A stretch of DNA of 64,000 bases, from contig NC_043019.1 of the NCBI RefSeq assembly GCF_006345805.1, forward strand, positions 29,077,360 to 29,141,359. The letters run 5' to 3'. Below the pieces are notes generated by a model, which saw nothing but the letters and a program-made list of their open reading frames with translations, made no database searches and was not told the origin of the DNA. Position numbers and translations under genes: made by a program. Positions 1 through 64,000 of the stretch are shown one piece after another; positions within the stretch are counted from its first letter, which is position 1, and every line of letters begins with the position of its first letter. This stretch comes from Octopus sinensis. Its lineage: Eukaryota.

Positions 1-530
1 ATTATTATTAATAATAATAATAATGATAGTAATAATAATATCTATTATCAATACATTATCTATATATTTATTGGTTTTTACATCCATTTTAGATGATAGA
101 ACAGGTCAAATGGTGCTAAAACTTTCATATATACATTTTCAGGAATTGTTAGAGAAACCAACTTTACTGATTGGTTCTTTTAACAATAACTGTTGTCAAC
201 GGAATGGAAATTGGTAACTTTTGGATGGTAGTTAGGCAAAATGCATTGCTCAGTTTAACACTACCACCACAGCCAACACCACCACCAACTGGTACTTGGA
301 TGACTTTGGCATAAAGATAAGGAATCCTTTTTCACTAAGGGTAAAATTTTACCCACATTACTGATAAAATTCTTTAAAAATTCATGTTTTTTGTGTTGTA
401 TTTTACATGTTTTAGTCACTGGACAGTAGCTATGCACAGGGACATAAATGAACCAGGTCGTCAAGCAGTGGTGACAAAGACACACACATCTCACTCTGTC
501 TGTCTGTTTGTCTCTCTGAATGTCTGTCTG

Positions 531-563
<33 letters not shown>

Positions 564-564
<1 letters not shown>

Positions 565-931
565 CGGTTTAAGTAATTGAGATTCAAGTGAATTCTAATG
601 AATTCACATGAATATGGTCCTTAACTAGGATGCACCGGAAATCTATATGGTGTTAACCATACGACAAATGGGGTGATTACAAATAGGAAAAAAGCAACAA
701 GAATGGATTAAAATCTCGGTGCAATTGTTTCGTACGAGGACATCTTTAATAAGCTACAAAAAATGCAGTAAATACAGATGGCTCGTACTCGTCAGCCGAA
801 AAAACATCAGAGAATTCCCAAACATCAAAAGGGGTAGATACAAAAGAGGGTGTAAGATTAACTGCATTGAAGAAAGTTCGATTCCTGGAGATCCGATGAA
901 AGGTTTTAAACTTACAGAATTCGTGCATGTC
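564..931 (-). mobile_element. Penelope-like element (PLE) terminal fragment carrying a hammerhead motif
   Basis: Flanked on both sides by (TA)n; contains a minimal hammerhead fold with palindromic stem III, as known for PLE ends. Confidence 0.55.
714..801 (-). ncRNA. Type I hammerhead ribozyme-like motif (cleavage triplet GCA instead of GUH)
   Basis: Minus strand: TTTCGG-CTGACGA-GTACGAG...CTCGTAC-GAAA-CAATTG-C-A-CCGAGA; stem I 6 bp, stem II 7 bp plus extension. Confidence 0.7.
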
Positions 932-949
932 TATATATAGCTCATATTG

Positions 950-993
<44 letters not shown>

Positions 994-1510
994 CAGGATT
1001 CTTTCAGTTTCTATCTACTAAATCCAATCATAAGGCTTTAGTGAGCCCAGGGTTATAGCAGAGGACATTTGTTCAAGGTGCTGCACAGTGGGACTGAACC
1101 TGAAACCTTGTGACTGGGAAGCAAGCTTCTTACCACACAGCTATTCCTGTGCCTATATGATGAAAAAGAAAGAGCTGAGGCCACAAGACGAAACAATAAA
1201 TTATGTTACTTTTAACAATTTATAATTGTGCTTAAAGCATTAAAAGTATCTTATTAATTTATGCATTGTATCAATTTTAATTAACGTTGCTTCATGATTA
1301 CATAAATTCCAGTGAATCTGTACAATTAAAGACATCCATAATTTATCACAATACAAATATGACTCCAACATGATCTTTTACACAAGTAATTTGTTTCTGG
1401 TACTAAAACTGTTTCCAGCCCAAGCTCTATGCAGTCGCTCAACCTTTTAGAAATTCTTCTGTCTAAAACACAGAAAACAACGCTATAAATAAAATAGTCC
1501 TAGATACATT

Positions 1511-1902
1511 ACTCTTTTACTTGTTTCAGTCATTTTGACTGCGGCCATGCTGGAGCACCGCCTTTAATTGAGCAACTCGACCCCGGGACTTATTCTTTTG
1601 TAAGCCCAGTACTTATTCTAATGGTCTCTTTTGCCAAACCGCTAAGTAACGGGGACATAAACACACCAGCATCGGTTGTCAAGCAATGCTAGGAGGACAA
1701 ACACAGACACACAAACACACACATGCATATATATATATACATATATACGATGGGCTTCTTTCAGTTTCCGTCTACCAAATCCAATCACAAGGCTTTGGCC
1801 GGCCCGAGGCTATAGAAGACACTTGCCCAAGGTGCCACGCAGTGGGACTGAACCCGGAACCATGTGGTTGGTAAACAAGCTACTTACCACACAGCCACTC
1901 CT
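1511..1902 (-). mobile_element. Family A SINE, near full length, young
   Basis: tRNA-like head GGAGTGGCTGTGTGGTAAG...GGTTCAGTCCC, CORE-like ACCTTGGGCAAGTG, internal TA/TG tract, tail GAAACAAGTAAAAGAG; possible TSD GA(T/C)ACATT. Confidence 0.9.
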
Positions 1903-2116
1903 GACACATTGTGTCAGATAAAAAAAAAAAAAACAAACAACAACCTAAACAACTGCTTCCAAAGAACAGACCCCCAACCTTACTCTAGTGGATTCTACTC
2001 TGTGGCAAGCATTCATACTGGGTTTCTGATGTGAGGATATTATGATTTTCTTCTCTTTCTTCCTTCAGTCTCAGAGCCTTCAGAAAATGGTCATTGGGCA
2101 GTGCTCTTTCTCCTCT

Positions 2117-2310
2117 CATCATCATCATTTAAGCATCGTGCTTCATGCTTGCATGGGTTGGACAGTTTGTTAGGATTCGTTGGGTTCAAGGAGTGCATCA
2201 TGCTACACTGCTTACTTTGTAGAAAGGTATCTACAGCTGGATACCTTTCATAACACCAACTACTTTACAGTGTGTACTGAGTGCTTTTTTTGTTGCATCA
2301 GCTCTAGATG
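2117..2310 (-). mobile_element. Family D RTE-associated SINE/non-autonomous element, degenerate
   Basis: (ATC)n tail followed by CATGCTTGCATGGGTTGGAC...CTACAGCTGGAT motif shared with other D copies. Confidence 0.6.
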
Positions 2311-2757
2311 CAAGACCACAAACCCTGGGAGAGATGGTTTTATGCTATGAGATGAGGGGTTAAAGTATGAAAGAAGGGGTCAGAATAGAATAGGCTTCTT
2401 AGCTGTAGAGGAGCTACAGTGACACCTCACATTTTAGAAGAGAAGGTGAAAGTGATTAGCTGAAGTTGTAAAGAAATATAAATAGGGATGATGAAGTGTA
2501 TGAGTTAACCCTAAATGTTCAAAACGAGCTAAAGGGGTTGGGGACTGAGGAACCAAGAATATAATATAGGTGGACGGAGGTTGCAAGAGTGTATAGGGTG
2601 GTGAGAGATGGGGAATTGGTGAAGAGAGGGGAGATAAGCGAGGGGTTCAAGGGAGGATTTAGTGAATGGTGGATAAGGAGCGAACAAATAAAAATAGAAA
2701 ATGTTTTTATTGGGACAGTGAGGTAGATAAATCACTGTGCCTTGCTTGAAGACTTAA

Positions 2758-2979
2758 CCCTTTGACATGTAAACTGGTCATATTCAGCCCATACATTCTA
2801 CCTGTTTTATGTGCAAACTAGCCAGATCCAGTCTTTCACACCTTCCCTACAAAGTCATTCTAAAACTAAGCAATCAGAGCATTGAAATCTCGAAACTATG
2901 AAATTAATGCATGATGTTTAATTCAAAACAATGTGAATAAATAAGCATTATATTTGGGAGTAATCTGATTGCTAAAGGG
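2758..2979. mobile_element. piggyBac-like TTAA MITE (family F)
   Basis: TTAA-CCCTTT...GCTAAAGGG ends; internal sequence shared with the copies at 17134, 37980, 43705 and 47233. Confidence 0.75.
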
Positions 2980-4582
2980 TCAGGGATCTTTTGAATCCCT
3001 AAACACAAATGTTTTGGTTCTTGTTGCCAGCTCGGAAGGCATCTGTTGATGGTCTATGTTCCACAGAGAGATGGAGTAGGAAGAGGAAGCGAAAAGCATA
3101 AAAAAGAAAGAACACTATCACAAGAAATTAGAAACAAAGAATATAAAAATCTATTTACTACAGGACAGTGGTGACAACTAAAACAATATGTAGTCTTGTA
3201 TGTAATCTCTGCTTCATTTCATCACAAGACAGTAGAGAAATGGCACATAGGATATAGTTAATTGAATGGACTTCTTAGAATCAGGAAATATCTATCAGCC
3301 GATTTAAAATGTTTCAAAGATTTGGATTTTATCTTTTAATTGATTCGGCAAGGAAACTTTCTATATTTAATAATGACAACTTGGAAAGTAAACTAGATGT
3401 AATCAGGTAAGCAATATAAATGGAAATTTAGGATATCGTTAATAGAGAGAAAGTTTCCTACAATTTAATACGAAATGTAATGCAGTATAGCATTAGTAAT
3501 ATAAAATCAAGAATGTTGCCATTTCAGAAGACAATAAAAGTTATAAAATTTATCACTTAATAGTTAGTATAAGTACACAAAGGCATAGCTGTGTGGCAAG
3601 AAGTTTGCTTTCTAACAACATGGTCTTGGGTTCAGTCCCACTGCATGGCACCTGGCATAAGTGTCTTCTATTATAGCCTTGTGAGTGGATTTGTTGGATG
3701 AAACCCAAAAGAAACCTATTGTGTGTGTAAAAATACAAACATTCTATAATTATGAGCATAATTATAATTAGGGTTCAGACAAATTTGCTTCAGCACATAT
3801 CGACATTTAGAAATAGCAGTTAAAATACTATTTTACTACCATAAGATATCTTCCAGATAGCAATACTCTACAACTCATGCAGGTAAAGAGAAAAAGAAAT
3901 AACGAATCCACCCGGCTTTGATTAACTATATACGTGTTTTGGGGTTAAAGGGATATTAAAAATATATATGATTTTTATTAAAACTGAAGTTGAGAGTTTG
4001 TCCCGCAATTCTAGTTTCAGGCCACTGCGAGTAAAAGATAGAATATATGTTGGGACAGGCACAGCAGCTTGGTTAAGAGGTTTTCACTTCAAAACTTCAT
4101 GGTTTTAGGTTCAATCTTGCTGTGGCACAGCACTTTGAGAAAATGTCTTTTACAATTTGCACTTTACAGTACATATACACTCTATACAGAAAGATAGATA
4201 GACAGACAGATATATACACTTACACTTACTTTTCCTACTTAAAGAGAAACTAGCCTTTTAGCACAACTCATCTTGATTCGTTTCTTTTGTAATTATAAAA
4301 ATTATAATGGTAGCCAAAGGCAAAATATTTCAGGAATAAACAAGTTTAGAGATGTGTTGCTACTCTATATCTTAATTTGTTTTGTATGGCTGTCTGCGGT
4401 GTATTCACTGTGTATGTACAAAGCTACTGCAAGAATCTGATTTCCAAAAAAATTTTTTTTTTAATATTTCACAATCACTGATAAAAATATTGCAACAATA
4501 GTTGGCAGAATAAACTAAGAGAAAGTCAAGTTTTTTTTGTTCTTAGAAAGTAAGACAGGAAATATTGTGTAGCTAAAAGCCA

Positions 4583-4885
4583 GTATGTACATAGGATTGA
4601 ATCTGCATATAGCATCATTATTATAGTGTCTGGATACACAGAGTCAATGTATAGTGTCTGATTTTAGTGCCTGCATATAGAATTAGCTTGTATATAGAGT
4701 AGGCATATTGAGTCTGCATGGAGAGTATTCATATAGCATCAGCATATAGTGTTTCCATATCATGTTAGCATAGTGTCTGGATACTAGACTGCACATAGTA
4801 TTTGCACATAGCTTCTGCTCATAGAATGTGGATATTGAATTAGGAAATAGAATATGTATATAGAACAGCAAACAGTGTCTGTAGG
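4583..4885. repeat. Degenerate ~13-bp minisatellite (ATAGTGTCTGCAT-like)
   Basis: Recurrent ATAG(T/C)(G/A)TCTG(C/G)AT units. Confidence 0.55.
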
Positions 4886-5262
4886 CAAGGCTGTGTGGTA
4901 AGAAGTTTTCTTCCAAACTACATGGTTGTCAACTTAGTCCCACTGCATGGCACCTTGAGCAAGTATCTTCTACTATAGCCTCAGGACAAACAAAGCCTAG
5001 TAAGTGAATTTAGTAGACAGAAACTGAAAGAAGCTTGTTGTGTGGGTGTGTATGAGTTGTATATGTGTTTGCCCCCAATTCTGCTTGACAACTAGTGTCA
5101 GTGTGTTTACATCAGTGTAACTTAGTTTGGCAAAAGAGACTGATAAAGTACCAAGTTTAAAGAAAAAAAAGTACTACTGAGGTTGATTCATTTGACTAAA
5201 ATTCTTCAAGGCAGTGCCCCAGCATGGCCACAGTCTTATGACTGAAACAGGTAAAGATAAAA
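4880..5262 (+). mobile_element. Family A SINE, diverged
   Basis: Head, CORE-like segment and tail all recognisable. Confidence 0.8.
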
Positions 5263-5539
5263 AATGTATGTATGTGTATACACATGTATACATATATAAA
5301 AGATGGTGAAGTGTTGGGGGGTTATTTGAGGTTTTGGGTGCTATTTCTAGAAGGGTGAAAAAACTATGTAGAGGTTACCTCATTATCTTGTGTTTTTGAT
5401 GATTGATTAAATAATAATAGTTACAGGTATTTTTAGGCTTTTACTTGTTTTAGTCATTAGATTATCACCATTCTGGAACACAGGCTTCATGGGAGTTTTT
5501 TTAACTGATTATATAATCAATCCAAATCATTTTCAGCGT

Positions 5540-5800
5540 AGAAGGTGTTTATAAACCATTTAAAAACACACAAAAACCATTAGATTCATTTCAGCATTTA
5601 AATTTAATTTGGCAAAATATTTTCGCCGCTTTGAAACCTCGACTTGTTCACTAACAAAATTTCATGCAGCACGGAATTTTGTCAGTGAACAAACAGGTCA
5701 AGGTTTCAAAGCGGAGAAAATATTTTGACAAATTAAATTTAAATGTTGAAGTGAATCTAATGGTTTTTGCGTGTTTTTAAATGGCTTATAAATACTTTCT
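5540..5800. repeat. ~260-bp foldback (palindromic) element
   Basis: Left arm AGAAGGTGTTTATAAACCATTTAAAAACAC... is the reverse complement of the right arm, centred near 5668. Confidence 0.85.
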
Positions 5801-6499
5801 CAGTTAGCAATTGTTTTTGTTTCAGCACACAGTCTCAGATCAGGTCACTTGCTATGCAAATACATCTCCGTAATACCAAGTCATTTTGTTTGGTGTATAT
5901 TTTATTGACCCCGCTCCCAAGATGAAAGTTGACTGACTGGAGTGAGGTCTGAACTCTGAAATCAGAATGTAAAATGACTTTACCAAATATCATGATATAT
6001 TTTAATTGATGCTCTACTGATTCTGCCAAGCCATGCTGATATTCATAGATCTACTATTAACCTTACATTTTATGTCAAGTTTTCTGCACTAACATAGGTT
6101 AGCTTGATGGCATGCAAAATTATGCATGCATATACACACGCACAGACACAAGTTCATCTCTTGGAGTGACACAGTCATCCTTAAAGATGACTGATGGCTT
6201 GGGCAGTGAATTTGTTTAAATGGAGAAGAATTGTGCCCTGTCAACCTCCCCCCTCTCATATCTTTATCCATTTCAATCCAGTAGCAGGATCAGGTCAAGA
6301 CAAATGGAGACGTAGACAGACGCAGTGGATGACCAACATATCTCACTTGCTTAATCTTACTCTCTGCACTCCACAATGCTTTACTGCAGCTGCCTTCCTC
6401 TCCATTGAACCATGATGGTTTCTTCCGCAGAGTCTGCAGGATCAAGTCTTCACCAGCATATGTACACACACACACACAAAATGCCTCCACAGACTTCCC

Positions 6500-6729
6500 T
6501 ATTTCTTTACTACCCACAAGGGGCAAAACACAGAGAGGACAAACAAGGACAGACAAAGGGAATAAGTCGATTACATCAACCCCAGTGTGTAACTGGTACT
6601 TAATTTATCGACCCCGAAAGGATGAAAGGCAAAGTTGACCTCGGCGGAATTTGAACTCAGAACGTAACAGTAAACGAAATACCGCTAAGAATTTCGCCCG
6701 GTGTGCTAACCATTCTGCCAGATCGCCGC
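6500..6729 (-). mobile_element. Family B SINE (Meta-domain-like), full length with 16-bp TSD
   Basis: TSD CCTCCACAGACTTCCC at 6484-6499 and 6730-6745; core GAGGTCAACTTTGCCTTTCATCCTTTCGGGGTCGATAAA resembles the MetaSINE/Sauria-SINE domain. Confidence 0.9.
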
Positions 6730-7274
6730 CCTCCACAGACTTCCCACCAACCATATGTCACTCATGACACACAGTTCAAATCATAGTTGTGAAAGAAGAC
6801 ATTTGTCCAATTGTCGCACTGGAGAATTGAACTCAGAGCCGCACGATTATGAAGCAAACTACTTTACCCCCATGACCATGGCTGCACCTGCAATCTGTCT
6901 GTCTCTGACTAATTTACTAACAGCATGGGGGTGTGGGTGTGGAGGTGGTCAGGGTCTAGTGATTGCAGAATTGCAACAATAACAATCTCATTATTTCAGT
7001 ATGCAATTTTTCCATAGGCACTGTTTATCATATTGCACAAACACACACACACACATGCACACACGCACATGCACACACACACACAGAGTCTAGGAGAATG
7101 GCCAATACTAATCCAGGAATCTTAAAGTCTGCCACCTCGCACGTCCATCAATTTCTCCTCTGCTCTGACCCCACTTTCATTAAAAGACATAATGAAAATT
7201 ACAGAGTATGTTTGTATTGGCTTGTGGTATGTGATTTGTCATGCGTTTGTCACTGTGTGTGTGTATGTGCATGT

Positions 7275-7317
<43 letters not shown>

Positions 7318-7946
7318 TACATATGTGTATGTGATTGTGGATCAATGAAAGCTTAATAGTATAACAGCAATATATTTGGATGTTACCCAGACGCTTGTAC
7401 ACATTTTTTTCACCCAGCCCTCACTATCGATATAATGTTTCATTTTGATTTGACACACACACAGAAGTGTGTGCACGTGTGTGTATGACCATGTGCTGTA
7501 TTTATGTGTGTGTGTGTGTTAGAGAGAGAGAGAGAAAGAGTAGGCTGGAGAGAAGTATCAATACAGGATATTGAATTTATGGAAATATATTAAAGAGTTT
7601 CCTCCATGCAAACAGAATGTGGAATGTGTATTATGATTACAGCAATGATAGATTTGTCTGAGATATGTCCTTCATCAATAACAGTAAAACATTTTAACAA
7701 AGAACTTCTACATGTGTCATAGATACTCATTCATCAGACATAACAATGCACACATATAAATATATAGATGCACACACACACACACACATATCAAACACAA
7801 CAATACACACACACATACATACATACATACAATGAAGCTACCATTTTTTTTTTGTTATAAAGTTCTGTCTGATAGAATTAAGAGAAAAATTTCTGGACAG
7901 TACAAACATACACGTCTAGATACATACATACATACAAAGATATATA

Positions 7947-7985
<39 letters not shown>

Positions 7986-8024
7986 TGTATATGCACAAGT
8001 ACACATATAAACAAATATGTGCAC

Positions 8025-8340
8025 ATCATCTTCATCACTTAACGCCCACCTTCCATGCTGGCATGGGTTGGATGGTTTGACAGGAACTGGCCAGGCAGAA
8101 GACTGCACCAGACTTCTGTGTCTGTTTTGGCGTGGTTTTTACGGCTGGATGCCCTTCCTAACACCAACCACCCAGCAGAGTGGACTGAGTTCTTTTTAAT
8201 GTGGCACAAGCACAGGCTAGGTCAGTTTTGGCATGGTCTTCCAAACACCAACCACTTTACAGTGTGGACTGGATGCTTTTTATGTGGCACCAGCACTTGC
8301 AGGGTCACCATGTAATTTGCAAGATGCTTTGAGAGGGGGA
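8025..8340 (-). mobile_element. Family D element
   Basis: CATCATC...TTAACGCCC..TTCCATGCTGGCATGGGTTGG and GGCTGGATGCCCTTCCTAACACCAACC motifs. Confidence 0.8.
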
Positions 8341-8973
8341 GGAGGAATTGGAGGAGGTGATCTTGTGCACATGTATGCGTATATATACATATATGACGAA
8401 TGAGCAAAGGCAAGAAACATGATAGGGACAAATTTTAACAAAGTTGTTATTAGAATTTGTCCCTATCATTTGGTATTTAAGGGAATAAAACAGGCACAAG
8501 TATATTAGGCATACTCCAATTTCACGAAGAGTGATATTTTTGAAACCTTTCTTGCGGGGTGGGGTGGGGGCAGAGTTATCAAATACAATATATATCTTCT
8601 CCTTGGCTTTGCTTCATAAGCAAAGATTTCTGAAGGGGAAAGTGGGGTGGGGGACAACACTTCAATTGAACTCGTCAGGTTTGCTGATGCAGGATGAGCC
8701 AATTAAAGGCAGACAGGTACAACTACAGAGACTGCATGGGAAGGTAGGCTGGACAGGGGTGGGCAAAGTGTCCTTTTTCTCTTATCTACAAGGATGGTCC
8801 TACAGATGTCTTCAAAGGGGGTCACTGCCCAGAAGACAACGAAACATCAGACTTCACAGTCAGAGGCAAAAACACAAATATAAATGTGTATGTGTGTGTA
8901 TATACATACACACATATATCTGAATACACACACACACACACATACATTCTTGTACAATAGGTACATTGTATAA

Positions 8974-9168
8974 ATGTTTCCGAAAGTCATGGGAGCTGTG
9001 CTGTTTTCTGACTTTGTAAACATGTCCACGAGTGTTAGACAGGTGGAGTTTGAAAAGGCGCTCAGAGTTATTGTTTGTAAGATGGTTAATAATTTTATGG
9101 ATGTCTGCCAAGTCAGCTGCCAGACGTCAGAGTTTCAATGTATCCATGCCCAGGGAAGTAAGGCGTTC
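8974..9168 (-). mobile_element. CR1/L2-group LINE ORF2 C-terminal remnant
   Basis: Translates ERLTSLGMDTLKL*RLAADLADIHKIINH...LFKLHLSNTRGHVYKV, typical of CR1 ORF2 ends; in-frame stop. Confidence 0.75.
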
Positions 9169-9169
9169 A

Positions 9170-9320
9170 AAATATATAGCAGAATTTATAGCACTGATGA
9201 CAATGGTTTATTCGAAAACAGTGATACCAGCAGTAATGATGATGAGCTTGTAGGATTTGATGATAAAGAATCCTCCAATTTTGAAGAAGCTTCAAAGTTT
9301 TTGTTGAAGAACACTTATGC
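9170..9320 (+). mobile_element. Possible pogo/Tigger transposase acidic C-terminal remnant
   Basis: STDDNGLFENSDTSSNDDELVGFDDKE resembles the acidic tails of pogo-like transposases. Confidence 0.35.
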
Positions 9321-9550
9321 TCCCCATCGTCCACCATTCCTTACTGTATTTTTGTTTATGTTCAACTTGCTTTTTATAAAAAAAGTTTCCTGCTTTGTTT
9401 TCTTTTGCAATATTATATTTATTACTTTATTACTGCAGGCTTTTCATGTACGATGTTTTAATTATGAATGACCTGTTCATATGTTGTGATTTCCTGCTTA
9501 TATTCAACTGTACTGGTAGCTTACTATATATATAGTATACTGTGTGTGTG

Positions 9551-9601
<51 letters not shown>

Positions 9602-9705
9602 AGCTACCAATATTTTTTTTTTGATTTTTGTTTTTGCTGAAGCCTTGTCTGGAAAGTGAATATATATACATATATATACAAATATATACACACACATAGA
9701 CATGC

Positions 9706-9740
<35 letters not shown>

Positions 9741-9793
9741 AACACATATGAACACAAATAGATACATGTATACACACACACAGTTATCAATAT

Positions 9794-9842
<49 letters not shown>

Positions 9843-10139
9843 CACACACATATATATATATATGTATGTATGCCAATGTTTTCTGCTGTATCTAAGTTGC
9901 TTTTGTTTTCTCTTGCAATGTTTTATTACTGTAGGCTGTTCATGTAGAATATTTTAACTATTGTAATTTCCTGTTTCATACATTCAACTTCTGTACTGGT
10001 GGTTTGCTTTTTATGTAAGCAACTTCTTTTTTTTTTCTTTCTCTTTTAAGTTACATTGTTATTATTCAAATGGTTTTACCTGCTGTCCCAGCCACACCTT
10101 TGGTTCAATCTTTTTTTTTCTTACTATACATATTTCAAT

Positions 10140-10315
10140 AAAGATTATATGCAGAATGGGATGCCAGTCCATTGCAGAGTTACACATTGCAGAAGTAGGG
10201 CAACATGAAATTAAGTATTTTGCTCAAAAACAGAATGCACTGCCAGTCTGGGAATTGAAATCATGATCTGGTGATCATAAATGCAATACCCAAACCACTA
10301 GGCCATGCACCTTCC
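10140..10315 (-). mobile_element. Family C SINE, degenerate
   Basis: Matches the reverse complement of the family C head and core (TTTTGCTCAA...AACCACTAGGCCATGC). Confidence 0.6.
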
Positions 10316-10354
10316 ACTGTCTTTCTCCTTCTCTTTCATCAACTTTTCCTTTTC

Positions 10355-10588
10355 TTTTTTTACTTGTTTCATTCATTTGACAGTGGTCATGCTGGAGCAC
10401 TGCCTTGAAGGGTTTTTAGTTGAACAAATTGACTCCAAGATTTATTTATTATTTTTTTTTAAATCTTAGTACTTATCTTATTGGTCTTTTGTGCTGAACC
10501 GTTAAGTTACAGGGGACGTACACACACCACCACCAGTTGTCAAGCAGTTGTGGAGAGGCAGGGTACAAACACAGACACCAAAACACAC

Positions 10589-10638
<50 letters not shown>

Positions 10639-10800
10639 ACAGGCTTCTTTCAGTCTCAGTGTAACAAATCCACTCACAAGGCTTTGGTCAACCTGAGGTT
10701 ATAAAATACACTTGCCCAAGGTGCCACGCAGTGGGACCGAATCAGGAACTATGTGGCTAGGAAGGAAACTTTTTACCACAGCCACCCACGCCTGTGCCTA
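10355..10800 (-). mobile_element. Family A SINE
   Basis: Full head-to-tail similarity to 1511-1902. Confidence 0.85.
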
Positions 10801-10959
10801 TGTGTATATTTTTTGTTTTTTGTTTATATTGTCGAGGGACTGGGACTTGTGGCGATTTGTTGTACGTGAGAAAACACATCAAGCTAAATAAAATCAGTCA
10901 TACATACATACATACATACATACAGGCATGTCATTTATGGCTTACTCCCCTAGCTGAGA

Positions 10960-11172
10960 CGTGTTTATCTTGCAGGTGCTGGTGCCAAGTAAAAAGCATC
11001 TAGCACACTCTATAAAGTGGTTGGCATTAGAAAGGGCATCCAGTCATAGAAACCATGGCAAAGCAGACAATTGGAATCTGGGCAACTCTTCCCCAGGTCA
11101 ACTCCTGTCAAACTGACCAAACCAAGCTTGCATGGAAAACGGTCATTAAACAATGGTGATGATGATGATGAC
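10960..11172 (+). mobile_element. Family D element
   Basis: GTGGTTGGCATTAGAAAGGGCATCCAG...GCATGGAAAACGG..TTAAAC(GAT)n. Confidence 0.75.
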
Positions 11173-12097
11173 GTGTTGTCCAAACAATGCCAGCATGGGT
11201 TGCATGGCTTAAGAGATCAGACTGTGCTGGTTATGGATCTGTGAGGAACACAGAGGGTGTTAGTTAGGTAAAGAAGTGGCAAGCCAATCTAAGTCGAAAG
11301 AAGCTGAAACTGTAGGAAAAGACAAGGTCACAGAAAATATAAGGGGAAGTGGGGAAGACTAATCTCGGTAATGAACTTTATAGTGAAATGCCGTGCCAGA
11401 GAAGACACATCCCACCCAAGACAAGCATAGAAAAAAAATGGTTAAAATTATGGTGATCTACTATCTACCTGTGTGTGTGTGTGTGTGTGTGGTGGGGTGA
11501 ATATATAATCATTTCCAATCAGTAGCGTTGCTCTATTGCTCATGTATGTATAATTAGTGTATAGCACTTTTCTTCAGATACATCATCATTATGCACTCCT
11601 CCTCCTACACACCTTCTTCACACCACTGAGTGCTGGTGGTAGTGGTAATGGTGGTGGTTGTAGGTGAGGTGCTAAGTCAGCTGATATGATATTTGAAATA
11701 AAAAATAGATATAAACATATTTTCTAATGAGAGACGGAGAGAGAAAGGGAGGGATGTGGGGGGATGAAATATGGTAAGGAGAGAGTGGAGGGGAAAGAAA
11801 GAGAAGAAAAAATAAAGAGATAAAGAGCTGTCTGAGAGAGAATGTGGACAGTGATTGTAATTATATATACACACACACACAAACATATAGATCTATACAC
11901 ATACATACATATATATATATACACACACACACACATTTATAGATACATTAATATATATGTGTATATATATATCATCATCATCATCATCGTTTAACGTCCG
12001 CTTTCCGTTAAATGATGATGATGATGATATATATATACACATATATACATATATGTTAATGTATCTATAAATGTGTGTGTGTATATATATATATATG

Positions 12098-12141
<44 letters not shown>

Positions 12142-12191
12142 TACATTTACATATATGTGTGTGTGTATATATATATATACATACATACATT

Positions 12192-12239
<48 letters not shown>

Positions 12240-12934
12240 AACACCTACATACACACACGTATGTATGTATGTATGTATGTGTTCAGCCATTAGGACTTTT
12301 GAAACATTTATTATATATCGTTAATCATCAAAAAAATGTTTCCTCATTCATCATGAATCCGAATGAGATTTTAAAGCTAGGGACATTGAAAACTCAGAGT
12401 AATTCATTCAAAACTATCCAGCTGGATTTTTCCTAATCATTAGGTAGAGAAAGAAAAAGGAAGGTAAAAAGAAAGAGAGAGAGAAAGAACAGGAAGAAAG
12501 AAAGAAAGCGAGAAAGAAAGAAAGAAAGCATTTAGCTCTCTTCCAAAAGCTTAGATTCATTGATTCATATGTTGCGAGGTCAACTAGTAAAAAGGTCAGT
12601 GAAGTGAAGCTTATGATAAAATCATAGGATAATCAAAGAGAGAGTAGAGATATAGATATATAGAGGGAGGGAGAAAGAAGGAGAGAGAGAGTAAAGATAT
12701 AGGTATATAGAGGGAGGGAGAAAGAAGGAGAGAGAGAGAGAGAAGGGGGAGAGAGAAAGAGATATGAAAACAGCTGAAAAGCATTCCAGACAGCTTTCCC
12801 TAGCTAGTTCCTCTACCAACTCCCAAACCCAGATCTGGCCCAGCTCCAGCCCCACATTTTCAGCCTGACCAAAGGCAAGTGAGTCAGACTTAAAGGTGGG
12901 AGAGGGGGGGAGCAACAAGAAACAACAAAATTAG

Positions 12935-12968
<34 letters not shown>

Positions 12969-13209
12969 GAATTTTAAAAAATGTGTTTTCCCTGTTTTTG
13001 CTGGGGGAATATCCATGGAATAAAACAGAAAGAGGAAGAATGAAATATTTGGAGGGGGGGTTGTTGTTGCTGCTGCTGCTGTTTAGCCATAGGCCTATTT
13101 TGCTCAAGGAGACCTATAATTAAAGACATGCCAGACACGACCACCTTGCCTTTTAAACATCCGAAGCTGTGTACGTATAATTGCATACCGTGTGTGCACA
13201 TCTAGCTTT

Positions 13210-13760
<551 letters not shown>

Positions 13761-14633
13761 TTTTTAAGATGGTAGAGTATGGTTTGGAGGAGATTCAACC
13801 TGGTATTCCTGGCAAGTCTATTGACTGCGATGACATGATGTAGAAGCGCCTTTCCTCTCCTCGACTAGAGAGAGAGAGTTATGAAGTGTTGTTGTCTTGT
13901 AAATGTCTCAGAATAAAAGAAATCAGATTAATGAGTGGAGAGGTAAGGGCAATGAAAGAATGAAAGATGTGTAGTGTGATGGTGATGGTGGTGGTGGAAG
14001 TGCATGAAAAAAAAGTTTAAAAAATGATAAAAGTACGAATAATAAGGTGGTTGTTATTATTACAGTTTAACCCCAGGTCAGACCTATGATCAAAAGTGTT
14101 CCAGAAATTATGATTTTATGCTTTTGTTTGAGGCAACTACATTATCCAGCGAAAATGTCATTCTGTAACCCTTTTACTGTGGAAATCAGATATATCCACT
14201 CAAAATTATATTAACTTTAACTACAGAAAGTAGTTATATACCCCAATCTTATCATCTTTTGTTGAGGAATATCATGTTTGGAACATTTTTTGTTGAGATA
14301 TATCAAGTTTACTGAGGCAATGTGACTTGCAGAAAATCCCAATTCTATTTTTTGGGAGGTATTTAACATCATTACTGGAATAACCATGAAATTTAATTTC
14401 GCATTTAAAGGGCTAAGGCAGCAGACTGTGATGTGAGAGGGATTTGGTTTGAGTGACTGCATAAAAGTGCACCCCTATTAATGCAGCCGTGAGGCTTATG
14501 TTTTAATTAGGTGAATGATATAACAAGAATAGTGTATGGGTAAAGAACTGAGTTAAAGGGGAAAATATTTTAAGTGAAAAGTCAAATAAAACACACACAC
14601 GAATATACAAACAAAATACATTTTAAAAATATT

Positions 14634-14682
<49 letters not shown>

Positions 14683-14689
14683 GCGTGTG

Positions 14690-14889
14690 TGTGTTTGTGT
14701 TTGTCCTCCTAGCATTACTTGACAACCGATGCTGGTGTGTTTATGTCCCCGTCACTTAGCGGTTCGGCAAAAGAGACCGATAGAATAAGTACTGGGCTTA
14801 CAAAAGAATAAGTCTCGGGGTCGAGTTGCTCGATTAAAGGCGGTGCTCCAGCATGGCCGCAGTCAAATGACGGAAACAAGTAAAAGAGT
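14690..14889 (+). mobile_element. Family A SINE 3' half
   Basis: GACAACCGATGCTGGTGTG...GAAACAAGTAAAAGAG. Confidence 0.85.
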
Positions 14890-15648
14890 ATGTATCATCA
14901 TCATCATTTTAACATGCTCACATGAAGTAGAGAGAGAGAGAGAGTTTATTTGAGGCGTATTTTCTACAACTGGAAGCCCTTCCTGCCATCAACTGTCATC
15001 TGTTTCTAAGTAATGTAATATTTCCCTATGGTGAGATGCCTGTTCTCACAGGATGTTGGAAATGAACGACACTGCTTGTATGACAGTGACGACCATTTAC
15101 AACTTCCATGTAATGTCAAGGCAAGGAGACAGTAACACAGAAGCACACACACACACACACACATGTATAAGAGGCTTCTTCCTGTTTCCATCTACCATAA
15201 CCATTCACAAGGCTTTGGTTGGCTCAGAGATATAGTGGGATAGAACCCAGAACCATATGGTTGAGAAGCAAACTTCTTATCACACAGCCATGTATTTATA
15301 CAAACACACATGTATACACATGTGCAAGCATATGCCTATGTAAACATAGTGAAGTCAAATGGCTAAGAAGCTCAATTCACAAGCACAAGGTCCTGGGTTA
15401 GATTCCACTACCTAGTGTTTAATTCTTTTTCTAGTCTTTTTCCATCTACCATATCCATTTACTAGGCTTTGGTTGGCCCAGCGATATATGGGACAGAACC
15501 CAAAACCACATGGTTGTGTAGAAAACTTCTTATCACACAGCCATGTATTTATACAAAGACACATTTATACACATGTTCATTGGAGTTCAATCAAGCTGAA
15601 TCAACCATTTGTTTCAGTCATACTTTCTTCACTATTTATTTCATCAAT

Positions 15649-15689
<41 letters not shown>

Positions 15690-17133
15690 TGGTGAGGACA
15701 GAGAAATTAAACAGAGAATAAGTCAAATGAACAGTACATGGAAAAACACAAACAAGGACATACATCTTTTTATCAGCTGTTCATCGGAGTTCTGCGGTTT
15801 TGGTACATTAACAACAGGACCACTAGCTTCTGTATCTTTATTAATAGTTAAACTACAAGCTCATAAGCTTTGTTTCACACTTAATCATTACTGGATAATC
15901 TCTAGTTTAATACTGAGTATTGACTTATCCAATAATAGGGAAATAAGGCTACATTTCTTGCATTGAATAGTTTAATAATAACTAGTTTTTATCTGTAATA
16001 TTTTAACACACTGTTTAATTAAATACATTTGTATATACACACACATATACTTAATGGTTAATAGATACACGAGTAAAAAAAAGTACATTTGTGTTTAAAT
16101 TAATTAAAGTGCATGTTGTGGCTATGTGTACACATTAGAATATACAAGTAGGCACATAGGTAGATAGGTAGCAAAATCAACAATAATAGATAACAAATTG
16201 ATGGAGATACTGACAAAATACACAAGTAGGTAGACAGTGGACTACATAGATCAATGCAGAGTACGTGTGATGGTCAGAGAAGAGAACAGAAGACAGGTAG
16301 TCAAATTAAGAATTTAAAAACTTTATTTTGCTGATTAAGTGGGAATAACACCAAAACATATTTGTAGTTGTCTCCCATATTTATCAGAGAAATATATTTA
16401 ATATTAGTCACCGGCAAATATTGATTCCCCCGCATCCTCACTACATAACTATTTCTAATCTAACTTTACAATCAATTAATCTTATCCAAATTCACCCACC
16501 CATCCATCCACATATCTATTTGTCTGTCAGTTTCACCACCTATTTATTTCTTAGTAAGCTTTGCATTAGATATGGTAACACTAACTATCTATCTATCTAT
16601 TTGCACACATGCTCATATACTTATCCTGAGTTAGCTTTTTACTGCTCGCTAATATATTTACAGTTAATTGTAAAAGTAGCTTGCTGTAATTGATGCTACT
16701 AAAAACCAGGAAGAACTTGTAGAGTAAGAGCAAAGCCAATTCAATCAAGCACTGTAATGGACCACTAATGTAATTGACTATAAATCTTCAACTACAAAAC
16801 GCTGACTTTAACAAATTGTTGAAACAAATCAATAATCTTGTACCTTTACTTCGTAATTCTTCCAAGAATGATTTCAGTCTATGCTTTGTTGATAAGGCCA
16901 CAATAAAACTGAAACGTGACCAAAGTTGTCTCCTATTCTTGTTAAAAAATAATTCAAAATAATACTAATTATTGGACTATTACTGTTTATTACCATACTG
17001 CACAATTACTTTTAATTATCTTGATAATGCTCTCTGCATTTAATAGTGTAATATTGACTAACCTGTCTCTCAGACTTATTATGTAATCATTTCTAGTTCT
17101 TCTAGTGATGTTCAACAACATGAAATATATTAA

Positions 17134-17360
17134 CACTATCTGAATCCTAAAGGGTTCAGATAATTCTATCAAATGTAATGCTTATTTATTCACATTGTTT
17201 TGAATTAATCATGTATGATCTCATAGCTTTGAAATTTCAATGATGTGAATGCTTAATTTTAGAATGACATTGTAGGGTAGGTGTAATAGGTTGGGTGTGG
17301 CCAGTTTAAACATAATGTAGGCTTTTTGAGCTGAATATGACTGGTTTAAATGCTAGAGGG
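17134..17360. mobile_element. Family F TTAA MITE, diverged
   Basis: Internal sequence matches the other F copies; right end TGCTAGAGGG. Confidence 0.7.
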
Positions 17361-18110
17361 TCAGCAATCTATCTATCTGTGTGTGTATGTCTGTCTGTCT
17401 GTCTCTCTCTCTCTCAATCAATTGATTGTTCTATTTGTCTATATCTCAGTTTATGCTTCACTTAGGAGATCCAATAATACCGAAACACATCCACAGTTAT
17501 CACCATATTTACCAAAGGGTAAGATTTACTTTACACTATTATAGCTCCATTTAATTTTTAATCAATTGGTATTCTGAAGTCCTCTCCCTTGCCGCTCCTG
17601 ACAAATTAATGCTAATGATTTTTCTCCCTCCCTTTATACATGTAAAAATACATTTTGGCTCATAACAAAGTGAGTTGAGCATGCCCTTAACTATTTATGT
17701 GTCTGTCAATTCTGCATACAACATGTTTGTAATTGCTGCTATTAAAACCCAGAATCTATATGATAAATGCTGAGATAAGTAAATCAACCACTATAATGTA
17801 CCAGTCATATAACTGGCTATAAAATTGTCTCCTGCAAAGAAGTTGACTTTGTACATCATTCATCTTTTACTTGTTTCAGTCATTGGGCCGTGGCCATACT
17901 GGGGCATTACTTTGAAGGGTTTCGTCAAAGAAATCTACCCCTGTACATTTTTTTAAAGCCTGGTATCTTATTTTATCAGTCTCTTTACTAAGCCATTTAG
18001 TTACAGGGATGTAAAGAAACCAACACTGGCTGTGAAGTGGTGGTAGAGAATAACCCCCCCCCCCAAACACACAAAAACGTAAAGATTGTCTGATGTGGTG
18101 TATAGATTTT

Positions 18111-18247
18111 ATATATTAAGAAAACAAGGTAATCAGAATTTTGGGTAATTATCTATTTAGTGCTTTTATCTCACTTTGGAGAAATAAGATGAAAATGCTA
18201 AATAAATGATTATCCAAAATTCTGATTACTTTCTTTCTCTTAATATA
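18111..18247. repeat. ~140-bp hairpin/MITE-like inverted repeat
   Basis: TATATTAAGAAAACAAGGTAATCAGAATTTTGG... pairs with ...CCAAAATTCTGATTACTTTCTTTCTCTTAATATA. Confidence 0.8.
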
Positions 18248-18286
18248 CACACACCCACAAACACATCAGGCTTCTTTCAGTTTCTT

Positions 18287-18702
18287 ATTCCTTTATTGCC
18301 CACACAAGGGGCTAAACATAGAGGGGACAAACAAGGACAGACAAAGAGATTAAGTTGATTACATTGACTCCAGTGTGTAACTGGTACTTAATTTATCAAT
18401 CCCGAAAGGATGAAAGGCAAAGTTGACCTTGGCAGAATTTGAACTCAGAACGTAAAGGCAGACGTAATAGCTATTTCTTTACTACCCACAAGGGGCTAAA
18501 CACAGAGAGGACAAACAAGGACAGACAAACGGATTAAGTCGATTACATCGACCCCAGTGCGTAACTGGTACTTAATTTATAGACCCCGAAAGGATGAAAG
18601 GCAAAGTCGACATCGGTAGAATTTGAACTGAGAACGTAAAGGCAGTCGAAATACTGCTAATCATTTCGCCCGGCGTGCTAATGTTTCTACCAGCTTGCTG
18701 CC
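18287..18702 (-). mobile_element. Family B SINE tandem dimer
   Basis: Two consecutive B bodies; flanking direct repeat TTTCAGTTTCT. Confidence 0.85.
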
Positions 18703-20319
18703 TTGTTTCAGTTTCTGACTACCAAATCCACTCACATGGATTTTCATCAGCTTGGGGGTACAGTAGACACATGTCCAAGGTGCCACTCAGTGGTACTAAA
18801 CCCAAAACCATGTGGTTAGCAAACTTCTTACCAGACAGTCAGTTTGCACCTAAAAAGAAATCAATATTTATTCTTAGATTCTTCTATCCCGGTTTCACTA
18901 GATGTTTCATGGATGATAACTTGTGAAGAAACCATAGAATTATCTTAATGACATACATTGGATCTGCAATCAGTTCTCCAGTGAAGCAATCAGTTTATTT
19001 AATGTTTAGAACATTTAAAGATGGAAAGATACACAAAAATTTTTTTAAAAACTCCTATATAACCGTTTTTCAAAAAATACCATATCAATATTTTCTAGAG
19101 ATATTTCAGTCTTTTGTGAGTGTTTTTAAAGCACCTATTCAACGGACATTTCCCAGCGTGTAATTTAACTTAAATAAATAAAATCATATCTTAATGTGTG
19201 CTTACAAGAAGTGTAAACAATATTAATCAGCTGCAATATAGTTTACCAGTACAGTCTGTCACAGCAAAAGAACATATTTTAATGAAAAGGTAAAAGTTCG
19301 GTATAAAAATTCATTTATAGAAACTCTTAAAGCCTTTTTTCAGCAAATTCATTGAAGAGAAAAACTATAAAAGCACTTCAAAAATTTACCAACTATCAAT
19401 ATATATATATATATATTTTCTTGTAAGAAAACATATTTAAAGAAAAATTACAAATGACAACAGAGCTATATATGGTAAAATATAATGTATAAAACTGCAT
19501 AGAAAAGCAATGAAATGCAATACAGTATGGTTTTCAGAATATATTTTCTTAATTTTTAACAGCAATATTTTAAAACAATAATGTAAAAATAAAATCCCGA
19601 GGAAACTTTTTGTTATTTTACAGAATTTTGCTTTCAAAAATGTATTCTCCATTTTTGGACGAATTTCAAAGAAATGCTTTTAAAAAATAAAATTGAAAAA
19701 AATAGTGATGAAAAAATGTGTAACTATAAACAACTGAAAGCAATTACAGCTATTACACAATTGAATATAGTGTATATAGCTATTACACATTTGTATATAC
19801 TGTTATCTGTGGACAGAGATATTTGTATTGTATAGTGGTGTATGTGTGTGTGTGTATAATCAATATAGATAATCAACATGCTTGATATTGTAAAAATTTT
19901 TCAAAGATAATCAAATACATTACCCATCCTACAAAATATATGTGCAAGGGTGTGTATGTATATATATGCAGTTCCAACTGCATATGCATGTAAATTATAT
20001 ATAGAAGCTAATGTGTAATATGAAAAACTTCAAAAAGAAATAGGCTTCAAACCTATATTTCTGAGTATTCTTTAGAAGAACGCAACAGCTCTACTTCATA
20101 TGAAAACTTACTTAAAATGTTGTTCATAAACTGCTTTAGAATAGGTGATAGCAAAGAGTAGACATTTTTTTTGGGGGGGGGGGGAATGAATCCTGTATCT
20201 GTGGTAATTACAGGTGGGTGATTTTATGAATTTGTTGTTGTTGTTGTAGTTATTCTTGTTTATTCCAGGCTTGCTGCATTTTGGCCATGAGCATAATCTT
20301 CCCAGCCCCTTTGTACGTT

Positions 20320-20685
20320 ATAGGTGCAAGCATGGTTGTGTTTTGGTTAAGAAGTTTGCTTCGCAATCACACAGCATCAGGTTCAGTCCCACTTTGCAGC
20401 ACCTTTGGTCAGTGTTTTCTACCATAGCTCTAGGCTAACTAATGCTTTGTGAGTAAATTTGGTAGACAGAAACTGTGTATGTCTATGTTTGTCTGCCACA
20501 ATTCTTGACAACCAGTGTTGATTTCTTTACACCTCAATAATTAAGGGGTTCAGCAAAACGTACTGATAGAATAAGTATCAGACTTGAAAGTAAGTACTGG
20601 GGTCAATTTCTCCAACTAAACCCTTCAAGGCAATGATCCAGCATGGCCACAGTCCTATGACTGAAACAAGTAAAACAATAAAAGA
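20320..20685 (+). mobile_element. Family A SINE, diverged
   Basis: Head, core and tail motifs present. Confidence 0.75.
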
Positions 20686-20939
20686 TATCAGGAGCTATAC
20701 TGTCCAGTCTCTTTTATTTCTTAAAAGAGCAGAGTTTGATTAGGGGAGGATTTTACTGACATTTACAGCAAATCAAGCAATCAAATATAGGCTCCTTTAT
20801 AGGCTTGTCTGAGTGTTATTGCTGTTTTTGTCATTTAATCCCTGGTCTTCCCTGTTTAAACAAACCTATGATTGAAGGTATTCTTGGTTGTGACCATCAT
20901 TCTTCTTGTTGAGAACTACATTAATTAATTTTTTATATA

Positions 20940-21380
20940 GTGCCAGTGGTACTTAAAAGGCACCATTTGAGCATGATCGTTATCAGCATCGCCTTACTGG
21001 CACTTGAGTCCCGTGCTAGTAGGGTATCAAGAGCACCATCTGAGCATGATCATTGCCAGAGCGGCTATCTGGCCTCTGTGCTGGTGGCATGTAAAAGACA
21101 CCATTCTAGCGTGATCGTTACCAGCCCTACTGGCACTTGTGCCGGTGGCAGGTGTAAAAGATTTGAACAAGGTCATTGCCAGTACCGCCTGACTGGCCCC
21201 GTGCCAGTGGCACATAAAAGCACCCACTACACTCTCGGAGTGGTTGGCGTTAGGAAGGGCATCCAGCTGTAGAAACTCTGCCAGATCAAGATTGAAGCCT
21301 GGTGCAGCCATCTGGTTTGCCAGCCCTCAGTCATTCGTACAACCAATGCTAGCATGGAAAGCGGACGTTAAACAATGAAA
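20940..21380 (+). mobile_element. Family D element, long variant with internal tandem units
   Basis: Repeated GCCAGTGG/GTAAAAAGCACCAT-like units, then GTTGGCGTTAGGAAGGGCATCCAGCTGTAGAAA and the D tail. Confidence 0.85.
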
Positions 21381-21919
21381 CGAAGACTAAAATTGTCCAA
21401 TATGTCCCCCTTCCCCACTTTTCTTTAAGATTTTAGAGTAATTTGAGGGAGATTAGGCTGCTATGTCTCTCGCTATCTATCTGAAACAGCCTCTGTCAAC
21501 ATATTCAAATTTAAATCAAATTCAGATCTTGAACAGAAATCCTGTTATTGCATAAGAAAAAAACTGACTTCTACAGGTAAATATTTTTACCTTTACCTTT
21601 ATAAATTAACTGTTGTTAGAACTCTAATAATTCTTGATAACAAAAATTTTAAATATGGTCACAAAAGAGTTAAACTTTAGAAACAGACAAGTGTGAGTGT
21701 GTGTGTGTGTGTGTTGATAGTGATTTCAAATTTTGGCACAAGGCCAGCAATTTTGGCGAAGGGGGTACTCAACTAGCACTTATTTTATTGATCCCAAAAG
21801 GACGAAAGGCAAAGTGAAACTTGGTGGAATTTGAACTCAAAATGTAAAGATGGATGAAATTCTGCTAAGCATTTGTCCGACATGCTAACCTTTCTACCAG
21901 ATAGCCATGTTAATGTGTG

Positions 21920-22135
21920 TTGATATTGTAGTTAAGATTTAGCCCCAGGTCATGCTTAACTGAGCAGCCCTATGATCAAATGCATTCCAACCATTACCGT
22001 CCTATATTTTTAGGGCTATCAAGCATTACATAATACAATGTGCCCCGTCATTTTTTCTTCAAGTTGGCAGAGCACAATTTGAGGGAAATTTCGCTGCTAT
22101 TTCTAGTATATAAAAACGACCACATAGAAGCTCCT
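21920..22135. repeat. Family E ancient dispersed repeat (other copies near 1430, 13770, 14060, 20700, 27060, 33450, 37520, 39100-39460, 40000, 41200, 51040, 53000-53240, 62290)
   Basis: Recurrent motifs TTTAGCCCCAGGTCA, CCTATGATCAAAGGCATTCCAG, TTTGAGGGAGATTT..GCTATTTCTAG. Confidence 0.65.
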
Positions 22136-22854
22136 GCATCTCATATATATGTGTTTCTATCTCTGTACATCTGCATGTGTGTGCACGCATGTGTATATGT
22201 GTGTGTGCATTGTGTCTATAGAATAGAAAACAAATATTCAGGAAATTAAATGACTATTTTTCCCTCTCCCTAATCTATCATCATGACTAGATCAATGACA
22301 TGTCATTGTTTCACAAAAGGGTAATTCATTTCAAGTTAAGTAATCCATCTTCTTGATAAACAAATAAGTTGAGAACTACATTATTGTTCACATCACTGAA
22401 TGAAGTGACTAGGGAAATCATAAATACATTTGGCACATAAAGGAGTAGTGCCGGGGGAGGATGTGCAGGCATTGGTTATTAGGCTTAGGAAGTTTGCATT
22501 GCAACTATACGGTTTCCAAGTTTGATTCCCAGTGCATGGCATTTGGAGAGCATGTTGTCGGCTATCATAGCCTTGAGTAGTGTGAAATCTGGTAGATGGT
22601 AACTGCACAGAAATCTGTCATGTATGCAATGTGTGTACATGGGAACAAGCAGATGTATATATATATATGCATGCAAATATGTTTCGGGTCTCAGTCAGTT
22701 AACATTAACTATGCGTCTGTGCATGTATGTATAAGACTGAGGAAGGCTTTTTTTTTTTGCAGCAAGAGTAGCATTTGTCTGTGCATGAAAGTTTGTCATT
22801 AATGTTTATCCAAGTGAAACAGTATGGGCATGTGTATGTATAAAAGCATGAGTG

Positions 22855-22892
<38 letters not shown>

Positions 22893-23013
22893 ATATATAT
22901 ATATGTATATACATATATACAGAAACATATGCGTATAAATATTTATACGTATATATATATATATATATATGTGCGTGTGTGTATATGTATATACATATAT
23001 ACATATAAATATT

Positions 23014-23061
<48 letters not shown>

Positions 23062-23215
23062 CATACATACACAGATAGATAGGTATTTATATATATATAC
23101 ACATGTATGTATATATCATCATCATCATCGTTTAGTGTCCGCTTTCCATGCTAGCATGTATATATACATACATATAAACATACATAGATATATATACATA
23201 CATACATACATATAT

Positions 23216-23247
<32 letters not shown>

Positions 23248-24354
23248 TACTACTACTACTACTAAGAGACAATAAAAAAAAAAGAAAGAAACTTGTAAAA
23301 CTTAGACATCTAGATTCCCAGGCTGGAATATCAAATTTATTTCACCATTTTTCAAGCAGGTAATGTCAACAATGTGATTTAGTAACAACATTTGATGTAA
23401 GCAAGGCTTCAATGGGAATGCTCTATTTGGAAAAGACAGAGTGATCAAGAAGTGATAATTCACTGAACAGCAAATATAGGCATTCTCTTACAAGGGGTGA
23501 GAATATTGTAAACCAATACTGGAAGGGTTGTGGTCTGCCTGGAAGTTTATCTTTAATTCCCTCTTTACATTTGTTCATTTGCTTAATGCCCATTTTCTCC
23601 ATGCTAATATTGGAGTTATTTGAGGTAGGATTTTTATGGTTAGATGCTCTTCCTGTTGCTAACTTTTACCTGTTTTTGAAGTAAGGGATTTTTTTTTCTA
23701 TTTCAGGGGTTTGTTGAAAGCATAGTGACCAGTCGTAATGGCAACAAAGAATGTCAATACCATTACTACTTTGCTCGAGTGATGACCAGTATGGAATATC
23801 AACATTCATGTACATTTGCATGCATGGCCCCTCACACATTAAAAGTTTCTTGGATTTACATTCTACCAAATTCACTCACAAGACATTGGTCAGCTTGTGT
23901 GTGTATGTGAGAGAGAGAGAGAGAGAGAGAGAGAGGTCAACAGCTGAACCACAGCAATTGAAGACAGGACCCAGTAGAATTGGTTCACTTCTGATAGAAG
24001 TCCGAACATTTCATATGGATAATTACATTGACTATTAATGGACAACCTGTGAGATGAGGTAAATGCATGAATATACTGTCGTGTTAATTCTACCTGTGTT
24101 GCAAAGGTAATTCTTAATCATTCTCACCATCAGAAGTATAGTGAACTAGTGATTGGTCTATTAGAAACCTGTAATCTTTGACACTCATGTAACCTATGTT
24201 CACCCACATGCAGTATAAATTAAAAAGAAAAAAACAAGGAAAAGCATATGGAAAACCTAAGACCAGTTTAAATAGGTCTGAAGCGATCTAAGAACCCATA
24301 AAAGCTTTTACACTGCAATTTGTCAAAGAGAAAATATTCTTGCTTTAGAGAATA

Positions 24355-24635
24355 TGTAGGAGCACTCCGTCGGTTATGACGACGAGGGTCCCAGCTGATA
24401 CGATCAGCAGAACAGCTTGCTCGTGAAATTAAGGTGCAAGTGGTTGAGCATTCCACAGACACGTGTACCCTTAACGTAGTTCTTAGGGAGATTCAGCGTG
24501 ACACAGAGAGTGACAAGGCTGGCCCTTTGAAATACAGGTACTACTCAATTTTCGCCAGCTGAGTGAACTGGAGCAACGTGAAATAAAGTGTTTTGCTCAA
24601 GGACACAACGTGTTGCCAGGAATCGAACTCACAAT
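24355..24635 (-). mobile_element. Family C-headed SINE with an alternative 3' body
   Basis: Shares the C core (GCCAGCTGAGTG.ACTGGAGCAACGTGAAAT) but has a different, CpG-rich tail. Confidence 0.75.
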
Positions 24636-24649
24636 ATATATTATATATA

Positions 24650-24827
24650 CATAATAGATCGCTAGCCACTACACATTCTTTATTTTCTCTCCTTATTTCT
24701 TTCTGTGTTCCTTTCTGTGGAAGAGCGTAGGCTCAAAATGTTATAGACATTTTCACTACCTGAGAGTTATACTAAAACATGTTTGTTGTCTACACAACCT
24801 GTCTTCGTCTTTTGTGAATTTTCCCCA

Positions 24828-24830
<3 letters not shown>
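24650..24830 (+). mobile_element. Penelope-like terminal fragment with degenerate hammerhead-like motif
   Basis: CTTT-CTGTGGAA-GAGCGTAGGCTC-AAAATGTT; TA-flanked; second copy in reverse orientation at ~44680-44862. Confidence 0.45.
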
Positions 24831-24871
<41 letters not shown>

Positions 24872-24884
24872 ATATATATGTACA

Positions 24885-25113
24885 CAGCACTCGTGCCAAC
24901 ACAATGTGAAAGCACCTGTACTGGTGCCATGTAGAAAGCACCCAGCACACTCTATAAAGTGGTTGGTATAAGGAAGAGCAGCCAGCTGTAGAAATTAAGC
25001 TAAATCAGATTGGAACCTGAAACAGCTCTCGCACTTACCAGCTCTGGTCAAATCATCCAACCTATGTCAGCATGGAAAATGGATTTTAAAGGATGATGAT
25101 GATGATGATGATA
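24885..25113 (+). mobile_element. Family D element
   Basis: D core and (GAT)n tail. Confidence 0.75.
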
Positions 25114-26194
25114 ATGTATATGAAAGGATTTCTTCAAATTAAAAATTATTTAAGAGTTTCTTTAAAAACAGGTTATGGGCAGACCTGACAAAAGATATGA
25201 TAAATTGTCTTCAAAACATCCAACAGGTCCAGTTTAGGCTGTTTTTAAAAGATTTTGTTTTAGATAATTTATAATTGATGAAGATATCCTTTTCAAATAT
25301 TGTGACTGTATGAAGAATGTTCTCTTAAATTTAAAAATTAAATTTTGAATATTGTGAACACAGGAGTGGCTGTGTGGTAAGTAGCTTACTTACCAACCAC
25401 ATGGTTCCAGATTCAGTCCCACTGCATGGCACCTTGGGCAAGTGTCTCCTGCTATAGCCTCAGGCCGACCAAAGCCTTGTGGTTGGTAAGCAAGCTACTT
25501 ACTACAAAGCCACTCCTGCGCCTATGTAGAAGTTACTCATAATGCAAACTGGGATTGAACATGGAAACCTTTTGCCGCAAAGCAAACTTAACCACACAGC
25601 CATCATGTATTTTCTTATTTAACCTTGTTTTGTCTTGTTTAATCAAGTGATTAATATCAAATATATAAACAAGAGGAAGCACAGAATTACTTTTGCTTTT
25701 TCCTAATTGATTCCAAAAATGCATTAAAATCAGAACAAAAGAGGAAAAAAAAATCCAAAAACCCCTCCAAAAAATTCCATAGATTGAAATAGTAAATGTA
25801 AAGTCATCAGAACAGCTTCATGAATGTCCAAATCCACCTTGACCTAGAAATCAAATCAAATATTAAAACCTATCTACTCAACTATATTACATCCTTAAAA
25901 TTGCATTTTATGAAATGTTGTTGTTGTTGTTGTTGTTGCAGTTGGCAAAAATTATTTCTATTTTCTTTGAATCTAGCACACTATAGCAAACATTTTCTAA
26001 CCTTTAAAGATAGCACTACAATTTTGTTCCACGGAAAATGAAATGGCATACTATAAATAGAAATTTGGTTTCAGTATTTTTTTCCAATGAAATATAGGCA
26101 TTAAATAGAATATACTGTGTATTTTATCAGACATGCATGTGAGGCTGTATATGTATGCATGGTCAAAATACATAATCAATATTCAATTTTAATC

Positions 26195-26620
26195 TGTGCC
26201 AGGTGTGGCTGCAAGGTTTACAACCTTGCTTCCCAGCCATGTGGTCTTGGGTCCAGCCCCACTGTGTGGCACCTTAGGCAAATGTATTTTAGTATAGCCG
26301 CGGTCTGACCAAAGCCATATTAGTGGATTTGAAAGACAGAAACTGAAAGAAATCTGTTGTGTGTATGTGTGTATGCCTCTGTGTCTGTCTGTCTGTCTAT
26401 CTATGTGTAAGTCTCTGTATTATGTTTGTTGTCCATCACTTTCTTGACAACTAGTGTTAATTTGGTTACATCCCCGTAACTTAACAGTTCAGCAAAAGAG
26501 ACTGACAGAATAAGTACCAGGCTTAAAACGTAAGTGGTGAGGTCAGTTCGTTTGAGCAATCCCTTCAATGTGGTGCCCCAGCATTACCACAGCCCAACAA
26601 GTGAAACAAATAAATGATAA
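26195..26620 (+). mobile_element. Family A SINE, diverged
   Basis: Head, core and tail motifs present. Confidence 0.75.
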
Positions 26621-27226
26621 AAAAAATAAATGCGCAAACAACAAAGAAAAATAATGTGGTGATAAAATATTCTGGTCTTGGGCAATTTTGTCACAAATGT
26701 ATAATTTTGCAACATGTTTGTCTAATTTTGCAACACATGTTGGAAAGTGCAGGACTATAACATACACTATAGCACTGATCTAACGAAGAAGCCTTGGCAA
26801 AGTTTGATCAACTAGAAATAGCCAATGAAACTCCTTCAAATAATTCTTTCCAATTTTGGAGCAAGGCTAGCAATTTTAAGAGGAGAAAGCATGTTGATTA
26901 CATTAACAGGAATACTTGACTGGTACTTACTTTATTGACCTCAAAAGAATGAAAGGCAAAACTGACCTAAGTGCTTGATGCACTGAAGCATACAGCCAGA
27001 AAAAATGCCACTCAACATTTTGTCCATACTAATGATTTTGTCAGATAGCCGCCTTTCAAATCTCTTTCAAATAATGCCCTAGTGTCTTCAATAAGGGAAT
27101 GCTATGTTAGATAATATAGTCCTAGACCTAATCCAATAACGGAGGGATGGTTACAACTAGAACGTTTTTGATTCTACATCCTATCGATCAGGAAAGGCTT
27201 GGGGCTAAACAACTACAGCTATGATA

Positions 27227-27489
27227 AATAAATAAAATAAATGCGCCCTTTTAAAGCCTATCCAGGTTCATGGGCCTGGTTTCCTGGTTTCAATGGCGTA
27301 TGTGTTCCCCAGCTGGACGAGACACCAGTTCATCGCAGCGTTACTCATTTTTGCCAGCTGAGTGGACTGGAGCAACGTGAAATGAAGTGTTTTGCTCAAG
27401 AACACAATGCATCGCCCGGTCCAGGAATCAAAACCACAATCTTATGATCAAGATGCTGATACCCTAACCACTAAGCCACGCGCCTCCAC
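27227..27489 (-). mobile_element. Family C tRNA-derived SINE, full length with 12-bp TSD
   Basis: TSD ACAGCTATGATA at 27215-27226 and 27490-27501; head GGAGGCGCGTGGCTTAGTGGTTAGG; CORE-like GTGTTCTTGAGCAAAACACTT. Confidence 0.9.
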
Positions 27490-29169
27490 ACAGCTATGAT
27501 ATCATAGCACATTTCCAGAGTTGAAGATTTTCTCTTCTAAATTTGATCCCTGAATAATGTATTGCTGAAATTTAGTAAACTTTGTATTAATAACGTGTTA
27601 TACATCTATGAAAAATAGACAAAGACAAGAGTGAATGAAAGAGCCACTACAAGGCCAGCTGAATTGCAAGAAACAGCAGCAAAATCTCCAGGTAGCATGG
27701 CCATGAATGGTGTGCTTTTGATTATAGGTCTGCTTGATCACAGCCCATCTAGGTGCTAAACAATGACAACAAGGAGGCAATGAGAAAATTTCTATATGGC
27801 TCACTGTACTCAAAAGTGCAACCAATTTCTTCTCAAATCACACCCTCTCTCTCTCTCTCTCACACACACACACGTATATCCATCTATGTACCATACTTAA
27901 TGCATATACAGTACTGAAAGACATGATGTTGTGGTTTTAGACTGAGAGGAAAATTTCTTCATAGACATAGTTTAAAAAGAAAAAAATTGTAAATTAAGTA
28001 GTGTAGTCTAAAAACAAAACAGAAAAACAAACAAAAACAAAAAAAGATAATGCTTTACCCCAGTTTCTGAGGTGTATATATTTTCTACTGGATGAGAGTG
28101 CTGGTCTGTCATGGGATTATTAATCTTTGCCAGCTGAGTGGACTGGAGTAATGTGAAACGAAGTGTTTTGCTCAAGAATGCAACACATCACCCGGTCCGG
28201 GAATCGAAACCATAATCTTACGATGATGATTCCAACCCCCTAACCACCGAGCTACATGACTCCACTACTAGTGTAGTCCAGACCAGAGTAAATTAGGCTG
28301 TAACAAAACAGTGTAGTCTGTGTAGCATCTAAATGTTTGAATAATAATACAAAACATGAAATTTCTTTCTTTTCCAATTTCCTTGCAAGAGAATTATAAG
28401 GATAAGTGAAGGAGACACTATTCAATAACCTCAGGAATAATGCAAACACACACACACAGATACACATATACAAATACACATGCACACACAGATACACACA
28501 CTCAAATACACATGTACATACGTACACATAAAAGAATGAAAAACAACTTTAAAAAAAAAAAAAATGTCTTTCTTTCTTTCTTATTTGTTGCCATGTTTGA
28601 TACTAATTCTTTTGAGCTGTACTGTCATCCTGATATTTCACTGTCAACAACATCTTTCTTTAAATTTGCAGGTCCATGAGAATTAGTTTCATTTACCAAA
28701 CAGCACAATACTTAATTCTCAAAACACTGACACATGCCAGGCGAAGATCAAGGTTGTGAAAACTCCTGCCGGCGCTGCTGCTGCCGCTACTGCCACCACC
28801 ACAACTACTACCATCACCATCACCATACCACCACTACCACCACTACCATCACCATCACCATCACCACCAAGCCAACAAACCACCTTGTAATTTGAGAGGA
28901 ACTTCTTCACGGAGAAGACAGATCTGTCAGAGCAAATTTTGAAAACTCACAAAATCCAGCAGGTTAATGTGTGTGGAGGATGAAGGGGGGGGGTTCGAGG
29001 TGGAGGAGTGTCCCATGATAAAAGAAGACGACAACAACAACAACAACGAAAAATTTCAACTTGAAGAAACAGCCGAGAAATACACATGGAAAAAGAAATA
29101 TTCAGTAACAGTTACTTGATTTTGGTTTTAGATTCATTCATTTTCAATTGTGGTGGGCATGCTAGGATT

Positions 29170-29605
29170 TCGTCTTCAAGAGTATTTTGTTTTCTAAGTC
29201 AATTCTGTTTTGGTGGTATTTCGTTCATCTTCATGTTTTGAGATAACTTTGCCTTTCATCCTTTTGGGGGCCGATAAATTAGGTACCAGTGAAATTCTGG
29301 GGGTTGATGTAATCAACTAGTCCCCTCCCGCCAAATTTCAGGCCTTGTATTTTTAGTAAAAGAAGATGATTATTATTATCATCATCATCAAAGTGGTGAG
29401 CTGGCAGAATCGTTAGATGCCAGGCAAAATGCTTAACGGCATTTTGTCCATCTTCATGTTCTGAGTTCAAATTCTGCCGAAGTTGACTTTGTCTTTTATC
29501 CTATTGGGGGTTGATAAAATAAGTACCAGCAGAGCACTAGGGTCGATGTAATTGAATTAGTCCCTCCCCCAAAATGGCTGGCCTTATGCCACAATTTGAA
29601 ATTAT
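29170..29605 (+). mobile_element. Two tandem family B SINEs
   Basis: Two TTTG(C/T)CTTT(C/T)ATCC..TTGGGGG..GATAAA cores. Confidence 0.75.
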
Positions 29606-29655
29606 TATTATTATTATTAATAATAATAATTATTATTATTGTTATTATCATTATT

Positions 29656-29926
29656 GCGGAGGCGCAATGGCCCAATGGTTAGGGCAGCGGACTCGTGGTT
29701 GTAGGATCACAGTTTCAATTCCCAGACCAGGCGTTGTGAGTGTTTATTGAGCGAAAACACCTAAAGCTCGACGCGGCCCGACAGAGGGTGGTGGCGATCC
29801 CTGCTGTACTCTTTCGCCACAACTTTCTCTCACTCTTTCTTCTGTTGGCCTGCTCACTTAACCAGCGGGTTGGCGTCATTTGAAGGCTAAAACAATGCGA
29901 AGTGCATTGTGACCAGCGATGTGTAG
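29656..29926 (+). mobile_element. Distinct tRNA(Arg)-like-headed SINE
   Basis: GGAGGCGCAATGGCCCAATGGTTAGGGCAGCGGACTCG...GTTTCAATTCCC with A/B-box-like motifs, followed by a non-tRNA body. Confidence 0.7.
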
Positions 29927-30251
29927 GGTAAGAGTCTTATACCATAACCAAGGTTGACCAAAGCCTTAGTGAGTGGATGTTGTTGATGGTAACTGAAATG
30001 AATGTCGTTCATTTCCAATATTTTAGAAAAACATGTCTGGCCATGGGGAAATATTACCTCCTTGCTTAGAAACAGGTGACAGTTGGCAACAGGAAGGGCA
30101 TCCAGCTATAGAAAATCTGCCTCAATAAACTTTGTTTGACCCATGAGCACACAGAAAAGTGGATGTTAAAATGATAATGATAACGATGGTAGTCATTCAT
30201 CTAAGAATTCTTAAGAAAATCATGTGCTCATATACTAGTCAATAGTGGGTG

Positions 30252-30510
30252 TCATCATCATCGTTTAACGTCCGTTTTCCATGCTAGCATGGGTTGGATG
30301 GTTCAACTGGGGTCTGGGAAGCAAGAAGGCTGCGCCAGGCCCAGTTTGATCTGGCAGTGTTTATACAGCTGGATGCCCTTCCTAACACCAACCACTCCAT
30401 GAGTGTAGTGGGTGCTTTTTACGTGGCAACGGCCACAATTGGATGGTGCTTTTTACGTGCCACCGGCACGGAGGCCAGTCGGGGTGGCACTGGCAACGGC
30501 CACCAACGGT
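30252..30510 (-). mobile_element. Family D element (tail-to-tail with a D variant at ~30000-30190)
   Basis: CATCATCATCGTTTAACGTCCGTTTTCCATGCTAGCATGGGTTGG. Confidence 0.85.
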
Positions 30511-31436
30511 GTATTAATATTTAATAATACAGCAGTATAGATACAGTTGCTATTTCTAGCAAATCAAGGGGTCATGTAGAGGTTGCCCTGCTGACTTCAT
30601 TTTGTGGAGTGCCATTATTATTCTCATAAGAGATAAATGATATAACACTGTAATGAGATACTTTGTAGGACAGCCATACAGCCATATAGGTATGTCTGCT
30701 ATTATTATTATTATTATTATGCAGTCTGATTTTTATTGCATGCCTCCATTGCACTACTGAGGACAACTCTGTGCACCTTGGGTATGTACACACACACACA
30801 CATACACACAGAGAAAGAGTGAGAAAGAACAAATTCTAGTTGTTGTTGTTGTTATTGTTATTATTATTAATACACACATCTAAGAATAGTGGAACAATAG
30901 GCATGGTAAACTGCCAGATTAAATGCCTTACAGAATTTTGGTCTTATCCCTTTACATTGCCTCCTCAACAACTCTGTGGCCAAATGCCAATGTTAGATAT
31001 CGGTATTATACACATGTATTATATTCTGATTATATGTAGAGTATTAATTTCTAACGCTGGCACCAAATGACAAATTTGTACGGAAATAGTGGGAGGAAGA
31101 GGTGGGGAGGGTGAGAGAAGAGTGATTTGACCTCAGTTTTCTCTTGTACTAACTGATTTGACTTTCATACATGTCTGCTTTTGATTTTTCATCAGTGTGG
31201 AAGAGATGAATGATAAAGATGGCTCTTATGAGGTGCAGAGAGATGGAGAAGGTGGGGGGGGAGAAAGATGGAGAGAGAGGGGAAGTGAGAGATAAAGACA
31301 AAGAATGGGAAACAGAGACAGAGAGATAATACATGCGTTTTTTGTTTCACTGACAATTTTTTTTCTTCTTCTCTCCTTATCTATCTTGACAAAGGACAAA
31401 TTGCCCAAAAGATCAATATTTTTCCTTCACAACATA

Positions 31437-31634
31437 CCGTACTTTTCAGCATACAAGTCAAATTTTTCTGACCAAAAATTTACAGCCAAAAAAAGGCAGG
31501 TCAACTTATATGTCAAGACAACTCTAGAGAGCCAAAAATTAAACGTGAAATGCAGCAGGAATTGCAAAGATAGTGAAGATGTTTGAATGTTTACACTATA
31601 TATCCTACGTCAACTTATATGCCAGAAAATACTG
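31437..31634. mobile_element. Tc1/pogo-like MITE
   Basis: TA-CCGTACTTTTCAGCATACAAGTC...ACTTATATGCCAGAAAATACTG-TA imperfect TIRs with TA TSD. Confidence 0.7.
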
Positions 31635-32729
31635 TAATAGATTGATTTTGTTACTTTTTTGTTCTTTTCCCCTTGTCTTGTCTTTGCTCCTAATTCATCC
31701 TCCTGATTGACATATTAACAAAGACCTAATTTTGGATTCCTCAGAGACTGGATGCTTTATGAATACAAGGTGCAGGCGTGGCTGTGTGATTATCAAGTTT
31801 GCTTCCCAACCACATAGTTCCAGGCTCAGTCCCACTGCATGGCACCTTGGGCGAGTGTCTCCTACCATAGCTCTGAGCTGGCCAAAGATGAATTAATTTG
31901 GTAGATGGAAACAAAAAGAACCATGCATGCATTCATTTATAACAACACAAGGAAACTCACACACACACACACACACACATACACACACTTACATGCATGC
32001 ATGTGCTAATGAATGTCAGTCATTTCCAATATTCTGCGCATATTCTGGCCATGGGGAAATATTGCTTTGTTCGGAAACAGGTGAAGGTTGGTGACAGGTA
32101 AGGCACCAAGCTGTAGAATATCTGCCTCAATAAACTCCATCCAACCCATGAAGGCATAGAAAAGTACACATTAAGTGATGATGATGATGGCTGAAAAATA
32201 TTCAGTCATACACAACTGGTTTTGCTATTTCACCAACCATTTTGGAATATAAACATTCAGCTAGAAATAGCAGTGGAGTCTACCTCAAAACCATATGCAT
32301 GCTATATTAAAAATTTGAAGAAGTGTATATCTGAGATAATTTAATCATAGATACCATTATGTTTTTAAAACTGGTTGATTAAAACTTGAACACTTTATTC
32401 ATAAGTCTAGTCAGATAAGAATGACTAAACAAAAACATCAATCATAGAAATATCAAGAGATGGCTGTGTTGTTATCATAATTAATAACAGAAATCATCAC
32501 TATTATCATCATCATCATCATTATTATTGTTGTTATTGGTAAGTAAAATTTCTTGCTCTTTGTTAATTAATATTGGGCAAAATTAACTCCAATTTTTGAA
32601 AATCAAATGAAAGTAAAAATGTAGTTCTTTGAAATTTTATGAAACAAATTAAGTAATTCAGGCTTCAGTATTGACTACACAAAAAGCAACAGACATAATG
32701 GTTTTAAATCTACAACAATGGTATCACTT

Positions 32730-32801
<72 letters not shown>

Positions 32802-32864
32802 CTTGAGGAGACCTATTGAGTCAAGTACATCAACATCAAAATAAAAATTCAAATGGAAATTGTA

Positions 32865-33220
32865 GTTAAAAAAGCACCGTCCAAACATGGCAGATGCTAG
32901 CGCCGCCTGACTGGTGTCTATGTTGGTGACACGTAAAAGCACCAACCAATCATGGCTGTTTGCCAGCCTGCTCTGGCCCCTGTGCCGGTTGGCGTTAGGA
33001 AGGGCATCCAGGTGTAGAAACACTGCCAAATCAGACTAGAGCCTGGTGCAGCCTGGCTTCCAGACCCTGGTCGAACCGTCCAACCCGCGCTAGCATGGAA
33101 AACGGACGTTAAATGATGATGATGATCATCATCATCATTTAATATCCATTTTCCATGGTGGCATGGGTTGGACGGTTTGACTGAAAACTGGTAAACTGGG
33201 GAGCTGCACCAGGTTCCAAT
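32865..33220. mobile_element. Two family D elements joined tail-to-tail
   Basis: ...GGACGTTAAATGATGATGATGATCATCATCATCATTTAATATCC... Confidence 0.85.
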
Positions 33221-33260
33221 ATGCACATGCATGCATACAAACACACATACTATATGTGTG

Positions 33261-33301
<41 letters not shown>

Positions 33302-35299
33302 GATAGGCTTCTTTCAGTTTCCATCTATGAAATCCACTCATGCAGTGGAACTGAACCCTAGGCCATGTGGTTGGGAAGCAAAACTACCTACCACACAACC
33401 ATTGTTGTACAGTGTATATGTGTGTGTGTGTGCATGTGTGTTGCTTTTGTTTCACCCCAGGTGAGCTCAGAATAGGCAGGCATATGATCAAAGGCATTCT
33501 AGCCATGACCATTTTTATCTATATTTCAGGCAATGTAACTAGTGTAGTGATAGTGAGCCTTTTGGGTCCGGTGTAGGAAAATTTCAATTTCTCTAATAAT
33601 CCTATGACTTGAAGTGTCACTTCCATGTGAGCAAACAGTAACAATGGCAGAGTTGTTAAGGTATCAGATAGCCTTACCACTCTCAGTATTCTGAGCTCAA
33701 ATCTTTCTGAGGATCCCTCAGAAAAGGCTCAAAACTTCACATTTATAATAGTGAACTACTTCGTGTTTGGTCATATTTCTCGCAAAATACAAAATTCTAA
33801 ATTTTAATTAATCTAAAATATAACGAAGAATTAAGAGGGATTTAGGAAGATAATTAACTTTTTCATTTCCCAATGTTTCGAAGATAACATTAAGGTTCTT
33901 ACATAAAATTATAATGGAAATGTTTAATTTAAATAAAAGGGATGGGTTCTTTATCATAAAACCAGAAGAAGGAAGTCTCAAGTGGGTTGGGGTCAAAAGG
34001 GTTAATAGAAATGCTTCTTTCATTGACACATTAACAGTTTGATTCTACTCAATAGTGAAAGCATTAAATTACGTTCATACATACATTCTAACCTTGCACT
34101 CATTCATACTCACACAATCTTGTAACTTACATTCTGACTTTTTTTTTTTTTTGCTTTTTGTTTCTCTTTTGTCTTGTCTGAAATCTGAAGATTATAAGAT
34201 TTGCAGGAATAAATTATCTGCATATATATCTATCATTCGAAAAGCTTTCTGAAGACTTAGGTAATGTGAAACCAAAATGGTTATAAGGTTAAATCTTCAT
34301 TTTAGAAATTGAAATCAGACATGTATAAAGTAAAAGTGTTTGAGTTAAGCTGAGATGTCATCCTCAATGCATACATAAATAGCTGCAGGGAAGTAATCAC
34401 AAAATGCATTGCTAGCAAACGCTGCACTATTGAATGCACAGTAACACCGCTGCCAGATAGTCTACAGAACTGTCTTTTAAATTGTGACTTAATTGAAGAC
34501 ATATAGGTTTTTACCAGAAGAATTTTAATCCAATTCATTCATTCTTCTCTCCATCCCAGCCTCGCATACATTTTTCCCTGTATTATAATTAAATTACAGT
34601 TATAATCCTTGCAAAATTACATGATTTATTAAAAGATAGTTTTAATGCTTCAGAAATTTATATTACACAAAGTGATGAAAGCAAATGAAAGCAAATAGTA
34701 ACATTTCTATACTTGAGAAATTGTCATACAAATTGAAACACAAAGTTTAGAATGAATGATAAATAGCAGATGTGAATATAAGGTTTAATTGATTTCTATT
34801 CAAGAAAATATATTTTAGAAGAGGTAGAAAAAAAAAAAAAAGAAATGAAGTATTCTTAATCAATCAAATAAGTTCTTTGTACAGAAAGAACCATAATTGA
34901 ATCTTTTTTTGAAGACAGAACTTTTTTTTGTTTTTTATTATCACCAAAATCCACTGAGTTGATATCACTGAGCTAAGGAGAGAGAATACTCAGTCCACAT
35001 GAGTAGTCACTACATTTTCCACATATTGCACCCTGTCATCGTAATGCCTTTGATGCTAACTCATAGGAGACAGCTTCTGGTTCTATGATACAAAACTGTT
35101 CAGTTTAAAATGTTTGTAATTAAATTTAAAAGACTACCACATGATTTTGTATAAGAACTGTTTCTTGAATTATATTCCAAACATCAGCATTTAGAACAGA
35201 GAAGGCAACAAACTGGTAATGGGTAGTTAATAGTCAGAGCACTAGTAAAATGACTTCTTTTCAATGCCTGGATAGTTCCATAGAAGTTTTTGGTAGTTC

Positions 35300-35830
35300 C
35301 TTTTACTATGGGAACCTTTTAATTTGTGGAAGTGTGTGCTAATCATGGAAGAGGGTGCTTTGAAAGCATAGTAGCCAGAACAGCGAGGAATAAAACTTCA
35401 GAGAGCTAATGCCTCTGTTGGCAACAAGGGAATTCTGTCATTAAGTGAAGAGCAAGTTGTACATAGCTTGTGGATGAAGTGCAGCGCTGCATCACACCGA
35501 GATGCAGTGTGGTAGAAATGAACTGAGAGAAAAACCGAGTTTAAGGGGAATTAAATGTTGTGTGTAAGAGAAATGGCTGTATTGGTAGGAGCATGTAATG
35601 CATACAGATGATAAAAGATGCGTAAAAAATGTGCAAGGAGATCCAAGAGGAAGGAAACCATTGAAAAGGAAGAACGAGGAAAATATAGGTAGAAATGGTG
35701 AAAATTAATTTCACAATGTTGAACCTTGCAAAGGAGACAACAAAGAAACACAACATACTGTGTTAGAAAGGCTGTGTCTGACTCATGCAAGCATAGGAAG
35801 GACATAAAAATTATGACGATGATGATGATG
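35300..35830 (+). mobile_element. Decayed RTE-clade LINE 3' end
   Basis: Remnant translation RELMPLLATRE..VKSKLYIAC...LYW*EHVMHTDDKRCVK...KGRTRKI; (GAT)n tail. Confidence 0.7.
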
Positions 35831-36851
35831 TGATGAAAGCATCAAAATGTTAAACGTTTCTTATTCCTCATAGTAAACTAACTCATTCTACTTTTGAACT
35901 GTTAATAAATGTTGTAAAGAATTTTATTCCAAACTCTCATGCCTAATTTAATATCTTGGATTTGTGAATTATCTTGACAAGATACAATATCTTCACTCTA
36001 GTACTAATTTCTATCTTACGGATACTGAATGGAGAACATATCCACCTTCCATGCTAGCATGGACTGTTAAGTCAGACTCAGTTCTTATTTGGAGTTACTC
36101 TTTTCCTAGATATGATGGAAGACCATGTCTTGTTCATACATTCCACTTCTTTTGGTGTGGTTTCTAGAGCTAGATATCATTCCTAACACCAATCAGTTAC
36201 AGAGTGTACTGGGTGCATTTTATTAAGGCACAAACACTAGAGAAGCTGTCCTGTCCTCACCCAGAAAAAAGAGGTTCTCTCAACCCTGTATGATCTCTGC
36301 TCATTTAGCAATCCATTCATAAATAACCTTTCCTCATTTCTAATATAAACAAAAGGCCTGAAATTTTGAGGGAAGGGGCAGTCGATTACATTGACCTAAA
36401 TATTTGACTGGTACTTGTTTTATTGGTCCCAAAAGGATGAAAGCAAAGCAGAATCTGAACTCAGGATATAAAGTTGGAAGAGGCAGCACTTAGCAGTTTG
36501 TTCCATGCACCAATGATTCAGCATGTTCACTGCCTTAAACCAATTTATAAGTAATAAAACAAAACAAGTATCAGTGTGATTTTGATCTCACAATCAAGAA
36601 GGGTAAAAATAAGAAAGTATTTAGTCCCAAACTCTACAGCTTAATTTAACATCATCTCACAGATTAATTACAAATCACTAATTCTAAAACTGATACTTTT
36701 TTAATGACACAAGATGCACACCGCAGGGTGGACAAGAAGGAAGAACAAGCAAGTGAAGTTTGAACTCTGAATATAGATAAAACTACATGTAATTATAAAT
36801 CATTTAATCACAAACCTAGCTGCCTAAATCCAAACTGTGAATCCCAGTTAT

Positions 36852-36897
<46 letters not shown>

Positions 36898-37979
36898 GAA
36901 TGTATTGCAGCCATTGATTTTCTTCTTGTTGGAGAAGAATTTAATGTTGCAACTATGAAAGATAGAATTACATTACAAAATCTGAAATAATATATTATCA
37001 AGTTACCAAAACAATTCCTCTGTATTTATCATAAATATAAGTCTGATAAATTCTATAATATGTATTCTAAACAAATAGTCCTATATGATGAGTTGAGAGA
37101 GAGTCACCTAGCTGCAACCAAGATAAGAACGATATCACATTCAAATATAGTAAATCAAACAAATGAAATAAGATAAACGGTTCCTTGTTACATGGTTTAT
37201 AAAAAAAGACGAAAATGGTGGGTGGGGGGTGCATTCAGGGGAATAATAATAATAACAACAGTTATAAAGATGACTGGTTTTCTGAAATATTACTGGAGTG
37301 GAAAGAATTACAAGAGAAACCTGTGATAATCAGAATTGTGTTCATCTTAACAGATCACAAATAGTTGAATGTATGAAGCTGGAAGGTTGGTAGTTCATCT
37401 CTTATGACTGGCACCATGTTTTAATATGGCTAAGACGCATGTAGCACTTAATGTACATGTGTATGCCTAGCTACCTCTAAACAGGAACCACATGATGGAT
37501 TTTTTTTTGATGTTATATAATCCTAGGTCAATTCTGCTTCAGCAGACAGACAGCTATGGCCAAAGGCATTCCAGTCATGACCATCTCTTATCTTTTAGAG
37601 GGGAGTATCTACAACAATATTATCATTCCTTTATTTAAGATAGTTTGAGATTAAAGAGAGATGAGGTCTCTAAGCCAGCTATTTCCTGCAGGCTGAGAGA
37701 CCACATAGAATCCTTATATCTGCAAGGCAGTATATTAACAAGTGATTAATTAGTTATCTTGCACTACTAGGTTCAATTTTTATTTTTATTCTTTTATATT
37801 TTAGTCAGTGAGGAAAGGCAGGGCCCATGACATTTTTCAGGGTCTCTATAGAAAAAGAAGGAAACACAATTCATTAGACATCCTTAGATCAGAGACCTAC
37901 TCTATCTGAATGCTTGCAACAGAACAGACTCTGTTGAACACACTTGGTGGGTAGGGGCTTATCCCAGGTTACAGATTAA

Positions 37980-38431
37980 CTCTTTAGCACTCAGATTATC
38001 CTATCAAATATAATGTTTACTTATTTACATTATTTTGAATTAATCTAAGGTGGTGAGCTGGCAGAAACATTAGCACGCCGGCCGAAATGTTTAGTGGTAT
38101 TTCCTCTGTCTTTACATTTTGAGTTCAAATTCTGCTGAGGTCAACTTTGCCTTTCATCCTTTCGGGGTCGATAAATTAAGTACCAGTTGCATACTGGGGT
38201 TGATCTAATCGACTGGCCCCCTCCCCAATAGTTGCAGGCCTTGTGCCTAGAGTAGAAAAGATTATTTTGAATTAATCATAAATTATCTTGTAGCTTCAAG
38301 ATTTCAAAGATGTAATTGTTTATTTTTAGAGTAACATTGTCAGGTAGGTGTGAAAGATTGGATCAGACCAGTTTGATCCTAAATCAGGTAGAATATTAAG
38401 GTCAGGTATAACTGATTTAAATGCTAATGGG
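37980..38431. mobile_element. Family F TTAA MITE interrupted by a family B SINE
   Basis: TTAA at 37976 and 38432; TIR CTCTTTAGCA/TGCTAATGGG. Confidence 0.85.
38046..38260 (+). mobile_element. Family B SINE with perfect 17-bp TSD
   Basis: ATTATTTTGAATTAATC at 38029-38045 and 38261-38277. Confidence 0.92.
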
Positions 38432-38680
38432 TTAAGTCTAAACTCAAGTTATCTGGTTCCCTGTTCCGACTGAAATTTGTTTCTCATGTGTTCACCACTG
38501 GCATAGAACTCTCATAGAAAAGGACTGAGATAGTGAACTGTAGGGTCAATGAAACAACATTACTCTTAAGGACCATAGGAAAACAAGCAAATTCCTACTA
38601 TGGCGTCTTATCAATGTATCCTGGTGACAGGGTATTCTATAAGATTTTTTGTTCTTTTGAAAACTACACCTTAGTATTAA

Positions 38681-38939
38681 CCCATTTTGTGACCAAATTT
38701 CCAGTGAACTACTCTAGCAATATATGTTGCAATTAATTTTCAAAATTATCAAGAATTTGCAAAGATTTAATAAAATAACCAACTTTTCCTTTATGAAGAG
38801 GATGTTTGGAACGTAACTTAACAAAAAGATCTTACAAAATTATTATGGAATGCTTTAATTCAGATATGAACACTTTAGAAACAGATGGTTTTATATCACA
38901 GAATTAAAGATGCTCTCAAGTGGGTTAGTATCAAAAGGG
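38681..38939. mobile_element. Second TTAA-type MITE family (related pieces near 33800-34003, 35050-35230, 40980-41170)
   Basis: TTAA-CCCATTTTG...TCAAAAGGG ends. Confidence 0.6.
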
Positions 38940-41900
38940 TTTAAGCTGTTAATTGGAACATAAACGAAAAGTTCTTTAAAAGCAGATTCTTCAAAGACCA
39001 ACCAAATTTATTCAGACTCTGTGCATGTGTAAAATTTTTCTTTCTAGCTATGGCTTTCAATTTAAATTATACTTAAAGACACATTGGAAAATGTGGTCCT
39101 AGATACTGTGTAAAGATAGAAAAAAAAAGGATAAGATACACATGGCAGGAAGGCTTTTGATCAAAGGCCTACTCAACAAAGGCTAGATGACAGCAATGTG
39201 TTTCACTATGAGCTAAAATGAAGAGCTTCAATACCATTACTTGATTCATAATAAATAGCAGCTAAATCTCTCTTAAATCACATCTTATCATTTTAAATAA
39301 AAAGGAACATGTAGAATAATGTAGTCTGACATATACCTTCAACCACAGGTTAGCTCAACTGTGCCAAACCTAGCGATAAACATAGCCCTTGGTATACAAT
39401 GCCTTGGGTCATAGGTCAGTTTAATTAAGCAAGGCTGACCAGGAGTAAAACAACAATAACAGCAACATTCACTTTTGATTATGTGCTTTGATTTCGTTCT
39501 TGTGCTTTTCCTCTCCAATGTATGATCTGTTCCTACTGTAGACAATGCTCCAGCATGGCCTTAGCTAGGATTACTAAAGCAAACTAAGAAACTAAAGACT
39601 GGAAGCACATACAAACACATAGGTAGATACACCCATATACAGCTATACACATGCAACCATGAACATAAATTAAAAACTGTCTCTTGTCTTTCCTTATGAC
39701 TATTACTTATGCCAAAATTTAATGTACTTTTGACACCCATTTTCTCATCCAGCATAAGTTACATATATTATTAAATATCACATCTCTCTATGCATATCGT
39801 TTTGTGCCAGTCTACAAAGCCAAAACATTCTTAAATCTAACCATTTTCTATCAGATCTTTCTTTACTGCAACTACTTTACTTTAATAACCTGTGACATTT
39901 CTTCACAATGTATGTATCAACGAGTTATCTATTTGCATTGTATGTTAAATCAGGAGTTTCTATGTAGTTACTTGACCAGTTAGAAATAGAGGCCAAATCT
40001 TTTGCAAATCACACACACTTCAAATAGAAACTGAGACTCCCTCAAAGCACACATACATGCTTAAAATAAAAGCCAAAATTTCCTTCAGGTCACCCACACT
40101 TAAAAACAGACCCAAAATCTTCCTCAAATCATTCTCTTAAAAAAAGAAATGACACATTACATAAATGAAAGAAAAGAGGAAATGGATGGACATGACCAAA
40201 ACACTTTTTATCATAGGCCTAGCTGGCCTGGAGCTAAAGAACAACACCAGCAACAACCTGTTACACTACAAATCAACAAGGAGCCTTGGATAACATCGGT
40301 GGCATGGAGAGGGAAGGCCGGTATGCATGGGCAACTGCTGGTCTTCCATAAACAACCTTGCCTGAACTTGTGTCTAGGTGGGTAACGTTCTAGGTGCAAT
40401 CCCATGGCCATTCATGATCGAAGAGGGTCTCCAATAGTTCCATACGAGTTTCTACAGCACCACCTGGTGCACCTGCATGTTCTTGATGTGTGTGTAGCAC
40501 AGTGTTCTTATTTCTGTGGAGGATGGAGGAGTATAGACTCCTCCTGTTAGTGTGTATTGCATCAATTTGTTTTATTATGTTGTTTAGTTTGTCTCTTGCA
40601 TTATGTTTGTCATTTGTTTGGCTTGAATATGTACAGCAAATTCTGACAAGAGAATCTGGTCATTAGCATAGAAAATTTCTCATGGGAATTTGGTCTTAAA
40701 TACTTATGAAGGAAAGAACTAGGCAGATCTTAGAATGGGCTATGATGATTTTACAAGCATTCTAAATATATCAATATCTTGGTATAAATTAAAATTTTAT
40801 GTATTTAATACATACACTCATTACTACTTATAGAAATGAGATTTTGTAGCAATCATTATCTTCTACAACATCAGAACAACAAGGGAGCTTCAATGTGGTT
40901 CCAAAATTTGTCTGCTAGAAATAGCAGTCAAAATACCCACCTCAACCATGCCATCTTTACCCTTTTGTTACTATATTTCTATCACAACATATCTCCTTTG
41001 TTTCAATTAATTTTGAAATTAATGAATAATAAAGCAAGCTAACTTAGTCGTTATTGTATTATACTGGGACATAAAGTAAGACAGAATTTTGATGGAAGAC
41101 TTTCATTCATATCTCTTTAAAGCAAGAAATTTTACAGCCAAGGTCAGTCTCAAGGAGGCTGGTATCAAAAGAATATTGATAATGTGGTCCTACATGCGTT
41201 GACTGAAAAAAGATGGGATGGTCACAACGAGAAAATCTTTAATCAAAGATCTTCTCAATAAAGACTGACCAATGGCTAAACAACCACCATGAAACCAAAA
41301 CTAATTGTCAGGCTTTATGAGTCACTCAGGGGTCTAGTAATAATTATTAAAACGTTTTATTACTCTGTCTGTGACAGTGTTATAGCGGATAGCTTTAGGA
41401 AGTTTTGTTTTGAAATTTGAAAAGATAATATTTATCATTTAGCAATGTCAATCAATATTAGTCTCAGAGAATTAGTAGCATCCTTGAATTAGCTGAAATG
41501 ATCTGCATCTTTAATAATCAGAATAGAATAAAAGTTTTTCAAACCTGGGAAGAAAAACTTAAGCAATGGACAGCCAGTTATAAAAACTGGCCAAGAACAA
41601 GATGTCAGCATATTTAAAGAGATATTTGCCTCTTGGTTAATTAATTATGAAAACTAATGATACCATGAGCTATTGCAGTTAATTGAAAGTTCTTCATTGT
41701 AGAAATTTCTTAATTCTAAATGCAAAAGTAAAGCTGAAGAGATTTAATAAAATCCAAAATTACGGAACTACTTCAATATAGATCTAAACGATGTAGGCAA
41801 CCATAAGCAATCTGTTCTGATAGTTGTTTAGGACGTGGTACAGCCCCTGATTCAGCAGACATATAAGTAAACATTTTCCAATTGTGATCATCTTGCTTTT

Positions 41901-42019
41901 TATACAGACTTATCTAAGTTCTTATCCAATGTGTTTTTCCCTTTTCTTTAAGGAGGGAGAAAGCTGCAGCCGTTATTATTGACATGGACAAGAAAATAAA
42001 AATAAATAAAATTAACTCT

Positions 42020-42315
42020 TTTTAATTTCTTTGACTACGTGTGCAGCATTGAATGCCAGCAAGTAATCCTTATCTGCCCCTATCTTTGGCAATGAACTGT
42101 AGTTGTCCTTCAGTGCAATCACTTGCCAGTACTTCAGTTTCTGTGGACCTTCTCCATGTTGTTTATGGTCTGTCATGCTTGTACTTCCCTTGGGGTATCC
42201 ATAGAGTATGTCCTGTCCCAACCAACCTCATTTCCTCCTTATGATCTGGGTTCCAATAGGTTGCTGTTAACTTGTCCTCAAAAAGGCTTTGCTTATGAGT
42301 TTATCTTGCCAGCGC
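42020..42315 (-). mobile_element. Decayed RTE LINE 3' end
   Basis: Remnant RWQDKL...QQPIGTQIIRRK*GWLG...AKDR, homologous to the RTE at 60181-60790. Confidence 0.6.
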
Positions 42316-42556
42316 CACTGAGGAGCAGACATGGTTGGAAATGAAAGTGGTATGGAAGGTTGTTTGAAGAAATTTTGGGTAAGAGAACCAAACAAAGATT
42401 GGCTTTTGACAGAGAATCTACAGTCTGTAGCCCTCTGTGAAAAGAAAGCTGTACTTAACAATGGCATAACCCACAACCAAGGCAAGCAAAGCAGAGAAAG
42501 GGGGAGAGTACATGAAAGTCAACCAGGTTAAGAGATGGAATGCAAAGGGAAACAAG

Positions 42557-42673
42557 TGGAACTATTTAGAGGGGTTTGCCCAAGTAGTGAAAGAAGTGAT
42601 TAAAGACAGAGATGGAACTATTTAGAGGGGTTTGCCCAAGTAGTGAAAGAAGTGATTAAAGACAGAGATGGAA
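42557..42673 (+). repeat. Perfect 56-bp tandem duplication
   Basis: TGGAACTATTTAGAGGGGTTTGCCCAAGTAGTGAAAGAAGTGATTAAAGACAGAGA x2. Confidence 0.95.
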
Positions 42674-42749
42674 AGACAGTCTTACAAATGAAGTCCCTTA
42701 AGATAATTATTCTGAATAATGATGATGATGACAGTAGCAACGTTGAGGG

Positions 42750-43125
42750 GAAGCAAGGAACATGGAAGTTCGGAACTTCTAGTCTGTGTAGCATTAAAAC
42801 AAGAATTTAGAACAAACTGTGTGAAAATAATATGTTGAAAACAATGTTGAATTGTCCTGATGTTTGTGATGAAAAACATAAAACCAATAGCCATAGGTGA
42901 ATGTGGCAAACTTGCACAAAGAGAATACTTGCATGCTTTGTTCACCAGAAGAATGAAAAAAAAAGTTGAAATTGTGCCAATGATAGTGGTGGTGGGTACT
43001 CTTGGTATTATCACAAAAGAAATGAAATCATGGTGTGGAGAAGACTAAGATTGATATTCAAAACACAACTATTATCGGCAACAGTATTCTTAGGAATTGC
43101 AAAAATCCCAAGGAAAGTATTCAAA
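42750..43125 (+). mobile_element. R4/Dong-like (restriction-like endonuclease) LINE C-terminal remnant
   Basis: Frameshifted ELLVCVALKQEFRTN...ECGKLAQREY (zinc-knuckle region) and KVEIVP..VVGTLGII...LG.AKIPRKV. Confidence 0.65.
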
Positions 43126-43704
43126 AAATTGAGTTGACAAAAAATTCCAAAGGACTCATGTTCATTTGTGAAGATTTTCTCATGGGGTGTAAAAATGACT
43201 CAAGGTCTGACAGAGTTCGTGTTAACATATTTCATGCAGGGAACATTATACAGTTAATTAGAAATAATTACGAGTTAAAGAAAAACCAATATTTATAAGC
43301 CAATGACTCATAGTATCTAGAATTATTTCAGCAAGGAACTCATCTGTGAAACAGACTTCACAAGACTTGTTGAAGCTGTGACCAGAATGACTAAGCAACA
43401 TGTACATACAATGTTTGACGGTTGGCATAGTTAACTAGAATTGTTTACAGAATAAATAACTGAAAGATGCCATTTGCATGAGTAATATTAGTCCAGTTAT
43501 TGAACACATTAATGTACAAGCATTTATACAGAACTCAAAACAGTTATACATATGTATATATATTTATAAAATTAGCTATGACTGGTGCCTTCTGGTGAAA
43601 CTCAGTAAAAAAATTATAAAATCTATATCAAATTTGACTCTACTATTAGCACTGGGTCCTACTGTTATGATGTGTTTTGTTGTTAGTCTTTAAAATCTCT
43701 TTAA

Positions 43705-43907
43705 CCCTGTAGCATTTAAGCTGACCATATCCAGCCCAAATATTCTACTTGTTTTACATTCAAAAAGGTAAAATCCAGCCTGTCACACCTACCCTACAAT
43801 TATAATATCATTCTAAATCTCAAAGCTACGAGATTTTGCACAATTAATTCAAAACAATGTGAATAAACAAACATTACATTTGACAGAGTAATCTGAATGT
43901 TTAAGGG
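43705..43907. mobile_element. Family F TTAA MITE
   Basis: TTAA-CCC...GGG-TTAA intact. Confidence 0.85.
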
Positions 43908-43964
43908 TTAAAATAACAACCTTAAAATTTACATTTAAGTTTATTTGTATGTATATATATATTT

Positions 43965-44222
43965 GTGAAGGCGTGTGGCTTAGTGTTTCAGGTGTCAGCA
44001 TAATGATTGTAAGATTGTGGTTTCGATTCCTGGACTGGGTGACGCGTTGTGTTCTTGAGCAAAACACTTCATTTCATGTTGCTCCAGTCCACTCAGCTGG
44101 CAAAAATGAATAACGCTGTGATGGACTGGCGTCCCATCCAGCTGGGGAACACATACGCCATAAAAACCGTGAAACCAAGCCCATGAGCCTGACTAGGCTT
44201 TAAAAGGGCGCATTTATTATTT
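43965..44222 (+). mobile_element. Family C SINE, full length
   Basis: Matches 27227-27489 and 63563-63825. Confidence 0.9.
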
Positions 44223-44544
44223 TTAATATATATTTATTATACACACATTTATTATACACATGTATACATATATTACAAATATATACACATGTATATATTT
44301 GTAATACTTGCTAAGTGTGGAGGACAGAGCAGTGCTCCTGATCTTTGCAGACTTTCTGAGACCAGTTTGTTTCAACTGTTATGAAACCAATACATGCAAG
44401 AAAGACATGAGCAAGGAGAAGATTTCAGAGGGATAACATTCTGCAGAGGAAGGATTGAAGAGTTAGCACAGGGTCAAACATGTCTGTGTAGAGATTCATG
44501 AAAATATACGTGTTTACATAACAAGAGTCAACACTTAGAAATTT

Positions 44545-45105
44545 GTCAGGCATGACAGAGTGGTAAGAAGTTTGCTTCCCAACCACATGGTTTTGGGCTC
44601 AGTCCCACTGTGTGGCACCTTGAGCCAGTATCTTCTACTATAGCATTGGGCCAACCAAAGCCTTGTAAATGGTAGATGGAAATTTACAGAAAAACAAAAG
44701 ACTAAGACAGGTGATTAAACAACAAGCAGGTGTATTTGTTTGATGCTCAGGAAGGTGAGAAAGTCTTTTGTTTCAGGCCTATGCTCTTCAACAGAAAGGA
44801 ATACAAGGAAATAAACAGAGAGAATAAAAAAAATCTGTGGATTTAGCGGTCAATCATGGAGACTGTATGTGTGTGTGTGTATATGCATGTGTGTGTCTCT
44901 TTGTGTCTGTCCCGTACCACCACTTGACAATCAGTGTTGGTTTGTTTGCATTTCTGTAACCTAGGAATTCAATAAAAGTGACCAATAGAATAAGTCCCAG
45001 GCTTAAAAAAAGGTACTGGAGTCAATGTGTTTGACTAAAAACTCTTGAAGGCGGTGCTCCACCATGGCCACAGTCTAATAACTGAAACAAGTAAAAAAGA
45101 TGAAA
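44545..45105 (+). mobile_element. Family A SINE with a Penelope-like insert at ~44680-44862
   Basis: A head and tail flank a reverse copy of the 24650-24830 repeat. Confidence 0.75.
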
Positions 45106-45381
45106 GGTGCATCTACACACAAACATGAGCCCCTCCCCACCACAGATTATTGAATCTTTTAATTAATTCCAATAACCTAAAATTTCTTAATATTTAGACA
45201 ATTATTTCTTCTCTTCCTTCACTCACTTGTAATGATAGTTTTTAATGCTATGCTCAGCTATGCTTGGTCTAAAACTTGTCAACAGGAGTAGCTTTAATGA
45301 AACTAATTACTGTTTTGAATCTAAGAAACTACATTCTATGTATGGACTAAAAAAACAACAAAAAAACAAACAAATAAATAC

Positions 45382-45978
45382 ATAGGTGCAGGTGTTGTTG
45401 AGAAGCTTGTTTCCCAACCATGTAGTCTCGGGTTCAGTCCCACTGTGCGGCACCTTGGGCAAGTCTCTTCTACTATAGCCCTAGGACAACCAAAGACTTG
45501 TTAGTGGATTTGGTAATTGAAAGAAGCTCATCATATGTGTGTGTGTATGTGTGAAACCACTGCTTGACAGCCAGTGTTGGTTTGTTTACATCCTCATAAC
45601 TTAAAGGACTGGCATCAGAGACCAATAAAATAAGTACTGTAGGGTGGGTTGGGAGGTACATTTGTTATTCTAAAACCCTTCAAGGTGATGGCCCAGCATG
45701 GTCACAGTCCAATGACCGAAACAAATAAAAGATAAAATAAATAAATAAATCCATAAAGTTTTCAAAGAAAGTTGATCATGTATTAATTACTACATCTATG
45801 TAAACTGTTAAAATGCTGGTGTGTTTACGTCCCTGTAACTTAGCAGTTCAGCAAAAGAGACCGATAGAATAAGTACTAGGCTTACAAAGAATAAGTCCCA
45901 GGGTCGATTTGCTCAACTAAAGGCGGTGCTCCAGCATGGCCACAGTCAAATGACTGAAACAAGTAAAAGAATAAAAGA
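45382..45978 (+). mobile_element. Family A SINE plus an adjacent A 3' half
   Basis: Two A tails ending in GAAACAA(A/G)TAAAAGA. Confidence 0.8.
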
Positions 45979-46410
45979 GTTCTTAGGATATTTTGTTTTT
46001 AATGGTTAAATCAGAAATAGATGGGGCAGTGCCCAAGATCCTTTGCAAACATTCCGAGACTGGTGAATGGAAAACAAGAAGCTAACCTTAGAACAGAAAA
46101 CTGATGTCCAAACAATTATGCCCAATTGTTGTTCTGTTATCCTTCTGGAATTTCTTTCCATGTGTTTTTCTTTTAGAAACACTGACTTAAGTACAAACAT
46201 CAGTCACATCAGTTCTAGAGGACTCAGCCAGTCTGCAAAGGTGAAGGGCATACTTCCAACATCATAAAAGAAAACTGGAGGCAACCAGCTATACAGAATC
46301 TCCTTTCAAAGTTTACTTCAAGGTTGATTAATAGAATCATTTGTGTGTGTGTGCCCAACATGGTCAAAGTCCAATGACTGAAATAAGTCTAAGAATAAAG
46401 AAATATGTCG

Positions 46411-46674
46411 GAAGAAGAAGAAGAAGAAGAAGAAGAAGAAAAGAAGAAGAAGAAGAGAAGAAGAGAAGAAGAAGAAGAAGAAGAAGAAGAAGAAGAAAAG
46501 AAGAAGAAGAAGAAGAGAAGAAAGAAGAAGAAGAAGAAGAAGAGAAGAAGAAGAAGAAGAAGAAGAAGAAGAAGAAGAAGAGAAGAAGAAGAAGAAGAAG
46601 AAGAAGAAGAAGAAGAAGAAGAAGAAGAAGAAGAAGAAGAAGAAGAAGAAGAAGAAGAAGAAGAAGAAGAAGAA
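46411..46674 (+). repeat. (GAA)n all-purine tract, ~264 bp
   Basis: Directly visible; a few A/G slippage interruptions. Confidence 0.98.
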
Positions 46675-47232
46675 ATATTGGATAGCATAGTCTGAGAGAA
46701 GCTGATTTTTTTTTTAGAGAGGAGAGAGAGTCATTGTTGGAATGCTTATGATCATGGGTCTGCTACTTCAAGGCCAATCTGAAACTAAGCAATATTAACA
46801 ACTACATTTAGTCATCAATGAAGAAATATGTTTGAAACCTGTGGGGGTCTGAAGTAATTTCTTCAAACAATTAGAATTACCCTCAAGAACTTCTCAAATT
46901 CTTCAAACTGCTTATCTCACTTCCTGTCCCCCACTCCTTAGACCATTGCAGAATCACTGATATTCACGATTCATTAATTTACTGACACACACAGTTCTAG
47001 TGAAATTCCAAGATTAACAGAATACTGTGAAAACAATTTCAACCAAAGTGAAACTTTTATCTCTTCAACCAATATATATATATATATATAATATATGTGA
47101 GCTAAAATAATTAAATTCTGTCTTCGATTTAGTAACTTGCAATTAACAAATCAGTTGGAAAACAACATTCACAAGGTCAATGGGAGGAGCAGAGAAATTG
47201 CCATGTTTGATATAAATTAAAATGGTTTTTAA

Positions 47233-47453
47233 CCCTTTAGTACTTAAACTGGCTATATCTGAGCCAAATATTCTATATGTTTTAAGTTCAAACCAGCCAG
47301 ACCTGGCTTCTCACACCTACTTTACAATATCATTCTAAAAGTTAACAATCACATCATTTGAAATCTAAAAAGCTACAAGATAATACATGCTTAATTAAAA
47401 ACAATGTGAATAAATAAGCAGAACACTGGATAGAGTAATCTGAATGCTAAAGG
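47233..47453. mobile_element. Family F TTAA MITE
   Basis: TTAA-CCCTTTAG...CTAAAGG-TTAA. Confidence 0.85.
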
Positions 47454-47477
47454 TTAAATTTTAGAAACTTGTTCAAA

Positions 47478-47878
47478 GGTGCAGGAGTGGCTGTGTGGCA
47501 AGTAGCTTGCTTACCAACCACACGGTTCTGGGTTCAGACCCACTGTGTGACACTTTGGGCAAGTGTCTTCTACTACAACCTTGGGCCGACCAAAGCCTTG
47601 TGAGTGGATCTGGTAGACGGAAACTGAAAGAAGCCCGTCGTATATATGTGTATGTATATATATATATATATATATATGTGTTTGTGTTTATCACCCCCCA
47701 ACATCGCTTGACAACTGATGCTGGTGTGTTCACGTCCCTGTAACTTAGCGGTTCGGCAAAAGAGGCCAATAGAGTAAGTACTAGGCTTACAAAGAATAAG
47801 TCCTGCGGTCGATTTCCTTGACTAAAGGTGGTGCTCCAGCATGGCCACAGTTAAATGACTGAAACAAGTAAAAGAGTA
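47478..47878 (+). mobile_element. Family A SINE, full length
   Basis: High similarity to the other young A copies. Confidence 0.9.
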
Positions 47879-48675
47879 ACACTTTGGCAAAGAAAGAAAA
47901 GTTATACAGAGGCAAAATAATTTCCCTGATATGTGTGTGAGAGAGAGGAATACACGCATTTTACAGGTACTCAGTGAAGTGTTTGGCATTAGGAAGAACG
48001 TCTAGCTGTAAGAACCATACAAAAGTAGATACTGGATTTTTGTGCAGCCCTCTGGCTCACTGGTTCCTGTCAAATCGTCCAACCTATGCCAACATGGAAA
48101 ACGCATGCTAAGCGGTTATGACATGTACCACTGGCTTCTTTCTGTACCATTCCTGTGTACCAAATCTCACTACAAAGGTATTCATCCTCCAAACACTATA
48201 ACAGAAGGCACAAGCCCAAGGTGTTATGAAATGAAGAGCTGGGGAATCAAGTGGTTGCATAGGAAATTTCTTAACCACAAAGCTGTGCCTGCAGATATAA
48301 CTGCAGTAAATATTCATATATATATATATATAGATAACTTTTAACATTTTTAAAAATATCATATAAGGCTAAATTCATTTCTAGCATTTACCATGTTTTG
48401 ATAATGGAGTCTTTTCACGCTGTAAAATAATAGCCAGCAATTTCATAAATCATTTTTTTCCTTTTTTTTTGTGGCATAAATTGAAATATGAAGAATTACA
48501 AGAAAATAAGAAAATATGGAATTTTTATGGATTCATTCTTCTGTAGACAAATTACATTCCCATTTCAAATCTATATTGCTACACTTAAATTATCACTAAC
48601 ATCATTATGTGTATGTATGAATAGAAAAATAAGTATGAATGAAGACATGTATATACATGTGTATGTGTGTATATG

Positions 48676-48726
<51 letters not shown>

Positions 48727-48856
48727 TACATGTATGTTTGTATATATATATCTTGTATGTATGTATATATATATATATATGTCTTACATGTATGTTTGTA
48801 TATATATATATCTTATATGTATGTATATAAATATATATATGTATGTGTATGTATGT

Positions 48857-48887
<31 letters not shown>

Positions 48888-50065
48888 ACCATATATGTGT
48901 ATTATACATATATTAGATATAGATATACTCCCAACAAAAATATCTGTGTCCATGCACACGCACGCACACACACACACTCACTTCACAAAATGTGTGTGTG
49001 TGTGTCTGTGGGTGTGTGCTTGTGTGCATATGTAGAAATATAGAGATATAATGAAGTAACTTGTAACTCTGAGCAAACTTGCTATATGTATAAATCTCCA
49101 ATATTCAAGTAAGGAGAAGAGAGGTGTATATAGCAAGACAAAAATGTTTATAGAGAAAAGATTCCAAGGTTTTTTCTATTTGTTCTAGTTTTTTTTCTTT
49201 TTCTTTTCTTAACATGACAAAAAAAAAGTACAGGTAAAATATGTCTGTACTATGTCCTCTGTTTTATTTCATGAACAAACATGAGTATTTCTATACACAC
49301 ACAGTATACTGATAACAATAGCCACAGCTTACAACAAAAGTGGCTGTGGGGATTGGTGGCGGTGGTGGTGGTAGTAGTGGTGGCAGGGATTGGTGGCAGG
49401 TCGTGGTGGTGGGGGTGGTAGTGGTAGTTTTCGTTTTTAATAATAATAATAATAATAATAACAATGATAATAAGGAATTTGAATTTCTGGGGCCCAGCAA
49501 ACAGGTAGAGAGAGCTGTTCTGTCAATTGTAATTCAATAGGAAAGTATTTTGACAGTTGAACAGAAGATTGTATTTAGAGCACATTTCAGTAGTAGAAAA
49601 AAAGAAAAGAAAAGAAGGAAATGAGGGGAGGGAGAGGAGAATGTAAGGGAGAAATGGGGTGGTGGTGGGGTAGACCACAAAGAAAAAAATAAACTAGTTG
49701 AGAGAGAGAGAGAGAGAGAGAGACAAGAAGGGGCAGAGGGAGAAAATGATTTTAATGAGAGAAAAGGGTGCCATGCAAGTAAAAATGTTTGAAAGCTTCC
49801 TAAGGAGGTGGAAATGAGGAAATGAAAAGCAGTGAATTGCTAAAATGTTAATTATGGCAATTAATATTTGATCTTTGAAAGTGGAATTATATCAACTTGC
49901 ATTTTTTTTTTTGTTTGTAATTTGCATTTTGAGATAATATTTCTTTGGTTTTTGTTTTGTCATCATTTCATATTCTGTTAATAAATTGATAAATTTAAAT
50001 ATGGAAAATATAACATTTTGCTTACAATTAACATCCATATCCCACTCTCTTTCTTTCTTTCTCTC

Positions 50066-50105
<40 letters not shown>

Positions 50106-50242
50106 GCCAGACGCACACACCAAGCAGGCTTTTAAAAGTTCCATGTTGAAGATATAAAAATGTAGTTATAATTTCTATTTCATGACATTCGGAGACAACA
50201 CATTTAAACAAGTTAAAAAGGTTTTAGAAAAATATTAGAATA

Positions 50243-50645
50243 TAGGCTCAGATATAGTTGTGTGGTAAGAAGTTTACTTCCAAACCACATGGTTCCAGGT
50301 TCAGTCCCACTGTGTGGCACCTTGGGCAAGTGTCTTCTACTATAGCCCTGGGATGACTGAAGCCTTGTAAGTGGATTTGGTAAACAGAAAATGAATGAAG
50401 CCTGTTGTGTATATGCGTATGTGTCATTGTGTCTGCGTTTGTCCACTACCACTGCTTCACAACCAGTGTTGGTGTGTTTATATCCCTGTAACTTAGCAGT
50501 TCAGCAAACGAGACCAACAGACAAGTACTGGGCTTAAAAAAAGGAAACGTACTGGGGTCGATTCAGTTGACTAAAAAATTCTTCAAGGCAGTGCCCCAGC
50601 ATGGTCACAGCCACAGTCTAATGATTGAAACAAGTAAAAGATAAA
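50243..50645 (+). mobile_element. Family A SINE
   Basis: Head, core and tail motifs present. Confidence 0.85.
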
Positions 50646-51405
50646 GCAGAGAAGTTTTATGGTAATTTAACCTTTAATAATCCTTAACAAATGCTGTATA
50701 TATAGGTGCAGTGTGAGGGGCACACTGAGCTGTTGTTCAGAATCCTCATACATCTAGTGGTCCAGTTCTGATCTATGTATATTGTGGCTTGCTGTCAATT
50801 TATAAATATTCTAGGGTCCAGTGCATTGATTTGCCCTAGGACCTATAATGCTATTAAGATGCCTCTGTAAGAGTATACTCTAGCACTGGCTTGGGAAGCA
50901 CTTCCCCCACACACATACACACCACAATATTTTTTTTCAGGGTGACAATGAAAATGCCTTTAACATCCATCTCCATGAAAAAATATCACTGTCAAAATGA
51001 ACAAGTGCAGAAACATTTTTGCATTCATTCAATTTTTAAAATAATCTATTTTGAAAATGAGCGATTTGACTGCTATTTCCAGCAATTTAAACAACCAAGT
51101 AGAGACTCCTCTTGACATATGGACTGACTTTTTTTAACGATGAAAAGAGAGATAGATTACAAGGATGCACTTGAAGATAAAGTGTTTTGATCTGAGATCA
51201 ATGCTAAAACTAAAGCGATTGTAGTGTGGAAGATGTAAGTTAGCCATTCAGAAACACACTAAGACCATCAACTTCACTTAATTATTTATTTGTAATTTAC
51301 AGCATCAAAAGTTTTGTTACTTGAAACTGCAACCTATTTGAACCAGCAAACCTATGATCAAGGCCTTACCCCACAATGACCATCCTGCATTTTTTCTTTG
51401 CATAT

Positions 51406-51438
<33 letters not shown>

Positions 51439-51443
51439 CACAC

Positions 51444-51668
51444 AGAGGGCAAGCTGGCAGAAACGTTAGCACGCTGGGCGAAATGCATAGCCGTATTTCG
51501 TCTGCCGTTACATTCTGAGGTCAAATTCTGCTGAGGTCAACTTTGCCTTTCAGGGTCGATAAATTAAGTACCAGTTATGCACTGGGGCCGATGTAATCGA
51601 CTTAATCCGTTTGTCTGTCCTTGTTTGTCCCCTTTGTGTTTGGCCCCTTGTGGGTAGTAAAGAAATAT
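51444..51668 (+). mobile_element. Family B SINE
   Basis: GCTGGCAGAAACGTTAGCACG...GTGGGTAGTAAAGAAATA. Confidence 0.85.
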
Positions 51669-51844
51669 ACACACACACACACATATATACATACAGTTTA
51701 GTTTCGCGGTTTTAAGATACCCAAACAGGCTTCAGTGGAGATACATGATATATTCTATAAATATACCTGTTCAAGTATCATGAAAGCATGAAACTATTAG
51801 TAGCTCTTTTGGTTGTGCATTAAATTGAAATATATATATATATG

Positions 51845-52227
51845 GGTGGTTGTGTGGTAAGTAGCTTGCTTACCAGCCACATGGTTCCAGGTTCAGTCCC
51901 ACTACGTGGCACCTTGGGCAAGTGTCTTCTACTATAGCCTTGGGCCAACTAAAGCCATGTGAGTGGATTTGGTAGATGGAAATTGAAAGAAGCCCATCGT
52001 ATATATGTATATATGTGTGTGTGTGTTTGTGTGTCCGTGTTTGCCCCCCCACCCCAATATCCTTTGACAACTGATGCTGGTGTATTTACGTTCCCATAAC
52101 TTAGCAGTTTGGCAAAAGAGACCAATAGAATAATAGGCTTACAAAGAATAAGCCCTGGGGTCGATTTTCTTGACTAAAGGCAGTGCTCCAGCATGGCTAC
52201 AGTCAAATGACTGAAACAAGTAAAAGA

Positions 52228-52228
<1 letters not shown>
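51845..52228 (+). mobile_element. Family A SINE
   Basis: Head, core and tail motifs present. Confidence 0.88.
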
Positions 52229-52258
<30 letters not shown>

Positions 52259-52263
<5 letters not shown>

Positions 52264-52654
52264 GAACCTGACAGTACGAGTACACCATTGTACGAGTAAT
52301 TTGCTGTACAAGCCAAGACTCGTGCGAATTTTTGTCTGGAAGTATGAGCGGAAATTCACAGCACGAGCACAAAACACATCCCATCTTTACGGTAATTCAG
52401 TTAATAAAACCAGTTTACATATTTCTTTTGCATTCTCTTTTATTTTTTATGATTGTCATTCTACTTGTAACTACACCTTTTTCTGTTTGAAAACCCATAA
52501 AAAAAATATTATTTTCGAGTAGTTTTTGGAGGCTGGAATGGATTAATTATATTTTAGTTTAACTTCAATAGGGAAAATTGATTTGTAAAACAAGTAAATT
52601 GTAAGATGAAATCGGTCATGGAGCAAATTAAACTCTCACTGTGAAGTATCATTG
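52259..52654. mobile_element. Tigger/pogo-like non-autonomous DNA transposon
   Basis: TA-flanked; ends (T)AGTAGAACC... and ...GTATCATTG; subterminal TACGAG repeats. Confidence 0.55.
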
Positions 52655-53414
52655 TATATACGTGTGTGTGTATGTGTGTGTATATATATATATATATTTT
52701 TTTTAATTAAAAAAAAAATTTTTTTTTTTTAAGGCAGGGAGGTTGTTGAAGTTTTGAATTAAACTTATGAAGTACTTTTTTTGTTTCAGTGAGCAAATGC
52801 TTCCACACTATTTTCTAATCACTGGATCCTCAACTCCTACTGCTCTGATAACACAGGCCTGGAATGACAGGTATGTTACACAAGAGTGACATTTATTTGT
52901 AATAAACATTTTTTACTTGCAAAAATACTTCCTTTTTGATCTTCACTCTCTTTACCTCCTAATGAAACCTGGACACAGTTTTTCATTTGACATGCAAGAA
53001 ATAGCAGTCAAATCTTCCTCAGACCATACCTCACCACCTTAAACCTATTAATACCAACCCGTTGGAAACTGCTCTGGTTTTATGATACAAATCTCCAGAT
53101 TTAAAGCTATCTAAATTAAAACATATGAACAACATACTGGTTGATGTAGACCTATCCTTCAAAACAACACAAGGTGGTCACACTTGGAAAATCTTTTGAT
53201 CATAGGTCTGCTCAATCAGGTTTGGCTAGGGCTAAACAATAGCAATAAACACTGGCTTACCTTAAAGAACACACACCTACTTACTCATACACCTCACACG
53301 CCAATGTCTAGGGCCTTTCCACAAAAATATAAAATGTGACAACGTGCAGGACCTGCAAGAAAGAGCAGCTAAATTTCCCACAAATTTCATCATCCTACCA
53401 TAAAGTTTGCAACA

Positions 53415-53765
53415 TAGGCATAGGCATGGCTGTGTGGGTAAGAAGCTTACTTTCCAACCATGTGGTTTTGTGTTCAGTCCCACTGTGCAGCACCTTGGGC
53501 AAGTGTCTTCTACTATAACCTGGGCTAACCAAAGCCTTGTGAGTGGATTTGGTAGACAGAAACTGAAGGAAGCCTATTGCGTGTGTGTGTGTGTGTGTGT
53601 GTGTATGACAACCATCCCTGTGACTTAGCAGCTTGGCAAAAAGAAACTGATAGAATAAGTACCAGGCTTTAAAAAAGAAACTGAGATCAATCTGTGCAAC
53701 TAAACCCTTCCTGACAGTGCTCCAACATAGCTGCAGTCCAATAAACGAAACAAGTAAAAGATGAA
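53415..53765 (+). mobile_element. Family A SINE
   Basis: Head, core and tail motifs present. Confidence 0.8.
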
Positions 53766-54109
53766 AAATAAACAGAGGGTGTAGTCTTAGAAACTTTATA
53801 AAAGACAGAAAAGTCCCAGACAGGAATGCATTTTCATCATCGATCTATCTTGATCAGAGTTAATCTAGGCTACATAACAACAGTGTCTCACACTAATTTT
53901 TAGAGGTGGAGGAGGGAAAGGACCCAGTGATCCTGTAGCCCCCTCCTCACAATACTTGGCTGGTACCTACTTATTTTATCAAAATTTCTGGCAGGATCAA
54001 TGAGGAAGCTGGCCTCAGTAGGGTTTAAATAATAATTGTTGCTCACAAAAACACAGTCACAAATTTGGGAGCAAGAAGTTATTCAATCATATTGACCACG
54101 GCATTTGAT

Positions 54110-54325
54110 GGGGAAGTGCATGGCTTAGCGGTTGAGGTGTTGGACTCATGATCATAAGATTGTGATTTCAATTCCTGCATCAGGTAATGTATTGTGTTCT
54201 TGAGCAAGACACTTCATTTCACATTGTTCCAGTCCACTCATCTGGTAAAAAAATGAGCAATCCTGTAATAGACTGGTGTCCTGTCCAGGGAGGAACATAT
54301 ACACCAGAGAAACCAGTAAACTGGA
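54110..54325 (+). mobile_element. Family C SINE, diverged
   Basis: TGGCTTAGCGGTTGAGG...GTGTTCTTGAGCAAGACACTTCATTTCAC. Confidence 0.75.
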
Positions 54326-55013
54326 GTAATGTGGACTAACCACAGTATTTCAGCAACCCAGGAGGATGAAAAAAGCAGAGTCATCATTGATAGGAATTGA
54401 ACTCACAATGTACAGAGCTGGAGTAAATATCATAAAGCACTTAAACCAAGGTTTTTACCAATCCACTGTAGTAGTAGTAATAGTAGTTTGTGATTCAGGT
54501 AGAAGCCAAGAATTTTGAGGGGTGTGAGGAAGATAATATCATTGACCCTAGTATTTGACTGGTATACTTTATTTTATCAACCACAGTGGGATGAAAGGGG
54601 AAATTGATCCAGGCAGGATTTGAACTCACAATGTAAAGAGCCAAATCATACTGTCATAACTAAAGCTCCCGGGGATTACAAATACACAGAAAAATAAATG
54701 AATAATGAATAACACCACCAGGCATTGCACACATTATTGAGGATTACGCTCGATGCAATACAAAACCAAAACAAAACACTGCACATTGCCAATGCACAAG
54801 AGCTGCATGCGCTATGATGTGCAATGAAAGCATGCAATAAAAATCCAGCTTCTGAAACAACAACAAGAACAACATAGGTACAAGGCCATCCATCTTTGCG
54901 CGGGTATAGGGGATGCAGTAATTTAAATCAACTAATGTTTATTTTATTGAATCCCCACCATTCTGATCACCCGCCCACCAAGCGATGGGTAAAAAGTAAT
55001 GATGATCATCTCA

Positions 55014-55048
<35 letters not shown>

Positions 55049-55151
55049 GTAGTAGTAGTAGTAGTAGTAGTTATAATAATAATAATAATGATAATAATAA
55101 TAGTTTCATAAATAAATAAAAAGAAAATAAAAAGAAAAACAAAAGACATAC

Positions 55152-55244
55152 CTCCGAATCAATAAAATCATTCCATAGGTTAGTGTTTTTTGCCTGCAAA
55201 TCATTGAGGCTACGTGACCAAGAGTGCTCGTTTATATTCCACAT
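55152..55244 (-). CDS. Candidate first coding exon of an unidentified gene: MWNINEHSWSRSLNDLQAKNTNLWNDFIDSE, phase-0 donor
   Basis: ATG at 55244, 31 open codons, strong donor GAG/GTATGT; unique sequence in a SINE-free island; weak start context; an alternative frame (MICRQKTL...) is also open. Confidence 0.42.
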
Positions 55245-56225
55245 AAGGGATAATGATAATAGAGGAAGAGGGAAATAATGTAGGGAGAACGAAAAAAATA
55301 TATATATGTATATGTGTGTGTATATATATGTGTATATATGTAAAATGACAGTGGGCCAAGAAAGACAGCGAAAAAAAAAGAAAAAACTAAATGAAGTTGT
55401 TGTAGTTGTGAAGGAACACTTCTACATGGTCCATGGTCACTGGGCCTGCTTATAATTGATATCCAGCTTTCACTTCAAAATAGTTTATGTATGCTGTTGT
55501 TTTTCGAAAAACAACATTGGATGAGGAGAATGGGAATGTACAGGACAAAGTTAAGGGTAAAGTAGGGAGAATAATAATTACAAAAAAAAAAAAAAAATTT
55601 GAAAGACAGAATTGTTACAGTTTGAATGATGTTAGCAGTGGGAGGGCCTTGTTGGAAATATATAAGTTTGGCTCAGTGGTGGTTGAAGTGTCGGTAGCAA
55701 TAGATGGAGATCCCTCTATAACAGTTTCACCACCAACTTCATTTGAAAATTACAAGTTAGTTGTAGTGATAGTAGTAGTAGTAGTAATAGTAGTAGAAGT
55801 ACCACCACCACCACCACCACCAATACTAATACTTCTTAAAAGTAGTAGTAGTAGTAGTAGTAGTAGTACCACAACCAATACTAATACTTCTTAAAAGTAG
55901 TAGAAGCTATACTACTACTACTACTGATAATGATGATGGTAATAAAAGTGATAAAAGTGGCCTCTCTGAAAATCCAGTAATCACTGAAGTTTGCTAGTTT
56001 ACAAACTAGCTGGCAAAGAAAGAGACATCGCTTGTACTTCCTTCCTCCAAGCAAGGTAGGGAAAAAAAAGCAAAGTACACAAACTAAGCAGTTAAATATG
56101 CAATAGAAATTAAATAGTAGGTATAAGGTGAGTGTCTTGTCTGTACAAAAGCTGTCATTCCAAAATTCCTGTCACCTCAATCCTGTCCTCTCACTCTCTC
56201 TCTCTCTCCACCAACACCTTACACA

Positions 56226-56239
56226 TGACCTATAAATAG
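56226..56239. promoter_or_regulatory. MEF2-consensus/TATA-like site CTATAAATAG overlapping a TGACCT half-site
   Basis: Exact CTA(A/T)4TAG match ~1 kb upstream of the candidate exon; motif match only. Confidence 0.25.
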
Positions 56240-56439
56240 ACAACAGTAGGTAGGTCTGCTGTTTGGGTCATATGTATACATATACAAATATACAGTTTCC
56301 CTAGATTCTGTGTTTCTTACACACACATACATACACACACATGTATGCACACACATACACACACACACACTGCCTGAGGTCAATTATACTAATATTAAAT
56401 AAATAAAAACATTTCTCTGATACACACCCACCAACACAT

Positions 56440-56482
<43 letters not shown>

Positions 56483-56608
56483 TGCTGTACACAAACACAC
56501 CTTTTGTTCTGATTCAGGTGAGACTTACAGTCAGAAACTTGGGTCAAAAGAAATCAGTAGTTATTTGAGAAATATTTTACTTATTTATTCATTCATTCAT
56601 TATTATTA

Positions 56609-56662
<54 letters not shown>

Positions 56663-56731
56663 CATTTTCTTTTTTGACATTAGTTGCTACCGCTGCTACT
56701 ACTACTGGTTAATACTTAAACAGGTTGTTGA

Positions 56732-56770
<39 letters not shown>

Positions 56771-57510
56771 GTTAGTGATACAACAATGCACTGTCAAATA
56801 CACATGTATAATAAAAATAATAATAATAATAATAACACAGGTATCCTTTAGTCACAAGGCTGAAGTGTCTGCGAATCATAAATGAAAAAGTATCCACTGC
56901 ATTTAATGGCAGAGTGTAGCCGTATTTATTTTTTTTTTATATATTTCAGTGGTTTACATACAGCTTGGAAATTGTTTCATCTGGAGATCAGTGCAGCTAT
57001 ATCAAGATTCTTTAGAGTATAAAATATTATTTTACTTTTTATTCTCTGAAGCATGTAGATACAGCTGTGCTAATCACCAAATGAAGCAATTTGCAAGTTG
57101 TAGATAACCACTGAAATAATACAGTCTGTCTGCATATATGTAAGCATGTATGCAATATATATCATAGATTTTTTCCTGTTGTAGACAACAGAGGGTTCCA
57201 CAATTTCTTGCTGAACATCCTGTGTGGCTGACTTGTTTATAGCAATGAAATATTTGTGCTGCACAGTAGTGATTTTTACTGCCATCAATTGACAATACCT
57301 GTACAGGTGTATGATGTCCCACACATCAGGTGTTGAAGTGATTGTAGAGCGATGTGCAATGAAATGCTCATGAACACAACGCATCACTTGGTCCAGAACT
57401 GGAAACCATGATCTTGTGAACTGGGAGTGTAACACCCAAACTACTAGACCACATGCCTCCCAATATATATGTGTATGTATATATACATGTGTGCGTGTGT
57501 ATGTGAATAT

Positions 57511-57893
57511 GTGTGGTAAATAGCTTGCTTACCAACCACATGGTTCCGGGTTCAGTCCCACTGCGTGGCACCTTGGGCAAGTGTCTTCTACTATAGCCTC
57601 GGGCCAACGAAAGCCTTGTGAGTGGATTTGGTAGACGGAAACTGAAAGAAGCCCGTTGCATATATGTATATATATATATGTATGTATATATGTTTGTGTG
57701 TCTGTGTTTGTCTCCCCAACATCGCTTGACAACTGATGCTGGTGTGTTTATGTCCCCATAACTATGTGGTTCAGCAAAAGAGACCGATAGAATAAGTACT
57801 AGGCTTCCAAAACATAAGTCCTGGGGTCGATTTACTCGACTAAAGGCGGTGCTCCACCATGGCCGCAGTCAACTGACTGAAACAAGTAAAAGA
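57511..57893 (+). mobile_element. Family A SINE, young
   Basis: CpG-retaining, near-consensus copy. Confidence 0.9.
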
Positions 57894-58154
57894 GATATAT
57901 ATATACATACACACACACATATATAAATGAGTAGCAGAAGTACAGATGTTAATCCATTATGGTTGTTTCTAACGACCCCTTTAATTGGTTAATGAAACTG
58001 TTTTCATCAGATGAATTCACGAACTTCAAAATGAAGGACATTCAGAATGATTTAACATAGTTTAAAACCCATGGAGTAAAAGCATTTACAGTGATTCTGC
58101 TATTATTTCAGCTATTATTTCTCTCTCTCTATATATATATATGTATGTATATAC

Positions 58155-58701
58155 ATGAGCAAAAGGAACCCCCCCACCCCCCGACCAATGGATGGTGCTG
58201 AGTTGTCAAACATTTAAACCAAATTTTCTCAAAACAACTTGTCCGACCAACCCATAGGCCTCCCTTTTGAGAAACACCGATTTAACCTAAATTTGAGACC
58301 CCAGCAAAAGAAGAAATAAAGATAGACTTTTTTTCTATTCCAAAGAAAAACGATTTTATTCACACAAATATGCAACCGGAGAGTTTAAAGTACTAGTAAT
58401 GATAAGGCTGTTGACTAGGAGAACACAAACATGGTTTAAACAGTAAGCTTGGCAGGAAAGAAAATGTGCCCTTAAGCAGTACAAAAACATCAAAAAATGA
58501 AACGTGACAGAAGAAAAGCAGGACAAAAATAGCTTTATTGATCGCATTCTCACCTGGAATTGATTTTTGTAATTTTTTCAAGACTTATACATGCCCTGAT
58601 ACCGTCGGTATCTACATATCAAATCTGAGTGCAATTGGATGGAGGATGCCCGAGATCCGAGAAGACACACACACAGACAGACAGAATAGATTTTATATAA
58701 G

Positions 58702-58703
<2 letters not shown>
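58155..58703 (+). mobile_element. Non-autonomous Helitron/Helentron-like element
   Basis: 3' signature ATATCAAATCTGAG..CAATTGG...(CA)n(CAGA)n..TTTTATATAAGAT resembles microsatellite-bearing Helitron-derived repeats. Confidence 0.45.
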
Positions 58704-58736
<33 letters not shown>

Positions 58737-58764
58737 TACTCATACATATACACACATGCATATA

Positions 58765-59215
58765 TGGGTACAGGATGTCACCAATAGTAAACAACATGAA
58801 ATATGAAAACAAATGAGTTCAATATGCAAACAACGAGAGAAACAAATGGAAAACAGGACAAGTAACATAAAGAACAACCTTTCATAAGTTGTCAAATGTC
58901 TATCTACTCCTCATTTCAATCACTGAACAACAATATGAGTCTTCAAAGACAGTTGCACCCATAAGTACCAAAATAAAATTTGGGATTTGTGGAGGGTCAA
59001 AGTTAGGAACGAAAACAGGACATACAAGGAAATCGAACGAAAACAAACATGGAGGATCATTAGACCAGAATGAGGTTAAAATAGCGAATGCTGGAGAAAT
59101 ATTTTCTTTGAGAAGAAAAAAGAAAGAAGAGAGAGATAGGACACGTCCAGTCCTTAGGACAGTCCTGAAAGAAGGGAAAGATGATCACATGAGGAAAAGA
59201 AAGATGGACGATGAT
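58765..59215. repeat. Dispersed repeat fragment between TA/CA tracts (possibly Penelope-like)
   Basis: Complex sequence abruptly bounded by microsatellites; strong purine skew. Confidence 0.35.
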
Positions 59216-59577
59216 ATATATACACACACACACACACACACTAACACACACACGTGTGCGCATATATGTATATTTATGTGTATATAGATATATACACACA
59301 CATATATATACATATATATAAAACATTGTTTTAACATCCACTTTTCTATGACAGCATGGGTTAGATGAACCTTATTGAGTGAGGAGGTTTTCAGGTGCTC
59401 ATTTTGTGACCAACCCTCATGTTTCCTCACATGTACTGTTTTGTATGATTTGGTTAAATTGATAAAAAGAATAAAGTGAATTTGCTGCAGGGAGTGGAAA
59501 ATCCAGAGTTTTGCATAGAGTCCTTCTTCAAGGAAACACTGAAAGGAAAGAAACTAATGAGAATCCTCAGAAATTTA

Positions 59578-59962
59578 CAGGAGTGGCTGTGTGGTAAGTA
59601 GCTTGCTAACCAACCACATGGTTCCGGGTTCAGTCCCACTGCGTGGCATCTTGGGCAAGTGACTTCTGCTATAGCCCTGGGCCGACCAATGCCTTGTGAG
59701 TGGATTTGGTAGACGGAAATTGAAAGAAGCCTGTCGTATATATGTATATATATATATATGTATGTGTGTGTATGTGTTTGTCCCCCTAGCATTGGTTGAC
59801 AACCGATGCTGGTGTGTTTACGTCCCCGTAACTTAGCAGTTCGGCAAAAGCGACCGATAGAATAAGTACTGGGCTTACGAAGAATAAGTCCCGGGGTTGA
59901 TTTGCTCGACTAAAGGCGGTGCTCCAGCATGGCCGCAGTCAAATGACTGAAACAAGTAACAG
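59578..59962 (+). mobile_element. Family A SINE, young
   Basis: Near-consensus copy. Confidence 0.9.
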
Positions 59963-59974
59963 AGAGAAAGAGAG

Positions 59975-60180
59975 ATCCTCTAAGTTAGAAAATCGAATAA
60001 TGCCCATGATCTTCTCTGGCACACCATAGTGTCGTAAAATGTCCCAGATTGTCAGGCTGTTTATACTGTCAAATGCTTTTTCAAAGTCGATGAAGCACAA
60101 ATAGAGTGACGTTTGCCATTCCATTGTCTGCTCCACAATGACTCAGAGCGTCACAGTGTGGTCCGTGCATGATCTCTCAA
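59975..60180 (-). mobile_element. RTE-clade LINE reverse transcriptase fragment, inverted
   Basis: ERSCTDHTVTL*VIVEQTMEWQTSLYLCFIDFEKAFDS...LRHYGVPEKIMGIIR. Confidence 0.9.
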
Positions 60181-60790
60181 GCCAATCACAATCGAGGGGG
60201 CACCTGTGGAGGACGTTAGTGAGTTTGAGTTTGTCTATCTTGGCAGCAAGATCAGCAATTCAGGTGGATCAGACGAAGACATCACAGTAAGAAGCAAGAA
60301 GGCTTGGCAAGCCTTTGTTATTCTTTGGCCAATATGGAAGTCCATTGCCATCTCAAATCGAACTAAACTCCTCTAATTTAGTTCAAATGTAAAATCTGTG
60401 CTTTTGTATGGCGCCGAAACATTGAGAGCCACCTGCAGCAGCTACAAGAAGATCCAGACCTTCATCAACAAATGTCTCCGGCAGATCCTCCATCTGAAGT
60501 GGTTCGACAGAGTGCCTAACACCAACATGTGGGAAAGGGCCAACCAGGAGCCCATATGTGTTCAGATTAGATGAAGGAAATGGAGATGGATGCAGAAAGA
60601 ATCCTCAAATGTTACACGACAAGCACTTGACTGGAACCTGCAAAGGAAAAGGAAGCGAAGACGCCCGAAGCAGATATGGAAGCGGAGCATTTTGGATGAG
60701 CTCAAGACCACCGGCCTGACATGGGAAGCAGCCAAGAAACACGCCAATGACCGCAAAAAGTGGAAAACAAGGTGATGATGATGATGATGA
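60181..60790 (+). mobile_element. RTE-clade LINE 3' end with (GAT)n tail
   Basis: PITIEGAPVEDVSEF..VYLGSKI...KSVLLYGAET...QALDWNLQRKRKRRRPKQIWKR...DRKKW; in-frame stops. Confidence 0.92.
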
Positions 60791-60824
60791 CGTTCATGTA
60801 TACTCCAGTATGGAAGTAACTTCA

Positions 60825-61415
60825 CTGTGTTTGTTCCCCCAACATCGCTCGACAACCGATGCTGGTGTGTTTACGTTCCCGTAGCAGTTTGGCAAAAGAG
60901 ACCGATAGAATAAGTACTAGGCTTACAAAGAATAAATCCTGGGGTCGATTTGCTCGAATAAATGCGGTGCTCCAGAATGACCACAGTCAAATGACTGAAA
61001 CAAGTAAAAGACTAAAGATTGTGTATATAGGCATAGGAGTGGCTGTGTGGTAAGTAGTTTGCTTACCAACCACATGGTCCTGGGTTCAGTCCCACTGCGT
61101 GGCACCTTGGGCAAGTGTCTTCTACTATAGCCTCGGGCCGACCAAAGCCTTGTGAGTGGATTTGGTAGATGGAAACTGAAAGAAGCCCATCGTATATATG
61201 TATATATACATATGTATGTGTTTGTCCTCCCAACATCACTTGACAACCGATGCTGGTGTGTTTACGTCTCTGTAACTTAGCAGTTTGGTAAAAGAGACCG
61301 ATAGAATAAGTACTAGGCTTACAAAGAATAAATCCTAGGGTCAATTTGCTCGACTAAATGCAGTGTTCCAGCATGGCCACAATCAAATGACTGAAACAAG
61401 TAAAAGAGTAAAGAG
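60825..61415 (+). mobile_element. Family A 3' half followed by a full family A SINE
   Basis: Full copy ~61028-61415 flanked by TAAAGATTGT(G/A)TATATA direct repeats. Confidence 0.88.
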
Positions 61416-61799
61416 TAAAGATTGTATATATATATATATATATATGAAATAGTCTTCTGGTACCAAATGTAACTCACAAGACACTGAGTCAATAACCTAA
61501 GGCAATGTTATAAGATAACTTGCTAAATTGCCCAAGGTTTCATATTGCTGGATCACAATCAGATTCACATGGGTTGGTTGTGAAGTGGAACTTCATAACC
61601 ACTCAACCATCCTGCACTCGACAAAGTCAGTGTTAAGGGGCAGCGATGGGTAACTTTGCCTATCAATCACTGAACACAAATCAGGCACAATAACTGAGAT
61701 GGTGATATCAAATAGTAATATCTCCGACAGGTGAAATAGGTGAAGTTTAGCAGGATATCAGAGATATTAATCATTTTGGTTTAGTTTGATGAACCAGAG

Positions 61800-62180
61800 A
61801 GGCGGGGAGAGAGAGAGAGGAAGAAAGAGAGGGGATAGAGGAGAGGTAGAAAGAGCCAGTGTCAAAGAATGAGAGAGAGAGCGAGAAAGAAAGAGAGATT
61901 GTCAAAGAAAAAGAGAGAGGGGAGGAGGAGACACACATTGTAAAAGAAAGAAGAGAGAAGGGGAGACACACACAGAAAGCAAGAGATGAGAGATGGGGAG
62001 ACATACTAAGCAAAACAGAGGAGAGAGAGAGAGAGTGTGTGTGTGTGAAAGAGAGAGAGAGTGTGTGTGAAAGAGAGAGAGTGTGTGTATGTGAAAGAGA
62101 GAGAGAGAGTGTGTGTGTGTGAAAGAGAGAGTGTGTGTGAAAGAGAGAGAGAGAGCAAGACAAAGTGAAGAGAGAGAGAG
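61800..62180 (+). repeat. (GA)n/(GT)n compound purine-rich microsatellite
   Basis: Directly visible. Confidence 0.9.
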
Positions 62181-62403
62181 GTATGAAAATATTATTGTAT
62201 TGAATCCATCTAGTTTCAATATAAAATGGATCTGACATTTGAAACGCATCTGAATAAGCCCAAACATGAAAACTACCATGAAGAAGCCTTTGTGTGGTTA
62301 CATCAGTCGATCTGCTAGAAATAGCAGTTAAATCTCCCACTAAGCATACTGTCTTAAGTAATAACGATACATTAGATTTTAGAGAATAAAAATTCCTCTA
62401 TGC

Positions 62404-62664
62404 CAGTGGTTCTGAACCATTTTTTTTACCTATGGAACCCTTTCATTCCTATTTTACTTGGGTGAACCCTCATAACCGTTCTGTGTTTAAGAAATCCTAT
62501 TATACTTTTATAATTGGATATTATTAGGAATTGTAAAAAAAAAAAAAATTCTTAAAATATTTTGTGTATTGTAGATGTATAACCAATTTATTGAATGTAA
62601 ATTTTAACAACAAAATCTTATGTCAACCCCCAAGAGCTGTATGGAACCTGGTTGAAAAGCACTG
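62404..62664. mobile_element. hAT-superfamily MITE with 8-bp TSD
   Basis: TIRs CAGTGGTTCTGAACC / GGTTGAAAAGCACTG; TSD CTCTATGC at 62396-62403 and 62665-62672. Confidence 0.9.
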
Positions 62665-63562
62665 CTCTATGCAGTCACACCGGCTGCCAGATATAGCAGT
62701 CAGATCACCTTCAAATCATATCCTAACATCTTAACAGTTAAGTTGGATTAATCAGAGTTCTACTGTGTGAGGATCACAGGTACGAGGTGTTCTAAATTGC
62801 AAGACTGTGCACCAGAGAGAACCAAAATGTGAGTGAGTGAGCAGCGTGTATGGATAGATAATGACACATACTTGCACCAATTGATTCTTAAAAGAAAGTG
62901 CGCTATGAAAGGTTATGCTGACACAAGCACTGTAGAGGTTATAAAGTAAATCACGAAATCAAACACCTGAAAAAAATTACACTGAGCGCAAGATTCCTCA
63001 GATTGTGCATTTTACCCAGAATATCGTGAAGTTGTGTAATATACTATCACTGCTTGGTTCAGACGAAAGACAGGAAAGATAAAGGAGATATTATTCAGTG
63101 AATCAGTAATTAAGATGATTTGATCTCATGATACCTTTGTTTGTAGTTAATGATGTGGACAGCAAAATATAATATACCACTAACGAGAGTTAGGCTGGTT
63201 CTATGCAAATCTATGTAAATATTACTATATTGATAATGACAACCAAATTGATTAATCAATCTTTTCCTCTTTCTATCTGTCTCTTTATTTCATATATGTG
63301 TATGTGTGTGTGTGAGTATCTGTGAATACACAATATGTATGTGTATGTATATTACATGGTGTGTGAGCATGTTTATGTGTGTGTGTATGTATGTATATGA
63401 AAGGAAAATAAAAGGCAAAAGAGATGACAAAGGAATAGACAGTGGACTCATAGTCGAGTGCCTGAGTAACAGATTATCGCTTCATTGGAACCTCAAAAAT
63501 GAATTCTACACCAGGTTATTAGTATCACAATGCCTAAGTGAAATATAATATGTGTGTGTGTG

Positions 63563-63825
63563 TGTGGAGATGTGTGGTTTAGTGGTTAGGGTGTCAGTAT
63601 CATGATCGTAAGATTGTAGTTTCGATTCCTGGACCAGGCGACGCGTTGTGTTCTTGAGCAAAACACTTCATTTCACGTTGCTCCAGTCCACTCAGCTGGC
63701 AAAAATGAGTAACGCTGCAATGAACTGGTGTCCCATCCAGCCATCCAGTTGGGGAACACATAAACCATTGAAACCAGGAAACCGGACCCGTGAGCCTGGC
63801 TAGGCTTTAAAAGGGCTCAAAAAAA
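63563..63825 (+). mobile_element. Family C SINE, full length
   Basis: Matches 43965-44222. Confidence 0.9.
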
Positions 63826-63844
63826 AAATTTATATATATATAAA

Positions 63845-64000
63845 GTCAGCAGACTCACAGATCCGTTAGCACTTTGAACAAGTTGCTTAGTGCCATTCCT
63901 TGTGGCTCTTTACATTCTGAGTTCAAATTCTGCCATGGTTGACTTTGTCTATCAACATTTCTGGGTCGATAAAATAAAATACCATTGAAATACTGGGATT
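63845..64000 (+). mobile_element. Family B SINE, diverged, runs off the window
   Basis: TTCTGAGTTCAAATTCTGCC..GGTTGACTTTG...GGGTCGATAAAA. Confidence 0.7.

What the first reader, a model, noticed from the sequence alone, without database searches (positions are those of the whole stretch)
714..801. Near-perfect hammerhead ribozyme with an A15.1:C16.1 mismatch: a possible editing-gated ribozyme
Seen (minus strand): stem I TTTCGG/CCGAGA, core CUGACGA, perfect stem II GTACGAG/CTCGTAC extended by CATCT/AGATG around a long loop, GAAA, and a minimal stem III with the palindrome CAATTG. The only core defect is C instead of U at 16.1 (triplet GCA). Established: Penelope-like elements carry such minimal type I hammerheads, which cleave better as dimers; engineered hammerheads with inosine at 15.1 cleave NCH triplets; ADAR favours A opposite C; coleoids edit RNA heavily. 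Inference (speculative): A-to-I editing at position 728 could switch cleavage on. The simpler explanation is a single inactivating mutation. The motif is on the same strand as the candidate exon at 55.2 kb, so it may lie in a transcribed intron.
Basis: partly seen in the sequence, partly recalled or inferred. Interest (0 to 1): 0.72.

Follow-up and report, generated by a model that had tools for sequence, protein, structure and literature searches.

The report
Mutated hammerhead in Penelope retrotransposon fragment
This is one of about 940 copies of a hammerhead-ribozyme motif carried by a jumping gene; nearly all copies have the normal letter, so the odd letter here is most likely an ordinary disabling mutation, not an RNA-editing switch.

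Summary
It lies in a 383-nt, 5'-truncated terminal repeat (564-946, minus strand) of a young Penelope-like retrotransposon, inserted in a (TA)n run. A genome-wide pattern finds U16.1 at 935 places and non-U at 5, of which 4 are family members (2 C, 1 A, 1 G). The two C copies sit in different subfamilies, each nearest to U16.1 sisters. The rate at 16.1 (about 0.4%) matches decay at other core positions (about 0.5%). Folding puts A728 in a single-stranded bulge, not in an A-C mismatch inside a duplex, and no partner copy lies in the window or the adjoining 10 kb. No confirmed RNA run was available, so editing itself is untested. Verdict: a decayed copy of an ordinary PLE hammerhead. The scan has noted other hammerhead-bearing Penelope families in this genome, but not this one.

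The parts
564..946 (-). 5'-truncated copy of the pseudo-LTR plus long 3' extension of a Hydra-type Penelope-like retrotransposon; no ORF sequence
   Evidence: 97-98% identical to the other 29 loci fetched; matches the upstream repeat of full-length copy L062 at 92.9% over 393 nt
714..801 (-). Minimal type I hammerhead motif
   Evidence: Sequence, fold, descriptor scan with shuffles
789..795 (-). Catalytic core 5' part, CUGACGA (C3-A9), intact
   Evidence: Sequence; column counts
732..788 (-). Stem II (7 bp), a 5-bp extension and an inner hairpin in the long loop
   Evidence: Fold; stem II pairs standard in 144-147 of 147 copies
728..731 (-). Core 3' part GAAA (G12-A15.1); 728 is A15.1, the proposed editing site
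   Evidence: Sequence; predicted unpaired with P = 0.999 in the 92-nt monomer and 0.72 in 700 nt of context
721..728 (-). Stem III palindrome; 8-nt self-complementary in the family, cut to 6 nt here by C16.1
   Evidence: Haplotype counts in 147 copies
721..721 (-). U16.1-to-C substitution, not shared with its nearest sister copies
   Evidence: 1 versus 455 exact 23-mers; 2 C versus 935 U with the shorter pattern; nearest neighbours all U
548..565 (.). (TA)n target run at the element's 3' end
   Evidence: Sequence; a TA run lies at the 3' end of 140 of 147 copies
950..990 (.). (TA)n target run at the element's 5' truncation point
   Evidence: Sequence

Best explanation
This is a truncated terminal-repeat copy of a young Penelope-like retrotransposon whose hammerhead motif has U16.1 changed to C, most likely a neutral mutation after insertion that would cripple cleavage of this copy. 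Shown: the parent element is repeat-ORF-repeat with RT and C-terminal GIY-YIG motifs, and its copies sit in (TA)n runs. Inferred from PLE literature: the element's RT and nuclease copied the RNA 3' end into this TA run and stopped after about 380 nt. Also inferred: in the parent RNA two hammerheads pair through the 8-nt palindrome and cut after GUA. In this copy C16.1 breaks the A15.1-U16.1 pair and is predicted to pair with core G5 instead, favouring an inactive fold. In a dimer with a normal sister RNA, this copy's core could still act on the sister, but its own GCA site would be cut poorly.
For: Exact 23-mer: U 455, C 1, this copy. CpG-tolerant pattern with any base at 15.1: U 508, C 1. Shorter pattern covering more subfamilies: U 935, non-U 5, 4 of the 5 in the family. 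Sister copy L048 is identical at all 190 other shared columns and has U; the 8 nearest neighbours all have U. The second C copy (L107) differs from this one at 8 of 121 columns but from U-bearing L150 at only 2 of 121. Core decay elsewhere: 4 of 69 copies chosen by an upstream anchor carry a core lesion, about 0.5% per site over 11 sites, against 4 of 939 (0.4%) at 16.1. The palindrome is kept by a double change between subfamilies: of 147 copies, 79 G-C, 52 A-U, 11 G-U, 5 unpaired. P(G5-C16.1) is 0.96 here and 0.13 in U sister L003. All 26 hammerhead rows for Hydra-sheet elements in supplement S2 of PMC8557442 show T before the cleavage base.
Against: C arose twice, more often than A or G (1 each), though transitions are expected to be commoner. 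The matched control, a T-to-C change in stem II in the same GTA context, had 0 copies against 1 for 16.1; these counts are too small to separate. Loss of cleavage is inferred, not measured: hammerheads accept NHH triplets at lower rates (PMC3923133 passages). The palindrome covariation is one subfamily change inherited by many copies, so it counts as a single event.
Confidence: 0.93

Rival explanations
1. Editing-gated ribozyme: the copy is transcribed in an intron, ADAR turns A728 into inosine, the I15.1-C16.1 pair forms and cleavage is switched on as a regulatory step.
For: The chemistry exists: inosine in the ribozyme allows cleavage at NCH triplets (PMC8879150 passages citing Ludwig 1998). 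A-C mismatches maximise editing (PMC3185552 passages). All other core bases are intact here. A conserved minus-strand exon lies 54 kb upstream on the same strand.
Against: 2 C against 935 U, at the decay rate. The copy is young, within 1.6% of several sisters. In the monomer A728 is unpaired and C721 pairs with G5, so the A-C mismatch is not predicted to form. At the HDV site the mismatch needs 8 surrounding base pairs; here it would close a 6-bp helix at a three-way junction. No second copy lies in the window or the adjoining 9.9 kb to form a long duplex or a cis dimer. In a dimer the A facing this C16.1 comes from the partner RNA, not from 728 of the same strand (inference from the dimer model).
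Confidence: 0.02
2. C721 is an assembly error or a rare allele of the sequenced animal, and the locus normally has U16.1.
For: DNA-type runs X1, X2 and X4 show only the family letter at 721 among the contigs laid.
Against: Run X3 holds a 36-nt contig over 716-751 with no difference from the window, at depth 99, about twice its single-copy depth of 51-57. That fits both C loci being present as DNA. Contigs drop rare variants, so absence in the other runs shows little. X3 may be the sample the assembly came from, so a rare allele is not excluded.
Confidence: 0.04
3. The change was written into the element RNA before insertion, by RT error or by editing of an antisense transcript (A-to-G on the plus strand), and then fixed by retrotransposition.
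For: The change reads A-to-G on the plus strand. The other private change, at 922, is A-to-G on the element strand.
Against: The two private changes are A-to-G on opposite strands and 200 nt apart, not a hyper-editing cluster. No daughter copies share C16.1. The outcome is the same: a defective copy.
Confidence: 0.01

Closest known systems
Hydra-clade Penelope-like elements (Craig et al. 2021, PMC8557442), including Hydra-1_Obim of Octopus bimaculoides
   Same: DKT motif, RWx motif, C-terminal GIY-YIG without CCHH, CxCX5C linker, CxxC and CxH around the conserved E and N, (TA)n targets, and a hammerhead with a palindromic stem III ending in U16.1.
   Different: The repeat unit is about 4.8 kb against under 3 kb typical, with long Asn-rich stretches in the ORF. 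RWR stands in place of RWK. The hammerhead sequence is unlike that listed for Hydra-1_oBim and has a far longer stem-loop II, so this is another family. No tree was built.
Minimal hammerheads of metazoan PLEs (Cervera and de la Pena 2014, PMC4209133)
   Same: Type I topology, long helix II, short helix I, G10.1-C11.1 pair, palindromic 15.2-16.2, dimer-dependent design, mostly single truncated copies.
   Different: No extra base between A9 and 10.1; long structured loop II; this copy lacks U16.1.
PAc (Poseidon) of Anolis (Frangieh et al. 2024, PMC11167929)
   Same: Two classes of 3' end, read there as two internal RT start sites; a hammerhead in the repeat.
   Different: Here the end classes are about 120 nt apart (76 and 70 of 147 copies) rather than 30-40 nt, and both lie before the likely ATG, which is 208 nt past the cleavage site. 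In PAc the ORF starts inside the hammerhead.
Engineered inosine-15.1 and editing-sensing hammerheads (Ludwig 1998 as cited in PMC8879150; PMC3923133)
   Same: A15.1 facing C16.1 is the geometry that inosine would repair.
   Different: Those are synthetic, trans-acting designs; the inosine is put in chemically or lies on the substrate. Nothing here shows that ADAR makes I15.1.

Membership tests
Minimal type I hammerhead (PLE min-HHR) | Core CUGANGA and GAAA | tested here: met
   795-789 and 731-728
Minimal type I hammerhead (PLE min-HHR) | A15.1-U16.1 pair and NUH triplet | tested here: not met
   C at 721 in this copy, so it is a defective copy. Met by the family: 935 U against 4 non-U members
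Minimal type I hammerhead (PLE min-HHR) | Stems I and II with G10.1-C11.1 | tested here: met
   Fold; standard pairs in 132-147 of 147 copies per pair; no change on both sides among the commonest pair types
Minimal type I hammerhead (PLE min-HHR) | Palindromic stem III for dimer pairing | tested here: met
   6-nt palindrome here, 8-nt in 124 of 147 copies; double change between subfamilies
Minimal type I hammerhead (PLE min-HHR) | Self-cleavage | not testable with these tools
   Needs an in vitro assay
Penelope-like element | Pseudo-LTR, ORF, partial pseudo-LTR; inverted truncated partners | tested here: met
   L062: direct repeats 342 nt at 97%, 4.8 kb apart; 28 divergent pairs among 147 copies
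Penelope-like element | RT followed by GIY-YIG nuclease | tested here: met
   RVT_1 E = 7.8e-4 in 1 of 12 fragments and GIY-YIG E = 1.8e-4 to 1.4e-3 in 3 of 12, all below the Pfam cut-offs; YRDD and YVG motifs in order. The copies read are frameshifted
Hydra clade | DKG changed to DKT; RWK motif | tested here: met
   DKTG and RWR, a conservative change from RWK
Hydra clade | CxCX5C linker; no CCHH; CxxC and CxH around E and N | tested here: met
   Linker cysteines as CxCX5C, one Cys only between the GIY and YIG equivalents, CxxC before E, CxH after N
Hydra clade | Insertion into (TA)n | tested here: met
   140 of 147 3' ends
Hydra clade | Generally under 3 kb (descriptive, not diagnostic) | tested here: not met
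   Repeat-to-repeat distance 4.8 kb in L062
Hydra clade | RT phylogeny groups with Hydra | not tested
   No reference Hydra proteins were on hand; assignment rests on motifs
ADAR site-selective editing substrate | Target A in an A-C mismatch flanked by duplex | tested here: not met
   A728 predicted unpaired, P(728-722 side pairs) near 0, C721 paired to G5; prediction only
ADAR site-selective editing substrate | A-to-G in RNA against matched DNA | not testable with these tools
   No listed run is on record as RNA and all laid runs are contigs

The most novel reading that the evidence does not exclude
This insertion lies in a transcribed intron and A-to-I editing at 728 restores an I15.1-C16.1 pair, making it a natural editing-switched hammerhead that cuts a host pre-mRNA.
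Probability: 0.02. Interest if true: 0.8.

Novelty: new member of a known kind. Interest (0 to 1): 0.1.

Why it matters
As found, it matters little: one decayed copy among about 940. The family is a young, long Hydra-type PLE with near-identical copies (49 of 147 sampled share one 94-nt ribozyme haplotype) and a two-sided change in the dimer palindrome, so it is a convenient system for testing dimer cleavage in this clade. A natural editing-gated ribozyme would link RNA editing directly to RNA cleavage, but nothing here points to one.

Tried and rejected
Rfam found no hammerhead family; this reflects the long loop II and minimal stem III and is not evidence against the motif. I first read the 948 matches at up to 1 mismatch as per-site decay and dropped that: one search added only 53 copies for CpG decay, and searches showed subfamily variants at the stem I 3' end. 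My first C16.1 patterns required that base and so missed L107; one search corrected the count from 1 to 2. L103 is a chance match and was dropped. Expression: no RNA holder listed. Runs X10 and X15 are only guessed to be RNA; their contigs over 716-752 carry one unnamed difference from the window, which says nothing on this locus or on editing. Dimer energies could model only one stem I; the double-hammerhead-like form scored -36.4 kcal/mol for this copy against -39.6 for the U sister, both far above the minimum, so the calculation is not decisive. Ludwig 1998 and Kore 1998 were not held and were seen only as citations. Literature searches for a natural editing-gated hammerhead (listings and abstract starts only) showed none. 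Look-ups of earlier scan notes by sequence and by place were empty.

Full report
Observation. The fold is more stable than all 200 shuffles (z = -3.55). A descriptor allowing any base at 16.1 hits only this site in the window and nothing in 100 shuffles. Rfam does not recognise it.

It is a repeat. A search of the own genome (2.72 Gb) gave 2751 candidates, 40 scored, 66 matches; the 29 other loci fetched are 97-98% identical. All 31 other ribozyme copies that my first pattern caught in those loci had U16.1. Whole-genome counts: exact 23-mer 455 U and 1 C; CpG-tolerant 508 U and 1 C; a 17-mer spanning more subfamilies 935 U and 5 non-U, with 5 and 7 chance matches in the reversed controls. Four of the five non-U sites are family members: C here, C at L107, A at L104, G at L105; L103 is unrelated.

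The C is a late, local change. Among 147 copies distinct by coordinate (a sample partly chosen on these motifs), the 8 nearest neighbours of this copy all have U, and L048 matches it at all 190 other shared columns. L107 is 8 of 121 columns from this copy but 2 of 121 from U-bearing L150, so the two C copies arose separately. Only 721 and 922 are private to this copy at the threshold used; 668 was shared with one other copy. In 69 copies chosen by an anchor upstream of the ribozyme, 4 carry a lesion in the 11 core positions, about 0.5% per site. The non-U rate at 16.1 is 4 of 939, about 0.4%. A matched T-to-C control in stem II had 0 copies, which is not distinguishable from 1. DNA-type run X3 holds a 36-nt contig identical to the window over 716-751 at about twice single-copy depth, consistent with both C loci existing as DNA; X1, X2 and X4 showed only the family letter, which contigs cannot turn into absence.

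The parent element. L062 has direct repeats 4.8 kb apart around a frameshifted ORF region. Pfam gives weak RT and GIY-YIG hits in 4 of 12 fragments, below cut-off. The motifs run in the order RWR, DKTG, YRDD, CxCX5C, YVG, CxxC, with no CCHH and a terminal CxH. These are the diagnostic marks of the Hydra clade (PMC8557442, section 11 read; other passages). Its supplement (part 2 of 59 read) lists an Octopus family, Hydra-1_Obim, with a different hammerhead sequence. Copies here end in TA runs (140 of 147) and at two 3' positions about 120 nt apart, and 28 divergent pairs occur in the sample, as for PLEs in general. The window copy is the long-ended class, cut short at its 5' side, with no second copy in the window or the adjoining 9.9 kb. 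The organism label 'octopus' comes from an earlier scan note and was not tested.

Mechanism. Shown: architecture, copy counts, target sites. Inferred from PMC4209133 (parts 1-2 of 4 read): such ribozymes do not cleave as monomers and cleave weakly as dimers through the palindrome. From PMC11167929 (parts 1-2 of 4 read): the Anolis PLE ribozyme needs the element protein and is dispensable for insertion in vitro. The family keeps an 8-nt palindrome in 124 of 147 copies, through one two-sided change between subfamilies. Stems I and II show only wobble and decay changes among the commonest pair types, so they give no strong covariation. In this copy C16.1 is predicted to pair with G5 (0.96, against 0.13 in sister L003), and A15.1-C16.1 pairing is 0. 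PMC3088659 (passages) reports at least 10-fold loss for 15.1 and 16.1 mutants and describes rejected hits as mainly cryptic mutant hammerheads in repeats, which is what this is.

The editing idea. The chemistry is real: inosine permits NCH cleavage (PMC8879150 passages), and editing-sensing hammerheads have been engineered (PMC3923133 passages). The geometry is not favourable. At the HDV site the A-C mismatch needs eight surrounding pairs (PMC3185552 passages). Here A728 is predicted single-stranded (0.999 in the monomer, 0.72 in 700 nt of context), and in the active fold it would close a short helix at a junction. In a dimer the A facing C721 belongs to the partner RNA. With two C copies among about 940, at the decay rate, chance alone supplies such a case. 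The exon at 55.2 kb has homologues at 75-78%, so a minus-strand gene exists, but its extent is unknown. No run on record as RNA was listed, so transcription and editing remain untested rather than disproved.

Novelty and verdict. A previously unlisted-looking Hydra-type PLE family (checked only against the Hydra sheet of PMC8557442 and this scan's notes) with an ordinary minimal hammerhead; this copy is a point mutant. The retrozyme preprint 10.64898/2026.07.22.740005 (part 1 of 5 read) was considered, but this copy is not a tandem array and its parent encodes a protein. Interest 0.10. The editing-gated reading has probability about 0.02.

Noticed in passing
L067:3873-7628 (G000:C3, about 84,095,370-84,099,130): A second PLE family beside a copy of this one: 520-nt direct repeats at 98%, ORF with DKT and YRDD, and its own hammerhead-like motif with an 8-nt palindrome and U16.1. 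My pattern found no CxCX5C linker in it.
   Followed up: partly
L107 (G000:C30:14321239-14321255, minus): The only other C16.1 copy found; the short inverted arm of a two-armed insertion in a different subfamily.
   Followed up: yes
L151 (G000:C1, near 46,620,338, minus): A copy with G at 15.1 and U at 16.1, in a three-copy cluster; a genomic A-to-G at the very site proposed for editing, seen in 1 of 147 copies.
   Followed up: no
window 752-769 and older subfamily copies such as L152, L161, L162: The inner hairpin of loop II is kept, with stronger pairing, in a diverged subfamily, which hints at a structural role for the long loop (read by eye).
   Followed up: no
L062:6375-6423 and family-wide 3' ends: Two 3' end classes about 120 nt apart, both before the likely start codon, longer than the 30-40-nt tail described for other PLEs.
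   Followed up: partly
L062, L063, L065, L070 ORF between RT and nuclease: Long asparagine-rich low-complexity stretches lengthen the ORF region to about 3.2 kb and the unit to 4.8 kb.
   Followed up: no
window 55143-55247, minus: Short exon with a strong splice donor, conserved at 75-78% in two unnamed records; gene not identified.
   Followed up: partly
window 992-1160 and 1530-1905: Copies of a very abundant short interspersed repeat; depth thousands of times single-copy at 992-1160 (similarity of the second stretch read by eye).
   Followed up: no
window 33067-33184: Near-perfect 117-nt inverted repeat centred on an ATG/CAT trinucleotide run; scores as MIR4374 below the gathering cut-off. 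Probably two facing repeat ends.
   Followed up: no
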